Notes under the pieces: model-generated
The model's database searches: none
Told to the model about the DNA's origin: nothing
Seen by the model: only the letters and a program-made list of their open reading frames with translations
Assembly: GCA_965218095.1 (NCBI GenBank)
Contig: OZ244587.1
Span: forward strand, 5,824,001-5,888,000
Length of the DNA stretch: 64,000 nucleotides
From: Candidatus Poribacteria bacterium
GTDB lineage: Bacteria > Poribacteria > WGA-4E > PCPOR2b
Direction of reading: 5' to 3'
Made by a program: the position numbers and the translations under genes
In this document: positions 1-64,000 of the stretch, piece after piece
Position numbering within the stretch: the stretch's first letter is position 1
Layout: each line of letters begins with the position of its first letter

Positions 1-5
1 TTGAC

Positions 6-2150
6 ATGCTACGGGGGCGCATCCAGATCGCGGCTGACGAAAGTTCTAATACTCTGATTATTAAAGCGTCAGAATCCAACCTCGTTGTACTCAGGGAATT
101 GATTCAACAACTTGACACAACGCCAAGTATTCAAACAGAGTTCCGAGTTTTCCGTTTGGAGTATGCTATCGCCCAGGACGTGGCTCAAACGCTTGAAGAG
201 GTCATCATCGGTCAAAGCGCCGGCAGACGCCCCGGACGGTTCTCAAGGTCGAGCGAGCGACGTGAGTGGATGCGCCGTCGGCAAGAAGTGCGCAAAGAAG
301 GAGAAGGGGAGGGGTATCAAGGTATTATCGGAGTGGTGAATATCTCATCGAATGATCGCTTGAATGCCGTGGTGGTCGGCTCAGATCCACGGAACTTTCC
401 GATTATCGAAAAAATCATCAAGGAACTCGATCAAACCGACCCTCAGGAAGAGATTCGTATCTACTTCCTGAAGTTTGCCGAGGCGGAGGGTTTGAAATAT
501 AACCTCCAAGATCTCTTTGAAGGTGGCAGCACCGGACAGGATCGAAATAGACCGTGGTGGAGGCGAGAGGAACGTCGCCAAACAGGAAATACGGGATTCG
601 GCGTCCAAGGTCCCGTCCACATCGTGTCGGACACCCGATTGAATGCCGTTATGATTTCCACTGCCGAACAGAACTTCGAGACCATTGAGGGTTTAGTCAA
701 ACGCCTCGATGTGAATATGCCAGATCAGGAATGGGGGACACGTATCTACAAATTGAGATATGCGGATGCCGAGAACGTTGCCGATATTATTAACAATGTT
801 TATCAAGGAAGTGGCAATAGGAGCGGCGGCTCTTTCTTTTTCGTTCCCGGCAGAGCACGGAACCGAAACCTGGGTTCGCTCGCCGGAAATGTAACCGCAG
901 AGGCTTACCCTACACTCAATACGATAATTGTCTCCACAGCGACACAACGGAATTTTGAACTCATTACGCAGTTTATTCAGGAGATTGACACGCCGACGCC
1001 AGAAGACCAGAAAGAGGTCACGAAATCTTTTCGCCTCGAATACGCAAATGCAGATGAGCTTGCAGATCTATTGGAAGAGGTATGGGATGAAGATGACGGC
1101 GGCGGCAGTCGATTCAGTTTTGGTCGTTTCTTTGCACGGGGCGGTCGGCTTGAACAGAAAGATATTAACTCGCTGCGCGGCAAAGTTCAGTTGGAAGCAG
1201 ACCCGCAGACCAATTCGCTGGTTGTGACGGCCGCCCAACGATACATGCCAGATATAGAAGCCTTGATCCGTGAACTTGACTTCGTTCGTGGGCAGGTTTG
1301 GATTGACATACAGATCCTCGAAATCACACTGGATGAAAACACAAAGTTGGGGATTGAGTTGACGGCGCGAGAAAAAAATCTGTTCGGGGCAGAGGTGCGC
1401 GAAGGCGATCCGCTGATTGGCGAGTTTGAGTCGAAACTTGGATTGGCACAAGAAATTAGTGGATTCAACATCAGTGTGGCAACAAAGGATTATATGGCCT
1501 TGCTCCACACGCTGATCCGTGAAAACAAAGTGCAAACCATATCGACCCCCGCGCTGCTAACTCGCGATAACCAGCAAGCAACGTGGAGCTCTGGACGACG
1601 CATCCCATTCCTGCAAAGCGTTGATACCAGCAGCCTCTTAGGTGATACGGTGACCCAGCCCTTGTTCAATTATGATTTTATTGAGCCGCCGGTCGGTATC
1701 AACATCACAATCACGCCGCATATTGCAAAGTCGCAAGAAGGTTCCAGCGGAAGACGCACGATCGGATTGGCGATCGAGCAGATCCAAGTGAGTAACTTCA
1801 TTGAGTTCACGGACTTCAACGCGCCGATTACAGAGGATAGTTCGATCAGCGCCTATATTGATGTGGAGGATGCACAGACAATCATCGTTGGCGGAATGAT
1901 TAAGGAAAAACGACAGCAGATCGAGAGTAAGGTGCCGATCCTTGGAGACATTCCCTTTATCGGTGGCCTCTTCAAAAAAACGGAAACCGTGGCAGAAAAC
2001 TCCGAGATTGTCATCATTATCACGCCGCATATTATTGATATCCGAAATCCAGGAGATCGTGGCAGACTGCAAAAGCAGGCTGATGAGTGGCGTTCAAATG
2101 GTCAGGATGGGGCAGATGGAGAACAGGAAGATCAGAAACCGGAGAAATGA
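6..2150 (+). CDS. gspD: Type II secretion system secretin (GspD/PulD family), probably 5'-truncated by the window edge
   Basis: Repeated secretin N3 domains (FRLEYAIAQDVAQTL, IYKLRYADAENVA, D.RLNAV/TNSLVV) and C-terminal secretin motif IIVGGMIKE...KVPILGDIPFIGGLFK...EIVIIITPHII. Confidence 0.92.
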   Translation: MLRGRIQIAADESSNTLIIKASESNLVVLRELIQQLDTTPSIQTEFRVFRLEYAIAQDVAQTLEEVIIGQSAGRRPGRFSRSSERREWMRRRQEVRKEGEGEGYQGIIGVVNISSNDRLNAVVVGSDPRNFPIIEKIIKELDQTDPQEEIRIYFLKFAEAEGLKYNLQDLFEGGSTGQDRNRPWWRREERRQTGNTGFGVQGPVHIVSDTRLNAVMISTAEQNFETIEGLVKRLDVNMPDQEWGTRIYKLRYADAENVADIINNVYQGSGNRSGGSFFFVPGRARNRNLGSLAGNVTAEAYPTLNTIIVSTATQRNFELITQFIQEIDTPTPEDQKEVTKSFRLEYANADELADLLEEVWDEDDGGGSRFSFGRFFARGGRLEQKDINSLRGKVQLEADPQTNSLVVTAAQRYMPDIEALIRELDFVRGQVWIDIQILEITLDENTKLGIELTAREKNLFGAEVREGDPLIGEFESKLGLAQEISGFNISVATKDYMALLHTLIRENKVQTISTPALLTRDNQQATWSSGRRIPFLQSVDTSSLLGDTVTQPLFNYDFIEPPVGINITITPHIAKSQEGSSGRRTIGLAIEQIQVSNFIEFTDFNAPITEDSSISAYIDVEDAQTIIVGGMIKEKRQQIESKVPILGDIPFIGGLFKKTETVAENSEIVIIITPHIIDIRNPGDRGRLQKQADEWRSNGQDGADGEQEDQKPEK

Positions 2151-2166
2151 GAAAGGGGAATTCACC

Positions 2167-2367
2167 ATGATAGACAACAACCCAAACCGTACCCCCTCCA
2201 AGTTGCTAGTCCCTCAACCAACCTTGATGACGGCTGATGAGCTCTGGAAATTGCCAGAAGATGAATACCGATATGAATTGGTGAAAGGAGAAATTCGTCA
2301 AAGGGCGCCTGCCGGAATTGCGCATGGAATTAGAACCGAAAAACTTGCATCTCGACTTTCTTTATAG
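2167..2367 (+). pseudogene. Uma2/DUF820 family endonuclease, N-terminal fragment
   Basis: MTADELWKLPEDEYRYELVKGEIRQRAPAGIAHG is the typical Uma2 N-terminus; the frame stops after 66 aa, next to a repeat element. Confidence 0.75.
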
Positions 2368-2403
2368 TCTAATAGAGACTTTGCGAAGAATTTCAGCGCC
2401 AAA

Positions 2404-2428
2404 GATCCTTCACTTCGTTCAGGATGAC
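2404..2428. repeat. REP-like repeat core GATCCTTCACTTCGTTCAGGATGAC
   Basis: Reverse complement matches the core inside the dispersed elements at 36421-36537 and 53823-53952. Confidence 0.6.
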
Positions 2429-2581
2429 AGATGCCCTTAAAAGTGCAATTTGACGCGGTGTTGAGTATAAAACACTATGAGGACATGACGCCACTTCATG
2501 CCTTTGAGAAATCTAAATCCTTCCCTACTCTTCCCTCAGTTCTTCCTGTGAAAATATGGCGTTTACCTGCCGCCCCTCCTG

Positions 2582-3264
2582 ATGGATTTCTGTATCAGCA
2601 GCATCCTCACAAACGCCTCCTTCTACTCCAGCTACCTTCATCTTTCCTCGACAACCCTCGGCACATTCATGGCACTATGTACCGCATGCTTTGTCACACT
2701 TGCGATTCCCTTCGGCCGGCTCTCTGATCGGGCTGAGCGAACATACCTACTTTCCGCCGCATGCCTTTTGCTTGGAGGCGTGAGTTTCATTTTCCTATTC
2801 TGCCTTAGCAAACTCCAGCTTGCAATCGTTTTCCCGTACCTCGGCGTCAGTATGGCGCTTTTTTGGCCCGCCTACGAAACATGGCTTGCAGAACGCGAAG
2901 GCGTTGGTAGTCTGATTAAGCGCATAATGATTTTGGGAATAAGTAGTTACTGGCTTAAATCAACCGCAGAGGCGCAGAGGGCGCAGAGTTTTTTTAATTC
3001 TTCTCTGTGTTCTCTGCGTTAAATAAGCGTGTTACGACTTATGAAGAAACGAATAAATCGGAGATTTATTGTGTTTCCTCTTGCGAAATGTCAAGCCTTA
3101 ATCTACTTATTGCGATGATTTTTAATCTATTCTGGAGTATCGGGATTACGTTCGTCCCCTTTATTTCTGGCTATCTCTATCGTAATTCAAATCCGTTTAT
3201 TCCCTTCTACCTTGCGGGTGGTTTCAGCATCATCAACTGGCTCGGGATCTCCTTCCAAGCTTGA
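2582..3264 (+). pseudogene. MFS transporter remnant interrupted by a MITE
   Basis: MFS motif A-like FGRLSDRAER plus TM segments; removing 2935-3122 restores GSLIKRIMIFNLFWSIGITFVPFISGYL. Confidence 0.75.
2935..3114. mobile_element. 180-bp MITE with 8-bp target-site duplication
   Basis: ATGATTTT at 2927-2934 and 3115-3122; imperfect TIRs GGGAATAAGTAG / CTACTTATTGCG; internal ACCGCAGAGGCGCAGAG...CTCTGTGTTCTCTGCG palindrome. Confidence 0.8.
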
Positions 3265-3432
3265 TTGCACAAAGGGATTCAAAGCCATCTGACTGATGAT
3301 ACCAATAAGGGATGATTGAACGAGCTCCGAAGTTGTTCTACCGCCTTGAGTCTGCTTTTCCAATTCCACCCCTTTACGCATAAATCTCTCCTTGTACCCT
3401 CGATCTCGCTTCACGTTTCACGCCTCACACAC

Positions 3433-5607
3433 TCACTTTAAGAGTTCCAGAATGTAGAATTGTCCTGGGCCGCCTCGATTCCACCAAGCATTCACGCGAA
3501 TCGCGTATTGACCATCCGCCGGCAGTTCATAATCCGCGATCAGCGAGTCGAGTGTGCCATCATCGTCGTTGCGGGCAAGTTGGCGACCGTCAGGACCATA
3601 AAGGTAAAGGTAAGAATCAAGCGGTGAGCCAATGACTTGGGCGGTGATGTCAACCGTAATTACATCGCCCTGCTTACCCTCAAACAAAAAGTAATCCCGA
3701 TCCCCTCGACGTCCAACCTCACCAGACTGTTCACCGCCGTAACGGATACGTGTCCCATCCTCACGGGAATCAGCGTGATCATCAAGACTATCGTCGGAGT
3801 CATCATCGCTATCATTGTCGTTGTCTCCGTCCGGGGCTTCAGTATTGCCGAATGCCGTAAATGCATCATCTGGAACGGCAGCTTTGCTCTCTGTGTTTCT
3901 TGCGCCTAACCCGTCGAGTTCGCGTCTTGCCGCCACGCTTGGGCGGACTGAAAGTTCGACAGACAACGTGGTTTCTTCAAGTGCTGACTCAACCAGAATC
4001 TCTGCGGTGTAGTCGCCTGCACTGAGGGTTCGCGTATCATAAGAGATTGTCAAAGTTCCAACACCGCCGGGATGGATGGTCAGAGATGTCGGTTGAAAGT
4101 CAAGCCAAAGTTTCGGCTTTTCAATGCGGATGTGAAGCGATTTAGTATGCCGCCCTTGATTTGAGATCATGACAGTTTGTGTATCCGTCTGCCTAGCCAT
4201 CAGTTCAATCGTGATCTGTCGTGGGGTGATTTCCAATCCGGTGTCCATCAGATCTGGTTCGGCAATATCCGGTTGGTCCGGTTCAGCCTGCGCATAGCGG
4301 ACTGCAGCATAGGAGTCTAGCTTGCCTGCGCCGTAAGTGCTATCGAGCCCCGGCACACCGAGATCGAATGCGGTTTGTTTGAGTATCCACCGCAGATCAG
4401 CGACAGTCAAATCCGGATCGGCTTCCAGTAACAGGGCGACGGCTCCCATGGCCTGAGCACAGGCGAGCATTTCTCCACGACCATCCCTCACTGTGCCATC
4501 GATTGAGGCGATGCGCAGATTCGTTGCTGGCGCCGATAGATCCGGAACGATACGCGGATCGAATGCGACCGAACGATTTTCCCCAAACAAAATAACCCCA
4601 TCCCGATTATCTAATGTCCCCACGGCGAAAGGATTCACGGGGATCGGAACGTCACGAAGCTCGGGTGGTATATGGACATCAAGCCCAACAGTAATCACGC
4701 AAAAGATCTCCAGCCGGCACAGATTATCAACCGCTTTTGCGCAGGCAACATCACGAGCAAAGTCCGCTTTGCTCAACGGCACATTGATGACTTTTGGTGC
4801 ATCTCGTGTTTGGAGGTTTCCGTCCAAATCGGCCATCCACTCTAAGCCCGCGTAGATCCAAGACGCATAGCCGCCCTCCGGCGTCATAACCTTCGTTGCG
4901 ATCCAGTTCGCATCCGGGGCAACGCCTAACGGTTGTTAATCGACATCTCTGCCTGTGATCAGGCTCAACATCCCCGTGCCAAGCCCCATATCGTCGTAGG
5001 GGGTAGTTTGTGAGGCGCAGGTATCAAACTAACTCCCGCGATAGGTTGCGCGAAGATTCGCCACAGACAGATTAGCTCCCGTTCCCAACACACCGATTGT
5101 AACCCCTTTTCCGGTGATATGAAGTTCATTCCAAACCCGTCTCACAGCCTTCATTTTATCAAGCGCACTTTGATCTGATTGTGCTTAATCGTAGAAAAGT
5201 TGAGGCCGGGGATAAAAACGATCCGGCAAAATCATACGGACACCAGCGTGTGTCGAGATCTGCCTCAACATCTTTGGAGTTGCAATGACATGCAAACCGT
5301 TAAATATCCAGAAACTTCGATACGACTTGACGCTGCCGTCCGCTAGCTCTTTGGAAAGCGCCTTGATCAGCCCACCCTGTGTCCGATTTGCGGTCTGCTG
5401 CAAAGCGGTTATCTTGGCATGGGTCCCCGCAATCCGTCGAAGATTCACCTGCCGCGACATGACGACGATAGCACGTATAAAATCGTTCGGGGGTGTCTTT
5501 TCCAATTGCTCCTTTATTTTATCATCCAGGGTTGCTCCCCCATTGAGTGAAGATAATGACACAACAAGAAGAACACCAAAAAAATTAAGCAGTGTGCGTT
5601 TCATCAA
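3433..5607 (-). pseudogene. Secreted S8 subtilase-fold protein (signal peptide, I9-like propeptide, degenerate catalytic domain, Ig-like and PPC domains) with 3 in-frame stops
   Basis: One continuous frame 5607-3433 with TAA 5185-87, TAG 5029-31 and TAA 4936-38; motifs ITGKGVTIGVLGTG, GVAPDANWIA, PDLSAPA, GAVALLL, YGAGKLD; C-terminal PPC (GDRDYFLF...LDSYLYLYGPDG...NDD). Confidence 0.8.
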
Positions 5608-5715
5608 GATCCCTCCCCAATGCTAAATTCTTTAATGTCAACCATCAATTTTCGCTCCATTTGTAGAACCGGTTTTGTACTCCTGAAGAAATGGTCTGGA
5701 CTTTTCAGGGGGTAT

Positions 5716-6417
5716 TTACCGATGGGCGACGACAATAAACCCTGTCAAGCCGCCAAGTAAAATCTGAAAACCGGTCTGGTAAAGTAAGATGACAAAAGGT
5801 TGGCAGAGGAAAACTAACCCGAGGGCAATTGCACTGATTGAGATGTGCTCGATTAACAATTTTCGCGGGGATACAATTGTAGTCACAATTATGCCTGTCA
5901 GAATGAGATGAAGTCCAGTACCCTGCAGAAGTTGATTAAAGGGTTGATAAAGAAAGACAAGCCCCGTGACCACAATCAACGCCGTTACAATCTCCGCTAG
6001 CCTTTTCAGATTTGTTGTCATGCCGAAAGCGATTGCGCTTGCCGAAAGCAGATAGAAAGCAGAACCCTGTAAAATCGGGAAGGTAGGCAGATAAAGGAAT
6101 ACAAATCCCAGGATCAATACCAGCCCGGCGATAACTTCGACAATTCGTTTATTAGAAAAGAAGATTGCCGATAAGATTGCGGAAATGACCAGCAGCGGCA
6201 ATGCGAGCCCCTTGAGCAGGATCGAATTCGGTTGATAGAGGGACTGAAATAGCTGATGGAGAAATTGAAGTAAAGGGATAGCTCCTGAGATTTTGTAAAT
6301 CATAAAAAGCGGCAGAGTCATTGCTCTCACCAGCATATTATTCGGTTGATAAAGAAACACCAAACTGTAAATCAGGGTTACACCGGCGATCAGTTGATTG
6401 CGACATTGCTTTGTCAT
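5716..6417 (-). CDS. Multi-pass membrane protein with internal FLYQP repeats
   Basis: Hydrophobic 233-aa ORF with five LVFLYQP-like motifs. Confidence 0.7.
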   Translation of the reverse strand: MTKQCRNQLIAGVTLIYSLVFLYQPNNMLVRAMTLPLFMIYKISGAIPLLQFLHQLFQSLYQPNSILLKGLALPLLVISAILSAIFFSNKRIVEVIAGLVLILGFVFLYLPTFPILQGSAFYLLSASAIAFGMTTNLKRLAEIVTALIVVTGLVFLYQPFNQLLQGTGLHLILTGIIVTTIVSPRKLLIEHISISAIALGLVFLCQPFVILLYQTGFQILLGGLTGFIVVAHR

Positions 6418-6513
6418 TGATTAAGATTCCTAAAAGTCTAGATAAGCTGAGGTGGACTATGCTATAATTGGACAGTACACTTCCAAATCTAAAAATGGGG
6501 AGTCGGGGAAGAT

Positions 6514-7203
6514 ATGAATCCAAAAATCTCAATGATTGGCACGGGAAATTGGGGAAAGATTCTAATTCAAAAATTTCATCAACTCGGCAGGCCGCATCTT
6601 GTTTGCGGGCATCAGAATCGGGATGTGCTGGAACCACTGAACTTACGTTTCACAGAGGATATTGACGCGTTAATCAAAGAAAGTGACGCGGTGGTCGTTG
6701 CGACGCCGTCGGAAACGCATGCGGAAGTTGGTCAGCGTGTACTTTCTGCGAAAAAAGATCTGTTTCTCGAAAAGCCAATCGCGCTTTCGTCATCAGAGGC
6801 GAAAGATCTTGCTAAACTTGCTGATGCTTCGGATCGCCTCTTCATGGTTGGTCACACGCTTTGCTACTCAACTAGCTTTCAATAGCTGAACAAATTTCTT
6901 GGCGATCCGGTCGCCGCCGATGCAAAATCCTTAAAAACATCAACGGAGGAGAAATACCTCAACGCCTACTGGAATTTCGGCGTCCACATGGTTGCTCTGG
7001 CGGTAGCATTAGATATTCCACCAAAACAACTGACATTGGAAGCATCGGATCAAGCCCCTGCAAATCAGCGAACTTTTGAGTTGCAAACACGAACTGATGA
7101 TGGCAAGACCCACACGTTGATGTGGAATTTTCTCGCTCCTGAGAATCAAGAGGATATGCTGATGGTTGAATGCCAGCATTTCCTAGATTGTTTAAGGCGA
7201 TGA
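6514..7203 (+). pseudogene. Gfo/Idh/MocA oxidoreductase, in-frame TAG at 6883-6885
   Basis: IGTGNWG, VVVATPSETH, LFLEKPIA and MVGH motifs; the same frame continues after the stop to ECQHFLDCL. Confidence 0.8.
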
Positions 7204-7287
7204 CAGAAGCCGCGCACAGATGGGTGGCAAGGAGTTCAAACGATTCAGATTCTGGCGAAGATTCATCCCGAACAGCGGCAGTAAGTT

Positions 7288-7779
7288 TTAGGCGCCTTTG
7301 GGGTTTCGTCTGAAAAGGTTCCAAAACCCTTTACGGGAAGCAGCCTCAGCCTCCTCCCTTAACTGAATCTGTTCTGTTAGCTCAGTCTGTAAAGTCTCAA
7401 CCTTCTGTTGCAACTCTTTGATGCGGTGCTGCGATTGCCTGTTTTGTTCCTGTAGTTCATGGTTCTTACCAGTCAAATTAGTATTCTCCCCTTGGATGAG
7501 CATGAGATGTAATACCTGACAGGCGAGGTTCTCAATAATGTCCGATGTTGGAATATTAAAAGCCAGTTTGGTGATGAGTAACGGCAGCCCCTCGCAATTC
7601 AGAAGAGGCGTTTGAGGTTGGGGAATTGAGGGGTTAAGGTTATCTCTTTCTGCCTTCGCCTTGGGTTCATGGAGGTAGCCGGCGAGATCTTCATCGCGGC
7701 GTTCAAGGGTATGCCTGACGATAACCTCTTCGACGCCTATCATATTAGCGATTTCTGATACGGTGAGCGGGGCGGGCAT
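7288..7779 (-). CDS. HTH + coiled-coil protein with C-terminal amphipathic helix
   Basis: N-terminal LTVSEIANMIGV, Q/E-rich coiled coil, C-terminal RKGFWNLFRR. Confidence 0.7.
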   Translation of the reverse strand: MPAPLTVSEIANMIGVEEVIVRHTLERRDEDLAGYLHEPKAKAERDNLNPSIPQPQTPLLNCEGLPLLITKLAFNIPTSDIIENLACQVLHLMLIQGENTNLTGKNHELQEQNRQSQHRIKELQQKVETLQTELTEQIQLREEAEAASRKGFWNLFRRNPKGA

Positions 7780-7907
7780 GCTTTATTTCCCTTACATTCT
7801 TTGTGGTTTGCACACATTTTCGTTTTGAATTTGGTTTCTACACATTATAGCACATCCGAGAACCACAGGACAAGTACAGCACGATTTATGCCTTCTTGTG
7901 ACGAGGC

Positions 7908-8543
7908 TCACCCTGCTTGCTGCAATATGCGAAACAATCGCCAACCATAGGTCCACACTGAAATCAACGAAAACACCAAACCGACGCATAGCACGTAGAA
8001 AGGGAGGGATGAAGGTATTAAGATTTTCTTTTGCTCTCCTAAGATATAGAGCACCAAAGCTGTTGAAAGGAAGAAAGTCGTGCATTTACCCCACCAATTA
8101 GATCGGGCAATTAGCCGTGTTCGATGAAACAGCACGATGTTGGCAATTACAATCAAAATATCTCGAATCATCACAACGCCAAAAGCCCAGCGTGGAAAAC
8201 CTTGATTAGATAAAATCAGGGTAAGAATCACGGCGCTGATTATCGTTTTATCAGCAATTGGATCCAGAATTCTCCCCAGATTGGTACGCTGATTCAAACG
8301 TCGCGCAAAGTAACCATCAAGCGCATCAGATAGAATTGCTATCCCCCCTATCGTCAACGCCGTGAAGTGGTAGCGCTGAATGATGCTGTAAAAGATGAAT
8401 GGGATAAGCCCAATCCGCATCATGGACAATAGATTGCTGACATAGAAAAAGTCTCGCACCGCGACTAGAGAATCAGATGTTTGGGTAGAGCGATTTGGGT
8501 CTAAATTACTTCGCATCATTTCTCTTGATTTCAAAGGCAGCAA
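7908..8543 (-). CDS. pgsA: CDP-alcohol phosphatidyltransferase (PgsA-like); start uncertain
   Basis: NLLSMMR and the signature SDALDGYFARRLNQRTNLGRILDPIADK. Confidence 0.88.
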   Translation of the reverse strand: MLPLKSREMMRSNLDPNRSTQTSDSLVAVRDFFYVSNLLSMMRIGLIPFIFYSIIQRYHFTALTIGGIAILSDALDGYFARRLNQRTNLGRILDPIADKTIISAVILTLILSNQGFPRWAFGVVMIRDILIVIANIVLFHRTRLIARSNWWGKCTTFFLSTALVLYILGEQKKILIPSSLPFYVLCVGLVFSLISVWTYGWRLFRILQQAG

Positions 8544-8574
8544 AAGGATTAAGGGTGGAGATAAGTGCTGTTCA

Positions 8575-8746
8575 TAGGGATCAAGTTAAGGACTGAAATA
8601 CGCTGATTTCGCGGATTGAAGCGGATTTCTTATTCCGTTGGCTTCGACAGCCAATGTCCGAATCCGCGTCTAACAAGGATTCGCAATTTATTGTTGGGGC
8701 CCAATCGAGAGCGGTACAGCACCAATTTCCGTTAAATTGATCCCTA
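8575..8746. mobile_element. MITE-like element flanked by 22-bp direct repeats
   Basis: TIRs TAGGGATCAAGTTAA / TTAAATTGATCCCTA; GGGTGGRGATAAGTGCYGTTCA at 8553-8574 and 8749-8770. Confidence 0.65.
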
Positions 8747-8767
8747 TGGGGTGGGGATAAGTGCCGT

Positions 8768-9478
8768 TCAATTCAGAGACGCCTTTTTCCACGGAGGTAT
8801 GTCAGTCGGTTCGCCTTTTTCCAGGGTTCTTCGAGCGATTAGATTCGCCCTCAATTTTTGGTTTTCTTGTTCAAGGAGTTCGATTTCTCGACTCAAAAGC
8901 TGATCTATCGACAATGTTTCTAACAACCGTTGTTTGTCCGTTAAAGGAATTTGTAGCCTTATCCCGATCTGGTAAGACAGGTGGTCAGGGGCAGGTGGAA
9001 TCTCTTCTACAGCTTTCCAGTCAGGAACCAACTCCGCCAATAACGATTCGTAAGCCTGATATAATTGGCTTGCTCCCACAGCCGACATTCTAAGATCGTC
9101 GTGTGTTTCTGCATTATCCGTCCCCAATGCCCTGACTTGACCCACTAAATAGGGCAGATCTCGCCGAATCTTCATAATTTCAAAGCGGTGCTGTCCGAGT
9201 GTTAGCAGGTTCATTCGACCGTCTTCCAACCGATCTACTTCTATGATTTTGACAGCAGTGCCAACGAGATGGGGTTCGGCAGGTTCACCCACTTCCCGTC
9301 CCTTTTTGATGAGAACGACGCCAAAAAGTCGCTCGTTATCCAGGCAAAATTGGATCATCAATCGATATCGCTGTTCAAAAATATGAAGTGGCAAAACGCC
9401 TCCCGGAAACAGGACAACATTCAGCGGAAAGAGCGGCATTTCGTCCTCAGACAGTTCTTGGGTTAAATCGGTTTGCAT
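8768..9478 (-). CDS. LON peptidase substrate-binding domain protein
   Basis: MPLFPLNVVLFPGGVLPLHIFEQRYRLMI, FGVVLI, LEDGRMNLLTLGQHRF, KQRLLE. Confidence 0.9.
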   Translation of the reverse strand: MQTDLTQELSEDEMPLFPLNVVLFPGGVLPLHIFEQRYRLMIQFCLDNERLFGVVLIKKGREVGEPAEPHLVGTAVKIIEVDRLEDGRMNLLTLGQHRFEIMKIRRDLPYLVGQVRALGTDNAETHDDLRMSAVGASQLYQAYESLLAELVPDWKAVEEIPPAPDHLSYQIGIRLQIPLTDKQRLLETLSIDQLLSREIELLEQENQKLRANLIARRTLEKGEPTDIPPWKKASLN

Positions 9479-9614
9479 GGTTTAACTCCTGATTCCGTCG
9501 ATGGAAATAAAAGTTGTGTGTCCATTAATTTCAAGTTTAGCACACGATACGACAGGTGTCAATAGAGAAATGAGTAGAATTAAGGAGAAAGGGAAGAAAG
9601 AAAGGAATGGAAGA

Positions 9615-10899
9615 ATGACAAACATCAACATTTGTAATCCGCTGCTTCGCACACCGTTATCGCTGATCGTCGATGACTCGTGTCCTGTCATTAATCTGAC
9701 TTATTACTAGATCCAGCAGCGCGATGCGTGGAAGGCAAAACACCAGCCCGGTGTCCCACCGGATCGATGGGAAGGTGAACTAGCGAAGGTGGCCAGCCTA
9801 TCGCGGACGATTCCCGTCGCGGACGATTCCCGCGGATTTCGCCAGAGAGTGGGGGGAGTGGTGCTGGGAAAATGGGATCAAAGGCAAATTCAGCTTGATC
9901 CCTTACCCTGCGGGTGTTGGACGAGTTAATCAGGGGTTTCCCGGTTTCCCGAAATGGGAATATCATGAGTGGATGCACATTTATCGGGACATTATCTGGC
10001 CCAACTTCGATCTGACACCCGAGATGCTGACCCACACCGCTGTCGTGGACTTGAAGACCTTTGAATTGACGGAAGCGTGGGAGCAGCGAGAGTGGGTCGA
10101 TCCGCCCGTCGAATTGCTGACAGATTATATTGCAGCGGCGATGCAACTGCTTGATAACGTCGGCATGCCGTGCGAAGGCGTGACAAGTCCGGGAGCATTC
10201 GGTAAACACAAGGAGGCGGCATACGCGAGGGCAGTCCTTGATGCGTCACTCTGCGTGAACAACGATCCGCGTCCGCTCTATTTCCTGTGGCTTAAACGCG
10301 ATGAATTTCCTGATGTACCGATTTGGTATGCAGAGAAGGAGAAAGGCATCGCAATCGCCAGCATCGTGGCGTGTGCAGGGGATTGGTTCGGCGGTTGGAC
10401 AGGGTATGACCGAGGCAATCCGGATCTGCTCATTACCAAAGATCTGCAGGGTGGTCGCCTGCCGCCGATTCTCGAAAAAGAACTACCGTGCGTTCTCGTT
10501 GGGCATTGGCCCGTCTTCCATTTCAACGGAGAGAAAATTGGTTTTGATGTCCTTGAGAAAGTCAAGTGGAGACTTGATGACTATGACCCCAACGGTACGA
10601 AGACGATATGGTTAAAAACATCGGAGATTGGACGCTACTGTATGGCGCGACAGTTGTCCGACATTGAGGTCATAGATGAACAGATTCGGGTCAGGACAAA
10701 TTTTCCGGCGGCGAATTTTACGCTGGAACTTAGCGATTTTGCGGTACAACATGTCCAACTCAACGGCATCAATCTGCGGCAAGTCCATTCACGGCGAGAT
10801 TTTCAGCGTGATACGTTCCTCGTCGAAGGGAAACGAATGTTTCTGGCGTTTGATCTGCCGGTAGGAGAGACGATCGCCGATGTAATGCGTGATACGTAA
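9615..10899 (+). pseudogene. Conserved hypothetical protein (deacetylase/GH-like barrel), disrupted
   Basis: PLSLIVDDSCP N-terminus; TAG at 9708-9710; 16-bp tandem duplication TCGCGGACGATTCCCG at 9801-9832; long ORF resumes at 9895. Confidence 0.65.
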
Positions 10900-10970
10900 A
10901 ACGTGAAACGTAAAAAGATATGAGAAAACGTTACCCAGCGAAAAACTCGCAAAAAGAAGAGGTGAAGCAA

Positions 10971-11537
10971 ATGGCAGTTGCCCCCCCCAATTTGTTATCT
11001 AACGAATTACAAGGATTACTGTTAAAGATTGCGCGAGACGCAATTGAATCCCATCTCAGGGGCAGAATACCGTCGAAATTCCAGGTTTCGGAGACAAATC
11101 TTTTACAAAAATGCGGTGCGTTTGTCACCTTACACAAAGCAGGCAAGCTGCGAGGTTGCGTCGGTCATCTCGTATCCGACAAGCCGCTGTACGAGACGGT
11201 CGCAGAGGTTGCCGTTAGCGCTGCAACCCGAGATTCACGCTTCAATCGTGTTACCCTCCCGGAGATGTCAGAGATCAAACTTGGGATCTCTGTCCTGACG
11301 CCGCTTCAACGCCTTGAGCACATTGAAGAGATTGAGATTGGCGTTCACGGGTTGTATATCAGACATAGTGGACAAAGTGGTCTGCTCTTGCCACAAGTTG
11401 TGACGACATATGGCTGGAATCGCACCCAATTCCTCCAACAGACCTGCATAAAAGCGGGACTGCCAGAGAAAGCATGGCAAGAGCCGGAAGCGAAGGTTTA
11501 CCTGTTCCGTTCGCAGGTTTTTGGGGAGGATGTATAA
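10971..11537 (+). CDS. amrA: AmmeMemoRadiSam system protein A (AMMECR1 domain)
   Basis: GAFVTLHKAGKLRGCVG, RDSRF, ISVLTP, GLLLPQV, TCIKAGL. Confidence 0.92.
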   Translation: MAVAPPNLLSNELQGLLLKIARDAIESHLRGRIPSKFQVSETNLLQKCGAFVTLHKAGKLRGCVGHLVSDKPLYETVAEVAVSAATRDSRFNRVTLPEMSEIKLGISVLTPLQRLEHIEEIEIGVHGLYIRHSGQSGLLLPQVVTTYGWNRTQFLQQTCIKAGLPEKAWQEPEAKVYLFRSQVFGEDV

Positions 11538-11867
11538 AAAATGCCGTTATCATCGGCGCTCTGGGGCAATCGAACCCGCTGACTTTATATTCGATGGTCT
11601 TTCACCCACTACAGGAATCACGTAGCTCACAATCGCCTTGCCTTCGATCGCCTCCTTTTCTTCCCGCGCTTCACGCTTGCTGCGGTAATCAAACACAACG
11701 TAGTATCCCGATGTGACGCCTTCCAATTTGGGATATTCCGCCGATGGGACTCTAAAGCGATTGGAAGAAGGGAAAAGATGGGGAACAAGGAGAGGGGAAA
11801 AAGTGAGGAAATGAAAAGGAAAAAAGGAAGAATGGAAGGATGGAGGGAAATGCGAGGAGTGATGATA

Positions 11868-11900
11868 CACGCATCACGTTTTACGTTTCACGCATCACGC
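11868..11900. repeat. Heptamer tandem repeat family (CACGTTT/CACGCAT); related tracts near 3410, 10890, 18970, 19855, 25270, 27250, 31470, 51625 and 59590
   Basis: CACGCATCACGTTTTACGTTTCACGCATCACGC and inverse CGTGAAACGTGA tracts at gene boundaries. Confidence 0.7.
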
Positions 11901-12119
11901 AGCAGGTATTTTGTGTTCACATCGTCGCGACAGATGTGTTATAATGAACTTCGGCTAATCCGTGGATAGTAAAGACTGGAGAGCAGATTTTGCGGATTAT
12001 CATCCGCACGGATTATTTATCCGCGTAATCCTATGAGATCCGCGGTTCTTAAAACTAAAGATAGAAGAAAATGACGTGGAATGAGTATACAAGTCACCTC
12101 AGGTTTGGTGGAAAGAACC

Positions 12120-15100
12120 GTGCGTAACACCAGCCCCATCCTGTGGCTAATTTCCTTTTTCTCTGGCGCCTGCGGTTTGATCTACGAAGTGATCTGGGCT
12201 CGCTAGCTCATGCTGTTTTTCGGAAGTCCCGTGTTTGCTGTGATCACGACGTTGAGTGCCTTCATGGCGGGCTTGGGGCTTGGCAGCTTTTACTTTGCGC
12301 GTTTGGTGAATAGAGAAGGGCGCCCATTACGCCTGTACGCCTTCCTTGTAGCGGGTATCGGGTGCTTCGCACTCATATTCCCGTTACTGTTGAGTATCCT
12401 CAACGCGATCTGTGTCCTCGTCTATCGCGGACTAAATACAAGGTTCTATTCGCTTTCATTGATCCGGTTTGTCCTGTCGTTTCTCGTTCTGCTCATCCCA
12501 TCGACATTGATGGGAGGCGCACTTCTCGTTCTCAGTAAATTCTTCCTGGAAAGATTTGAAGGATTCAAAGTCAGCACCCTCTTCACGCTCAACACGCTAG
12601 GCGCAACGGTCGGTTGTATCGGCGCTGGCTTTTTCTTCATCCAGCTTTTAGGCCTTCAGAATTCTGTCTGCCTGGGCGCAGCGATTAACCTGGGTGTAGT
12701 GGGGATTGTTCTCGGTTTAGATCTACGGCAGAATTTGACCGAAGCAGGGGGGAAAGCAGATCCCGTTTTTTCAGAAGAAGGAATAGAAGATAAGCCATCG
12801 TGGCGGTTGGCGCGGTGGGGATTTGCCATCTCGGGATTCTGCGCTCTGGTTTATGCAGTCCTCTGGACGCGTATCCTTGTATCTTTCCTCAGCAACACGA
12901 CTTACGCCTTCTCGGTCATGCTAGCAACCCTACTTTTTGGCGGGGCTTTCGGGAGTTTTTTGTTTGCGTGGATTGTGCATCGGGTGAAGCCGCTCGTCAG
13001 CCTTTTCGGATTGACGCAGATTGGGATTGGACTATCTGTAGTCGTACTGATGCCCGCTTTTGGAGAACTACATGGCATCAGCAGAGGGATCCAAGCGGCC
13101 TTTGGGATGGGACGAATCTGGGAATTGGTCGCAGCCTTCATCCTGATGATCCTTCCTGCCATCTTGATGGGAGCAAGTTTTCCGCTGGTCACGCGGATTT
13201 ACACTATTAGCGAAGTGCGATTGGGGCGCAGCATCGGGGCAGTTTACCCATTCTACGCAATCGGTGCATTTCTCGGATCGTTGTGCACAGGGTTTATCCT
13301 GATTCCGCTAATCGGGGTACAGCCAAGCATTTTCTTGATGGCCGGGTTAAATACGATTATGGGCTGTACCTTAATCCTCCGGAATGAGGAGAAGTTACAA
13401 CTTCTCAGTGGGGCCGCAATTGGTGGAGCAATCCTGACCGGTGGGGTTGGGTTAATAGTGCTGCTCTGGGCGAATACACCTCTCTTCTTGAAAATCTTCT
13501 TGAAAAACGAAATATTTTGGACGCAACGTTCAAAATATACGTTGGTCGAGTATAGCGAAGCGGTTGATGCGAACATCATCACGCTGATGGACAATAAGGG
13601 TGTCCATCGGATGTATATTGATAATAACCAGGTTGCTAATACTTCCCGCTGGGTTTCTCCCTCGCATCGCGTCATTGCCCATCTCCCCTTGCTCCTTCAC
13701 CCGCGTCCGAAGCGTGCGCTCGTCGTTGGATTCGGCATGGGCGTCACCCCCGCTTCGATGGTGCAACACGGTGTGCGTGTGGATGTCGTCGAAAGTTCAC
13801 AGGCCGTCATCGAAGCGGCCCGTAAATACTTTCCCGACGCAAACGATAACCTCTTCGGCAATTCATTGTTCAATCACACACTCAATGATGAGCGAAACTA
13901 TGTCCTGATGACGCGGAATCGATATGACGTAATCTCCACGGGGATTATCCACCCGCTTGTAAGTTCGAGGGGGCCAACCTCTACACCGCGAATTTCTACA
14001 GATTGTGCAAGCGCATTCTGACGGAAGATGGTATTATGTGTCAGTGGGTGCCGCTTGACCGATTGCCGGAAGAACACTACAAGCGGATCGTGAGAACCTT
14101 TATCGAAGTGTTTCCGTACACAACGATCTGGTACAAATATACGCCAGACTTCGCCATCCTGATTGGTACTCCAGAGCAACTCAAGGTTAATTATAGGCGT
14201 TTTATGGAAAGAGCACAGATTCCAAGCGTTCGCGAAGACCTTGCGGGTAATGATCTGGATGGTATGTCACTGCTCGATTCATTCATGATGGGTGATACGA
14301 TTGTCCGACAATATGTCGGCAATGGCCCAATTCATATAGACAATCGTCCACGTCTGGAATTTTTCCGCTCCCAAGATCTCGTGAATACAACCTACAAAAA
14401 CCTTGAGGGGATGGTGAAATATCGCGAACGTGTCACGCCATATTTGACCAATTACGGACGCACGATGGCGGAAAAAATCGAGGAGAGAAAGAAGATTGAT
14501 CTTTACTTCAAGGCAACCCAAAGACTGATTCAGGGACAGATTGAATATGCCAAATGGCAGTATGAAAGGGCTGTTAGCTTGTTTAACCAGGCACTCACCA
14601 TTAACCCAGGTGATGAAACAATTCGATACAATTTTGAAGTTGCCATCGGATTGGTCCGTGAAGGGGAGCAAGATGAATTCAAGCAACTTGAGCAGGAGGT
14701 CAAGCGGATTTTACGAAGAGATCCGGAGGATGTGGAAGGGTACATTCACCTAGCGGTTATCCACGAAAGCCAGGGGAAATTGGTTGAAGCCACAGAAGCA
14801 CTTGAAGAAGCCCTCAAATATGCGCCGGCTCGACCGGATCTTTATGTACTGCTCGGACCGATTTATGAACGCCAAGAACGCTACGATGAAGCGTTGCGTA
14901 CTTATCAACGGTTTGAAAAATTAGACCCCAATCCCCCTTCTATCATTTTCACGGCTATGGCATCGATTTATCATTTTCATAAGAAAATGCTGCCCGAAGC
15001 CCTCAAATATGCGCAAAAGGCGTTGAGGGCTGATCCGAATTCCTGGCGTGTGCATGACCTGTTGGGCAATATCTATGCAGATAGGAATGAGGTTAAAAAG

Positions 15101-15307
15101 GCAATTGATTCTTTCAAGCAAGCAATGAAGTTCGCGCCGAATGAGCCGATGCCTCGTAGCGATCTAGCGCATATGTGTTTTGCCCAGAAGCGTTATGGCG
15201 AAGCGTTGAAAGCCATTGACGAAGCGATTCGTCTCGTCCCAGATGAACCATACTTTCAAGAACAACGCCGCCAGATCCAGGAGGCGATGATGTCGGACAA
15301 AAAATGA
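12120..15307 (+). pseudogene. Fused MFS-like/spermidine-synthase membrane protein with C-terminal TPRs, disrupted
   Basis: FSGACGLIYEVIWAR then TAG at 12204-06; ALVVGFGMGVT; frameshift at the G-run near 13970 (ANLYTANFYRLCKRILTEDGIMCQWVP continues in the next frame); TPR tail. Confidence 0.85.
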
Positions 15308-15396
15308 ACAAACGAGGAAATGGGACGCGCCTGATACTTCCATGTTCTCTGTCGCAGCGAGCATATATGTGATGACATACTGAAAAGGAGAATCCT

Positions 15397-16404
15397 ATGA
15401 AACTTGGAATTAATACCCATTTCATCATGAAATTTGGGTTTGAAGAGGGACTGAGATTTTGCCAGGACCTCGCGTTGAAGGCAGTCGAGGTCGCGGCAAC
15501 TGAATCCGACGCCAAAAGGTACTGCGATGTAGACAAATTATTGGCGGACGAAGGCGAACTTCACCGCTGGCTGGACGCCTACGCCAGTCACAGCCTTGAG
15601 ATTTATTCCTTCGCCGGCCACGGTGCGCCACTGTCACCGGACAAGGAGATCGCCGCCGAATACTCACACCAGTTTCGACAGGCGTGCAAACTGATGGAGC
15701 AGATTGGTGTCACGCGGCTGGCGTTGGTAGCAGGTTTGCCCGAAGGCGTCGAGGGAGATACCATCCCAAACTGGATTATCAACACCGACCAGCCCATCTT
15801 TCGTGACGCCTTGGAATGGCAATGGGAGAAGCGTCTCATCCCCTACTGGAAAGAGCATGGAAAGGTCGCCGCCGACCACGGCGTGACGCTGTGCTTCGAG
15901 ATGCAAGTCAACGACATGATCCATACGCCGGTCAAACTCAGGCGGCTGCGCGATGAGATTGGCCCGGTTGTTGCCTGCAATTTCGATATTTCACATATGT
16001 GGGTGCAAGGCATCGATCCGTTCGAGGCGATGCACTATCTGGGCGACCTCATTGAGAATGTCCATCTCAAGGACACGTTAATCCACGACCCCAATGCTCG
16101 GTTGCGCGGCCTATTCGACTCGACTAATCCGACTCAACCTGAGCATCGCTCTTGGGCATTTACCCTGCCGGGATGGGGTCATGACGAGCAGACTTGGCGC
16201 GAAGTCATCACGACACTGCGCTTTTTGGGCTACGAAGGCATTCTTTCTCTTGAGATGGAGAGTGAGTACATCGAGATTCAGGAAGGATTGGAAAAGACAG
16301 TGGCGTTCATCAAGTCGATGGTACTGGAGGAGCCGCAAGGACCGTCGTGGTGGCAAGTGACGGAGTTACATGAACGTTGGAAAGCGGCGAAGGCAAGGGA
16401 GTAA
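15397..16404 (+). CDS. Sugar-phosphate isomerase/epimerase (AP endonuclease 2 TIM barrel)
   Basis: LCFEM, NFDISHMWVQGIDP, VHLKD, GYEGILSLEME metal-binding pattern. Confidence 0.85.
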   Translation: MKLGINTHFIMKFGFEEGLRFCQDLALKAVEVAATESDAKRYCDVDKLLADEGELHRWLDAYASHSLEIYSFAGHGAPLSPDKEIAAEYSHQFRQACKLMEQIGVTRLALVAGLPEGVEGDTIPNWIINTDQPIFRDALEWQWEKRLIPYWKEHGKVAADHGVTLCFEMQVNDMIHTPVKLRRLRDEIGPVVACNFDISHMWVQGIDPFEAMHYLGDLIENVHLKDTLIHDPNARLRGLFDSTNPTQPEHRSWAFTLPGWGHDEQTWREVITTLRFLGYEGILSLEMESEYIEIQEGLEKTVAFIKSMVLEEPQGPSWWQVTELHERWKAAKARE

Positions 16405-16637
16405 TGTGTAGTTGTTCATTCCGAAGGTGGGGAAATTAAATGACCCTCCACAATCGCAGGGTCATTTAATTCTTGGATAAGTAAACGCCGATTGAGTATA
16501 ACGAAGTGTATCGAAATCCTTGGTGCTTTGCACCGGAGCCGATCTGTCGGTGCAGGCGTTGGTCTTGATATGACTTCGTCTACTCGACCGACGCCCAAAA
16601 GTGGGAAATTAAATGTCCCTTCACAACCCGAAAGTCA

Positions 16638-16666
16638 TTGACAACGCCAGATACCTTTGCTAAAAT
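16638..16666 (+). promoter_or_regulatory. Sigma70-type promoter upstream of nusB
   Basis: TTGACA-17 bp-TAAAAT. Confidence 0.65.
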
Positions 16667-16715
16667 TATGGGTAATTTGGGGGACGGAAATTCTGTGTAT
16701 GAACAGGTTAGCAAG

Positions 16716-17162
16716 ATGAGGCCTCGCACACAAGCAAGGGTGTTTACGCTTCAGATGTTGTATCAAGCAGAGATTACAAATGATCCGGTAGACTGCGTCC
16801 AGGAACGTTTCTGGCAGGTATGCGAAGCATCGGCAACCGTTAAACACTTTGCAAACCTTCTCACCGAAGGTGCCTCGAAACATCTTGCCACCATAGATCC
16901 AGCGATTCGCTCGGCAGCGACCAATTGGGAACTCCACCGAATGCCGGTTGTCGATCGGTGCATCCTGCGAAGCACAGCCTATGAGCTCCTTTACCTCGTT
17001 GACATTTCCCCGGCGGTTTCAATCAACGAGGCGATTGAGCTTGCCAAAAAATATAGCACAGAAGACTCGCCACAATTTATCAATGCAATTTTGGATAAGA
17101 TCAAAGACATGGGCGCTGAATTGGTAAGTTTAGAACATCTAACAACAAGTGGGGGTGAATAG
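16716..17162 (+). CDS. nusB: Transcription antitermination factor NusB
   Basis: RTQARVFTLQMLYQ, NWELHRMPVVDRCILR, SINEAIELAKKYS, FINAILD. Confidence 0.95.
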   Translation: MRPRTQARVFTLQMLYQAEITNDPVDCVQERFWQVCEASATVKHFANLLTEGASKHLATIDPAIRSAATNWELHRMPVVDRCILRSTAYELLYLVDISPAVSINEAIELAKKYSTEDSPQFINAILDKIKDMGAELVSLEHLTTSGGE

Positions 17163-18956
17163 TTGATAATATTACGCAAGGTATTTTGGGTGTTGATTGT
17201 AAGCCTGTTGATTCAACCTGTTGCCGATGCACATCGGGAAGTCAAATTTGTCCAGGAGTTTGGCGGAAAGGGCGAGCAGGAAGGCAAATTCGCTGAGAAA
17301 ATCTTCCTCGCCTTCGATCGGGAAGACGGGATTTACATTACGGACACCGAAAATTTTAGAATCCAAAAACTCGATACCGATGGGCATTTTCAATTTGAGA
17401 TCAAGACGACCGACCCGGATGGGTTCATCCTGAGAAATCCGATGGACATCACCGTTGGCAAAGACGGAACGATTTACGTCATGGATTGGATCACCACACT
17501 GGTGGCTGGCACTGAAAACCCAAAAGTCTTTAACTATGCACCTTGCATTCATCTATTCAATCCGGATGGTAACTTCATGGCAAGCTATTCCCTCCAGGAT
17601 TTAAGCAAACGGATAAGGTTGGTCGAAGGCGCCGCACCAGGGCTTGACGCCGAAGGAAAATACGCCCTCATCATCCCACAAGGGGATACCCAAAGGTCCT
17701 TCCTATTGACAGTTGATGACGAGGGGAACATCTATGTTTTCGATGATGGTGATATTTATAAACTCGACCCAAATGGTCAGCCTGTGGCGACTTTCACCGC
17801 TTTCCAACCCAGTGCAGGACAGTTGAGCAAAGCTGTGGATATGACCGTAGACCGTCAGGGAAACCTTTACATCGCGGATGAGGCGGCGCATCGCGTCCTG
17901 AAATATGATGCCAACGGTCAATTCTTGCTATCATTCGGTGAGTATGGCGATCGCGCGGGACAGTTTATTTCCCCCTTCCACCTCATCGCGCTTGACGACG
18001 GGACGATTCTTGTCGCGGATCGAGCCAAATATAAGAAGGATTACGCGTCGGATTTACCCAGAAGGCAATATGATCCGTTTCAGTTTGGTGCTTATCCCTA
18101 CCGTGTCTTCCGCACCCGCTTGAGGCGTGTTCAGCGATTCTACGCCGACGGAGAATATGCCGAGAAGATCCTGAGCCGTTTCCAGCGCGAGAACGAACAG
18201 CAAGCCCATCTCAAGCTCAAAGCCATTGACTACAGCGGCAACCTTTACTTCGTTGACACGGGAACCTTGAAGTTTAGGGTGTTCGCTCCAACTTCTCCAC
18301 TGATCTCTTCTGCATTTCAAACAGAAGTCAAATTGCGATACATCGCTGACGTTGAAGATATCGAAATAGACAACCAGGATGACCTGGATGCAAATCTTGG
18401 AACCAAAGCTGATTTTGATGAGCGGATTAAACAGTATCAGCTAGGTGCGGAAATCATGCTCGCTTATGATGTAAACGAAGATTTTCGATTCGAGATCTCT
18501 AACGATTTGATTTACCTGAAATACACTGACACAAGTTTCTTCCGAACGAGGGATTTCGAGGATTTCCGAGGACGTTTCAATCAGGACGATGAATCGACCC
18601 AAAAAATGTGGGAGGACCAGATCCAGATTGACTTTACCCTGATCCGGAATCATAATCCTTACCGTTATAGAACGGCCGGGGTGTTCGCCTACCTCAACGT
18701 CATCCGAAATGATTTCATCAACGATGCACTCGATCCAACCAACCGCCGATTCTTTGACTTCAGAGCGCGAATTTCCAGTTGGGGCGCAGGGATGCACTAT
18801 GACCTCGGCAAGGCATTTCAACTTCAGTTTATGGTTTCCCATTCCTTCGGCTTTAATGAGTATAGTTATATCGATGAAACCAATGTCCTGTATGCGACAG
18901 GCTTTATAGAGGGAGGCGGCACAATAGCACTTCTTAGCATTGATGGCGTATTTTGA
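17163..18956 (+). CDS. Secreted NHL-repeat beta-propeller protein with C-terminal beta-rich domain
   Basis: Signal peptide; NHL repeats (FGGKGEQEGKF...IYITDTENFRIQK, GNLYIADEAAHRVLKYD); C-terminus ends in Phe. Confidence 0.85.
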   Translation: MIILRKVFWVLIVSLLIQPVADAHREVKFVQEFGGKGEQEGKFAEKIFLAFDREDGIYITDTENFRIQKLDTDGHFQFEIKTTDPDGFILRNPMDITVGKDGTIYVMDWITTLVAGTENPKVFNYAPCIHLFNPDGNFMASYSLQDLSKRIRLVEGAAPGLDAEGKYALIIPQGDTQRSFLLTVDDEGNIYVFDDGDIYKLDPNGQPVATFTAFQPSAGQLSKAVDMTVDRQGNLYIADEAAHRVLKYDANGQFLLSFGEYGDRAGQFISPFHLIALDDGTILVADRAKYKKDYASDLPRRQYDPFQFGAYPYRVFRTRLRRVQRFYADGEYAEKILSRFQRENEQQAHLKLKAIDYSGNLYFVDTGTLKFRVFAPTSPLISSAFQTEVKLRYIADVEDIEIDNQDDLDANLGTKADFDERIKQYQLGAEIMLAYDVNEDFRFEISNDLIYLKYTDTSFFRTRDFEDFRGRFNQDDESTQKMWEDQIQIDFTLIRNHNPYRYRTAGVFAYLNVIRNDFINDALDPTNRRFFDFRARISSWGAGMHYDLGKAFQLQFMVSHSFGFNEYSYIDETNVLYATGFIEGGGTIALLSIDGVF

Positions 18957-19076
18957 TTTAAGGAGGACACGCGATATGTGATGGGTGCTACGTAACGCGT
19001 AGAAAACAAATGAGACAATGACGACGGCAGTTCAGGGTGGTTTTCTTGCCACCCTTTTTTGATATGAGGTAAACTG

Positions 19077-19847
19077 ATGAGAAAGGTGCGAATCGGCATG
19101 GTTGTGGCTATGCCGAAGAAGTGGTAAGTCGAAGAGAACTGGTCTGTTTTCGATGCCTTCGTTCGCCGCCATGCTGAAGATGATGTGGATATTTTCATCA
19201 CGCCTGAATGCTTCCTTGATGGATATGCTGTTACGGAGGAGAACTGGACAGTGGAGCGGTTTACACAGGTTGCCCAGACAATTGATAACAGCTCTTATGT
19301 GTTTGGGCTTAAAAGGCTCGCAGTCCACACGCACGCCCATATCGTATTCGGATTGACGGAACGCCAATCGACGAACTTTTATAACTGTGCACTGCTGATT
19401 GGCAGACGTGGAGAAATCATAGGGAAGTATTACAAGACACACCTTCAGAGCCATGATCTCCGCTTTACACCGGAGCGTGATTTACCTGTCTTTGAACTCG
19501 ACTGTGGTATTGCTGGGATAGCGGTTTGCGCGGATCGGCGCTGGCCAGAAACGATCCGGACGCTACGCGTGAAGAGAGCAGAGATCGTGCTGATGCCGAC
19601 TTACGGCGTGTGGTATCTCGACAATGAGTGGCGATCCTATGAGAACGAAATGTTTGTCTGCTTTGCACATCCGAATGTCGCACTGGTTACCAACCCCAGG
19701 GGACAAGTCAAAGCGAAATTGCAGTCAAACGTTCCGAGCGTATTGATCCGTGATATAGATCTGGACGAATTGACGACCAACATGCTGAAAGATCGGCGTA
19801 CTGAACTGTATGGGGTTCTGGGAGACACCACGATCCAGTTTGAGTGA
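19077..19847 (+). pseudogene. Carbon-nitrogen hydrolase (nitrilase family), in-frame TAA at 19125-19127
   Basis: E-K-C triad motifs TPECFL, YYKTH and VCADRRWPE; early stop after KKW. Confidence 0.8.
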
Positions 19848-19885
19848 CCTGATACGTGAAAAGTGATGCGTGATTCGTTGACTTT

Positions 19886-21550
19886 TTGAGTTGTCATCGC
19901 AATAGTAAGCTTAAAATCACCTTGCCACGAATAAGATTCCGCCCTTCTAAAAAACAGATTATTATCTTCAGCTTGATTGCCGGATTCCTGATCGTGGCGT
20001 CAATTATTTATCGCTTGACCTCCCTCTGGAAACCGGATCAGAGTTTGCTCGCCCTCGTGCCGGATGCCCCGATTTGCTATGTGAGCGTTAAAGATCTTGG
20101 CGGCCTCATCAAGACCTTTCAAGACAGCAAGGTTGGCAATCAGACCTCGCAGATGCCCATTCTTGCGGAGATCCAGAAGAAATTCTGGTGGCGACAGATC
20201 GTTTACCAGAAGCGGACGTGGGAATACGAAATGGGTGGGAAACTCGAACTCAAGCTGATCCGGGGCTATTTGGGTGAGGAAGCAATCTTGAGTTTTTACA
20301 AGCGCAACGACAAAATTTCATTCCTGCTGATCAGCGCTGTTGGGGCGAAAGAGAAACTCGAGATCGCAACGCTCACTGCAGCAGCCTCCGTCAATCCAAA
20401 TTACAAACGGCTCAAGGAGAATTATAGACAGCTGGACATCAACACCATCACAGGCTATCCGCGTGATTTCAGCTATGCCTTTGTCGGGAAGATCGGCCTG
20501 TTGACAACAGATAAGTCCTTAATTCAGGATACGATTGACATCTACGAAAAGCAAAAGCAAGGCTTTATCGATCTCCAGCCGATAGATAACTACCTGTACA
20601 AACAGTATAGCGCCGATCGGAATAGCGTTTATATCGATTTTTCGAGACTTCTCCAAGTATTGGTGATGGGCGAAATGCTCAAACCACTTTTAGACGGGGT
20701 CGATACGTGGACGTTCAGCAATCGCTACGAGAACAGCATTATCCGCTCCCGACACCGGATCGTCAAGAACACCACTTCGCAGCCCAAACAGTCCCCGCGT
20801 CTGATAGATAAAAACGTGCTTTCTATACTCCCGACAATGACCGCGTTCCTGAGCGTGAGCAACGACGAGGATCTCGCGACACTATGGAAACGCATCAACA
20901 CCAACCTACCCTTGCAGTATCAGCGAAGTCAGATCGACCTATCGCGCCATGTCGGATCTGGAATTGCGCTGGCACTGCTTGCTTCCCCGCCTGATGCACC
21001 GGTGCTAATACCGCCGATGCTCCTGATCTGCCCAATCAAAAATCGAGCGGGTTTAGAAGCGGATTTAACGCAACTCAAACAGATAAAGATCTCGCTCAAC
21101 GGCAATCCACTCCAATTCCATGCCTCACAAGATTATCAGGGCATCGAACTACAACCTGTACAACTCCGCTTCGGATTTCTGTTATCTCTCAAGGGTGGAT
21201 ACGCGCTCGTCGATAATTACTGGATCATCAGCACAACGCTTGGTGGGTTGAAGTCAGCCGTCGATGCGTTTGCCAATTGGGAAACCGCGTTGACCGGCAT
21301 GCCGCTTCCTTTCCAATTAGAATCCCCAGGCCATACCCACATCCTCATCCAGCCGAGTCGCTTTATTCCTGAGCTGAAACGCTTTATCCCACTGATAGCA
21401 GCCGCCTCCGGACAGAAGATTGATCCGGAACTGACGCGGCACATAGTGAATAATCTTTTCCCATTAGAAGCGCTTGGAACGATTACCGCTAACATTCAAG
21501 TTGAAGGCAATTTTGTAGACGCGGAGATTCACATTGTTCTCGAAGAGTAG
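19886..21550 (+). CDS. Membrane-anchored hypothetical protein (DUF3352-like)
   Basis: 554-aa ORF, N-terminal TM helix followed by LLALVPDAPICYV, internal duplicate ILPTMTAF. Confidence 0.65.
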   Translation: MSCHRNSKLKITLPRIRFRPSKKQIIIFSLIAGFLIVASIIYRLTSLWKPDQSLLALVPDAPICYVSVKDLGGLIKTFQDSKVGNQTSQMPILAEIQKKFWWRQIVYQKRTWEYEMGGKLELKLIRGYLGEEAILSFYKRNDKISFLLISAVGAKEKLEIATLTAAASVNPNYKRLKENYRQLDINTITGYPRDFSYAFVGKIGLLTTDKSLIQDTIDIYEKQKQGFIDLQPIDNYLYKQYSADRNSVYIDFSRLLQVLVMGEMLKPLLDGVDTWTFSNRYENSIIRSRHRIVKNTTSQPKQSPRLIDKNVLSILPTMTAFLSVSNDEDLATLWKRINTNLPLQYQRSQIDLSRHVGSGIALALLASPPDAPVLIPPMLLICPIKNRAGLEADLTQLKQIKISLNGNPLQFHASQDYQGIELQPVQLRFGFLLSLKGGYALVDNYWIISTTLGGLKSAVDAFANWETALTGMPLPFQLESPGHTHILIQPSRFIPELKRFIPLIAAASGQKIDPELTRHIVNNLFPLEALGTITANIQVEGNFVDAEIHIVLEE

Positions 21551-21624
21551 GGCGCCGGCTGGCAACCCAAATCGCAGCGTCCATTTGGCGCCTGTCCGAA
21601 TACCGCCAAAAGGTTCTTTCATCC

Positions 21625-22482
21625 TTACGATCGATTACTTTCTAGCTCCGTCATCATTCGCAGATTCAACAAAGGGGTCATGGTACCCCCCGCCGTTGGA
21701 ATCAATCGCCCGGTATCGTATATTTTCATCGCAGCGATGGCGGCATGGGCAACATCTTGTGGTTTTCCCGGCCGAAACATGAAGATGTATCCCTTCTTCG
21801 ACGCCTCTTCATAATCAGGGATACGCACACGAGCGAGATCGGTATCGATAACGCCAGCCTCAATGCCGTTGACTTTGATCCCTTTCTCTGCCAATCTCCC
21901 CGCGTAAACCTTCATGTCCATCTCCAGGCCGGCCTTGGAGATGCAGTAAGCAGCACGGTTATCAGAGGCAAGCGTGTCTGAAATGGATAGCGTATAAATG
22001 ATACACCCGCGAACCCCCTCAGCGATCATGTAATTCGCAACACGCTGCGTCAAAAAATGTGGGGCTTTGAGATTCGTATTGATGATGGCGTCAAAATCCG
22101 CTTCAGACTCTTCAAGGAGATCGGCAATCCGCGTGATGCCTGCATTGTTGACGAGAATATCGACTTTCCCAAAGGCATCAAGCGTGGTATCAAGCAGCTT
22201 CTGATGTTGCTTGAGATCGCTGACATCTGCCTGCACGATAACGGCTTTCCGACCAAGCCCTTCAACCTCACGCCCCACCTCCTCTGCGGCCTCACGGTTA
22301 CGGTTGTAATTGACGAGGACATCCGTTCCCTGACGTGCGAGCTCAATGGCAATCGCCCTGCCGATTCCCCGACTCGAACCGGTGACAATCGCGCTTCTGC
22401 CTTCAAGTGAAACGTCTGTTGCGAAAAAACCAAGATCCTGATTTGATGGCACATCCTCTTCCTTTTCAATTTTTGTGTTCAT
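21625..22482 (-). CDS. SDR family oxidoreductase
   Basis: TGSSRGIG, NNAG, YCISK. Confidence 0.92.
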   Translation of the reverse strand: MNTKIEKEEDVPSNQDLGFFATDVSLEGRSAIVTGSSRGIGRAIAIELARQGTDVLVNYNRNREAAEEVGREVEGLGRKAVIVQADVSDLKQHQKLLDTTLDAFGKVDILVNNAGITRIADLLEESEADFDAIINTNLKAPHFLTQRVANYMIAEGVRGCIIYTLSISDTLASDNRAAYCISKAGLEMDMKVYAGRLAEKGIKVNGIEAGVIDTDLARVRIPDYEEASKKGYIFMFRPGKPQDVAHAAIAAMKIYDTGRLIPTAGGTMTPLLNLRMMTELESNRS

Positions 22483-22499
22483 TTACTTCTCCTTGCGTT

Positions 22500-22870
22500 T
22501 CATCGAAGCGATGAAGTGCATTTTGGAGTTCTTCTTCACTCGGTAGTTTGAATTGATATTGCGGAACAAAAATATGCTGTGACATTCCTCCCAAGGCATA
22601 GCGAATCACCGACTCATCCTTGTCTTTGCACAGCACTATTCCAATTGGATCGTTTTCGCTATCGAATCATTCCGTTTCACGCCAGTAATTGAGGTACATG
22701 TTCATCTGTCCTACATCCACATGAGTGAACTTACCGATTTTCAGATCGATCAACACAGAACATCGCAATCCACGATGGAAAAACACCAAATCAATGTAAT
22801 AATCCTCGTCTCCAATTCGGACACGCTTTTGACGTTTTTCAAAAGGTAAACCCCGCCCCAAGTTCCACAT
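22500..22870 (-). pseudogene. YhcG/DUF1016 PD-(D/E)xK nuclease, C-terminal remnant
   Basis: RQKRVRIGDEDYYIDLVFFHRGLRCSVLIDLKIGKF...GQMNMYLNY; after a stop, DPIGIVLCKDK continues. Confidence 0.8.
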
Positions 22871-22972
22871 GTTTTACTCAATATAACTTCATCATTTCCG
22901 CAAGTGGAGTCTTGATAGCAGCCTAAAACAGGTCTGGCAAAATAGTATATCAACCAGTTCCATAACAACCTC

Positions 22973-23428
22973 CTAAATGTTGTTTGCAAGCCACTGGTAG
23001 AACAAGTCAACGCATTCCAAAAAAGAGACCGCCTCCTGTCGAATGCCATCGTCGCCCAAGTAGCGCCAAGCATAACTCCATGTGTTACAGCGAACATAGC
23101 GCTGATACATGGCTTGGTTCTGTCGCAACCTTGCCTCATAATCCGGTGCAAATCCAAGTAGATATTCCAGATGATGTGCCTGAACTGACATCAATGCAGG
23201 ACGGTCACCGGTACGTCGTTTCAGTTCTTCCTTGAGTTCCTGTAAATGGAAACAGTTGTACCGTTCCATCAGTTGCGCTTTGAGTTTACACTCTAAAGCA
23301 TAGCCGGCCATGTACATGGCTCCACGCCAACGCTGTTTTTCCAACAGGGCATACGCATCGCGATGCCGCTTGCCAACAGCTCTGCTCAACTGTGTGCGGC
23401 CGGTAGTTGTGGAAATTCTCATGTCCAT
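22973..23428 (-). CDS. HEPN domain protein
   Basis: AMYMAGYALECKLKA helix, HHLEYL and WSYAWRY motifs typical of HEPN. Confidence 0.75.
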   Translation of the reverse strand: MDMRISTTTGRTQLSRAVGKRHRDAYALLEKQRWRGAMYMAGYALECKLKAQLMERYNCFHLQELKEELKRRTGDRPALMSVQAHHLEYLLGFAPDYEARLRQNQAMYQRYVRCNTWSYAWRYLGDDGIRQEAVSFLECVDLFYQWLANNI

Positions 23429-23473
23429 TACCTTCCTGAACCTTCTATGGGAGTCAAGCTTGGAAAGATTATT

Positions 23474-25246
23474 TCACGCGACCGTATCGACCTTTATCGA
23501 TAGTTGTTCGAGTTGCTCGTCAGTGACGTCTGAAGGGGCGCCGGTGAGCAGGCATAACCCGCTCTGCGTCTTTGGAAACACGGTGACTTCACGGATATTT
23601 TCTTCGCCTGTCATCATCATCACCAGCCGATCCAACCCTGAAGCAATTCCGGCGTGCGGCGGCGTGCCGTATTGGAGTGCCTCGACGAAATACCCAAACA
23701 GCCTTGTAACGTCTGCAGGTTTAATCTTTATGATTTCAAAAACCTTCTGCTGGATATCCCACCTATGAATTCTGACGCTGCCACCAGCACACTCTTCCCC
23801 GTTGATAATCAGGTCGTACTGTAAACCTCTCGCACTGCCCGGGTCGGTATCCAGCAGTGAAATGTCCTCCTCTGGCAACATGGTGAAGAGATGTTGGGAC
23901 GGATCGTACCGGTTCTCCTCTTCGTTCCAGTGGAATAGCGGAAAATCGATAATCCACAAAAAATCGAAGCGGTTGTGATCGATTAGATTGAGTTTTTCGC
24001 CCAAATGGAGGCGGAGATTTGCAAGTGAATCCGCGACGACCTTCGGCTTATCTGCAACGAAGAACATAATATCACCCGGTTTCGCGTCCATCCGCTCGCT
24101 GACGGCCTTGAGGGTTTCTTCGCGGAAGAATTTGACGATCCCTGACTCGAAGCCCTTCTCCGTCACTTTGATCCACGCCAGGCCTTTTGCTTTATAGATA
24201 GCGACGAATACAGTGAAATCTTCAATCTCTTTGCGAGAAAAGGCAGCACCACCGGGGGCGACAAGCCCTTTTACCTGCCCTCCCGTGGCCAAGGCACCCG
24301 TAAACACTTTGAAATCGCAGTCAGCAACGAGATTGGAAAGATCAGAGAGTTCCATCCCGAAGCGGGTATCCGGTTTGTCAGTCCCGTATCGCCCTATCGC
24401 TTCATCGTAAGGCATTTGTCGAAGGGGTATTTCAACAGGAATGCTAGCTGCTTCCGCGAAGATTTTTCTGATTAGCCCTTCTGTTATTTCCATAACATCT
24501 TCTCGGGTCGCGAACGACATTTCGATATCGAGTTGCGTCAATTCAAGCAACCGATTTGCGCGAGTATCCTCGTCCCGGAAGCAGCGTGCAATCTGAAAGT
24601 AACGGTCGACACCACTCATCATTAAAAGCTGCTTAAATTGTTGGGGGGATTGCGGCAACGCATAGAACTTGCCCAGATTAAGCCGACTCGGGACGAGAAA
24701 ATCGCGCGCGCCCTCCGGCGTGCTGTTCATCAAGATTGGGGTTTCGATCTCAAGGAAGCCCTGTTCATCCATGTATTTTCGAGCAGCGAGCATGGCTTTG
24801 TGCCGAATCTGTAACATCTTCTGCATTGTCGGACGGCGGAGGTCAACGTAACGATGCTTCAGGCGAACATCTTCGGCTGTATCAATGTCGTCTTCGACAG
24901 GAAATGGTGGCGTTTTCGCAACATTTAGGATTTCCAGCCCATCCGTCGCTAGTTCGATCTCGCCTGTTAGGAGGTTAGGATTGACCATCCCTTCCTCCCG
25001 CTCGCGTACTTTCCCGCTGACACTTAACACAAATTCGTTGCGAATATCGTGTGCAGCCCTATGGGCTTCGGGGTTGATCGTGGGATCGAAAACCACCTGC
25101 GTGAGTCCGGTTCGATCGCGCAGGTCTACAAAAATGACGCCGCCATGGTCCCGGCGACGGGATACCCAACCGGTGAGTCGCGCCGATTTACCGGCATCGG
25201 CGAGCCGTAGTTCCCCACAATAATGCGTCCTTTTCATTTCAGGCAT
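23474..25246 (-). CDS. aspS: Aspartate-tRNA ligase (HGG motif, probably non-discriminating)
   Basis: RTHYCGEL, RRRDHGGVIFVDLRD, STPEGARDFLVP, LPQSPQ, RCFRDED, GLDRL. Confidence 0.97.
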   Translation of the reverse strand: MPEMKRTHYCGELRLADAGKSARLTGWVSRRRDHGGVIFVDLRDRTGLTQVVFDPTINPEAHRAAHDIRNEFVLSVSGKVREREEGMVNPNLLTGEIELATDGLEILNVAKTPPFPVEDDIDTAEDVRLKHRYVDLRRPTMQKMLQIRHKAMLAARKYMDEQGFLEIETPILMNSTPEGARDFLVPSRLNLGKFYALPQSPQQFKQLLMMSGVDRYFQIARCFRDEDTRANRLLELTQLDIEMSFATREDVMEITEGLIRKIFAEAASIPVEIPLRQMPYDEAIGRYGTDKPDTRFGMELSDLSNLVADCDFKVFTGALATGGQVKGLVAPGGAAFSRKEIEDFTVFVAIYKAKGLAWIKVTEKGFESGIVKFFREETLKAVSERMDAKPGDIMFFVADKPKVVADSLANLRLHLGEKLNLIDHNRFDFLWIIDFPLFHWNEEENRYDPSQHLFTMLPEEDISLLDTDPGSARGLQYDLIINGEECAGGSVRIHRWDIQQKVFEIIKIKPADVTRLFGYFVEALQYGTPPHAGIASGLDRLVMMMTGEENIREVTVFPKTQSGLCLLTGAPSDVTDEQLEQLSIKVDTVA

Positions 25247-25307
25247 TATATTGATAATCTCCTTCTATTCGTGAAACGTGATATGGATTTTGCAATCTGT
25301 TATGCTT

Positions 25308-25667
25308 CTATACTTCTGCCCCTGATGGGCGAACCCTAAGCCTACCGGACTCCGCGGTGACAATAGCACCGGATTGTAGTTCGTTTCCATGCAGGGTAGG
25401 CACATGTGAGCAAATTGACGCTTGCTGTTTGGCTGAAAAATCTACAAGCTGTAGAATCCCACAATGGGGTGTTCCACGAACGATAGCCAATTCGCCGAAA
25501 TCCTTATCCAGTGTTACCAAGATGTGCCCCTCATTATAAGCGCGTACCAGAATCGCCTCATCCCCTCGATCTTCAGGCCAATCTCCTGCCCATACGACGT
25601 CATGACCAGAAGCCTCAAGGTCTTCGCGGGCTCCACCCCATACGCACGCATCCAAAAGCAGCTTCAT
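25308..25667 (-). CDS. DUF5615 PIN-like toxin
   Basis: MKLLLDAC, D.AIL, ILVTLDKDFGEL. Confidence 0.88.
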   Translation of the reverse strand: MKLLLDACVWGGAREDLEASGHDVVWAGDWPEDRGDEAILVRAYNEGHILVTLDKDFGELAIVRGTPHCGILQLVDFSAKQQASICSHVPTLHGNELQSGAIVTAESGRLRVRPSGAEV

Positions 25668-25915
25668 ACGCCGGACTCCATGAGCAACAGCTCAACCCGC
25701 TCATGACCAACTAACTTGTGAGTATAGGCCAGACAGGCTTGTACATCCTCTGGTTCCAGCCAGGGATAGCCTTCAAGGAGAGTTACCAGTGTGTCGCCAG
25801 CTGCCAACATTCCAAGAACATGTTCGATGGCAAGACGACGTCCGCGGATAATTGGTTTGCCCCCGAAAATCTTCGGATTTACCGTAATCCGTTCCAACAG
25901 CTTTTTCTCGTCCAT
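25664..25915 (-). CDS. DUF433 antitoxin-like protein
   Basis: RITVNPKIFGGKPIIRGRR...YPWLEPEDVQACLAY; 4-bp overlap with the DUF5615 gene. Confidence 0.9.
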   Translation of the reverse strand: MDEKKLLERITVNPKIFGGKPIIRGRRLAIEHVLGMLAAGDTLVTLLEGYPWLEPEDVQACLAYTHKLVGHERVELLLMESGV

Positions 25916-25946
25916 CTTGACCTCCGAATGAAATGCGGAACTTGAT

Positions 25947-27212
25947 CTACCGACTCACCGATTCATGCAGCATTTCCGCCAACTGCGCAAACGCAACCGA
26001 TTGCTGATCGCCGCTCTCCATATCCCGAACAGTCGCCGATTCGTTGTTGATTTCATCTTCGCCGATTATCAGGACATATCGCGCAACCAGTTTGTCTGCT
26101 GTCTTCATCTGTGCTCGCAAGCTGCGTCCCTTGTACTCAAGATCGGTTTTAATTCCACTGTCGCGAAGCTGTTGCGTCAGTTGCATGGCGACGGGCATCG
26201 CCGCATCTCCTAACACAGCGATGTAAACATCTACCGGCGGGCATGTCGGCGCCGTAACGTTCTGGGCTTCTAATGCAATGACAATCCGATCCACGCCGAG
26301 CGCGAATCCGACTCCGGGCGTTGGATTGCCGCCAAGTTCTTCGACGAGATAATCATAGCGCCCGCCACCGCCGATCGCGTCTTGCGCGCCGAGTCCGCTC
26401 GCTGTAAATTCAAACGCGGTGCGAGAGTAGTAATCCAACCCCCTGACAATGTATGGATTTTCACGATAGTCGATTCCCAGTAGATCGAGATATTTCCTCA
26501 CCGCATCGAAGTTTTCGCGGCATGCGTCACATAAGTAGTCAGACAGGCGAGGTGCATCAGCGACAACAGCGCGACAGCCGCTTTCTTTACAATCCAGAAC
26601 CCGCATCGGATTGCGCTCATGACGGGCGAGGCATTTTCCGCACAACCGATCCAGATGCATCTTCGCATATGCTTTGAGATCTTCAATGTATTTAGGGCGG
26701 CAGACCGGATCGCCGATGCTATTCAGGTACAGCGTGAGATCTTTGATGCCGAGCGTTGAGAAGAATTGATACCCTAGTGCAATAACTTCCGCATCGATCG
26801 CGGGCTCATCCGCCCCAAACGCTTCGACGCCAACCTGCCAGAATTCTCGATACCGCCCGGCTTGCGGACGGTCATAGCGGAACATCTGACCGATGTAGTA
26901 GAACTTCAAAACGCTGGCGCCATCCAGTAAACGATTCTGGAGAATGGCGCGAATCACTGACGCCGTGCCTTCTGGACGCAGCGAAATACTCCGGGTGCCC
27001 TTGTCATTGAAGGTGTACATCTCTTTTTCAACGATGTCGGTGGCGTCGCCAATCCCACGCACGAAAAGGTCTGTGCTTTCAAAGATTGGCGTGCGAATCT
27101 CCTGATACCCGTAAGTTTCAAAAACAGATCGCGCGACCTTTTCAACCCACTGCCACGTTTGAATTTCTGGAGGGAGGATGTCTCTCGTCCCTTTTGGTGA
27201 TTGAATCTTCAT
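25947..27212 (-). CDS. hisS: Histidine-tRNA ligase
   Basis: KGTRD, LRPEGTA, FRYDRPQAGRYREF, VRGLDYY, GGGRYD. Confidence 0.97.
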   Translation of the reverse strand: MKIQSPKGTRDILPPEIQTWQWVEKVARSVFETYGYQEIRTPIFESTDLFVRGIGDATDIVEKEMYTFNDKGTRSISLRPEGTASVIRAILQNRLLDGASVLKFYYIGQMFRYDRPQAGRYREFWQVGVEAFGADEPAIDAEVIALGYQFFSTLGIKDLTLYLNSIGDPVCRPKYIEDLKAYAKMHLDRLCGKCLARHERNPMRVLDCKESGCRAVVADAPRLSDYLCDACRENFDAVRKYLDLLGIDYRENPYIVRGLDYYSRTAFEFTASGLGAQDAIGGGGRYDYLVEELGGNPTPGVGFALGVDRIVIALEAQNVTAPTCPPVDVYIAVLGDAAMPVAMQLTQQLRDSGIKTDLEYKGRSLRAQMKTADKLVARYVLIIGEDEINNESATVRDMESGDQQSVAFAQLAEMLHESVSR

Positions 27213-27400
27213 TTTCTATCGATCACTCCTCAGTTAATTATGAAATGTGAAACATTATACGTGATGCGTAAAGCGTGAACTATTTAACTCCTGTATCCCA
27301 GCTTTTCTTCGATTCATAGGAAGATTCATCAGCCCAATTAGGCTGAAGCGCCTGTCAGACCGGAATTCGCAAACCTCTGCAAGCCAATACATAGGTTTGC

Positions 27401-28514
27401 TCAAGTCTGACGGGAACGGCAATCGCCGGGTGTGACGGTTTCGCCATCGCTGGACAACCCATTCCGCTCGGCAAAGGTCTTGACACCCTTCGTCGTGCCG
27501 CCACCGCAGTCCCCGTCTGCGCCGTATTTTTCCCAATTCAGTTCAGCGTCAAATCCGAATTCATGCAGCATGTTCTGCAAGGCACGCACGGCATCTTTCG
27601 CGCTAGAACCTCGCTTCAGAACCGATTCAACAGTTCCCTTATCAACTAGGTTCTGTTGACATTTCAAGGGAGCCATATAAGAGTGGCGACAAAGCTGAGA
27701 AATCCAAAATAACGGACAGCTAGCTTCTCAAACCGAGAGAAGATACGACGATACCATTTTATCTTGTTGATGAAACATTCAACCCGATGTCTCTCTTTGT
27801 ATAAGTGTTTGTCATACATTCTTTGGTCAACACGATGACTTTTTGGCGGTATCACCGCAATCGCTCCATTCGCCTCAATAACCGCGATAAAAGCGTCCGA
27901 ATCGTACCCCTTGTCTCCAATCACATATTCACTGTTATATCCGATTATCAACCCTTCCGCCTCAGTTATGTCATGTCTCTGACCGGGTGTCAGATGAATT
28001 CTTAGCGGATTGCCTAGTCCGTTAACTGTGATGTGATTTTTTGTACTGAAACCGCCCCGAGACCGACCTAATGCTTGGTTTTCAGTGCCACCGTTTTTTT
28101 TAAGGCGCCAGCTTTTTAAGGCGCCCGCCGCACACGGGTGAGCGCGGCAGATGGTACTGTCCACAATAAGCGACTCGATATCGGGGTCAGAGGCGAAGTG
28201 GTGGTGCATCTGTGTGAAGATACCTTTGTCGCACCATCGAGCAAACCGCTTGTAGCGGGTGTTCGATTTGCCATATGTGTCTGGTAGAAGTCTCCATTGA
28301 GCGCCACTACGAGTCACCCACAGAACAGCTTCGACGAAGCGGCGTGTAGCAGCTTCGTCGCCAACATAGATGGTGGGACAGCTTAGAAGAAACCGGTATA
28401 TCTTATTCCATTGTTCATTAGGTAAGGTTATTGGCGTCATTCTTCTATTATGCCACAACCTTATACTCAAATGTCAACAGAACCTAGTTCTTAGATCGTG
28501 CTTTGATGTGACAT
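27401..28514 (-). pseudogene. Peptidoglycan-binding domain protein, split by IS5 and carrying a stop
   Basis: Removing the IS gives MSHQSTI*ELVDKGTVESVLKRGSSAKDAVRALQNMLHEFGF...ADGDCGGGTTKGVKTF. Confidence 0.7.
27650..28483 (-). mobile_element. IS5 family (IS427-like) insertion sequence; transposase 28470-27664
   Basis: Perfect TIR GTTCTGTTGACATTT with CTAG on both sides; GAQWRLLP, IVDSTICRAH, GRSRGGFSTK, GDKGYDSD, YKERHRVECFINKIK. Confidence 0.95.
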
Positions 28515-28741
28515 CTGTAAATCCTCTTTAAGTTGGGTTGAAGCTCGCCTGTAAACATAGTGGAACACCGCATTATTTTGGCATAAACCTCTGATAAAGT
28601 CAAGGCTGAATTCCGTTATTGAAAATTTGTAGGAATTATGCGATAATAGTACCAATTGAAATAAAGCGAAATCGCAACATCTCGTTGCTTTTCAGAGAAT
28701 TGACTCGATTTCAAATCTTTCTACGATGGGAGGCAAGCACC

Positions 28742-30199
28742 ATGAGCACGGGAAATATCCTCCAAAACTACATCAACAACGAATGGCGTCCGTCCAACGC
28801 CAATGAATATCTAGATGTTACTAACCCCGCCACGACTGAAATTATCGGCAAAGTTCCCCTATCGCCAGGCGTCGAAGTGGATCAAGCAACGCAGGCAGCG
28901 GCTGAAGCACTTGTCGAGTGGCGTCGCACGCCACCGCCAGACCGTATTCAATACCTGTTCAAGCTGAAAAACCTGCTTGAAGATAATTTCGATGACATTG
29001 CCCGCACGATTACGATAGAGTGTGGCAAGACGGTCGATGAGTCGCAGGGCGAGATGCGTCGTGCCATCGAAAATGTTGAGGTCGCCTGCGGCATTCCCAC
29101 CCTGATGCAGGGCTACAATCTTGAAGACATCGCCGCTGGCATTGACGAGCTCATGATCCGACAGCCGGTGGGCGTTTGTGCGGCGATCGCCCCCTTTAAC
29201 TTCCCCGGCATGATTACGTTTTGGTTCATGCCGTATGCCATCGCCTGTGGCAACACTTACATTGTCAAGCCCTCCGAAAAAGTGCCGCTCACTATGCAGA
29301 AGATCTTTCAGTTAATCGAACAGGTGGGGCTGCCCAAAGGCGTGGTCAATCTAGTAAACGGTTCAAAAGAAACGGTGGACGCCATTTTAGATCAGCCGAC
29401 GATTAAAGCCGTTAGCTTCGTCGGTTCGACGCCCATTGCTAGGTACGTCTACAGCCGGGCGACGGCCAACGGAAAGCGGGCGCAGTGTCAGGGCGGGGCA
29501 AAGAACCCAATTATCGTCTTGCCTGATGCCGATCCGGAGATGACGCGCCACGCGACGACCGAGAGCGCCTTCGGTTGCGCAGGGCAGCGGTGTTTGGCGG
29601 CTTCACTTGCGATCGCCGTTGGTGAAGCGCGAGATTGGTTCAATGACGCCATGGCTGAAGCTGCTGAAACGCGCGTTGTCGGCTATGGCCTGGAGGAGGG
29701 AGTTCAGATGGGGCCCGTGATTACGCCCGAAAGTAAAGCCCGAATTGAGGGGCTCATCCAGAAGGAAGCTGATGAAGGCACAAAGGTTCTGGTAGACGGA
29801 CGCAGTCCCAAAATCTCTGGCTACGAAAACGGAAATTTCGTCCGCCCGACCATCCTGCAAGGTGTGAATCTGTCCGGGGAAATCGCCCAAACCGAGATTT
29901 TTGGACCCGTTCTCAGCACCATCCATGTGGACACGATTGATGATGCAATTTCCTTAGTGAATGGCGGAAGATACGGAAATATGGCATGTTTGTTCACCAG
30001 CAGTGGGGCGGCCGCTCAGAAGTTCCGCTACGAGGCAGAGATCGGCAACATTGGGATCAACCTTGGGGTTGCAGCGCCGATGGCGTTCTTCCCATTCAGC
30101 GGCTGGAAGGATAGTTTCTTCGGGGATATGCACGGACAAGGCAAAGACGCTGTTGAGTTTTTCACGCAGAAGAAGGTTGTCGTTGAACGTTGGCTTTGA
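28742..30199 (+). CDS. mmsA: CoA-acylating (methyl)malonate-semialdehyde dehydrogenase (MmsA/IolA)
   Basis: [49 protein letters not shown]; SD GGAGG. Confidence 0.93.
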
Positions 30200-30406
30200 G
30201 AGGGCATGTGAAAGAGCTAGATCAGAGGGTTTTCTATAGCTATCCAATTTTCAACTCCTAGTAGATTTTCGTGTAGGCATCTTCAAGTTTAACGGGGACA
30301 GCGACCTCTGGTGAAATGAACAACGGCAAAGTGGGCAGAATATCACCAACTTGTAGGAGATAATTCCATACCTCAATCACTAATTCCTCGACAAGGCAGA
30401 GTTAAA

Positions 30407-31459
30407 ATGTTCACAGAATACCTGAACCCAATACCCGACGAGAAAATCAAGGTCGGCGCCATCGGGACAGGGCGCATTGGTAAATTACATGTTGAGCATC
30501 TTGCTTCGCGCATACCCGGAGCGGAGTTGGTTGCCATCGCCAATCTTAACCTTGCGGTAGCGCAAGCAATCGCCGCTCAGTTTAATGTGCCGGTAGCTGT
30601 CTCTGATTACCGCGCCCTCCTCTCTGATTCAGAGATTGATGCGGTCGTCATTTGTACACCTACAGACACGCATGCACAGATCATTCAAGAGGCGGCTGCC
30701 GCTGGAAAGCACGTCTTTTGTGAAAAGCCAATTGACTTTGATCTTCGCCGGATCGATCAGACATTGGCTGCGGTAGAAAAGGCGGGTATCAAATTCCAAG
30801 TTGGGTTTAATCGGCGTTTTGATCCCAACTTTCGCCGAGTGCGTGAGATGGTGGCTGCCGGAGAAGTTGGAATACCACACATCCTTCGCATTATCAGCCG
30901 TGATCCTGCGCCCCCGCCAATCGCATATATCAAGGCGTCCAGTGGTCTATTTCTGGATATGACCATCCACGACTTTGACATGGCGCGCTACCTGATTGGC
31001 GATGAAGTGGTCGAGGTGTACGCTGCTGGCGGCGTCATGGTTGACCCACAAATTGGCGAAGTCGGGGACATTGATACCGCCGTGCTCACGCTGCGATTTG
31101 CCAACGGCGTCATCGGAACGATTGATAATAGCCGCAAAGCCGTTTACGGTTATGATCAACGTGTCGAAGTATTTGGAGCAGAGGGTATGGTGAATGTCGC
31201 CAATCAGACCCCGGACACCCACACCTTGAGCGATGCTCATGGCGTCCACTCCTCGCGCCTACTCTATTTTTTTCTGGAGCGGTATAAGCAGTCATATATC
31301 AATGAACTGATAGCCTTCATCGCCTGCGTGCAGAAAGACATGCCCCCCTTGGTCACAGGCAACGACGGTCGTATACCGGTGGTGATGGGATTAGCAGCGC
31401 AAACGTCTTATCAGGAGAACCGTCCGGTTCAATTCACCGAAATTGATGAAGCGTCATGA
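30407..31459 (+). CDS. iolG: Inositol 2-dehydrogenase
   Basis: GTGRIG, CEKP, GFNRRFD, SRDPAPP, DMTIHDFDMARY, GYDQRVEVFG. Confidence 0.92.
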   Translation: MFTEYLNPIPDEKIKVGAIGTGRIGKLHVEHLASRIPGAELVAIANLNLAVAQAIAAQFNVPVAVSDYRALLSDSEIDAVVICTPTDTHAQIIQEAAAAGKHVFCEKPIDFDLRRIDQTLAAVEKAGIKFQVGFNRRFDPNFRRVREMVAAGEVGIPHILRIISRDPAPPPIAYIKASSGLFLDMTIHDFDMARYLIGDEVVEVYAAGGVMVDPQIGEVGDIDTAVLTLRFANGVIGTIDNSRKAVYGYDQRVEVFGAEGMVNVANQTPDTHTLSDAHGVHSSRLLYFFLERYKQSYINELIAFIACVQKDMPPLVTGNDGRIPVVMGLAAQTSYQENRPVQFTEIDEAS

Positions 31460-31556
31460 CAGTCAGACGTAATACATGATGTGCAGCGAGTGACTTATTA
31501 CGCATGATGCATTGCGTCTGGATCCGTTGATTCGTCAATTGTCAACTGTCATTGAG

Positions 31557-32291
31557 TTAGTGCCCGCCAACTTCACCAACGCGGATCTCAATCTCATCAC
31601 GATTTCTGATTCGTTCAACCTTTCCATCACGAATATCAACGACTCGGTCGGAGACATCGAGCATTTTTAAATCATGCGTCGCCGAAATTATGGTCACGCC
31701 TTGCTCGGCGTTAAGCTGTTTAATCAGATCGATGATTTCGCGCCCGATTACCGTATCAAGGTTAGCCGTCGGTTCATCTGCCAGAACGATACTTGGGGCA
31801 TTTGCCAATGCTCTCGCAATCGCGACGCGCTGACGTTGCCCACCGGACAACTCATCTGGTCTGTGATAAATTCGATCTCCCAATCCAACCCTCTCAAGCA
31901 GTTTCGTGCCCTTCTCGTTACGGTCGTCCGCTGATAATCCTGCGAAAATCATCGGCAAGGTCACATTTTCGAGTGCCGTCATCACGTGCAACAGGTTGTA
32001 GCTCTGGAAGATGTAACCCACTCTGTGACAGCGGAACCAGGCAATTTGCGATTGACTAAGTTGGGACATATCTTGATCGTCAATGTAGACCTTGCCTCCG
32101 GTTGGAATATCCAGGGCGCCAATCATATTAAAGAGGGTTGATTTCCCCGACCCGGAGGGCCCCATCAATGAGATGTACTCTCCTCTATAGATCTCCAAAT
32201 CAATCCCGTCGAGTGCTTTGAGGATATTGGTACCCATGCGATATTCTTTGACGACTTTCTCAGTTTTAACAACAACGTCTTCCATTGACAT
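31557..32291 (-). CDS. ABC transporter ATP-binding protein (LolD/MacB-type)
   Basis: GPSGSGKST, LSGGQRQRVAIAR, LADEPTANLD. Confidence 0.93.
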   Translation of the reverse strand: MSMEDVVVKTEKVVKEYRMGTNILKALDGIDLEIYRGEYISLMGPSGSGKSTLFNMIGALDIPTGGKVYIDDQDMSQLSQSQIAWFRCHRVGYIFQSYNLLHVMTALENVTLPMIFAGLSADDRNEKGTKLLERVGLGDRIYHRPDELSGGQRQRVAIARALANAPSIVLADEPTANLDTVIGREIIDLIKQLNAEQGVTIISATHDLKMLDVSDRVVDIRDGKVERIRNRDEIEIRVGEVGGH

Positions 32292-32297
32292 CTCCTC

Positions 32298-32948
32298 CTA
32301 AACCTCAGTCCGCATTGCTTCAGCCGGGGGAAGTTTTGCGGCGCGCCACGCTGGAAATGCTGCGCCAATAACCGCCAAAATTATGCCAAGCACGCAACCA
32401 AAGAGAATAATCCCTAGCACCGGCAACAATGGAAAATAAAAGAATAGATCCAAACCGTAATCTTTGAGTCCCAGGAAAATAGATCCAAGGCAACCGATTA
32501 ACGCCCCAATGAGAGCGCCAGCTAATCCCTGGAACCCCGATTCCAGCAGGAATAGCCTCACAACAAAACGATCCAAAGCCCCGAGACACTTCATGGTACC
32601 AATTTCCTGAAAGCGTTCTGTGACTGCCATCAACATGGAATTAGCGATTCCCACGACACAGACAACTAGGGACATGATAATCAGCCATATATCTTTCGTT
32701 GTAATCCCTGATGGTTCTTCTTCTTCAAGGCTGGTAATCGGCCGTTGTCTGCTGCTCTCTCGCAGCGCTTCACTGATCTCGCTGTTTACCAAAATTGTGA
32801 CGAGAAATGCAATTCCCAATGTGATTCCTGCAGTCGTAATGATAGACCGTCCAAAACGGATCATCAAACTCTGAAAGCTAATCCGCACGGACTCCAGAAA
32901 GGGAAGTTCAATCTGCTGCCCAATTGTACCTTGTGTTTGTTGTTCCAA
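32298..32948 (-). CDS. FtsX-like ABC permease (short)
   Basis: GIANSMLMAVTERFQEIGTMKCLGA, PAWRAAKLPPAEAMR; TTG start after GGAGG. Confidence 0.88.
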   Translation of the reverse strand: MEQQTQGTIGQQIELPFLESVRISFQSLMIRFGRSIITTAGITLGIAFLVTILVNSEISEALRESSRQRPITSLEEEEPSGITTKDIWLIIMSLVVCVVGIANSMLMAVTERFQEIGTMKCLGALDRFVVRLFLLESGFQGLAGALIGALIGCLGSIFLGLKDYGLDLFFYFPLLPVLGIILFGCVLGIILAVIGAAFPAWRAAKLPPAEAMRTEV

Positions 32949-33157
32949 ATTTAGCCCTCCTGATTTGTGAAAATGTGTCGTCATTTTATCATGTTGCGGA
33001 AATAAAGTCAAGCCTTGCATTTGCCAAAATGCACCGATAATGGGGGATGGTACTTTGACTGACACTTTTTTCAAAGTCCTCGCCCCGCACTTCTCCTGTT
33101 CATTGATTCAAGGATTCATTATGTCCTTGAATCCTCCATGTTTCACGTTTTTTTGAG

Positions 33158-33187
33158 TTGACAGTGGCGGCATTTTTAGTGTATGAT
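33158..33187 (+). promoter_or_regulatory. Sigma70-type promoter
   Basis: TTGACA-18 bp-TATGAT. Confidence 0.55.
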
Positions 33188-33266
33188 GCTTTTTGTTATA
33201 GAGAGTTCACAGTTTGGTTGAGTGAACAGTCGATAATTGACCGTTGGAAAAGGAGATTCTTCCGCC

Positions 33267-36188
33267 ATGAAAAAAATTGCACACGCCAAAGACTGCCGGA
33301 TCTTTTTTCTGATATTGATGATCTGTTCCTGGCTTGTTCCGGTCACTCATGTATGCTCGCAAAGGACGCCGCGAATTAATGTGCTGTTTCCCGCGGGCGG
33401 TCAAGTTGGTACGACGGTTGATGTCTCTATCCAAGGGGCTGACCTCGATGATGCCCACATCCTGATCATTGAAGGAGAACCGGGGATTAGCGGTAATCTT
33501 TTCGCAGAAGGTGGTGAAGTTGATACAACCTATCAGGAGTTGTTCGAGGCGACTTGCACCCAATGCCATGAGTTGCGCTCACCAAGCAGCAGATCGATGA
33601 CCCCTGCGCAATGGGAAGCGACCGTGGATCGGATGATTAGGGAAAAAGGCGCCCCCATTGACCCGGAAGGTCGAGATAAAATCGTATCGTATCTAAAATC
33701 TGCAGCGAGAGCAGGTGGGGGACTCACTGCACGATTGACAATTGCCTCTGATGCTATGGTTGGCGATCGGGAAATTCGTATCGTGGGGAAGCATGGCGCC
33801 TCAACGGCTTGGCCCTTTGAGGTCAGCCAGCAGGTGGAAAAAATCGATACCGAGCCGAACAACACGATCGATGAAGCAACGGAGATTGAGATGCCGTTAC
33901 TCGTAAACGGTGCGATCGCCACCAGTGGTGATGAAGATTATTTCAAGTTTGAGGGTTACGCAGGCGATCGGTGCATTTTTAACGTCAAGGCATATTGGCT
34001 CAACAGTGCCAGCCAACAGTTCTTCAACCCGACAATCTCTCTGCTTGATGCGCAGGGGAAAGAGCTTGCCCGCAGCAATGGTTTCTACAGTCTTGATCCT
34101 CTGATTGATTATGAACTCCAAGCCGATAGCACATATTATCTCCGCATCCGAGATTTGCTTTATCGTGGCAGCCCCGTGGCAGTCTACCGCCTGACAATAG
34201 GGGTTATCCCTTATAACGCCTATATCTTCCCCACAGGTGGGCAGATTGGCACAGTGGTTGAAGGGGTTGTTGGCGGTGAAAACCTCCCCGAAACTTCGTG
34301 GACAATCGATCTCACCAGGGACACAAACCCCGAACTCAAAGAGATTTTCACACCGTACGGCGTTTTTCCGTTTATTGCGAGCAGCACGCCTGAAACTGCA
34401 GAGGTCGAAATGAACGGATTCGAGTATGCAGCCGCGGCTATGGGTGAAAGTGGTGATATTGAAGGCGAGATCCTTTTTCAAACGAAATGCAGCCAATGTC
34501 ATGAACTCCGTTCACCGAACAATCGGGCGCTTTCTGATGAAGAGTGGGCAGCGACCATTACGCGCATGGCGAACAAAGAAAACTCTGATATTTCGTCACC
34601 GGAACGCGATCGAATCATTGCTTTCATACAAGCGGAAGCGAAACGCTTGGGTGAATTGATAGCCCAACGGCTGAGACACGCCCAGGCAATTGACGTTCCC
34701 GGTGCGGTGAGTGGACGCATTTCCACACCCGGTGAGATTGATTATTACAAATTCACGATTCCTGAAGGGAAAACACTTGGGCCCTGGTGGGTCATCCAGC
34801 CATTCGACAATCCTAGTGAAACCGGTTTCGACACAGTCTACCCGCCCGAAACGGAGACAGATCTGAAGAAAGAGTATATCGGTAAAGGCGGGCGGAAGCT
34901 TCGTTAGTATCGATCCAATAGGACGGGCAACAACGTGTTTTCAAATGTCCCTGAAGATGACGTTGTTGGTTACGCGCTGACATACTATGAATCAGATCAG
35001 GATACCATAGAGATTTTGTCACTCGGGTCCGATGACGGCATTAAGGTCTGGGTCAATGATTAGCTAATCTTCAGTAAGCATGTCCATCGGGCGATTGCTC
35101 GTGCGCAAGATGTCATCGCTTTACCCCTTGTCAAAGGCCGTAACAAGATCCTTATCAAGGTTGAAAACGGCTATGGTCCCTGGGGGTTTTTCGCAACGAT
35201 TGGGGGATATTCGTTGGAACTTTCCGCCGATAAGCTCAGTTCACCCTTGAATCCGTCGTTGACCTTGCTAGACGTGGAAGGGAAGGTTCTGGCAAATAAC
35301 GTCGGTATCGGTGGGCGGCGTGATGCCCGGATTGACTATAGTTTTTCCAAGCCAGGCGCATATGCCCTGCGAATCGAGGACATTACCGGCCAGGGTGGCG
35401 CCGGCTACATCTATCGCTTGAGCGTCGCGCCGTCGATCCCTGATTTTGCCATTGATGTGACGCCAGACAATCCAAATATCGGGAGGGGCGGGACGGTTCT
35501 CTTAACCATCGTGGCGCCCCGCCGCGTCGGATTTACCGGGGAAATTGGCATAAAAGTGAAGAACCTGCCTCCTGGCGTGACAGCGAGCTCCGGTGCAATT
35601 TTGCAAGATACGAATCAAGGCTTCATTACGCTCACCGCGGCTCCTGATGCGCCATTAGGATACAGTGTTGTGCAGGTGATTGGCTCGGTGAGGACGACAA
35701 GCGATAAAGTGATTCAACGCGTTGCGACTCCTGTTGAGGCTTATCGCATCCAGAATCAACCGCTGACTGTGCAGCGCTCGAGCATCGTGGTGAGTGTGAC
35801 CGAAGAACCGAGAATCACGCTATCCGTTTCGCCAAAGCACGTTATAATTACACCGGGAAAACGGATCCCGCTGGAAGTCATCGCCCAGCGTCAGCTCGGC
35901 TCACGGCAAGAGCTCACTCTTACTGTTGTTGGATTGCCATCGGGGGTTTGTCCACAGCGCGCAGTTACCATTCTCAAGAGCAATCAGACCAGAACAACGC
36001 TCGTGCTGGAGCCGGTCATCGTTGGCGTTGGAATTACGAGGCGTCAAAATCCCTTCATTGGCCGAGAACTTGACACGCGCCCATACAACATTGTCGTCAA
36101 CGGTTCAGTTGGACAGAGACGAGTCGCTAGCAGCCCTGCCGTGCAGTTATCGATCGGAAAGGATCAGGGAAGGGAAATTGGGGAATGA
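33267..36188 (+). pseudogene. Secreted PPC-domain protein carrying two c-type cytochrome modules and a jelly-roll insert; two in-frame TAG codons
   Basis: Single frame 33267-36188 with TAG at 34905-07 and 35061-63; FPAGGQVG, CTQCH, CSQCH, EPNN...GDEDYFKF, LGSDDGIKVWVN. Confidence 0.8.
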
Positions 36189-36420
36189 AGGGTAATCAAT
36201 GGAGGCGGGCTCAACAGAAAACAATATCAAAGATCTGCAGCCGTGTTTGCAGATTCATCCCCAGTTGGCAGACGAGTCAACAGGCAACCTGAAAGGGTTT
36301 TTCTCCCGTGCCCACTTTCTTGCTTGCCCAGAAGTTGGGAGATGCCGTTGGCACAACCGGTTTCAACCATACTGACAAATTCCTTGTACGCTCTAGATAA
36401 TCCCAGGTAAGTTTTTTCCT

Positions 36421-36537
36421 TGAACTTATAGCGAGTAAAACGTGCTCTTCTCCCGTCAACCTGAACGAAGTGAAGGATCTCTTGCACTTTAACGAGGAGA
36501 TTCTTAGACTTCCAAGAAACTACCTGTAATGAGTTCA
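36421..36537. mobile_element. MITE-like dispersed repeat, copy 1
   Basis: Closely matches 53823-53952; imperfect TIR TGAACTYATWGCGRGT; REP-like core. Confidence 0.75.
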
Positions 36538-36799
36538 TTTTCAATAACTTGTTCACCGCACGAGGGGGCGAGGGAGTCCGATGGGATCGGACGAGCACGG
36601 AGAAGCGAGGGGGCAAGAACGGGTGATTTAACCCTGTGACTTAATCGTGCCACCGCACCGTTTTTCGGGGTTTTGTGTGGTCGAGAAATTGCCTCGAACC
36701 GCCATCAATGTTGCAAAGTGTAAAAAACATCAGAGCAACTATGTCCGATAACACAAGGGCTGCCACTTTGCCGAATCAGCTTTATTACGAATAGCACTT

Positions 36800-37315
36800 T
36801 CACTTGTTCAACGCCTTTCGCATAATCTGGCCTCGCTGAACGTAGTCCTCCCTCCCAAGCCGTACGCGCTCCAAATCCGCCGGCGTGACCTCCCGCCTTA
36901 TTTGCGCCGGAACCCCCATTGCCAATGCCTCTGATGGGATTTCCTGCCCTTCCCGGACAACGGCGCCGGCAGCAACAATCGCCCGCTCGCCGATTTTTGC
37001 GCCAGTCAAAATAACCGCTCCCATCGAAATCATCGCGCCATCGCCAACTGTGCAGCCGTGCACAATTGCCCCATGACCGATCGTTACGTCGTCTCCGATG
37101 AGGCAGGGAAAACCCGGATCGAGATGCACAATCGCGCCATCCTGAATGTTCGTGCGCTCTCCAACTTCAATCCACTCCAAATCACCGCGCAGAACGCAAT
37201 TGAACCAGATACTCGATTCCTCGCCAACGGTGACATCTCCCATAATCATCGCACCGGGGGCGATGAAGGCGGATAGATGGATCTTTGGTAATATATCTTG
37301 ATAAGCTATCTGCAT
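36800..37315 (-). CDS. Gamma carbonic anhydrase family protein
   Basis: Hexapeptide repeats, VLRGD, TNIQDG, VTIGHGAIVHGC. Confidence 0.92.
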   Translation of the reverse strand: MQIAYQDILPKIHLSAFIAPGAMIMGDVTVGEESSIWFNCVLRGDLEWIEVGERTNIQDGAIVHLDPGFPCLIGDDVTIGHGAIVHGCTVGDGAMISMGAVILTGAKIGERAIVAAGAVVREGQEIPSEALAMGVPAQIRREVTPADLERVRLGREDYVQRGQIMRKALNK

Positions 37316-37425
37316 TTTTCCTCCAAATCTGATTGATAAGTCATAAATTTTATCATGCTTCGGGGCACTAGACAAGAAAATCTCTGCTTCAAATCATTAT
37401 CCTCCAGCGATGTCAAGTTTACCAA

Positions 37426-37454
37426 TTGACAACAAAAGCCCGCCGTGCTACAAT
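37426..37454 (+). promoter_or_regulatory. Sigma70-type promoter
   Basis: TTGACA-17 bp-TACAAT upstream of the SDR gene. Confidence 0.65.
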
Positions 37455-37497
37455 TCCAAACGCCCTATCTTTCAAACCCATCAATCAGGAGAGGAAT

Positions 37498-38247
37498 ATG
37501 CAGCAGTTAGCAAACAAAGTTGCAGTGATTACCGGTGGCTCAACAGGGATCGGTGCGGCATCAGCGATTCTCTACGCGCGAGCGGGGGCAAAGGTCGTCG
37601 TCGGTGATATAAACATCGAAGATGGCGAAAAGACGGTGGCGTCTATCCAATCCGAAGGTGGAGCCGCTAAATTTGTCCATACCGATGTCACTGTGGAACC
37701 CGAAGTCGCGGCTTTGATAAAGACCGCGGACGAAGCATTTGGGCGGCTGAACGTGCTGGTGACATCCGCAGGCATTTTGAGCGGTCCAAGTATCCGAGTC
37801 GATCAATTCGACGAAGCGATGTTTGAGTCAGTGATTGACGTAAATCTCAAAGGCACATTTCTGTCGATTAAGCATGCTGTGCCAATTATGGAACGCAGTG
37901 GTGGCGGCGTCATCCTGTGTATCGCTTCTAGTGCGGGTGTACGTGGGGGTAGTTCATCAGTGGCGTACGGCTCAAGCAAAGGGGGTGTAAATGGGCTGGT
38001 GTTGACTGTCACACCACAACTTGCGCCACTCAATATTCGGGTTCACGCGATCTGTCCCGGCAGCATTGCTACTCCTCTGAAACTCAGGCAAATCGCTAAG
38101 TCTGCTGAACGATCAGGACAATCCCCGGAAGCTGCTGTTGAGAATGCATGCCAATCGTTAGGCGAGCCGGAGGGCGTTGCGCGTGTACTGACGCTCCTAG
38201 CGTCTGATGATGCTTCATATGTTCGGGGCACAATCTCCACGCGGTGA
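37498..38247 (+). CDS. SDR family oxidoreductase
   Basis: TGGSTGIG, YGSSK, ICPG. Confidence 0.92.
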   Translation: MQQLANKVAVITGGSTGIGAASAILYARAGAKVVVGDINIEDGEKTVASIQSEGGAAKFVHTDVTVEPEVAALIKTADEAFGRLNVLVTSAGILSGPSIRVDQFDEAMFESVIDVNLKGTFLSIKHAVPIMERSGGGVILCIASSAGVRGGSSSVAYGSSKGGVNGLVLTVTPQLAPLNIRVHAICPGSIATPLKLRQIAKSAERSGQSPEAAVENACQSLGEPEGVARVLTLLASDDASYVRGTISTR

Positions 38248-38664
38248 TCGAATTGAAGGTCGATCTCCTCATTGCTTCAATGAATGCGCATACAAAATCT
38301 TGTACAGTGGAATTAGGCGAATGAAGCCGCGTTTGGCTGTCGACAGATGGGGCAATACGTAAGATTCGAACTGTTTGTCAATTGTACCGGTATTTGCTTT
38401 TGCATTTGTTAAAAGTTTCAACCGGTTCTGCAACAAAGTGTGTGCTTATGAACACACACTTCTATTTCCTCCTCTCCCAAATGTGGTTTACTTAACACAC
38501 TTTCCCCTCCCTATCCGCTTCGTTTTACCTCTCCTTTTCTTCTAATCCGTACAAACCCTCTCCTCGTAAGGGATTCATGGTTTTGGCATACTCCTTGCCT
38601 GACAGAGATTAATCTATTGATTTCGTTAAACCAAATAACAATTTGGAGTGAGGAGGACAAAATC

Positions 38665-39408
38665 ATGTTAGTTCGCATGTCATTTACAATAACAATCTCC
38701 ATTTTCCTAGCGGGATTGGTCTGTTGCTTTATGTTTGGCTGTGACGATCAATCAGAAGCATCTCCTGCACACCCTGAAATTCAGATCTTGCAGGTTGGTG
38801 CATTTCACAGTGATGAAGTATCCGCAAAGTCAGGTGAAGTCTGGCTGGGATTGTATCTGACGCAAAATGGATATGAGTTAATCCCTTCAAGGATTACAGT
38901 AGAAGCTGTTTATGATCCGCTAGTTGATGCTGAAGGGGAGAAAACCGGCAAAGTAGTATCGGTAAGAAGCCCAATCGAGCCGATTTTTCTGGTGCAGAGC
39001 TTGGGAATGCTGAAAAGCGGAACCGTCAAGACGCTATTTTCTGAGCAAACAATTTTGGCTCCGGGCAAGTCTCTGAGTTTTACATTTGACAACAAAGCTG
39101 AGTATTATTTGACGGCGTTTGGTGAGGGAAGCATAGATTCGACCGGGTTTACTTCACTTCAAAACTACACAGTTGAGCTATCGCGGGGACAGTTGTCACA
39201 GGTAATTCTTTCATATAGCTCGACAAATGATGCCGTACCAAGTCTCCTTTGGGCTGGGGATTTGGATCGAGACGGTAAATTGGACTTACTTGTTAACGCA
39301 ACCCCTCATTATGTCGTATATTCAGCGTCGACACTGTTTCTTTCGTCCATGGCTGAAGACGGTAAATTATTGCAGAAAGTCGCCATGTTCGTTGCTTCTG
39401 GATGTTAG
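38665..39408 (+). CDS. Hypothetical lipoprotein with FG-GAP/EF-like loop
   Basis: Lipobox-like MFGC; WAGDLDRDGKLDL; SD GAGGAGG. Confidence 0.7.
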   Translation: MLVRMSFTITISIFLAGLVCCFMFGCDDQSEASPAHPEIQILQVGAFHSDEVSAKSGEVWLGLYLTQNGYELIPSRITVEAVYDPLVDAEGEKTGKVVSVRSPIEPIFLVQSLGMLKSGTVKTLFSEQTILAPGKSLSFTFDNKAEYYLTAFGEGSIDSTGFTSLQNYTVELSRGQLSQVILSYSSTNDAVPSLLWAGDLDRDGKLDLLVNATPHYVVYSASTLFLSSMAEDGKLLQKVAMFVASGC

Positions 39409-39430
39409 TTGAACTGAGGAGGAGACTTGA

Positions 39431-41187
39431 GTGTGTTTCTGTGTAGCAAGATGTAATGGGGGTTTGAATCCCCTGACAGTAACTTGCAACTGTCAGCCTA
39501 ACCTTAACAGCGTCGCTGGAAACGGCGGGGTTGGAAGCAAAGGGACAAGGCGAACACCCTATGGGAATGTAGACCCAAAAATAGGTGTGTCAGGCTAAAG
39601 ACGGCAAGGCTAAAGCGAAAGTTGAACTGATGTTTGAAGCCCCGTTACCTCCAAACGGGTTAATCTACAAAGGGAAGAATTGAGATAACTTCCTAGTATC
39701 AGTCTGTAGACAAGAATGTCAAAGTGGCGTGGGTGACTTTTTTGTAATAAGTCACAATAGGAAGGTGTTTTCAAGTTACGCCTTCTAGCAAGTCGAATGC
39801 CATCGGGGTAAAATCAGAGCCTAAACCGTCTGCGAATGTACATCTTGTAAGAACAGGAAAGTCCCTAAGTTTCTCATTGAGAAATATGGGAGAGGAGATT
39901 CGATAGACTTATCATAACCCAAGTTGCGACCTATTCATCGAATATGTGAGTGAACTCAGAGCTGATTGATACTGCTAGCCAATACAAACAAGACCACTTT
40001 CAATTCAAATCCGTGTTGCGTTACTGCATGGATTGAACGTGGAAGCAGTTTGTTAATCAAACTGCCAGCCGTCTCAACAGACTTACGATGGTAATTAGCC
40101 AAGTAGGTCTCCCATGGTGGATACAGCCGCTTGGAATTCTTCTTGCGTACTGGCTTTAATTCGACTCCGACTGATGTAACAATATCTTCTATCTCATAAT
40201 TATTGTATGCTTTGTCACCATAGCCCGGTGGCAAGTCGAAGTCAAACCACTGTAACCCTTCAACGTCCCCTGTACTGGCTGGGGTCACAAAAAATTCAAC
40301 AGGGTGTCGACTCGCAGTCACTAGCAGATGAACTTTCAAGCCATAGAAATACCGACGTTTGGACGCTTGATAGCCTCGATATGCCTTATCGGTGTAGATT
40401 TTTGACCGACGAATGCGGAACAAACAGCAATTGGTATGGTATCCAGTGCATAGATTTTCTGTTGATTAAGTTGCACATAGCTTCGTCCCAAGATTTTGAA
40501 CAATGTGGTGAACATCGGTTTAATTCGATGAAGTCGTCGGTTGAATCGACTTTTTGAAAGCATCTTGGGTATATAGCCATGAGTCTTTAGAAAGTCACAA
40601 GTGGTTTGCAAGTTTGCCCCGAAGAACAACGCAACGACGATGCCGGTGGTCATCACTTCGGCATCAGACATCTGCGTTTGTGGGTGTGGTTTTGAGTTGA
40701 GTGCTTCTAAGAGCTTGTCACAGAGATAGAAAATGGTTGCAATTTGGATGTCCATGGGTTTCTCCTTTGGTTTCTCCTTTGAGGTATTATGGTTTGGATT
40801 ACCTCTACTTTAACGGAAAACCCATGGATTTTCAATTACTAGCAACTTGGGTTATCATAAGTCAAGCCGAATCAGAGTCATGGTTTTAGAAGGATTCTGA
40901 AATAGGTTTATCGCTACGGAGATAATCAGGGTAACATGAAACCTGTCCACCGAGCGGATTAGACATTATGTCTGAGAATCTAAAGGAATCCGGACAAAGC
41001 GGTTGCAAATAGTGATACAATAACCTGTAAAGGAAGTCTAAGGGCAACGCAACCTATCGCAACCTTAGAACCCTCAAACCATCTACAGTTTAATCGCCAC
41101 TTATGACTGGGCAAGCCGTATGCGGCGAAAGTCGCACGTACGGTTTAGAAGCAGGGAAAATTCCGCGAGAAATCTACCTATGCTTAC
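39431..41187 (+). ncRNA. ORF-less group II intron (IIB-like), interrupted by IS982 in domain III
   Basis: 5' GTGTG; canonical 34-nt DV AAGCCGTATGCGGCGAAAGTCGCACGTACGGTTT (41113-41146); DVI with bulged A 41180 and AC 3' end; EBS1 TCAAGT (39771-76) complementary to IBS1 ACTTGA (39425-30); alpha/alpha' TTGCAA/TTGTAA. Confidence 0.9.
39917..40852 (-). mobile_element. IS982 family element with frameshifted transposase (40755-39956)
   Basis: TIR ACCCAAGTTGC; 7-bp TSD TATCATA; MSDAEVMT, SRFNRR, YFYGLKVH, GDKAY, RKSVET. Confidence 0.92.
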
Positions 41188-41408
41188 TGGGGGACAAACG
41201 AAAAGAGAAGCTAGGCCTCAGATTAAGGGCATCGAAAGAATGGGTTGCGTGTTTTGGGACGAACGCAAAATCCTTAATCGAAATCCCGTGGGAAAGGGGG
41301 GTGGAGTTTTCGGCCGCAGAATGTATGGCAATTGCTGCGTCCGCACAGGAATTTCAGCGTGGTGAAAGCTCAGAAGTACGCAACAGCAACTGCGTGATAC
41401 GCCTATAG
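41188..41408 (+). CDS. 3' exon ORF (73 aa) whose ATG is formed only by splicing (A39430|TG)
   Basis: Ligated exons read GAGGAGGAGACTTG-ATG-GGG-GAC..., open to TAG at 41408; no recognisable homology. Confidence 0.35.
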
Positions 41409-41601
41409 CCATATTTCGGATAACGGGCAGATAGTTTTTCGATTTCATCTCGTAGCACTTCGTAGCACTGGTTCTAAGGGGTCGCTTTTAGGTTGATAAT
41501 AGAGACTGCTCCGATTGAAGCCGAGAACCTCACAAATGTGTCGAACCGAGTAATCGGTATGTAAAGCCTCAACTATCTGTCGCTTTTGAGACCGATTCAA
41601 G

Positions 41602-41959
41602 TCAGCCAAGTCGAGGCTTTTTTTGGATGTCTAATGCCAGGGTCAATCGACCGACGAGTTGCTCCAGTTGAGCAATCCGCTCTTTAGAGTCGTTGGATTG
41701 CTTATCAGTGGATTCAAAGAGAATCGCTGCGTTGTCAAGGAGTTGGTGTTTCCACTTTGATAGTTGTTCTTCGCTGAGGTTATGCTGTCGACAGAGTTGC
41801 GCTTGTGAACTTTGGTTGGTAAGTGCCTCAATAACGACTTCCGCCTTAAATTGGGGTGTGAATCTTCTTCGTTTTGCCATCGGATTCTCCTTTCAATCTG
41901 ACTGTCATTGTATCACAATCTTGGTTTAGACAATGGGCTAAATTTCCGATGGCAGTACA
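41602..41959 (-). mobile_element. IS3 family left end and OrfA (41880-41602), truncated
   Basis: TGTACTGCC...AATTTAG terminal repeat; MAKRRRFTPQFKAEVV HTH. Confidence 0.85.
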
Positions 41960-42420
41960 GTAATTTAGACCACAAATAAGCAAAGTTAAACCAAGTGTTG
42001 TTGCTCAAATTCACTCGGCGTCAAATACCCTAACGCCGAGTGAGGTCGTTTCTGGTTATAAACTTGTCCAATAAAATGCCCGATTCGCGCTCTGGCATCC
42101 ATTATATCATCGTAGCCATTGAGATACACCTCTTCCTCCTTGAGGGTTCTTATCAGTCTTTCGGCGTAGCCGTTCTCCCACGGACACCCCCGATGGGCTA
42201 AGGAGATGTCAATCCCATGACCGATGAGAGTGGAAATATAAGCTGTCGAAAGATACTCAACTCCCTGGTCGCTAGGGTGAATCTCTGGAATGCTTTGGCT
42301 TAATGCCTGTTGCAACGGTCTCAATGTGAGAGGTTGTGTCAACTGCCGACTCAGTTGCCAGCCTCTTCCCATTCGAGTCAATACATCGATTAACACCGAA
42401 ACATAGATGAATTGCCCCCC
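41960..42420 (-). mobile_element. IS3 family integrase-core (OrfB) 3' remnant with partial right IR
   Basis: SDQG, ENGYAERLIRTLKEE, YNQKRPHSALGYLTP; partial IR GTGGTCTAAATTAC. Confidence 0.85.
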
Positions 42421-43026
42421 CGATAAGATCGGGATTCAAAGCAACTTGAGATGTTGCGCAATGCGAGTTTTGACAAAAACCTTCCCTTTACAACCGTTTT
42501 AGTTGACAGTTGGTATGCCTCCCGTCAAGTGCTTGTTTACATTCAACGGCTTGAAAAGGTCTACTATTGTCCGCTAAAGAGCAACCGTCGTGTTGACGAT
42601 TCGGATGGCAAACACCCACACCAAAGAATTGACCAACTCAACTGGAGTGAAACCCAACAGACCCATGGGAAATCCATCCACCTGAAGAATTTCCCCAAAG
42701 GTCATCGAGTGAAGTTTGTGCGCTCCACCGAGCGCACGGAATATGTCGTGACCAACGACCTCACTCAAGATTCGACGACTCGTTGGAAGATTGAGCAATT
42801 TCACCGACAAGCCAAACAGGTCACCGGTCTTCAACGCTGCCAGTGTCGCAAACAGAGGGGGGTGAGAAATCATATTGGGTGTTCGATGTGAGTCCGGGTC
42901 AAACTCAATCGTCTTGCCCGTCAGACCGGCAAGATGATTTACCAACTCAAGGAGTCACTGCTTGACGATTATCTGCGTCAGCAACTGCTTTCACCTTTTA
43001 TTCCAATGACTCTTGCGTAAGTCCTA
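42421..43026 (+). mobile_element. IS701 family transposase 3' remnant
   Basis: VLVDSWYA, YYCPLKSNR, RWKIEQFHRQAKQVTG, CQCRK..RNHI; end TGCGTAAGTCCT. Confidence 0.8.
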
Positions 43027-43048
43027 AACTTTTGATGGAGGTGTCAAA

Positions 43049-43897
43049 ATGAACAACGCAAAACCGCATGTTGTGTATCTATCAAGCAGCGCACATAACG
43101 ACTGGCGAGAGCCGGTGAAAGCTAAATATCCGGATGACGATTGGGTTATTTTCGTTGGGCCTTGTGAGGAGCACGGACTCAGCGACGCAATGGGAGCGCC
43201 GGGGGATGTGAAACCTGGGCATAAACTTCGTATCATGCAGATGCTCAGTAAAAGCGACTTCTTATTCGGCTATATTCCGAATGACCGCTACAGGTCCTTC
43301 AATATCATGCTGGAGATTGGAATCGCACGCGCATGGCGAAGGAAGATTCTCTTTGTCAATGAAGCAAGAAGTCTGGATGAAGAGGTAAGGTGTGCTCAAC
43401 CTTATGTCGATGAATCATTTGACTCGTTGTCAGCGGGGTTGGATCGACTCCATCAATTCATCACTGTGGATGGAGGCGTCCCTTCCGAAAATCGTGTGTT
43501 GAGACCCGAAGTCCAGCAGCCTGTCAAGCCTACCGGTCGTGTCGAGCATAAAATCTATCTCTCAGGTAGCAGCGACCCCGGGTGGGTGAATCATGTCCAA
43601 ACGCATTATTGTGATGATGAAGCGGTCACCCTCATCGTCGAGGCAGGCTTAGACGCCGTTGCGGACAGTGACATCTTACTCGCTTGCCGGACAAGCAGCG
43701 AAGGAAGACTTTTCAATCTCTCCCTCGTGGTAGGCTACGCCAGCACCCTCGGCAAACGCATCCTGTTTGTCAACGAAGGTGATCACCACTCCCATGCGTA
43801 TGATTATGTCAAACCGTTTTCGGATGGCTACTTCACCAACCTTGATGAAGGCTTGCGCTATCTCGATTACGCTGTGGGTATCGAAGAACGGTTATAA
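43049..43897 (+). CDS. Tandem YtoQ-like / nucleoside 2-deoxyribosyltransferase-fold protein
   Basis: Two related halves: VYLSSSAHNDWRE...FNIMLEIGIA...KILFVNE and IYLSGSSDPGW...FNLSLVVGYA...RILFVNE; SD GGAGG. Confidence 0.75.
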   Translation: MNNAKPHVVYLSSSAHNDWREPVKAKYPDDDWVIFVGPCEEHGLSDAMGAPGDVKPGHKLRIMQMLSKSDFLFGYIPNDRYRSFNIMLEIGIARAWRRKILFVNEARSLDEEVRCAQPYVDESFDSLSAGLDRLHQFITVDGGVPSENRVLRPEVQQPVKPTGRVEHKIYLSGSSDPGWVNHVQTHYCDDEAVTLIVEAGLDAVADSDILLACRTSSEGRLFNLSLVVGYASTLGKRILFVNEGDHHSHAYDYVKPFSDGYFTNLDEGLRYLDYAVGIEERL

Positions 43898-43932
43898 TCC
43901 AACCTATGGATATACTGATGTTATTTCGCTTT

Positions 43933-45021
43933 TCAAACATTAAATCGGATCGTCAAGACATCGCCATCCTGTACGACGTAATCTTTTCCTTCAAGCCACA
44001 GTAAACCCTTTTCCCTCGCTTTCGCCAGGCTGTCACACTGCACGAGTCCTGCCCAATGGATAGTTTCGGCGCGAATAAATCCAAGTGCCATATCCGTGTG
44101 GATTGCTTCCGCGGCATCGAGTGCTGTCATTCCCTGCTTGAGTGTCCAGGCTCTCAACTCACTAGAAACGACGGTGAAAAAGGTTATCAACCTGAGCAGA
44201 CGGTATGAAGCGTGGATAACCCGCGTCAGTGCGGATTCATTGAGTCCCATTTCAGCGAGGAATACCGCTGCATCTTCTGAATCAAGCTGCGCAATCTCCA
44301 TCTCCAATCTTGCAGAGAGCGTGATGATCTCAACCTGCGGCTTTTGCGCGTATTCCGCGAAAGCCGTGCGTATTTCTTCCGCCCGATTCAATTGGTCTTC
44401 ACCAATATTGAGAATCAGCAACAGCGGTTTTTGCGTCAAAAATCCGTAACCCCGTATCGCCTTTTCATCTTCAGGTAAGAAATCGATTTCTCTAAGCGCA
44501 ATGCCCGCCTCAAGTGCTTCTTTGCATCGCTCCAATACAGCGCGCTCATGTTCTAACACCGGGACTTTTTGTGCGCGAAGTTCCTTGTTAAGCCGATCTA
44601 GTCGCTTGTCGATAATCTGTAAATCGGCAACGGTGAGCTCAATGTCGATTGTCTCAATGTCCCGCTTCGCATCTACACGTCCGTCAACATGAGGCACTGA
44701 ATCCTCTTCAAAGGCACGGACGACGTGTGCCAGCGCATCAACCTCGCGCAACTCCGCAATGAGCCTTGCCTCCAACCCTTCCTTCGCAGCATCACCCTTA
44801 GAAACGCCGGCAACGTCAACATAATCAATACTTGTCGGAGTGACCTTCTTCGGGTGAAATATCGACGCCAGCGATTCTAGCCGTTCATCCGGAACTTTCA
44901 CTGAACTGATGTTTAATCCTTTTTTGGTGATATATGTTCCCGTTTCTGCCTCGGATTGTGTCAGCGCATTGAAAACAGAGGTTTTCCCGACATAGGGCAG
45001 TCCAACAATGCCAATTTTCAT
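43933..45021 (-). CDS. ychF: Redox-regulated ATPase YchF
   Basis: GIVGLPYVGKT, VPDERL, DVAG, IHTD..GFIRAE, LEGKDYVVQDGD. Confidence 0.95.
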   Translation of the reverse strand: MKIGIVGLPYVGKTSVFNALTQSEAETGTYITKKGLNISSVKVPDERLESLASIFHPKKVTPTSIDYVDVAGVSKGDAAKEGLEARLIAELREVDALAHVVRAFEEDSVPHVDGRVDAKRDIETIDIELTVADLQIIDKRLDRLNKELRAQKVPVLEHERAVLERCKEALEAGIALREIDFLPEDEKAIRGYGFLTQKPLLLILNIGEDQLNRAEEIRTAFAEYAQKPQVEIITLSARLEMEIAQLDSEDAAVFLAEMGLNESALTRVIHASYRLLRLITFFTVVSSELRAWTLKQGMTALDAAEAIHTDMALGFIRAETIHWAGLVQCDSLAKAREKGLLWLEGKDYVVQDGDVLTIRFNV

Positions 45022-45118
45022 AAGAGCTCCCCCTCGTTCCGATTTGGATAATGTAGCAAGAGCATATCACTTGAGATCGCGCGATGTCAAGGTCGTTCTC
45101 TGCGCTGAAACTAAAGCC

Positions 45119-45147
45119 TTGACGTGATTTCCCAAGTGAGGTACAAT
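45119..45147 (+). promoter_or_regulatory. Sigma70-type promoter
   Basis: TTGACG-17 bp-TACAAT. Confidence 0.6.
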
Positions 45148-45278
45148 TGAGTATCATTCGGCAGCAGACCTGCCTGACTAGGCAGGGGAACTTTAACCTG
45201 ACACCTTCATTGCATCGAGGTAAATGACACGCTCCGATTAGAAAGATCGAGGCTGCTACCGTGTGTAGAGAAAAAGCG

Positions 45279-46058
45279 ATGAGATTTCAAGGAAAATCCG
45301 TCATTGTGACCGGAGGGGCTTCAGGCATTGGAGAGGCAACAGCGAGGCTGTTTTCTGCCGAGGGGGCAAACGTCGTCATTGCTGACGTGAATCCTGCTGG
45401 CGAAGCCGTTGCACAACAACTCTGTCAGCAAGAGGAGGAAGCGATCTTTGTTCAAACCGATGTATCGAAAGCGGATGATGCAGAATGCCTGATTCAAGCG
45501 ACTTTGAGCCAATATGGTCGGTTAGACATCTTGCACAATAACGCGGGGATTCTGGTTGTTGGCGATGTCACAACAATTTCGGAAGCCGATTGGGATCGAT
45601 GCATCGACATTAACCTGAAAGGCGTCTATCTCGTTTCTAAATATGCGCTTCCTACAATGCAGGAAGCAGGCGGTGGGGTGATTATCAACACTGCCTCCAC
45701 AGCGGGGATATCCGGTGGAAGTGGTTATGCTGTCTACGGCGCATCGAAGGCAGGCATTATTCTTCTGACGCAGTGTATGGCTTTAGATTTCGCAAAACAC
45801 AATATTCGCGTCAATGCGGTTTGTCCTGGCCCAACGGCGACACCGATGATTCTTTCACCTGACGCTGACCGAGAAAGTGCACTTGAGCGATGGGCACAAG
45901 AGTTGCCAATTGGACGTGCGGGCGAACCGGAAGACACCGCCAAAGCCGTCGCTTATCTGGCGTCTGATGATGCGTCATTTGTTACGGGAAGCGCATTTGT
46001 CGTTGATGGAGGGCGCTTGCTGACCGGCATTGGACAGCGTATCGCCGTTGATACCTGA
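45279..46058 (+). CDS. SDR family oxidoreductase
   Basis: TGGASGIG, HNNAG, YGASK, VNAVCPG, VDGG. Confidence 0.92.
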   Translation: MRFQGKSVIVTGGASGIGEATARLFSAEGANVVIADVNPAGEAVAQQLCQQEEEAIFVQTDVSKADDAECLIQATLSQYGRLDILHNNAGILVVGDVTTISEADWDRCIDINLKGVYLVSKYALPTMQEAGGGVIINTASTAGISGGSGYAVYGASKAGIILLTQCMALDFAKHNIRVNAVCPGPTATPMILSPDADRESALERWAQELPIGRAGEPEDTAKAVAYLASDDASFVTGSAFVVDGGRLLTGIGQRIAVDT

Positions 46059-46305
46059 CCAGAATCGGAGTATTTGGTTAGATTATACTTGAGAGAAGTT
46101 GAGCCAGATTAGTGGGCGACGCTTCGATTTTCAAAGGTGACCAGACGGTAAGCGGCATGCTGTTGGATGGAAAGTGAAAATCGACGCCGTTCCCGCCCCT
46201 GACAATGTAGGAGTGCAGGCTAGTGTGATAGCGAGGAAGACAGATGTAGAATTGAGGGGAAGCAGTGAGAAGAAGCGCAGGAGGGGAAAGTTTTCATCGA
46301 ACAGC

Positions 46306-47148
46306 TCACTCAAGTACGAATTCGACATTGACCCGATGTGGAATAGCCCCAGATTCATATCCACGGCCCATCAGCACCCGGACGCCAGCTCTGCCTTGCT
46401 CACCATAATCAAGCGTGTAGTTGTTTACATACATGCCAACGAACCGATCTGCAAGTTCCGTTTCCATATCGCGTGCATAGGTCATTGCATATTCTAAGCC
46501 CTTCCCTCGATGCTCAAGTGAATATTGAATGCTCTGCCTGAGGAGCGATGTAATGTGGTGGATTTTCTCCTTCCCGAGATTCCGGCGGATTGCATTCACC
46601 CCCAATGGCAGCGGCAATCCGGTTTCCTCATACCACCACTTCCCCAGATCCATAACTTTGTGTAGCCCCGTGCGAGCGTAGGTCAACTGTCCTTCGTGGA
46701 TAATCAACCCTGCATCCGCCCGACCTTGTTGAACATGCGCTAAAATCTGATCGAAACGAACAACTTCCGGTTCAAAATCCGGTTGACAGAGACGCAACGT
46801 CAAGTAAGCCGTCGTCATTTTTCCGGGAATCGCGATTTTTTTACCCGCGAGCGCTTCTCTGCGCATTGGTTCCTTGGAGACGACGAGTGGTCCGTATTTA
46901 TCACCGATACTTGCCCCACAAGGCATCAAAGCGTAGTGATCGGCAACGTAAGCGTAAGCATGGACGGAGATAGCTGTCACCTCTAACTCCGCGTTGAGTG
47001 CCCGTCGATTTAAACTCTCAATGTCTTCGATAACGTGGATAATCTCGACGCCATCAGTTGGAATGAGCCCTTTAGCCAGGGCATAGAACATAAAAGCGTC
47101 ATCAGAATCAGGGCTGTGACCGATACGAATCTGTTCTGTTTGTGACAT
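46306..47148 (-). CDS. mqnD: 1,4-dihydroxy-6-naphthoate synthase (futalosine pathway)
   Basis: GHSPDSDDAFMFYAL, DIESLN, IPGKMTTA, IIHEGQLTY, LPLPLG, MYVN. Confidence 0.9.
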   Translation of the reverse strand: MSQTEQIRIGHSPDSDDAFMFYALAKGLIPTDGVEIIHVIEDIESLNRRALNAELEVTAISVHAYAYVADHYALMPCGASIGDKYGPLVVSKEPMRREALAGKKIAIPGKMTTAYLTLRLCQPDFEPEVVRFDQILAHVQQGRADAGLIIHEGQLTYARTGLHKVMDLGKWWYEETGLPLPLGVNAIRRNLGKEKIHHITSLLRQSIQYSLEHRGKGLEYAMTYARDMETELADRFVGMYVNNYTLDYGEQGRAGVRVLMGRGYESGAIPHRVNVEFVLE

Positions 47149-47406
47149 CAGTTTCTCCCATTAGCAGAACCATTTTTTGTCCCATGAAGGTATGATTACA
47201 TCGGATCTAAAATACTCGTTAGGGACAATTATGCTCATCCCTGCATCCCATTATCCTGTTTTCTATCTGAAGCCTTCCAGTACTTCACATTCTCACGGAG
47301 CTACCTGGTATATCCTGCCGATAGGGTCGAAGCCCCGTTTCTGATATATTATGCCTGCCGATTATATCAGATAATAGAATTGATGTCAAGGTGTTAAGTA
47401 GATATG

Positions 47407-47619
47407 TAGAAATTCCGGGAGGGTATACTATCATTAAATGTTTGAGAAACTGTACAGTGACAGAAATTTTTCCCTTTTCGTCGTCCACGACAAGTGATGA
47501 GTGACGAGTGATTCTCATGCATCACTTCTCACTCCTTACGCTAGACGCCAGATCACTGATGCAGAGTTGACTGACTTTCTCAAGGGTTTAATGATAGCAC
47601 ACCATGCCGGAATTTCTAA
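47407..47619. mobile_element. Inverted-repeat-bounded MITE-like element, copy 1
   Basis: GGTATACTATCATTAAATGTTTGAGAAA / TTTCTCAAGGGTTTAATGATAGCACACC; same IR family as 54845-55033. Confidence 0.65.
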
Positions 47620-47635
47620 TTAAACCAGATTTTTC

Positions 47636-47664
47636 TTGCAATTTTGTGATTGATTATGTATAAT
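47636..47664 (+). promoter_or_regulatory. Promoter of tRNA-Asn
   Basis: TTGCAA-17 bp-TATAAT. Confidence 0.7.
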
Positions 47665-47697
47665 TATCTCCCGCTTTGGAGGGGTTATCCACAATGA

Positions 47698-47770
47698 TCT
47701 CCCGTAGCTCAGCTGGTAGAGCAGGTGGCTGTTAACCACTTTGTCGGCGGTTCGAATCCGTCCGGGAGAG
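47698..47770 (+). tRNA. tRNA-Asn(GTT), CCA not encoded
   Basis: Acceptor stem TCTCCCG/CGGGAGA, D-arm GCTC..GAGC, anticodon loop CTGTTAA, T-loop TTCGAAT. Confidence 0.97.
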
Positions 47771-47775
47771 TTAAA

Positions 47776-47816
47776 TAAAGCCCCGTTTGATATTTTTGTC
47801 AAACGGGGCTTTTTTA
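47776..47816 (+). terminator. Rho-independent terminator
   Basis: AAAGCCCCGTTTGA-loop-TCAAACGGGGCTTTTTT. Confidence 0.85.
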
Positions 47817-47877
47817 TTGGCGCTGCAGCGTTCTTCCGTCCCAACAGATGCTCTGGCAATGAGTTCCTCGCACGGTG

Positions 47878-48135
47878 ATGCCCAACACAGCTTTCTATTT
47901 GTGCATGGATAAACCGTTTGATTATGAATTTCAGCTAGAAGGTCTGGAAAAACAGAATTTTTATCTAGAGGGGGATTTTGATGGACAACCTCTTGAACCA
48001 GGTATAATGACCTTCATCTATATCATCTTCTGTCCCAAAACTCGCGGGACCGGGAAAGCGCAACTCGTATTAATCAAAGATGGTATTCCGGTCTATCGAA
48101 TCGTTCTCTCCGGTCGTGGTATCGAACGAAATTGA
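47878..48135 (+). CDS. Small hypothetical protein or Ig-like fragment
   Basis: LEPG...IIFCPK..G...LSGRG resembles an ASH/Ig-like C-terminus. Confidence 0.35.
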   Translation: MPNTAFYLCMDKPFDYEFQLEGLEKQNFYLEGDFDGQPLEPGIMTFIYIIFCPKTRGTGKAQLVLIKDGIPVYRIVLSGRGIERN

Positions 48136-48183
48136 GATTGACACATTGAATCAGATGTTGTGAATTTTCAGAAAGGATTAACA

Positions 48184-50253
48184 ATGCCAGAAAAACCGAG
48201 ACACACCAACCGACTCATCAACGAAACGAGTCCTTACCTCCTGCAGCACGCACACAACCCCGTCAATTGGCATCCGTGGGGCGAAGAAGCATTGGAGCGT
48301 GCCAAGCGTGAGGACAAACCGATTCTATTGAGCATTGGCTACGCTGCGTGCCACTGGTGCCATGTTATGGAGCACGAGTCCTTTGAGAACGAACATATCG
48401 CCACGGTCATGAACGAACATTTCATTAACATCAAGGTCGACCGTGAGGAACGCCCAGACCTAGATGAAATCTACATGAACGCTGTCCAAATGCTTACCGG
48501 GCAAGGCGGCTGGCCCATGACCATGTTTCTGACGCCGGACCTCAAGCCGTTCTACGGAGGTACCTACTTTCCGCCAGACAATCGCTACGGGCGTCCGGGT
48601 TTTCCACGTGTGCTGCTTGGCATCGCGGAGGCTTACCGTGAACGTCGTGAAGCTGTGGCAGAACAATCAGAGCAAATCACTGCCAACCTGAATCAGCTCT
48701 CAGGAATGGAAGGGCACGGTCATCAGTTGACAACTGACTTGCTCGATACGGCTTTTCAGGACTACCGATCACGATTCGACGCGCGATGCGGCGGTTTCGG
48801 GCAGGCGCCCAAGTTTCCACCAAGCATGGGACTCTCCCTATTATTGCGTCACTGGCATCGTACAGGTAACCTCAATGCGCTTGAGATGGTTGAAGTCACG
48901 CTGGAAAAAATGGCGCGAGGCGGTATGTATGACCAACTCGGCGGAGGATTTCATCGCTATTCAGTCGATGAAAGATGGCTCGTTCCTCACTTTGAGAAAA
49001 TGCTCTACGACAACGCTTTGCTGACGGTAGTCTATCTGGAAGCATATCAGGCGACAGGGAAAACCTTTTATCGCCAGATCGCCATGGAAACGCTTGACTA
49101 CGTTTTACGAGAGATGTATAATACGGAAGTTGGCAGTTTCTATTCGACACAGGATGCAGACAGCGAAGGCGTTGAGGGCAAATTCTTCGTCTGGACGCCA
49201 GATGAGGTGGAAGAACTCCTTGGCCAAGAAAAAGCCAAGATTTTCTGCGAATATTATGACATAACCAAGCATGGTAATTTTGAACATAAAAACATCCTTC
49301 ATGTCCAAACTCCGGCAGATCTTTTCGCCAAAAAGCTGAGAATGGATGTGCAGAAGATAGAGGCGATACTTGCCGAAGGCAAGGGTAAGCTCTTTGAAGT
49401 TCGCGAAAAACGGATTAAGCCCGGTTTAGACGACAAAATCCTCACAAGTTGGAACGGCTTAATGATCCGGAGTATGGCAATGGGATACCAGATCCTCGGT
49501 GACGAGCGCTACCGCGAAGCCGCAGAAAAATCAGCGAGATTCATTTTAACTGAGCTCTCGCAGGATAGCAGGTTGCTGCTGCGTACTCACCGTGAGGGCA
49601 AAAGCCACCTGAACGCTTACCTTGAGGATTATTCCTACTTCGTTGCTGGCTTGATCAATCTCTACGAAGCAACCTTCGAGCTAGAGTGGCTGAAGGAAGC
49701 GCAGCAACTCAATCAGATCATGATCGAACAATTCTGGGACGATGTAAACGGCGGTTTCTTCTTTACAAGCAAGAATCACGAATCCCTCATTGTCCGCTCA
49801 AAATCCGGGTATGATGGCGCGACGCCGGCTGGCGCATCAATGGCTATCCATAATTTGTTACGGCTTGACAAACTCCTCAACCAACCAGATCTGTGGGAGA
49901 AAACGGAGACTACCCTCGATATCTATTACCATCAAATAGAGCATTCTCCCAGCGGATCGGCGCAACTGCTCTGCGAACTCGATTTTCTGCTTTCCACCCC
50001 CAAAGAGATTGCAATTGTCGGTCAGAGGGAGGGCGAGGATACCAAAGTCGCATTGGAATCTATCCATAGCCGCTTTGTTCCAAGCAAGGTGCTCGCCCTT
50101 GCCAGCGATGAAGAAGATGTCAGCGATTTCATTCCGCTCCTTGAAGGCAAAACGCAAATTGATGGCAAAGCGACAATCTATGTGTGCGAGAACTACACCT
50201 GCAAGGCACCGACGACGGATTTAGAAGAACTGGCAGGTCTGCTTCAAGAATAG
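48184..50253 (+). CDS. Thioredoxin-domain YyaL/SPATA20 family protein
   Basis: [59 protein letters not shown]. Confidence 0.94.
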
Positions 50254-50285
50254 GGTTATCTGGGAGATTTCGGGCAGAGGCGAAC

Positions 50286-50786
50286 ATGCACCATCAAGTG
50301 GAAGAGATCATGTACACATTTTGGATAGCCGTGCTGTTGATTGCCGCCTGCAATTCTAGTTTGCTTATCGATTCCCTGATGACATCAGAGCCATCTGAAA
50401 TTCCGACACAGACCGATGTTCGGATGCGGGCACTGGCTGCAGGAGAGTTTCGCTTGCCAGCAGCCAGTGCCTTCGGTGAAAAGGGGTTCCACGAAGTGCT
50501 GGTAGCTACCCATACCGTGCCGCAGGATTTGCGTTCTACAACTGGTATGAAGTTTGTCATCTCGCTATGGGATGCCGGGCGGCCGGGGCAAACCTGTATC
50601 CGACATCATCCCTTATCCGGGTGTGCTACGGTAGACTGGTCTGATGCAGAAGGTCGGCCCAAGGTGCCGCCTGGTGGCGTGTTTGAGAATAGCATCACTC
50701 TCCAACTCGCATCCGGAACGCAGAAGTTCTTCTTGAGCGAATCGGAAAAACTCGCCGATGCACCGGATGCCTTCAAGCCGGGTTGA
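50286..50786 (+). CDS. Hypothetical lipoprotein
   Basis: Lipobox LIAAC; C..HHPLSGC motif. Confidence 0.55.
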   Translation: MHHQVEEIMYTFWIAVLLIAACNSSLLIDSLMTSEPSEIPTQTDVRMRALAAGEFRLPAASAFGEKGFHEVLVATHTVPQDLRSTTGMKFVISLWDAGRPGQTCIRHHPLSGCATVDWSDAEGRPKVPPGGVFENSITLQLASGTQKFFLSESEKLADAPDAFKPG

Positions 50787-51051
50787 CCTCACACCGCAGT
50801 GGGCGGAGCCGCCCGCAAGTGGGAAGTAGACATAAAAGACGAAATAAGCCCTGGCAGCCAGATTAAATTTCGTCTGGTCATGACGAAATTCAACCCTCCT
50901 GATGTTCGTATCGCCTACGAAATTCGCCTGGAGCCGATTAAATGAGGGGTGTGGATAATTGAGTGTTCAAAGACTTCTGTTAAAACTGACAAATCGGCGA
51001 ACAGATTCACTGATTCGTTGATTCGTTGATTCTCAGACAAGGAGTACCATC

Positions 51052-51543
51052 ATGGACGAAAATGAATCTGACAGGAGAGAGCAGGCACTACTTTATTTAT
51101 ATGAGGGAGAAGAACACCAGATGCGTGGTGAATTCGGACCTGCAATCGAGTTGTATATGAAATCGATCGACCTCTATCCGACTGCGAAAGCGTACACATG
51201 GCTCGGCTGGACTTACAGTATGATGGGACGCCTTCAAGACGCGATCGAAGAATGTCACAAAGCCATTCGTCTGGATCCCGACTTTGGCAATCCCTACAAC
51301 GATATCGGTGCGTGTCTGATCCAACTCGGCGAACATGACGCCGCTATCCCCTGGCTGGAAAAAGCGATTCAAGCACCTGACTACGAAGCACGGTGCCATC
51401 CCCACATGAACCTGGGGCGGGTCTGGGAGCATCGGTTGGAATGGGATAAAGCAATCGAAAGTTACAAACGTGCCTTATATGAAAGTCCCGATTACGAACC
51501 CGCATTCACCGCGCTCAGAAAACTGCGGGCGAGGCTGAATTAG
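51052..51543 (+). CDS. TPR protein
   Basis: AYTWLGWTY, AIRLDPDFGNPYNDIG; SD AAGGAG. Confidence 0.85.
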   Translation: MDENESDRREQALLYLYEGEEHQMRGEFGPAIELYMKSIDLYPTAKAYTWLGWTYSMMGRLQDAIEECHKAIRLDPDFGNPYNDIGACLIQLGEHDAAIPWLEKAIQAPDYEARCHPHMNLGRVWEHRLEWDKAIESYKRALYESPDYEPAFTALRKLRARLN

Positions 51544-51691
51544 ATTATGTGAGAGTTCAAAAAGTTCAGGAGTTCAGGAGTTCATTAATGAACCAATTTA
51601 CCCATGAACTATCACCTACTTACCTACGTTTTACGCTTTACGCAATACATATTGGGCATGACTTCCAATAGCACTGAATGAGGAGAAAACA

Positions 51692-53356
51692 ATGGCAATT
51701 TTAGAAGGTGGTCAAATCATTACGAAAGTTCTAAAGCAAGAGAACGTCGAATATCTCTTCACACTCTGCGGAGGGACAATTGAATCAATCTACGAAGGGT
51801 GCCTCAACGATAGTATCGAGATCATCGACACACGCGTAGATCAATCTGCGACGATGATGGCTGATGCGTATGCGCGGGTGACAGGGAAAGTCGGCGTCAG
51901 TGGCGTCACCCGAGGACCGGGACACGCAAACATGATCTATGGGCTGGCAACAGCATACATGATGGGAAGCCCTTTATTCTCAATAAGCGGTAACAGCGAC
52001 GCCGATCAACTCGACATGGGCGGCTCTCAGGAGTACAATCAGACAGGACTGGTCAAGCCGATTACCAAATGGACACGGCTGGTCATGCAGACGGAGCGGC
52101 TGCCGGAGTATGTCGGTACAGGATTTCGTAAGGCATTGGGTGGTCGGCGAGGTCCTGTCCACTTGAGCGTCCCTTACGACATTTTATATGACAAAATTGA
52201 TGACGCAGACCTCGCTTATCCTGAACCCACAAACTCTCGTACGCAAGCCAGAGTCCACGGCGATCCGGAGCAGATTGACTGCGCACTGAAGTTGTTGGCG
52301 AAAGCCGACAATCCGGTGATCGTCGCCGGTGGCGCGATTCACTGGCAGAACGCCATCGACGCACTCTTAGATTTTGTGGAGACAACAGGAATACCGTTTT
52401 TTACGAGAGGCAGCGATGTCAACGCAATCACCCGTCCGCATCCGCTCTTCTTTGGTATGGCAACGTCGCGCTTCGCCAATGCCTCAAAGGAACTCCGCAA
52501 CGCCGATGTGATCCTCGCCTTGGATGTCAAATTCGACACAAACATCAACTACGGCAAACCACCGCTCTTTCACCGAGATGCCAAATTTATCTGCGTCGAT
52601 ATCGACCCGGAGGAGATGGGAAAAAATCGACCCTTCGAGGTTGGCATCATCGGTAATCTGCAATCCGTATTGACCGAGATGACAAATAACGTCGCCAAGC
52701 ATGATCTTCGCAAGCCAACGGATTGGATTGAACGTTTGAATCTCGCCCGTCAACGATTTTTGCAGCGCGTCGCTGAAGGGGAAAACTCAGATAGTGTTCC
52801 CGTTCATCCTCTACGCATCTGCAAGGAGGTTCGAGAATTGTTCGGAGATGACACCACAATTAGCATCGACGGTGGGGATGCCTCGCTCTTTTCACATATC
52901 GCGTTTGATCATTATCACCCATCCTACTTCCTGTTCACGGGCCCAATCGGCGGCATCGGACAAGGCGTCCCATTCGCACTGGCTGGGAAGGTGGCAAGAC
53001 CAGACCATCCAAGCGTCTTAATCTCCGGCGACGGTTCCTTCGGATACGGGCTCATCGAGTATGACACGGCGCTGAAACATAACTTACCGATCATCTCGAT
53101 TATCTCAAGCGATCGGGCGTGGGGAATTGTGAGACATCCACAGATCCAACGCTACGGGCTGGAGCGCTCCGTCGCAACAGACCTCCGATCGGTCGATTAT
53201 GAGCGGCTTGCCCAAGCCCTCGATTGTCACGGGGAACTTGTCACCAAACCAGATGAAATCTGCCCAGCCTTGCAGCGGGCTGCCGATGCGGGTGTGCCAG
53301 CGGTAATTAATGTCCCGACAATCTTCACGAGTGCGGCGGCGTTCTGTCCGCAATGA
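51692..53356 (+). CDS. Thiamine-diphosphate enzyme (acetolactate synthase / 2-hydroxyacyl-CoA lyase-like)
   Basis: FTLCGG, MADAYAR, TRGPG, GPVHL, GDGSFG ThDP motif. Confidence 0.88.
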   Translation: MAILEGGQIITKVLKQENVEYLFTLCGGTIESIYEGCLNDSIEIIDTRVDQSATMMADAYARVTGKVGVSGVTRGPGHANMIYGLATAYMMGSPLFSISGNSDADQLDMGGSQEYNQTGLVKPITKWTRLVMQTERLPEYVGTGFRKALGGRRGPVHLSVPYDILYDKIDDADLAYPEPTNSRTQARVHGDPEQIDCALKLLAKADNPVIVAGGAIHWQNAIDALLDFVETTGIPFFTRGSDVNAITRPHPLFFGMATSRFANASKELRNADVILALDVKFDTNINYGKPPLFHRDAKFICVDIDPEEMGKNRPFEVGIIGNLQSVLTEMTNNVAKHDLRKPTDWIERLNLARQRFLQRVAEGENSDSVPVHPLRICKEVRELFGDDTTISIDGGDASLFSHIAFDHYHPSYFLFTGPIGGIGQGVPFALAGKVARPDHPSVLISGDGSFGYGLIEYDTALKHNLPIISIISSDRAWGIVRHPQIQRYGLERSVATDLRSVDYERLAQALDCHGELVTKPDEICPALQRAADAGVPAVINVPTIFTSAAAFCPQ

Positions 53357-53359
53357 AAA

Positions 53360-53790
53360 TTCCAACCGAGCAGTCTCCTAGCTTTTGACAAATTAATCTC
53401 TTTCTGTTCCTCATCGCCGGCGATGAACACCGCGTCAAACACTGTGTGTTGAACGGGAATCGCCGCGAGGTAAGCCAGCACGAGGTCTTCCTCATCCGTC
53501 GCCCAGATGTGCACGGGACCGGACCTGGGTTGACTCTGCCGTTCAATCTACTGCTGACGCGTCGAGGGGCCCGTGATTCGCAGGGCGATGATCGACATAT
53601 CGTGTTCGCGGCAGAAGTATCAACAGATGCGTTCCCCGAATCCCTTTGTCAAGCCGTACACGCCGGGATTATCAAGCGGAACTTTCTCCTCCGACGGAAA
53701 CCAATTCCGCGTCCGTTCATGAACGGTGAATGTGATTGATACGATATGAAGTTGGTTTCCGATATGTCAATGGCCTTCGGCCTAGCCATC
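53360..53790 (-). pseudogene. NAD-dependent epimerase/dehydratase C-terminal remnant
   Basis: Frameshifted fragments including YGLTK and DLVLAYLAAI...INLSKARRLLGW. Confidence 0.55.
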
Positions 53791-53822
53791 TGATGTTGGA
53801 TATTGCATGACTTTCTCATATA

Positions 53823-53952
53823 GAACTTATAGCGAGTAAAACGCACTTTTCTCCCGTTAGCCTCAACGGAGTGAAAGATCTCTTGCACCTTAACGAGGAG
53901 ATTCTTCGCTACGCTCTATTAGACTTTCAAGAAACCACCCGCAATGAGTTCA
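53823..53952. mobile_element. MITE-like dispersed repeat, copy 2
   Basis: Homologous to 36421-36537; its end supplies the TGA of the adjacent ORF. Confidence 0.75.
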
Positions 53953-54294
53953 TACAAAACTGGCGACGGTCTTATTAATCATCGTGCTTTCTCTTTTGAA
54001 GCGTTGTATGATTGTTTCGCGATTAAATATCCCATCAAAGATGAGAACAGGAGGCATTTTATGGCGGTACAGTATATCTTTGCCGGCATTGACACGATTA
54101 TGTGAGAAGCCTGAATCGTTTCGCCATGTTAATGCACGCTGATCTCGCGCTATGTCATAGCACAACTGAAATCCGAGTATGTTCGTGTCCTGGTTAGACC
54201 AAACGATGAGATCAAAAAAGTCATCATGGAACCACCGACGTCGTGGCTCACCAGGAATTTGTCGGACTTTGCTTAGTGGTATTTCTGTTAGCAT
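53950..54294 (-). CDS. Conserved hypothetical protein, possibly C-terminally truncated
   Basis: VRQIPGEPRRRWF...FDLIVW...GFQLCYD...ALTW. Confidence 0.65.
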   Translation of the reverse strand: MLTEIPLSKVRQIPGEPRRRWFHDDFFDLIVWSNQDTNILGFQLCYDIARDQRALTWRNDSGFSHNRVNAGKDILYRHKMPPVLIFDGIFNRETIIQRFKRESTMINKTVASFV

Positions 54295-54397
54295 GATAAC
54301 GTAAGTTTTTGTAAACTGAGACCCGAAGGGTTTTTATGAAAGTTAAGAAGGCAATTCCAAAAAACCCGATCTTTGATTGGGGTTGAAATTTGGCCCA

Positions 54398-54814
54398 CTA
54401 AGGATTCGGTGGTGAAGTACAAATCAGTATCTCCATCGTCTCGTCGCTTGTGTTTTCGATGCCATGTTCGCACCACGGCGGCAGATGGATGAACGTGCCT
54501 GCCTCTACTTCGACTTTCTCGCCAGCGAGCGTCATTGTGCCTTGTCCGCGCAAAATGACATAGCACTCCTCTGTGTGATGGCTGCCCGACTCTAGCACAA
54601 CATGGGGCGGCACGTAGAACATCACCAGCCCTAGATTCTGGGCAGGGGCTTTCGGGTTAGCTGGATGGACGACGCGCACGCCGATTCCTTCGCAGTCAGG
54701 ATATTTCACCGGCACACCATCCTGTACCCTGACAATGTTTGGCAGCACTTTCTCTTTGGGCTTCGGAATCGGTGGCTCGCCTTCGTAACCTTTGAACATC
54801 GTAATTTTTGCCAT
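54398..54814 (-). CDS. Cupin domain protein
   Basis: HHTEECYVILRGQG, LPPWCEHGIEN; SD GAGG. Confidence 0.88.
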   Translation of the reverse strand: MAKITMFKGYEGEPPIPKPKEKVLPNIVRVQDGVPVKYPDCEGIGVRVVHPANPKAPAQNLGLVMFYVPPHVVLESGSHHTEECYVILRGQGTMTLAGEKVEVEAGTFIHLPPWCEHGIENTSDETMEILICTSPPNP

Positions 54815-54844
54815 TTATGTTACCTCACCAAATAAAAAATTGGC

Positions 54845-55033
54845 ATGGTATGCTATCACTAAATCCGTGAGAAAATCTGTCCCATTTGGCGGATCGAGAA
54901 GACGACCCACGATTTGAGTTCAAGGGTTCAAACGTTCAATGAACCCATGAACTCCCCGATAGATCGAGGTACTCTCTCAATGTTAACTATCCAGTTCTGA
55001 TGCAGGTTCTCAAGAATTTAGTGATAGTACCAT
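54845..55033. mobile_element. Inverted-repeat-bounded MITE-like element, copy 2
   Basis: ATGGTATGCTATCACTAAATCCGTGAGAA / TTCTCAAGAATTTAGTGATAGTACCAT. Confidence 0.65.
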
Positions 55034-55090
55034 CTCAGTCGCCTTTCTGTTTATTGGCAACTCTCTGCGTTTTGAGATGACTCATGCCCC

Positions 55091-56611
55091 TCATTTCACA
55101 ACAAGGAACAAAACCTGTTTATTGCGTTTCACTTGTAACAGAATCGATTCCGCGTCCGTCTTCACAGCCAATTTGAACTCGTCTACATTGTGGACAGGTT
55201 GATGCTCGACTTCGAGTAGGACATCCCCTTTGTGGATCCCTGCCTCGGCAGCCGGACTGCCCGGCGTTACGCCAGAAATTAACACGCCTTCATCGGGAGT
55301 GTACCCGAATTTTTCAGCAAGAGCCTCGGTGAGGTTCTGCACACTTAGCCCTTTCCAATCTCCTTTGCGGAGGTGCTTCGTGTTTCGTGTCAGGTGTCGA
55401 AGCACACCTTCCGAACGTTCATCAAGCGTCACGGAGATATCGAGCTTTTCGCCCTCCCGCATGACGGTGACAGATATGGTGGTACCGGGCTTGTACATTG
55501 CGATTACATGCCGCAGATGATTTGGATCTTCGATGGCTTGACCTTCAACGGCGATAAGGACGTCACCTTTCTGTAGACCTGCTTCCTTGGCAGGCGTATC
55601 TCTGCCGACGTCGTTGATCAACGCGCCCATCGGTTTGTCTAGCCCCAGCTTATCAGCCAAGCCCAAATCAACGTCCTGAATCATAACACCGAGCCAACCG
55701 CGTGCAACTTCCCTGTGTTCGATCAGGTCTATCGCAATATGCCGAACAGTGTTGATCGGGATGGCAAACGGCCTCGCCGGTGGATTGGCGACGCTCATAC
55801 CAATGATTTCGCCGTTTGTGTTGACGATTGCGCCACCGCCTGAACCGGGGCGAAGGTTCGTGTCGATCTCGATCCAGTTTTCATAATTGAATACATGGGG
55901 GTTGCGTCCGACGCCGCTGATCATTCCGAAATAAACAGCGGGTTCCTGATTGGCTGTATGTCCGAGGGCAAGCATCAACTCGCCGATGGAAATTTGATCC
56001 GAGTCGCCAAACTTCGTCGCGGGCAGCGCATTCACATCGACTTTTACTACAGCTATTCCCGTTTCTTTGTCGGAGCCAATCACTATGGCGTCAAGGCGCG
56101 TGCCATCTCGAAGCGTGACGATGACCTCTCTGCTATCGTTGACTAATTCGATAACAGTGGCAATGTGTCCTTGTTCATCAAGCAGGATACCGGATCCAAA
56201 AGCAGCCTGATCGGAAAGAGCCGGTGGGAATATGGCTTCAGGCATCATGCTATGCCGACGTTCTCGCTTGTCCCGATCTGGAACGCGAAAGAAGAAATGG
56301 TGCTCTTCGTCTTCCTCCTGATTTGAATTCCGCCGGAACCGATTACGAAATTGTGGGCCGAACCATTCCCAACCTTCAGGACTCCTGCGGCGGTGCTCAA
56401 AGTGCCGACTCTGATCTCTGTCCTCGTCCGATCGCTCGGTTTCAATCCCAACAACCGTTTTTCCAACTTCCTGGGCGATCTCTGCTAACCTCTTGCTAAC
56501 CTCTTGCAGTGTCTGTCGTTCATCTGCTGCCGGGGCAGTGTGTTGAAACACGCCAAAGACGAATACGCAGGTGAAAATGACGCTGAGTGTTTTGCGTACA
56601 TCAGATTTCAT
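55091..56611 (-). CDS. HtrA/DegP-like protein with 2 PDZ domains and a degenerate catalytic triad
   Basis: Signal peptide, GSGILL, RGWLGVMIQ, two PDZ domains; triad motifs altered. Confidence 0.88.
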   Translation of the reverse strand: MKSDVRKTLSVIFTCVFVFGVFQHTAPAADERQTLQEVSKRLAEIAQEVGKTVVGIETERSDEDRDQSRHFEHRRRSPEGWEWFGPQFRNRFRRNSNQEEDEEHHFFFRVPDRDKRERRHSMMPEAIFPPALSDQAAFGSGILLDEQGHIATVIELVNDSREVIVTLRDGTRLDAIVIGSDKETGIAVVKVDVNALPATKFGDSDQISIGELMLALGHTANQEPAVYFGMISGVGRNPHVFNYENWIEIDTNLRPGSGGGAIVNTNGEIIGMSVANPPARPFAIPINTVRHIAIDLIEHREVARGWLGVMIQDVDLGLADKLGLDKPMGALINDVGRDTPAKEAGLQKGDVLIAVEGQAIEDPNHLRHVIAMYKPGTTISVTVMREGEKLDISVTLDERSEGVLRHLTRNTKHLRKGDWKGLSVQNLTEALAEKFGYTPDEGVLISGVTPGSPAAEAGIHKGDVLLEVEHQPVHNVDEFKLAVKTDAESILLQVKRNKQVLFLVVK

Positions 56612-56760
56612 TTTTGTTACCTCCTTTTAGTTAAGAGGTAACACACTTCGCACATCGGTGAGTTTCATCAAATTGCGTCGATTATGGAAGGCTTATCTGC
56701 CCAATGCTGTTAGTCTAGCATAATCGAGATATGGATGCGACTTAAAAGAAAAGAACCACC

Positions 56761-56789
56761 TTGACGGCAGAAAAGTGACATGCTATACT
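56761..56789 (+). promoter_or_regulatory. Sigma70-type promoter followed by a 16-bp tandem repeat (56800-56831)
   Basis: TTGACG-17 bp-TATACT; AGAGCGCCTGTATTTT twice. Confidence 0.6.
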
Positions 56790-56987
56790 CTCCTTCCACA
56801 GAGCGCCTGTATTTTAGAGCGCCTGTATTTTCAGTAATTTTCAAAAAGGAAGTAATGGTTTGTAGTGAGGCGATTGATCGCCGTCCCAAACGTGTCCACA
56901 GCCGGAACAAGCATTCCACCGTGCCATGGTCCTGGCAGGCCTCCAATCGCATAAATTTGCCCATCTATCCCACTGGAGGAGGGTTAA

Positions 56988-57593
56988 GTGAAAAAGGTAA
57001 CCCTTTTATTGTGTTTCGTTACGATGGTAATGTCTGTTTGGGCGGAAGAGAATCAGAAGAAGACATCAATTGGTGACCCCGTCAAACGTGGTGGTTTTGG
57101 GGGACCGGTATTAAAAGTGACAGAGATCAACGATGTGTTCGGCTTAATGATCGGCGGGCGAGGTGGTTGGATCCTCAACCATACGTTTGCGATTGGCGGA
57201 GGCTTTTATGGCTTACTCAGGGACATAGGGGTGGAAGACTCACGTTTTGAACGCGATTTTGAGTTCGCTTATGGCGGGCTAGAGTTAGAATATATTATCG
57301 CCCCCCGTAGAGTCATTCATCTCTCTGTTCAAACCTTGATAGGCTTCGGTGGTTTGACAGATCGGGAGCGGAGCTTCGATAGGTTTGATGAATTCAATCG
57401 ATTTGATGGTCCTGATGACTCCTTTTTTATCGCTGAACCGGGACTCAATTTGATATGGAATATGAAAACGTACCTCCGGATCGGTTTGGGTGGGAGCTAT
57501 CGTTTTATTCGTGGCGTTGGGGTAGAAGGCCTCCACAACTCAGATCTGAGCGGTTCTTCGGTCATACTGATCTTCAAATTTGGTCGCTTCTAA
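56988..57593 (+). CDS. Small outer-membrane beta-barrel protein
   Basis: Signal peptide, Gly/aromatic strands (GGRGGW, YGGLELEY, EPG, GGSYRF), terminal Phe. Confidence 0.75.
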   Translation: MKKVTLLLCFVTMVMSVWAEENQKKTSIGDPVKRGGFGGPVLKVTEINDVFGLMIGGRGGWILNHTFAIGGGFYGLLRDIGVEDSRFERDFEFAYGGLELEYIIAPRRVIHLSVQTLIGFGGLTDRERSFDRFDEFNRFDGPDDSFFIAEPGLNLIWNMKTYLRIGLGGSYRFIRGVGVEGLHNSDLSGSSVILIFKFGRF

Positions 57594-57605
57594 TCACCAA
57601 ACTGC

Positions 57606-59423
57606 CTACTTCGTGCTCAACCGCTTGCGAAGTTCATTGAGGCGTTGGATGACAGCGATTGAATCTGTTCCATGAAAACCAAGATCGTGGGCTTCATCAA
57701 GCACCATTTCTGCTTGGATTGGACTGCCGATAATCAAGTTCATCGCTTTGTCATAAGCGTTCTGTGCCCTTTTCGCATCGCCGCGCTGTTGGCTGATATA
57801 CGCGAGATAGATATAGGCAGCCGCAAGGCGTGGCGAGTGTGATCGGCTTTCGATAAACTCCTGGAAGGCAGCGATGGCGGCATTATAGCGTTGGTCTTCA
57901 TAGTGGACTCGCCCAATACGGAACTGCGCCTGATCCGCGAAGCTGTCCTTATAGCCCTCCGGGAGGTACTGCGCCTGTTTCGGGTAAGCAATTGTCGTTT
58001 GATAGGCTTTCAAAGCTTCGTCGTATTGCTGGAGTGAGCGATAAATTTCGCCAAGCTGGAAATATGCCATCATAGTCTGCGAAGAGGGGGGATAATTCTC
58101 GATCAGGCTTTGATAAAGTTGGATTGCCTTTTTTGTGTTACTGAGATGTTCAGCGTGAATGACGCCGCTTCGGTATAGTGCTTGAGCTGCCCAAGGTGAT
58201 TGGGGATGTGTCTTGATCAGTTGGCGGTATGCGGCAATTGCCTGCGTATAATCCTTCAATTCGCGCTCATAGATCTTGCCAATCCGGAAGTGGGCGTAAG
58301 CAGCATCGTCCGTGTTCGATGTTTGCAATTTCTGGATTGTTGCGTGTAATTCAATTAAGCGGAGTTGGGCTCGCGCATGCTGTACGTATTCACTATTCCG
58401 TACGTTGATGATGAACTGCCGCGCCAGTGGCAGCGCAGCAATATAGCTGTTTCTGGCGATCAGCTTTCTTATCCGTTCCCATTCAATTTTTGGGGGCTCT
58501 GACTGGAGTTGTTGGATCTTCGCTTTTAATTCTGTTTCAAGTTGGAAGGGGCTCTGATCATATTTACCGATTGCCCCAAAATAGATGGGATCGAGGTTAG
58601 GCAGGTATACATAGAGGAAGGTTTTGAAAGCATCAATTGCGCGACGATAATTCTGCAATTTTTCATAACAAACACCTGACCAATAAAAAACCGCGTGCAT
58701 ATTCCAAAAGTCTGGATGCTCTTGGGCGAGTTGCTCAAAAATCTGCGCGGCTAAGGCATACCGCTTCTGCTTTTGGCGGACCCGCCCCATCTGAAAAAGT
58801 GCCTCCGCTGCGAAATTACTTGTCGGATAGTTATCGACAACTTTCTGATATGCTTGAATTGCTGGCTCCGGCTGATTCAATACGTTAGCTCGTAACTTCC
58901 CAATACGGCATTGCACTTCAGCGGCGAGTTTCGTATCCCCGTGCTGCTTCAAGATATCTTCATATGCCGCAATCGCGTTCTCCGGTTGATTTAGTTGGTG
59001 GGGATTGCGATACAATTCGGCAATATGAAATTTCGCCTCAATGGCAAGGGGGGTTCCTGTGTAAGCGTAGATGGCACGCTGCTGATCTCGTAAATCATTA
59101 AGGGCTGTCTGAATGCTGTGAATCTTTCGCAAGCCGGTTTTATGGACAAAGTGGGTTGGTGGGGATTGATCGACAAGGGTTTGATAGGTCTGAATCGCTT
59201 CCTCACATTTTCCCATGCGACAGTACACATCACCCTTCTTGATATAGGCGAGAAACAGATCGTCTGCCGGAAGCCCTTCGGCACTCAGTTGAATAATCTG
59301 GTCGTAAACCTTCAATGCCTTCTGATATTCATGGGTATAAGCGTAATAAATCTCACCTAATTTATCGTAGAGGCCGCCAAGCTGTTCAACGTTTTTCGTC
59401 GAATTGGTAAGTTTCTGGAGCAT
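57606..59423 (-). CDS. Multi-TPR (YbgF/BamD-like repeat) protein; true start probably upstream
   Basis: Many A...Y..L...YP.S repeats; in-frame signal-peptide-like KWLVYAAAFCIAISAIVEAQA upstream. Confidence 0.85.
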   Translation of the reverse strand: MLQKLTNSTKNVEQLGGLYDKLGEIYYAYTHEYQKALKVYDQIIQLSAEGLPADDLFLAYIKKGDVYCRMGKCEEAIQTYQTLVDQSPPTHFVHKTGLRKIHSIQTALNDLRDQQRAIYAYTGTPLAIEAKFHIAELYRNPHQLNQPENAIAAYEDILKQHGDTKLAAEVQCRIGKLRANVLNQPEPAIQAYQKVVDNYPTSNFAAEALFQMGRVRQKQKRYALAAQIFEQLAQEHPDFWNMHAVFYWSGVCYEKLQNYRRAIDAFKTFLYVYLPNLDPIYFGAIGKYDQSPFQLETELKAKIQQLQSEPPKIEWERIRKLIARNSYIAALPLARQFIINVRNSEYVQHARAQLRLIELHATIQKLQTSNTDDAAYAHFRIGKIYERELKDYTQAIAAYRQLIKTHPQSPWAAQALYRSGVIHAEHLSNTKKAIQLYQSLIENYPPSSQTMMAYFQLGEIYRSLQQYDEALKAYQTTIAYPKQAQYLPEGYKDSFADQAQFRIGRVHYEDQRYNAAIAAFQEFIESRSHSPRLAAAYIYLAYISQQRGDAKRAQNAYDKAMNLIIGSPIQAEMVLDEAHDLGFHGTDSIAVIQRLNELRKRLSTK

Positions 59424-59677
59424 TTGTGCGGCTTCATGATACTGACCTGCCTCAAGGAGCGGAGCAACGCTGTCAGCCTGCGCTTCTACGATAGCCGAAA
59501 TTGCAATACAAAATGCAGCGGCGTAAACAAGCCATTTCAGACGTGAAACCCCGAAGGATCGGCACAGAGCCTGTTCCGATCCTTCGGAGCTGTGAAACGT
59601 AAGGCGTATTGCGTATTTCGTATTGCGTATTATATCAAACGCCCCCTCTAGCTTTCCATTCTTCCATTCCTCTTGTT

Positions 59678-60238
59678 TTAGGGCCCCCGTTCTGCCAATG
59701 CCAGAAGGAGTCTCGCAAGTTGGTCATTGTCCTTTAAGTGCCTCGCTTCCAGTGCTTCTGTTCGGCTGTCCTGAATCTCCCTCTGTCTATACGCCTCAAT
59801 CCTTTCGCGAGGGGTTTCCGAAATCGCACCGATGGGAACATCTAGCGATTGATCTCGATCAAAGAAGGTCACAGTAATTGGGATACCGATTGCTAGCACG
59901 CAGGTCGCTATTGCGCTGCGTAAGATCCAAGTGGAACCGTTTTTTACAGTGGGAAGCGGCAAAGATTCAAAGAACCGCACCGGCTTGGAGCGTGGGGATT
60001 CCGCCGCCAGACGTTTGTAGACTCGCATCTCGATGTTGTCAAGAATAACGCTTGGAATTGGCGCTTCCCCCGCTTCTTCAGTCAAGCTGAAGACTTTCTG
60101 CAAAGACTTAATCTTGTGGACGCAGGTGGGACACCCTCGTAGATGTTCCTCCATGACGGCGACCTGCTCCTCATCAAGGAGCTCACAAACATAGTTAGTG
60201 TGCGATTTTTCCAACTGTTTACACGTTGTCATTAACAA
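59678..60238 (-). CDS. Zinc-finger (zf-HC2) transmembrane anti-sigma factor
   Basis: HLRGCPTC (HxxxCxxC) plus TM helix, directly downstream of the ECF sigma. Confidence 0.88.
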   Translation of the reverse strand: MLMTTCKQLEKSHTNYVCELLDEEQVAVMEEHLRGCPTCVHKIKSLQKVFSLTEEAGEAPIPSVILDNIEMRVYKRLAAESPRSKPVRFFESLPLPTVKNGSTWILRSAIATCVLAIGIPITVTFFDRDQSLDVPIGAISETPRERIEAYRQREIQDSRTEALEARHLKDNDQLARLLLALAERGP

Positions 60239-60259
60239 CTCCTTCGGTTAAATTTTTTG

Positions 60260-60298
60260 TCCAACCGTGAAAAGGTTCAGAACCTTTTCACGGTTGGA
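60260..60298. repeat. Perfect palindrome with 19-bp arms between sigma and anti-sigma genes
   Basis: TCCAACCGTGAAAAGGTTC-A-GAACCTTTTCACGGTTGGA. Confidence 0.8.
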
Positions 60299-60308
60299 TG
60301 ACCGGTGG

Positions 60309-60890
60309 TTATATTTCATTTTCATCCCAGAGAGGCTGTAACAAAATTTGTAGCTTTTTCACCGCACGATGCAGGTGAATCTTTACTGTTCCTTCTGCCA
60401 TGCCGAGCACCTCTGTGATTTCCTTAATCTGTAGCCCCTGGTAACGATTCAACATAAAGACAGCTTTTTGGTTCGGCGAAAGCTGATCTATTGCGCCAAG
60501 GATAATCCGACGCCGATCATTTTCTTCAGCCTCCCATTCGGGATTACTCCGCAGATCTACGGCTGTTGGCTCGTCAAGCGATAGCTCTTCGTCGTCGAGT
60601 GAATAGGTCTGTCGGCGCGATTTCGCACGGTGATGATCGATCGATAGGTTATGGGCAATTTTATAAAGCCATGTCGAGAAGCGCGCTTGAGGTTTCCAGG
60701 CTCCAAGCGCACGGTAGACCTTGAAAAAGACTTCGATGGTCAACTCTTCGGCATCTTCATAATTTTTGACGGATCTGAGCAGGTAGGCATAGATTCTCTG
60801 CTTATATCGCTTCATTAGCTCATCAAATGCGTCCTGCCGGCCAGCTTGAAACTGCGCGACTAGCATTTCATCTTCAACGATTCTATCCAT
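60309..60890 (-). CDS. ECF RNA polymerase sigma factor
   Basis: AFDELMKRY, DAEEL, FSTWLYKIAHN, EI..VLGMAEGTVKIHLHRA. Confidence 0.93.
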   Translation of the reverse strand: MDRIVEDEMLVAQFQAGRQDAFDELMKRYKQRIYAYLLRSVKNYEDAEELTIEVFFKVYRALGAWKPQARFSTWLYKIAHNLSIDHHRAKSRRQTYSLDDEELSLDEPTAVDLRSNPEWEAEENDRRRIILGAIDQLSPNQKAVFMLNRYQGLQIKEITEVLGMAEGTVKIHLHRAVKKLQILLQPLWDENEI

Positions 60891-61135
60891 AAGGAACTTC
60901 CCGCGTTGATGAGGTTGGGCTAAGGTTTGCCGGTCTAAACGGTATGTGCTCCGGGGGGGGTTACACCTAGTGCATACTAATTTTGGAATTTCGTCATCAT
61001 ACCATCGTGAACGCAGTGGGTCAAGCAAAAAACGATGGTAGAGAAGTGACAACCCACGCCCCTACAATGGGATGTTGTCCAAATCTGAAACGTAATAAGG
61101 CGTTATAAGCTTTCAAGTTTTTAATGAATGGTTTT

Positions 61136-62089
61136 TCATTCCCGCTTCTGCCATTCCCTTGCCAAACGCTGAGCTTCGGCAATTTGAGCGGGAGTCATTT
61201 TTTCGGCAAGAATGTTACGGTAGACTTGACCCAATGTATATCCTTGTGCTACGGCGAGGTTGTACCACATGTGTGCTCTGGCATAATCTTGAATTACTTT
61301 TTCGCCTTCATCATACATTTTAGCGAGATCCCAAAACGCCTGTCCATTAAACGAATCCCGTGATTCGGTAGCTTTGCGATACCACTTGCTTGCTTCGTTA
61401 TAGTTCTGTACGGTGCCCTCAAGTGTTTCATACTTACCTGTTTCATACATTCTACCAAGATCGATTTGGGCTACGTAATAGCCCCGTTCGGCAGCCTTAC
61501 GATACCACTTGCTCGCCTCCCGATTGCTTTTAGATCCACCTTTGCCACTTTCGTACATTTCACCAAGACGATGTTGAGCCCAAGTGACGCGAGCGTGAGG
61601 AAAATCATAGTTGTTTTCTTGTTCAGCGGCTTTGCGATACCATTTTCTTGCTTGACTGTAATCACGAACAGTTCCCTCGCCAGATTCATATATTGCACCA
61701 AGATCGTATTGAGAAAATAGAGATCCTTGCTTGGCAGCTTTGCGATACCATTTAACTGCCTCCTCGTTGTCCTGAACAACGCCCCGGCCCATTCGATACC
61801 AGTAGCCAAGAGTAGTTTGGGCTTCGGCATAGTCTTGTTCAGCGGATTTATGCAACCATTTGACTGCAGCTTTATGAATCGCAAACCGATAACTATATAC
61901 CAGACTAAGTTCATATTGAGCCTCTGCATTACCTCCTTTGGCAAGAGGTAGCCATTCCTTTATGGCTGTTTCGTAATCTCCTCGCTCATAAGCGTCTTTG
62001 CCTTTCTGAAGATCTGCTAACGCCGATTTTATTGGAAGTAAACACACTATTAGAATGAGAATGAGGTTTCTGAGTTTTGGGTAAAACAT
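61136..62089 (-). CDS. Secreted Sel1-repeat protein
   Basis: Repeats AQ..LG..Y..G.GV..D..EA.KWYRKAAEQ; tail MTPAQIAEAQRLAREW. Confidence 0.92.
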   Translation of the reverse strand: MFYPKLRNLILILIVCLLPIKSALADLQKGKDAYERGDYETAIKEWLPLAKGGNAEAQYELSLVYSYRFAIHKAAVKWLHKSAEQDYAEAQTTLGYWYRMGRGVVQDNEEAVKWYRKAAKQGSLFSQYDLGAIYESGEGTVRDYSQARKWYRKAAEQENNYDFPHARVTWAQHRLGEMYESGKGGSKSNREASKWYRKAAERGYYVAQIDLGRMYETGKYETLEGTVQNYNEASKWYRKATESRDSFNGQAFWDLAKMYDEGEKVIQDYARAHMWYNLAVAQGYTLGQVYRNILAEKMTPAQIAEAQRLAREWQKRE

Positions 62090-62189
62090 TGTATTTCCTC
62101 CTTTTGGTTTTATCCTTTCCTGTTTCTGTTTTAAGCCCATAACTACCTATCTCAATTTGAAATATATAGAAATCAGATTTATCGAAAAA

Positions 62190-62852
62190 CTACACACCCA
62201 GACTCGCCTTGGCGCGTTGAATCTCACTCCATAAGTGATGAGTTGCGGCAACTGGATCCGTTTGTGCACAAACGGCTGAAATGACAGCGATTCCGTGGGC
62301 ACCAGCGCAGATAACTTCGTATGCAGTTTCAGCCGTAATACCACCGATGGCAACGACAGGACACTGTGCAATTTCGCACATCCGTCGCAACGCTTCCAGA
62401 CCCTTTGGCAGTTCCGCATCCGGTTTGGAAGAGGTCTGATAGATGGGACCGAACCCGATGTAATCTGCCCCTGCAGAAATGGCTTCTAGGATCTTCTCCT
62501 CCGTCCGCGCAGAAGCCCCAATAATCATTTCCGGTGGAAGGATTCGCCGTCCAACCGCAATTGGTAGATCATCCTGTCCAAAATGGGCACCCGCTGCTCC
62601 GACAGCGAGGGCGATATCCGCACGATCGTTGACAATCAAGGAAACCCCATGCTCCGCACAAACAGCTTGCACCGCCTGTGCGGATTCGACCAGTTCGCGT
62701 GTACTTTCATCCTTCTGACGAAACTGGATGGTGTCGGCACCGCCCCCAATCGCCATTTTTGCTAACTGTGCGCGTGTAAACCGCGATTGGATGGTTGTAT
62801 CGGTGATAACGTGCAATACACCAATTTTTTTCATACCGGAGCTTATTTCCAT
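62190..62852 (-). CDS. thiE: Thiamine phosphate synthase
   Basis: IQFRQK, IVNDR, HFGQDD, GPIYQTSSK, VAIGGI. Confidence 0.94.
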   Translation of the reverse strand: MEISSGMKKIGVLHVITDTTIQSRFTRAQLAKMAIGGGADTIQFRQKDESTRELVESAQAVQAVCAEHGVSLIVNDRADIALAVGAAGAHFGQDDLPIAVGRRILPPEMIIGASARTEEKILEAISAGADYIGFGPIYQTSSKPDAELPKGLEALRRMCEIAQCPVVAIGGITAETAYEVICAGAHGIAVISAVCAQTDPVAATHHLWSEIQRAKASLGV

Positions 62853-62980
62853 TTTGTTGGTGAAAAAGGCTGTAGTGTGGATTCAGAACTGGAATCCTTA
62901 TTTTGAGATGCGCAAATATTCTCTTTCATAACAGACATCGAAAGTTCGGTGCTATTTTGTTTCTGTTTTGTTGTTTGTGA

Positions 62981-63757
62981 CTATAACTGGGGTTTTTGTT
63001 CTGATTTCGCACACCCGACGATTTCTGCTATTCTGAGTTCATACATCACCAACGCCACGCCCACAATCGCGGCGGTCTCCGTGCGCAAAATGTTGCCGCC
63101 GAGTGTTACAGGTAGGCACCCCTTTTGAAGCGCCAACTCGACCTCTTTGTCTGAAAATCCGCCCTCGGGACCAATAAAAAGCCCAATCGATTCTGCCGTT
63201 TGATGACTTCGTAACACTTCTTTGAGCCCTCGCCCGTCTTTGTTTTCCCACAAGAGGATTAACAAATTGAGATTCGTCGCTCGTTCAAGACACACCTCCA
63301 TCCGCTGAGGGGCAAGCACTTTGGCGAATTGAGGGCGTTTACACTGTTTGGCGCTTTCGTTTGCAATGCGCTGCCAACGGACTGTCCGTTTTTTCTCGGC
63401 AACCTCTGTGCGTTTCGGAATCGAGCGGCGACAAATCATCGGCGCAATTTTAACCACACCAATTTCCGTCGTTTTCTGCACGATGAGATCTAGTTTGTCG
63501 AATTTTGGTAAGCCCTGGAAAAGTGTGATATACGGCGGGGTTAGCGGATGAAATTGGCGCTCCAAGATTTTCGCTTGTAGAAGGGGAGAGCACATATCAC
63601 AAAGCATAGCGATATAACTGTTGCCTTCCCCATCAAAGACCTGAACTGGATCGCCGGGCTTCAGGCGCAGCACATTGAGCAGGTGATGCCGCTCCGATTC
63701 ACCAATGTAGATGGTATCTTTGGAGATTTGCGTGGGAGGAACGTAGCAACTGTGCAT
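62981..63757 (-). CDS. rsmE: 16S rRNA m3U1498 methyltransferase
   Basis: HLLNVLRL, QKTTEIGV, ESAKQCKR, IGPEGGF, LGGNILRTETA. Confidence 0.95.
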   Translation of the reverse strand: MHSCYVPPTQISKDTIYIGESERHHLLNVLRLKPGDPVQVFDGEGNSYIAMLCDMCSPLLQAKILERQFHPLTPPYITLFQGLPKFDKLDLIVQKTTEIGVVKIAPMICRRSIPKRTEVAEKKRTVRWQRIANESAKQCKRPQFAKVLAPQRMEVCLERATNLNLLILLWENKDGRGLKEVLRSHQTAESIGLFIGPEGGFSDKEVELALQKGCLPVTLGGNILRTETAAIVGVALVMYELRIAEIVGCAKSEQKPQL

Positions 63758-63760
63758 CGG

Positions 63761-64000
63761 CTACCCACCTGACGAAGCTGCTTGTCGTAAAGCGCTGATC
63801 GCACCCCGGAGATCATCACTCCCAAAAATCGCCGTGCCCGCCACCAAAATTGTCGCCCCACAATGCCCCACTAACGCGGCGGTCTCCTTGTTGATTCCGC
63901 CATCGACCTCAATCTCAGCGTTCATTTTCTGAGCTTGGATCAGTTCCCACAAGCGCGTGATCTTGTCAAGTGTACTCATTTGGAACGATTGCCCACCGAA
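63761..64000 (-). CDS. rpe: Ribulose-phosphate 3-epimerase, C-terminal part (runs off the window)
   Basis: FGGQSF, IEVDGGIN, LVAGTAIF. Confidence 0.92.
   Translation of the reverse strand, partial: FGGQSFQMSTLDKITRLWELIQAQKMNAEIEVDGGINKETAALVGHCGATILVAGTAIFGSDDLRGAISALRQAASSGG

What the first reader, a model, noticed from the sequence alone, without database searches (positions are those of the whole stretch)
39415..41200. ORF-less group II intron that splits an A|TG start codon and appears to read the Shine-Dalgarno sequence as its target
Seen: the 5' exon ends GAGGAGGAGACTTGA and the intron starts GTGTG at 39431. The intron ends ...CCTATGCTTAC at 41187 and the 3' exon starts TG. Splicing rebuilds an SD, a 5-nt spacer and an ATG in frame with a 73-codon ORF. 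EBS1 TCAAGT lies in the loop of GAAGGTGT...ACGCCTTC (39761-39785) and is perfectly complementary to IBS1 ACTTGA. Two domain-I loops carry anti-SD-like sequences, ACCTCC (39647-52) and CTTCCT (39689-94), either of which could be EBS2 pairing with the SD. The alpha/alpha' pair, DV and the DVI branch A are intact. DIV (about 40875-41108) has no RT ORF, and the intron is about 814 nt without the IS. Established: some bacterial IIB lineages favour translation start/stop signals, and ORF-less introns can use maturases in trans. Inference: this is a non-autonomous ribozyme that targets ribosome-binding sites and makes downstream translation depend on splicing.
Basis: partly seen in the sequence, partly recalled or inferred. 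Interest (0 to 1): 0.85.

Follow-up and report, generated by a model that had tools for sequence, protein, structure and literature searches.

The report
Group II intron splitting start codon
A self-splicing (group II) intron, now itself broken by a jumping gene, sits exactly on the start codon of a gene and pairs with that gene's ribosome-binding site, and its many relatives in sponge-symbiont genomes show that this is a recurrent habit of the family.

Summary
Window 39431-41187 (+) is an ORF-less IIB group II intron: Rfam DV/DVI 58.5 bits and D1 38.5 bits. It is 814 nt once a 940-nt IS5-like element in the D3 loop is removed. It belongs to a family with 15 copies in this genome and more in 'Candidatus Poribacteria' genomes.

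EBS2 is the ACCUCCA loop (39647-53), which pairs with GGAGG at -13..-9. Across 28 copies, 90% of cells pair, against 48% in shuffles. CTTCCT is only a local stem.

Of 36 distinct sites, 12 have a Shine-Dalgarno-like IBS2 and 8 also have an ATG within 4 nt (background 0.6%). Some precede real genes: an SDR, an Nramp-like gene, oligopeptidase F and GFO/IDH/MocA. The other sites are IS ends, coding sequence or unrelated sequence.

The 73-codon ORF is the real N-terminus of a conserved protein family, cut off at about codon 63 by an IS3-like element. The genome's only maturase gene is frameshifted. No spliced junction was seen.

So this copy is most likely a relic, and splicing-gated translation remains an inference.

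Unexpected: many copies carry two tandem EBS1-like hairpins, and either one can match IBS1.

The parts
39416..39424 (+). Shine-Dalgarno run GAGGAGGAG of the 5' exon. IBS2 = GGAGG at 39418-39422 (-13..-9).
   Evidence: Pairs with EBS2. The 16S rRNA 3' end of this genome is ...GGATCACCTCCTTT.
39425..39430 (+). IBS1 ACTTGA. Its last base A (39430) is the first base of the split start codon.
39431..41187 (+). ORF-less IIB group II intron: 1757 nt, or 814 nt without the IS and one copy of the target duplication.
   Evidence: Rfam hits. Boundaries shared with paralogs. Length.
39641..39659 (+). EBS2 hairpin CCCGTT-ACCTCCA-AACGGG. EBS2 = CCTCC at 39648-39652.
   Evidence: Formal covariation with exon -13..-9: 90% of 140 cells paired against 47.9% in shuffles (0 of 500 reach it).
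39672..39694 (+). Variable D1 hairpin GGGAAG-AATTGAGATAA-CTTCCT.
   Evidence: The hairpin is missing in copies B, C, H, I, S and N.
39733..39755 (+). hp1, the first EBS1-like hairpin (GTGACTT-TTTTGTAAT-AAGTCAC). Not complementary to this site.
39760..39786 (+). hp2, the second EBS1-like hairpin (GGAAGGTGT-TTTCAAGTT-ACGCCTTCT). EBS1 = TCAAGT at 39771-39776, 6/6 with IBS1.
39811..39811 (+). Candidate EBS3 (A), pairing with the first base of the 3' exon (T, 41188).
   Evidence: This alignment column is Watson-Crick to exon +1 in 24 of 33 copies and shows 4 different letters. Suggestive only.
39862..39891 (+). Domain II hairpin.
   Evidence: RNAalifold on 13 compact copies.
39897..40873 (+). Domain III (GATTCG...CGAATC) with a distal stem GACTT/AAGTC. 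The IS sits in the terminal loop of that stem.
   Evidence: The distal stem is absent in copies N, L030 and L057.
39915..40854 (-). IS5-like insertion sequence of 940 nt. Two overlapping transposase ORFs on the minus strand, inverted repeats, and a TCA duplication at 39912-14 and 40855-57.
   Evidence: Inverted repeats. DDE_Tnp_1_3 at 1.7e-07. The same IS lies in paralog D and truncates paralog L.
40877..41108 (+). Domain IV, without an RT ORF. Boundaries are approximate.
41113..41146 (+). Domain V.
41149..41185 (+). Domain VI. The bulged branch-point A is at 41180.
41188..41408 (+). 3' exon ORF: TG completes the ATG, giving 73 codons. Homology to a conserved protein family runs to about codon 63 (about 41376). 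The last codons and the stop come from an IS3-like repeat that starts at 41377.
   Evidence: The repeat boundary is shown by a depth jump and loose ends at 41377. IS3-type ORFs lie downstream.

Best explanation
The element is a non-autonomous (ORF-less) member of a IIB group II intron family found mainly in genomes labelled 'Candidatus Poribacteria'. Two other records also hold it: one labelled 'uncultured bacterium' and one Bathyarchaeum contig.

It was inserted by RNA-guided reverse splicing, a mechanism inferred from the family, into the translation-initiation region of a protein gene. Three pairings define the site:
- EBS1 (loop of hairpin hp2) pairs with -6..-1.
- EBS2 (CCUCC, part of the loop ACCUCCA, whose first six bases match the 16S anti-SD) pairs with the Shine-Dalgarno GGAGG at -13..-9.
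- A single base probably pairs with +1.

The intron therefore lies between the A and the TG of the start codon.

In the family as a whole, EBS2 is often complementary to SD-like purine runs. Insertion 8-9 nt downstream then lands on or beside start codons. This is a recurrent habit of the family but not an obligatory one.

The window's copy is most likely a relic:
- An IS5-like element sits in its D3 loop.
- The host gene is truncated at about codon 63 by an IS3-like element.
- The only maturase gene found in the genome is frameshifted.

Two steps are mechanistic inference and not shown. The first is that unspliced RNA has its SD sequestered and its start codon split. The second is that splicing would restore SD, a 5-nt spacer and AUG.
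For: Identity and boundaries: Rfam hits. There are 15 family 5' ends in the genome, and 12 other full-length copies share both boundaries.

EBS2/IBS2: 28 copies, 140 cells, 90% paired against 47.9% in shuffles (0 of 500 reach it). 64 cells have changes on both sides against 17 in shuffles. Slid controls give 27-53%.

EBS1: 6/6 here. Non-cognate pairs reach this in 9 of 540 comparisons.

16S 3' end: CACCUCCUUU.

Site statistics: 12 of 36 distinct sites carry an SD 5-mer at -17..-4 (background 3.6%). 8 of 36 also have an ATG at -4..+4 (background 0.63%, binomial 7e-11). Given an SD, 8 of 12 have the ATG against 18% expected (2.6e-4). A second, more sensitive search added 8 new sites, 2 of them SD-like.

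Real genes at the junction:
- L024: 1 nt before the ATG of an SDR.
- L044: after ATGG of an Nramp-like gene.
- L072: directly after the ATG of oligopeptidase F.
- Copy F: directly before the ATG of a GFO/IDH/MocA gene.

ORF reality: 87 other proteins at E<=1e-3 align to residues about 10-65, mostly at their N-termini.

Decay: the IS, the IS3 boundary at 41377, one GIIM hit in the genome, and that RT ORF split into pieces aligning to 1-220 and 239-576 of an intact relative.
Against: 24 of 36 sites have no SD-like 5-mer. They include a large subfamily at IS ends and a conserved ...AAGTGCG site.

Two SD-like sites are inside coding sequence: H/I in a transposase and S at profile position 39 of Peripla_BP_6.

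The copies are related, so the binomial tests overstate independence.

In this genome the ORFs after the SD-type sites are short or carry in-frame stops.

The 72-residue query found no relative in the 60 related genomes searched, and no homolog in the word-indexed protein search apart from the caller's own 101-aa prediction of this same ORF.

The Pfam matches of the homologs to ferritin-like families are all below the curated cut-offs.

The IS lies in a peripheral loop, so loss of ribozyme activity is not proven. The frameshift in the maturase gene could be an assembly error.
Confidence: 0.75

Rival explanations
1. The start-codon association is a by-product. An ancestral EBS2 happened to match AAGGA/GGAGG, descendants kept it, and such motifs are simply common 8-9 nt before start codons. 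On this view there is no selection for, and no function at, ribosome-binding sites.
For: SD-like sites inside coding sequence (H/I, S). Many lineages have left SD-like targets. The SD-type copies in this genome cluster in the tree.
Against: At least six different EBS2 pentamers (CCUUU, UCCUU, UUCCU, CUUCC, CCUCC, UCUCC) pair with SD variants in different registers, so EBS2 was retargeted repeatedly yet stayed on SD-like sequence. Given an SD-like 5-mer, an ATG within 4 nt occurs in 8 of 12 sites against 18% expected in this genome. SD-type sites sit on basal branches as well as derived ones (midpoint root only).
Confidence: 0.3
2. The window's copy is still a working switch. It splices, by itself or with a maturase supplied in trans, despite the IS, and so gates translation of the downstream ORF.
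For: Core motifs are intact: GUGUG, DV, DVI with a bulged A, and perfect EBS1 and EBS2 pairings. The IS sits in the terminal loop of a D3 stem that other family members lack altogether. An RNA-library contig covers 41020-41244, so the region may be transcribed.
Against: That contig is unspliced, and DNA carry-over cannot be excluded. The downstream gene is truncated at about codon 63. The only GIIM-containing ORF in the genome is frameshifted. This copy has the longest end branch in its clade, 0.18.
Confidence: 0.1
3. The 73-codon ORF is a chance reading frame and the intron simply lies in an intergenic spacer after the upstream gene. The A|TG would then be a coincidence.
For: No Pfam hit for the ORF. 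No match in the 60 related genomes searched. Only itself in the word-indexed protein search.
Against: An exhaustive HMMER search found 88 proteins at E<=1e-3. The best other hit is 1.8e-10 at 61% identity, and the shared motifs are IPWERG...AIAAS.Q.FQ.GESSEG. The homology stops where an IS3-like repeat begins.
Confidence: 0.05

Closest known systems
Specialised IIB1 lineage at start or stop codons (Michel, Costa, Doucet & Ferat 2007, Biochimie 89:542; examples Avi.groEL and EcKTE56.groEL). I know it only from the introduction, results passages and discussion of Gomes et al. 2025, PMC12584367. The 2007 paper itself is not held.
   Same: IIB-type ribozyme. Insertion within or next to initiation codons of protein genes. 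Autonomous members encode an RT with an endonuclease domain.
   Different: That lineage is defined by a 300-700 nt 5'-subterminal insertion (subdomain Ia) and is described from proteobacteria. Here the whole ribozyme is 715-814 nt, with only 15-20 nt hairpins at that place, and the hosts are poribacterial genomes. Gomes et al. state that how those introns colonise start and stop codons is unknown. Here EBS2-SD pairing offers a concrete route. No stop-codon sites were seen.
Thermosynechococcus elongatus TeI3/TeI4 intron families (Mohr, Ghanem & Lambowitz 2010, PMC2882425; passages read).
   Same: Many copies in one genome. Families with diverged EBS1/2/3. ORF-less derivatives that depend on a relative's protein. 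Copies inside IS elements and inside other introns. The intact family protein (L044, 580 aa) is closest among solved structures to chain 6ME0_C, 'Maturase reverse transcriptase', 2e-98. That 6ME0 is TeI4h is my recollection, not a tool result.
   Different: A different host phylum. SD/start-codon bias of target sites. Tandem EBS1-like hairpins. No intact protein gene found in this genome.
Rfam RF00029 (Intron_gpII) and RF02012 (group-II-D1D4-7).
   Same: Both models match above their gathering scores.
   Different: The models cover only DV/DVI and the 5' third of D1. They say nothing about EBS loops or target choice.
ORF-less introns spliced by a maturase encoded elsewhere (Trichodesmium dnaN/RIR introns, as summarised in PMC12584367).
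   Same: ORF-less copies in protein genes that would need a protein supplied in trans.
   Different: In this genome the only candidate supplier (copy C) is frameshifted.

Membership tests
Group II intron, IIB structural class | 5' GUGYG and 3' AY ends | tested here: met
   GUGUG at 39431 and ...UUAC at 41187. Paralogs start GUGCG and mostly end ...AUAC or ...UUAC.
Group II intron, IIB structural class | Domain V and domain VI with a bulged branch A | tested here: met
   RF00029 at 58.5 bits, cut-off 40. The consensus fold leaves A41180 unpaired.
Group II intron, IIB structural class | Domain I of a known subtype | tested here: met
   RF02012 at 38.5 bits, cut-off 34.
Group II intron, IIB structural class | EBS1-IBS1 pairing with -6..-1 | tested here: met
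   6/6 in this copy. 14 of 17 two-hairpin copies have a full match in one of the loops, against 9 of 540 non-cognate comparisons.
Group II intron, IIB structural class | EBS2-IBS2 pairing upstream of IBS1 | tested here: met
   Covariation over 28 copies: 90% paired, 0 of 500 shuffles reach it.
Group II intron, IIB structural class | EBS3-IBS3 (one base with exon +1) | tested here: inconclusive
   One D1 column is Watson-Crick to +1 in 24 of 33 copies. No control was run.
Group II intron, IIB structural class | Splicing at the predicted junctions | not testable with these tools
   Only contigs of public runs could be laid, and they cannot show rare joined forms.
Group II intron, IIB structural class | Intron-encoded RT/maturase in domain IV | tested here: not met
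   No ORF in DIV of this copy. Relatives L034, L044, L051 and L055 have ORFs of 583-615 codons. Only L044's was scanned: RVT_N, RVT_1, GIIM, HNH. ORF-less derivatives are a known state of the class.
Specialised IIB1 start/stop-codon lineage (Michel et al. 2007) | Insertion within or next to initiation or termination codons | tested here: met
   A|TG here. Starts of real genes at F, L024, L044 and L072. This holds for a subset of the family only.
Specialised IIB1 start/stop-codon lineage (Michel et al. 2007) | [quoted passage not shown] | tested here: not met
   The whole ribozyme is 715-814 nt, and the 5' region holds two hairpins of about 15-20 nt.
Specialised IIB1 start/stop-codon lineage (Michel et al. 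2007) | Monophyly with Avi.groEL-type introns | not tested
IS5-like insertion sequence (the interrupting element) | DDE transposase, terminal inverted repeats, short target duplication | tested here: met
   DDE_Tnp_1_3 at 1.7e-07. 22-nt inverted repeats, 95% complementary. TCA duplication inferred from the uninterrupted paralogs.

The most novel reading that the evidence does not exclude
This poribacterial intron family is an RNA-guided retroelement specialised for translation-initiation regions. Its EBS2 loop imitates the 16S anti-Shine-Dalgarno sequence, so new copies land on or beside start codons. There the unspliced RNA hides the SD and splits or displaces the AUG, which makes translation conditional on splicing. 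The family also carries a tandem second EBS1 hairpin that acts as a spare guide. One hairpin keeps the element spliceable at its resident site, while the other is free to mutate and open new sites. Copies K and O show this: their ribozymes are nearly identical, and each sits at a site matched by a different hairpin.
Probability: 0.3. Interest if true: 0.85.

Novelty: new variant of a known kind. Interest (0 to 1): 0.62.

Why it matters
Group II introns at start or stop codons have been known since 2007. However, Gomes et al. 2025 say that how they colonise those sites is unknown. This family offers a sequence-level route that can be tested directly: an EBS2 complementary to the ribosome-binding site. 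There are dozens of natural 'experiments', meaning different EBS2 registers and different genes, and intact protein-coding members are available in related genomes.

The two tandem EBS1-like hairpins, either of which can match the exon, would be a new way for a retroelement to change target without losing the ability to splice from its present site. That is also relevant to engineered targetrons.

The window's own copy, however, is an ordinary decayed mobile element in an IS-rich stretch.

Tried and rejected
**Spliced junction.** I laid contigs of two RNA runs (sponge metatranscriptomes) and two DNA runs on 39250-41450. No joint 39430->41188 was listed in any run. Contigs drop rare forms, so this says nothing either way. 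One RNA-library contig (X10 record 6, 225 nt, depth 3.7) covers 41020-41244 unspliced. DNA contigs of two other studies bridge the 5' junction (X2 record 17, 39250-39943; X3 record 25, 39250-39809). No intron-free or IS-free allele of this locus was seen. The 943-946-nt 'skips' come from diverged paralogs (16 other letters).

**Intron-free allele.** The 72-residue query found nothing in the 60 related genomes searched.

**Cyanobacterial origin.** Rejected, because no Photo_RC match was found in the genome.

**TAG recoding.** In-frame TAG codons occur in three intron-adjacent genes. Genome-wide, long ORFs ending in TAG are followed by another long open stretch only slightly more often than those ending in TAA or TGA (8.8% against 6.4% and 5.8%). 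Rejected.

**Pfam on the ORF after copy B.** No family found, with or without reading its TAG as X.

**EBS3 in the first 215 nt of D1.** No convincing column. One candidate was found further 3'.

**Hairpin duplication by sequence.** hp1 and hp2 are clearly alike only in copy H/I (18 of 27 identical, 0 of 361 control 27-mers reach this). The likeness is marginal in K and F and absent in six others. A duplication origin is therefore suggested, not shown.

**Literature.** Seven searches were answered. None found a paper that links EBS2 to the Shine-Dalgarno or anti-SD sequence, describes two EBS1 hairpins, or treats group II introns of Poribacteria. The library lacks most subscription journals, including Michel et al. 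2007, so 'not in print' is not established. Supplementary files were not requested.

**Not used.** No structure prediction, complex prediction or Atlas search was needed.
Full report
**What is at the coordinates.** Rfam at gathering thresholds finds DV/DVI of a group II intron at 41111-41187 (58.5 bits, cut-off 40) and a D1 model, group-II-D1D4-7, at 39475-39612 (38.5 bits, cut-off 34) on the + strand. Between them lies a 940-nt IS5-like element on the minus strand. It has a DDE_Tnp_1_3 transposase (1.7e-07) and 22-nt inverted repeats. Comparison with uninterrupted paralogs places it at window 39915-40854 with a TCA duplication. Without it the intron is 814 nt and has no RT ORF. A consensus fold of 13 compact copies gives D2 at 39862-39891, D3 at 39897-40873, D5 at 41113-41146 and D6 with an unpaired A at 41180. 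The IS sits in the terminal loop of a distal D3 stem that some family members lack altogether.

**A large family gives the controls.** The window is part of a 6.35-Mb single-contig genome.
- BLAST and a profile search find 15 copies with a family 5' end, one 5'-truncated copy and three more distant introns.
- Rfam DV/DVI matches 23 places.
- Thirteen copies are full length (715-2452 nt). Several are hit by IS elements, including the same IS in copies D and L.
- An exact-pattern scan of one genome per species found 36 more loci. Nearly all are in records titled 'Candidatus Poribacteria bacterium'.
- A BLAST-type search found the family in 10 of 24 genomes of the same taxonomic family and in 0 of 16 genomes of three other families of the order.
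- The RNA runs that hold parts of the stretch are labelled sponge metagenome. The genome has no photosynthetic reaction-centre gene.

**Which loop is EBS2.** In an alignment of exon -16..-1 plus the first 240 nt of 28 copies, exon positions -13..-9 pair with five loop bases. These correspond to window 39648-39652 (CCTCC).
- 90% of 140 cells pair, against 47.9% in shuffles (0 of 500 reach it).
- 64 cells have changes on both sides, against 17 in shuffles.
- Slid controls pair in 27-53% of cells.

Examples are AAAGG/CCUUU, UAAGG/CCUUA, GGAAG/CUUCC, CCCAA/UUGGG, CCUAA/UUAGG, GCGUA/UACGC, GACAU/AUGUC and UCACA/UGUGA. Six bases of that loop, ACCUCC, are identical to part of this genome's 16S 3' end ...GGAUCACCUCCUUU. 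A D1 column (window 39811) is complementary to the first base of the 3' exon in 24 of 33 copies. This supports the 3' boundary but was not controlled.

**Are Shine-Dalgarno sites and start codons the target?** I called a site SD-like if -17..-4 holds any 5-mer of TAAGGAGGT.
- Random positions of this genome are SD-like in 3.6% of cases. They have an ATG starting at -4..+4 in 14%, and both in 0.63%.
- Among 36 distinct sites (47 copies collapsed by their last 14 exon bases), 12 are SD-like and 8 have both (binomial 7e-11).
- Given an SD, 8 of 12 have the ATG against 18% expected (2.6e-4).
- In this genome, 7 of 14 distinct sites are SD-like (A, B, C, F, H/I, S, T). Four have the ATG: B at +3, C as A|TG, F as |ATG and T as A|TG.
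- The copies are kin, so these probabilities are too optimistic.
- The later search gave 25 complete 5' ends. Seventeen were already known and 8 were new. Two of the new ones are SD-like.

**Where the SD-like sites lie.**
- Real gene starts at the junction:
  - L024: intron 1 nt before the ATG of a 277-aa SDR (adh_short from residue 7).
  - L044: after ATGG of a 499-codon Nramp-like gene.
  - L051: 3 nt before the ATG of an ORF of at least 100 codons, with no Pfam hit.
  - L072: directly after the ATG of an oligopeptidase F gene.
  - Copy F: directly before the ATG of a GFO/IDH/MocA gene that carries an in-frame TAG at codon 18.
- Inside coding sequence: H/I in a transposase, and S at profile position 39 of a periplasmic binding protein.
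- Not SD-like (24 of 36):
  - A monophyletic subfamily (support 88/99) inserts at ...ATAACCCAAGTTGCTAG|, the end of the same IS family as in the window.
  - Another group uses ...AAGTGCG|.

In a midpoint-rooted tree the SD-type sites occupy basal branches as well as the clade that holds the window's copy. Several different EBS2 pentamers all pair with SD variants in shifted registers. I read this as a recurrent habit that goes beyond inheritance of one EBS2, but not as a rule.

**The host ORF.**
- The 73-codon ORF had no Pfam hit.
- The 72-residue query found no match in the 60 related genomes searched.
- It had no homolog in the word-indexed protein search apart from the caller's own 101-aa prediction of this same ORF.
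- The exhaustive HMMER search found 88 proteins at E<=1e-3. The best other hit is 1.8e-10 at 61% identity. Most align to ORF residues about 10-65 at their own N-termini.
- The hits are proteins of 130-300 aa sharing ...IPWERG...AIAAS.Q.FQ.GESSEG..., followed by an EEQRHA motif.
- Four of the ten scanned have ferritin-like, rubrerythrin or AurF matches, all below the curated cut-offs.
- In the window the likeness stops after GESSE. There a high-copy repeat begins at 41377: DNA depth rises from 28 and 16 to 543 and 390, and all four runs show loose ends at that place. IS3-type ORFs follow.

So the A|TG is a credible true start of a real gene that has since been cut off at about codon 63.

**Can it still work?** Only one maturase (GIIM) domain was found in the genome, in copy C. 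Its RT ORF is in two frames, which align to residues 1-220 and 239-576 of the intact 580-aa protein of L044. That protein has RVT_N, RVT_1, GIIM and HNH domains. It is closest among solved structures to chain 6ME0_C at 2e-98. No spliced junction was seen, but the available data (contigs) cannot show one. I therefore rate this copy as a probable relic. Sequestration of the SD and splicing-dependent translation are inferences.

**An unexpected feature.** Between EBS2 and the end of D1, many copies have two adjacent hairpins, each with an 8-9-bp stem and a 9-nt loop. In the window these are hp1 (39733-39755) and hp2 (39760-39786). Other copies have one.
- Among 17 curated two-hairpin copies, the exon's -6..-1 is fully complementary (6 pairs, at most one G-U) to the hp1 loop in 6 and to the hp2 loop in 9.
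- 14 of 17 match at least one loop, one matches both, and three match neither.
- Non-cognate pairs reach this level in 9 of 540 comparisons and random hexamers in 1.2%.
- Copies K and O differ at 4 of the first 450 aligned columns and not at all in either hairpin. K sits after AGAATA (matched by hp2, UAUUCU) and O after TAGCAG (matched by hp1, CUGCUA).
- Sequence likeness between the two hairpins is clear only in copy H/I.

My searches of the held literature found no description of two EBS1 hairpins.

**Comparison with what is known.**
- Closest in habit is the specialised IIB1 lineage of Michel et al. 2007, at start and stop codons of housekeeping genes. I know it only through Gomes et al. 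2025. Its defining 300-700-nt 5' insertion is absent here, its hosts are proteobacteria, and its way of finding those codons is stated to be unknown.
- Closest in genome behaviour are the T. elongatus TeI3/TeI4 families, with diverged EBS families, ORF-less derivatives, and copies in IS elements and in other introns.

I file the element as a group II IIB intron, and the family as a new variant with two notable traits: an SD-complementary EBS2 and tandem EBS1-like hairpins.

Noticed in passing
window 39733-39786; own-genome copies K (G000:C1:3601485) and O (G000:C1:4514987); loci L029, L034, L044, L051, L057: Two tandem EBS1-like hairpins (8-9-bp stem, 9-nt loop) in D1. IBS1 matches the first loop in 6 and the second in 9 of 17 copies, against 9 of 540 non-cognate comparisons. 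K and O are nearly identical ribozymes at two sites, each matched by a different hairpin.
   Followed up: partly
loci L025, L028, L030-L033, L037-L040, L045, L047, L050, L052-L054, L056, L058; window 40839-40857 (minus strand): A monophyletic ORF-less subfamily in other poribacterial genomes inserts after ...ATAACCCAAGTTGCTAG. That sequence is the inner edge of the terminal repeat of the same IS family that interrupts the window's intron. The matching site in the window's IS is unoccupied. Introns target the IS, and the IS targets introns.
   Followed up: partly
L060:580-2390 (G000:C1:598679-600489): The only RT/maturase ORF found in the genome (copy C) is split by one frameshift between residues about 220 and 239 of its intact relatives. 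It may be real or an assembly error.
   Followed up: partly
window 41377-42891: A cluster of IS fragments directly after the truncated ORF: IS3-type orfA (41602-41880, minus strand), pieces of an rve integrase (41445-41609 and 41986-42396, minus strand) and a DDE_Tnp_1 fragment (42451-42891, plus strand). The repeat boundary at 41377 is seen as a depth jump in four public runs.
   Followed up: partly
L064:52-54; L062 (codon 46 of the ORF after copy B); L066 (codons 85 and 242): Genes next to own-genome intron copies F, B and S carry in-frame stop codons (TAG in all three, and TGA as well in S). Genome-wide statistics do not support TAG recoding, so these look like decaying genes.
   Followed up: yes
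G000:C1:4514940-4514986 (5' flank of copy O): The 5' exon of copy O resembles a degenerate domain V (...ATGAAAGTCGCACGAAGTAT...). O may therefore be inserted near the 3' end of another, decayed group II intron.
   Followed up: no
G000:C1:4703362-4704123 (copy Q): The same 14 nt, CTATCCAAAACGTT, precede the 5' end of copy Q and span its 3' end. Its 3' boundary is therefore uncertain, and the arrangement is unexplained.
   Followed up: no
G000:C1:1927835 and 2598356 (copies H and I): Two copies with identical flanks lie inside a DDE_Tnp_1 transposase gene. The intron has been duplicated along with its host IS.
   Followed up: partly
run X11, loose end before 39431: An RNA-library contig joins a family 5' end to ...CCAAGTTGCCACCTTAGAAAGGAAATAACT. 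That is an IS-end-like word followed by an SD-like AAAGGA at -13..-8: another SD-type site, apparently just inside an IS.
   Followed up: no
window 40751-40774: A 12-nt tandem duplication (GGTTTCTCCTTT twice) in the window's IS copy, relative to the copy in paralog D. It duplicates the complement of the transposase's SD region.
   Followed up: no
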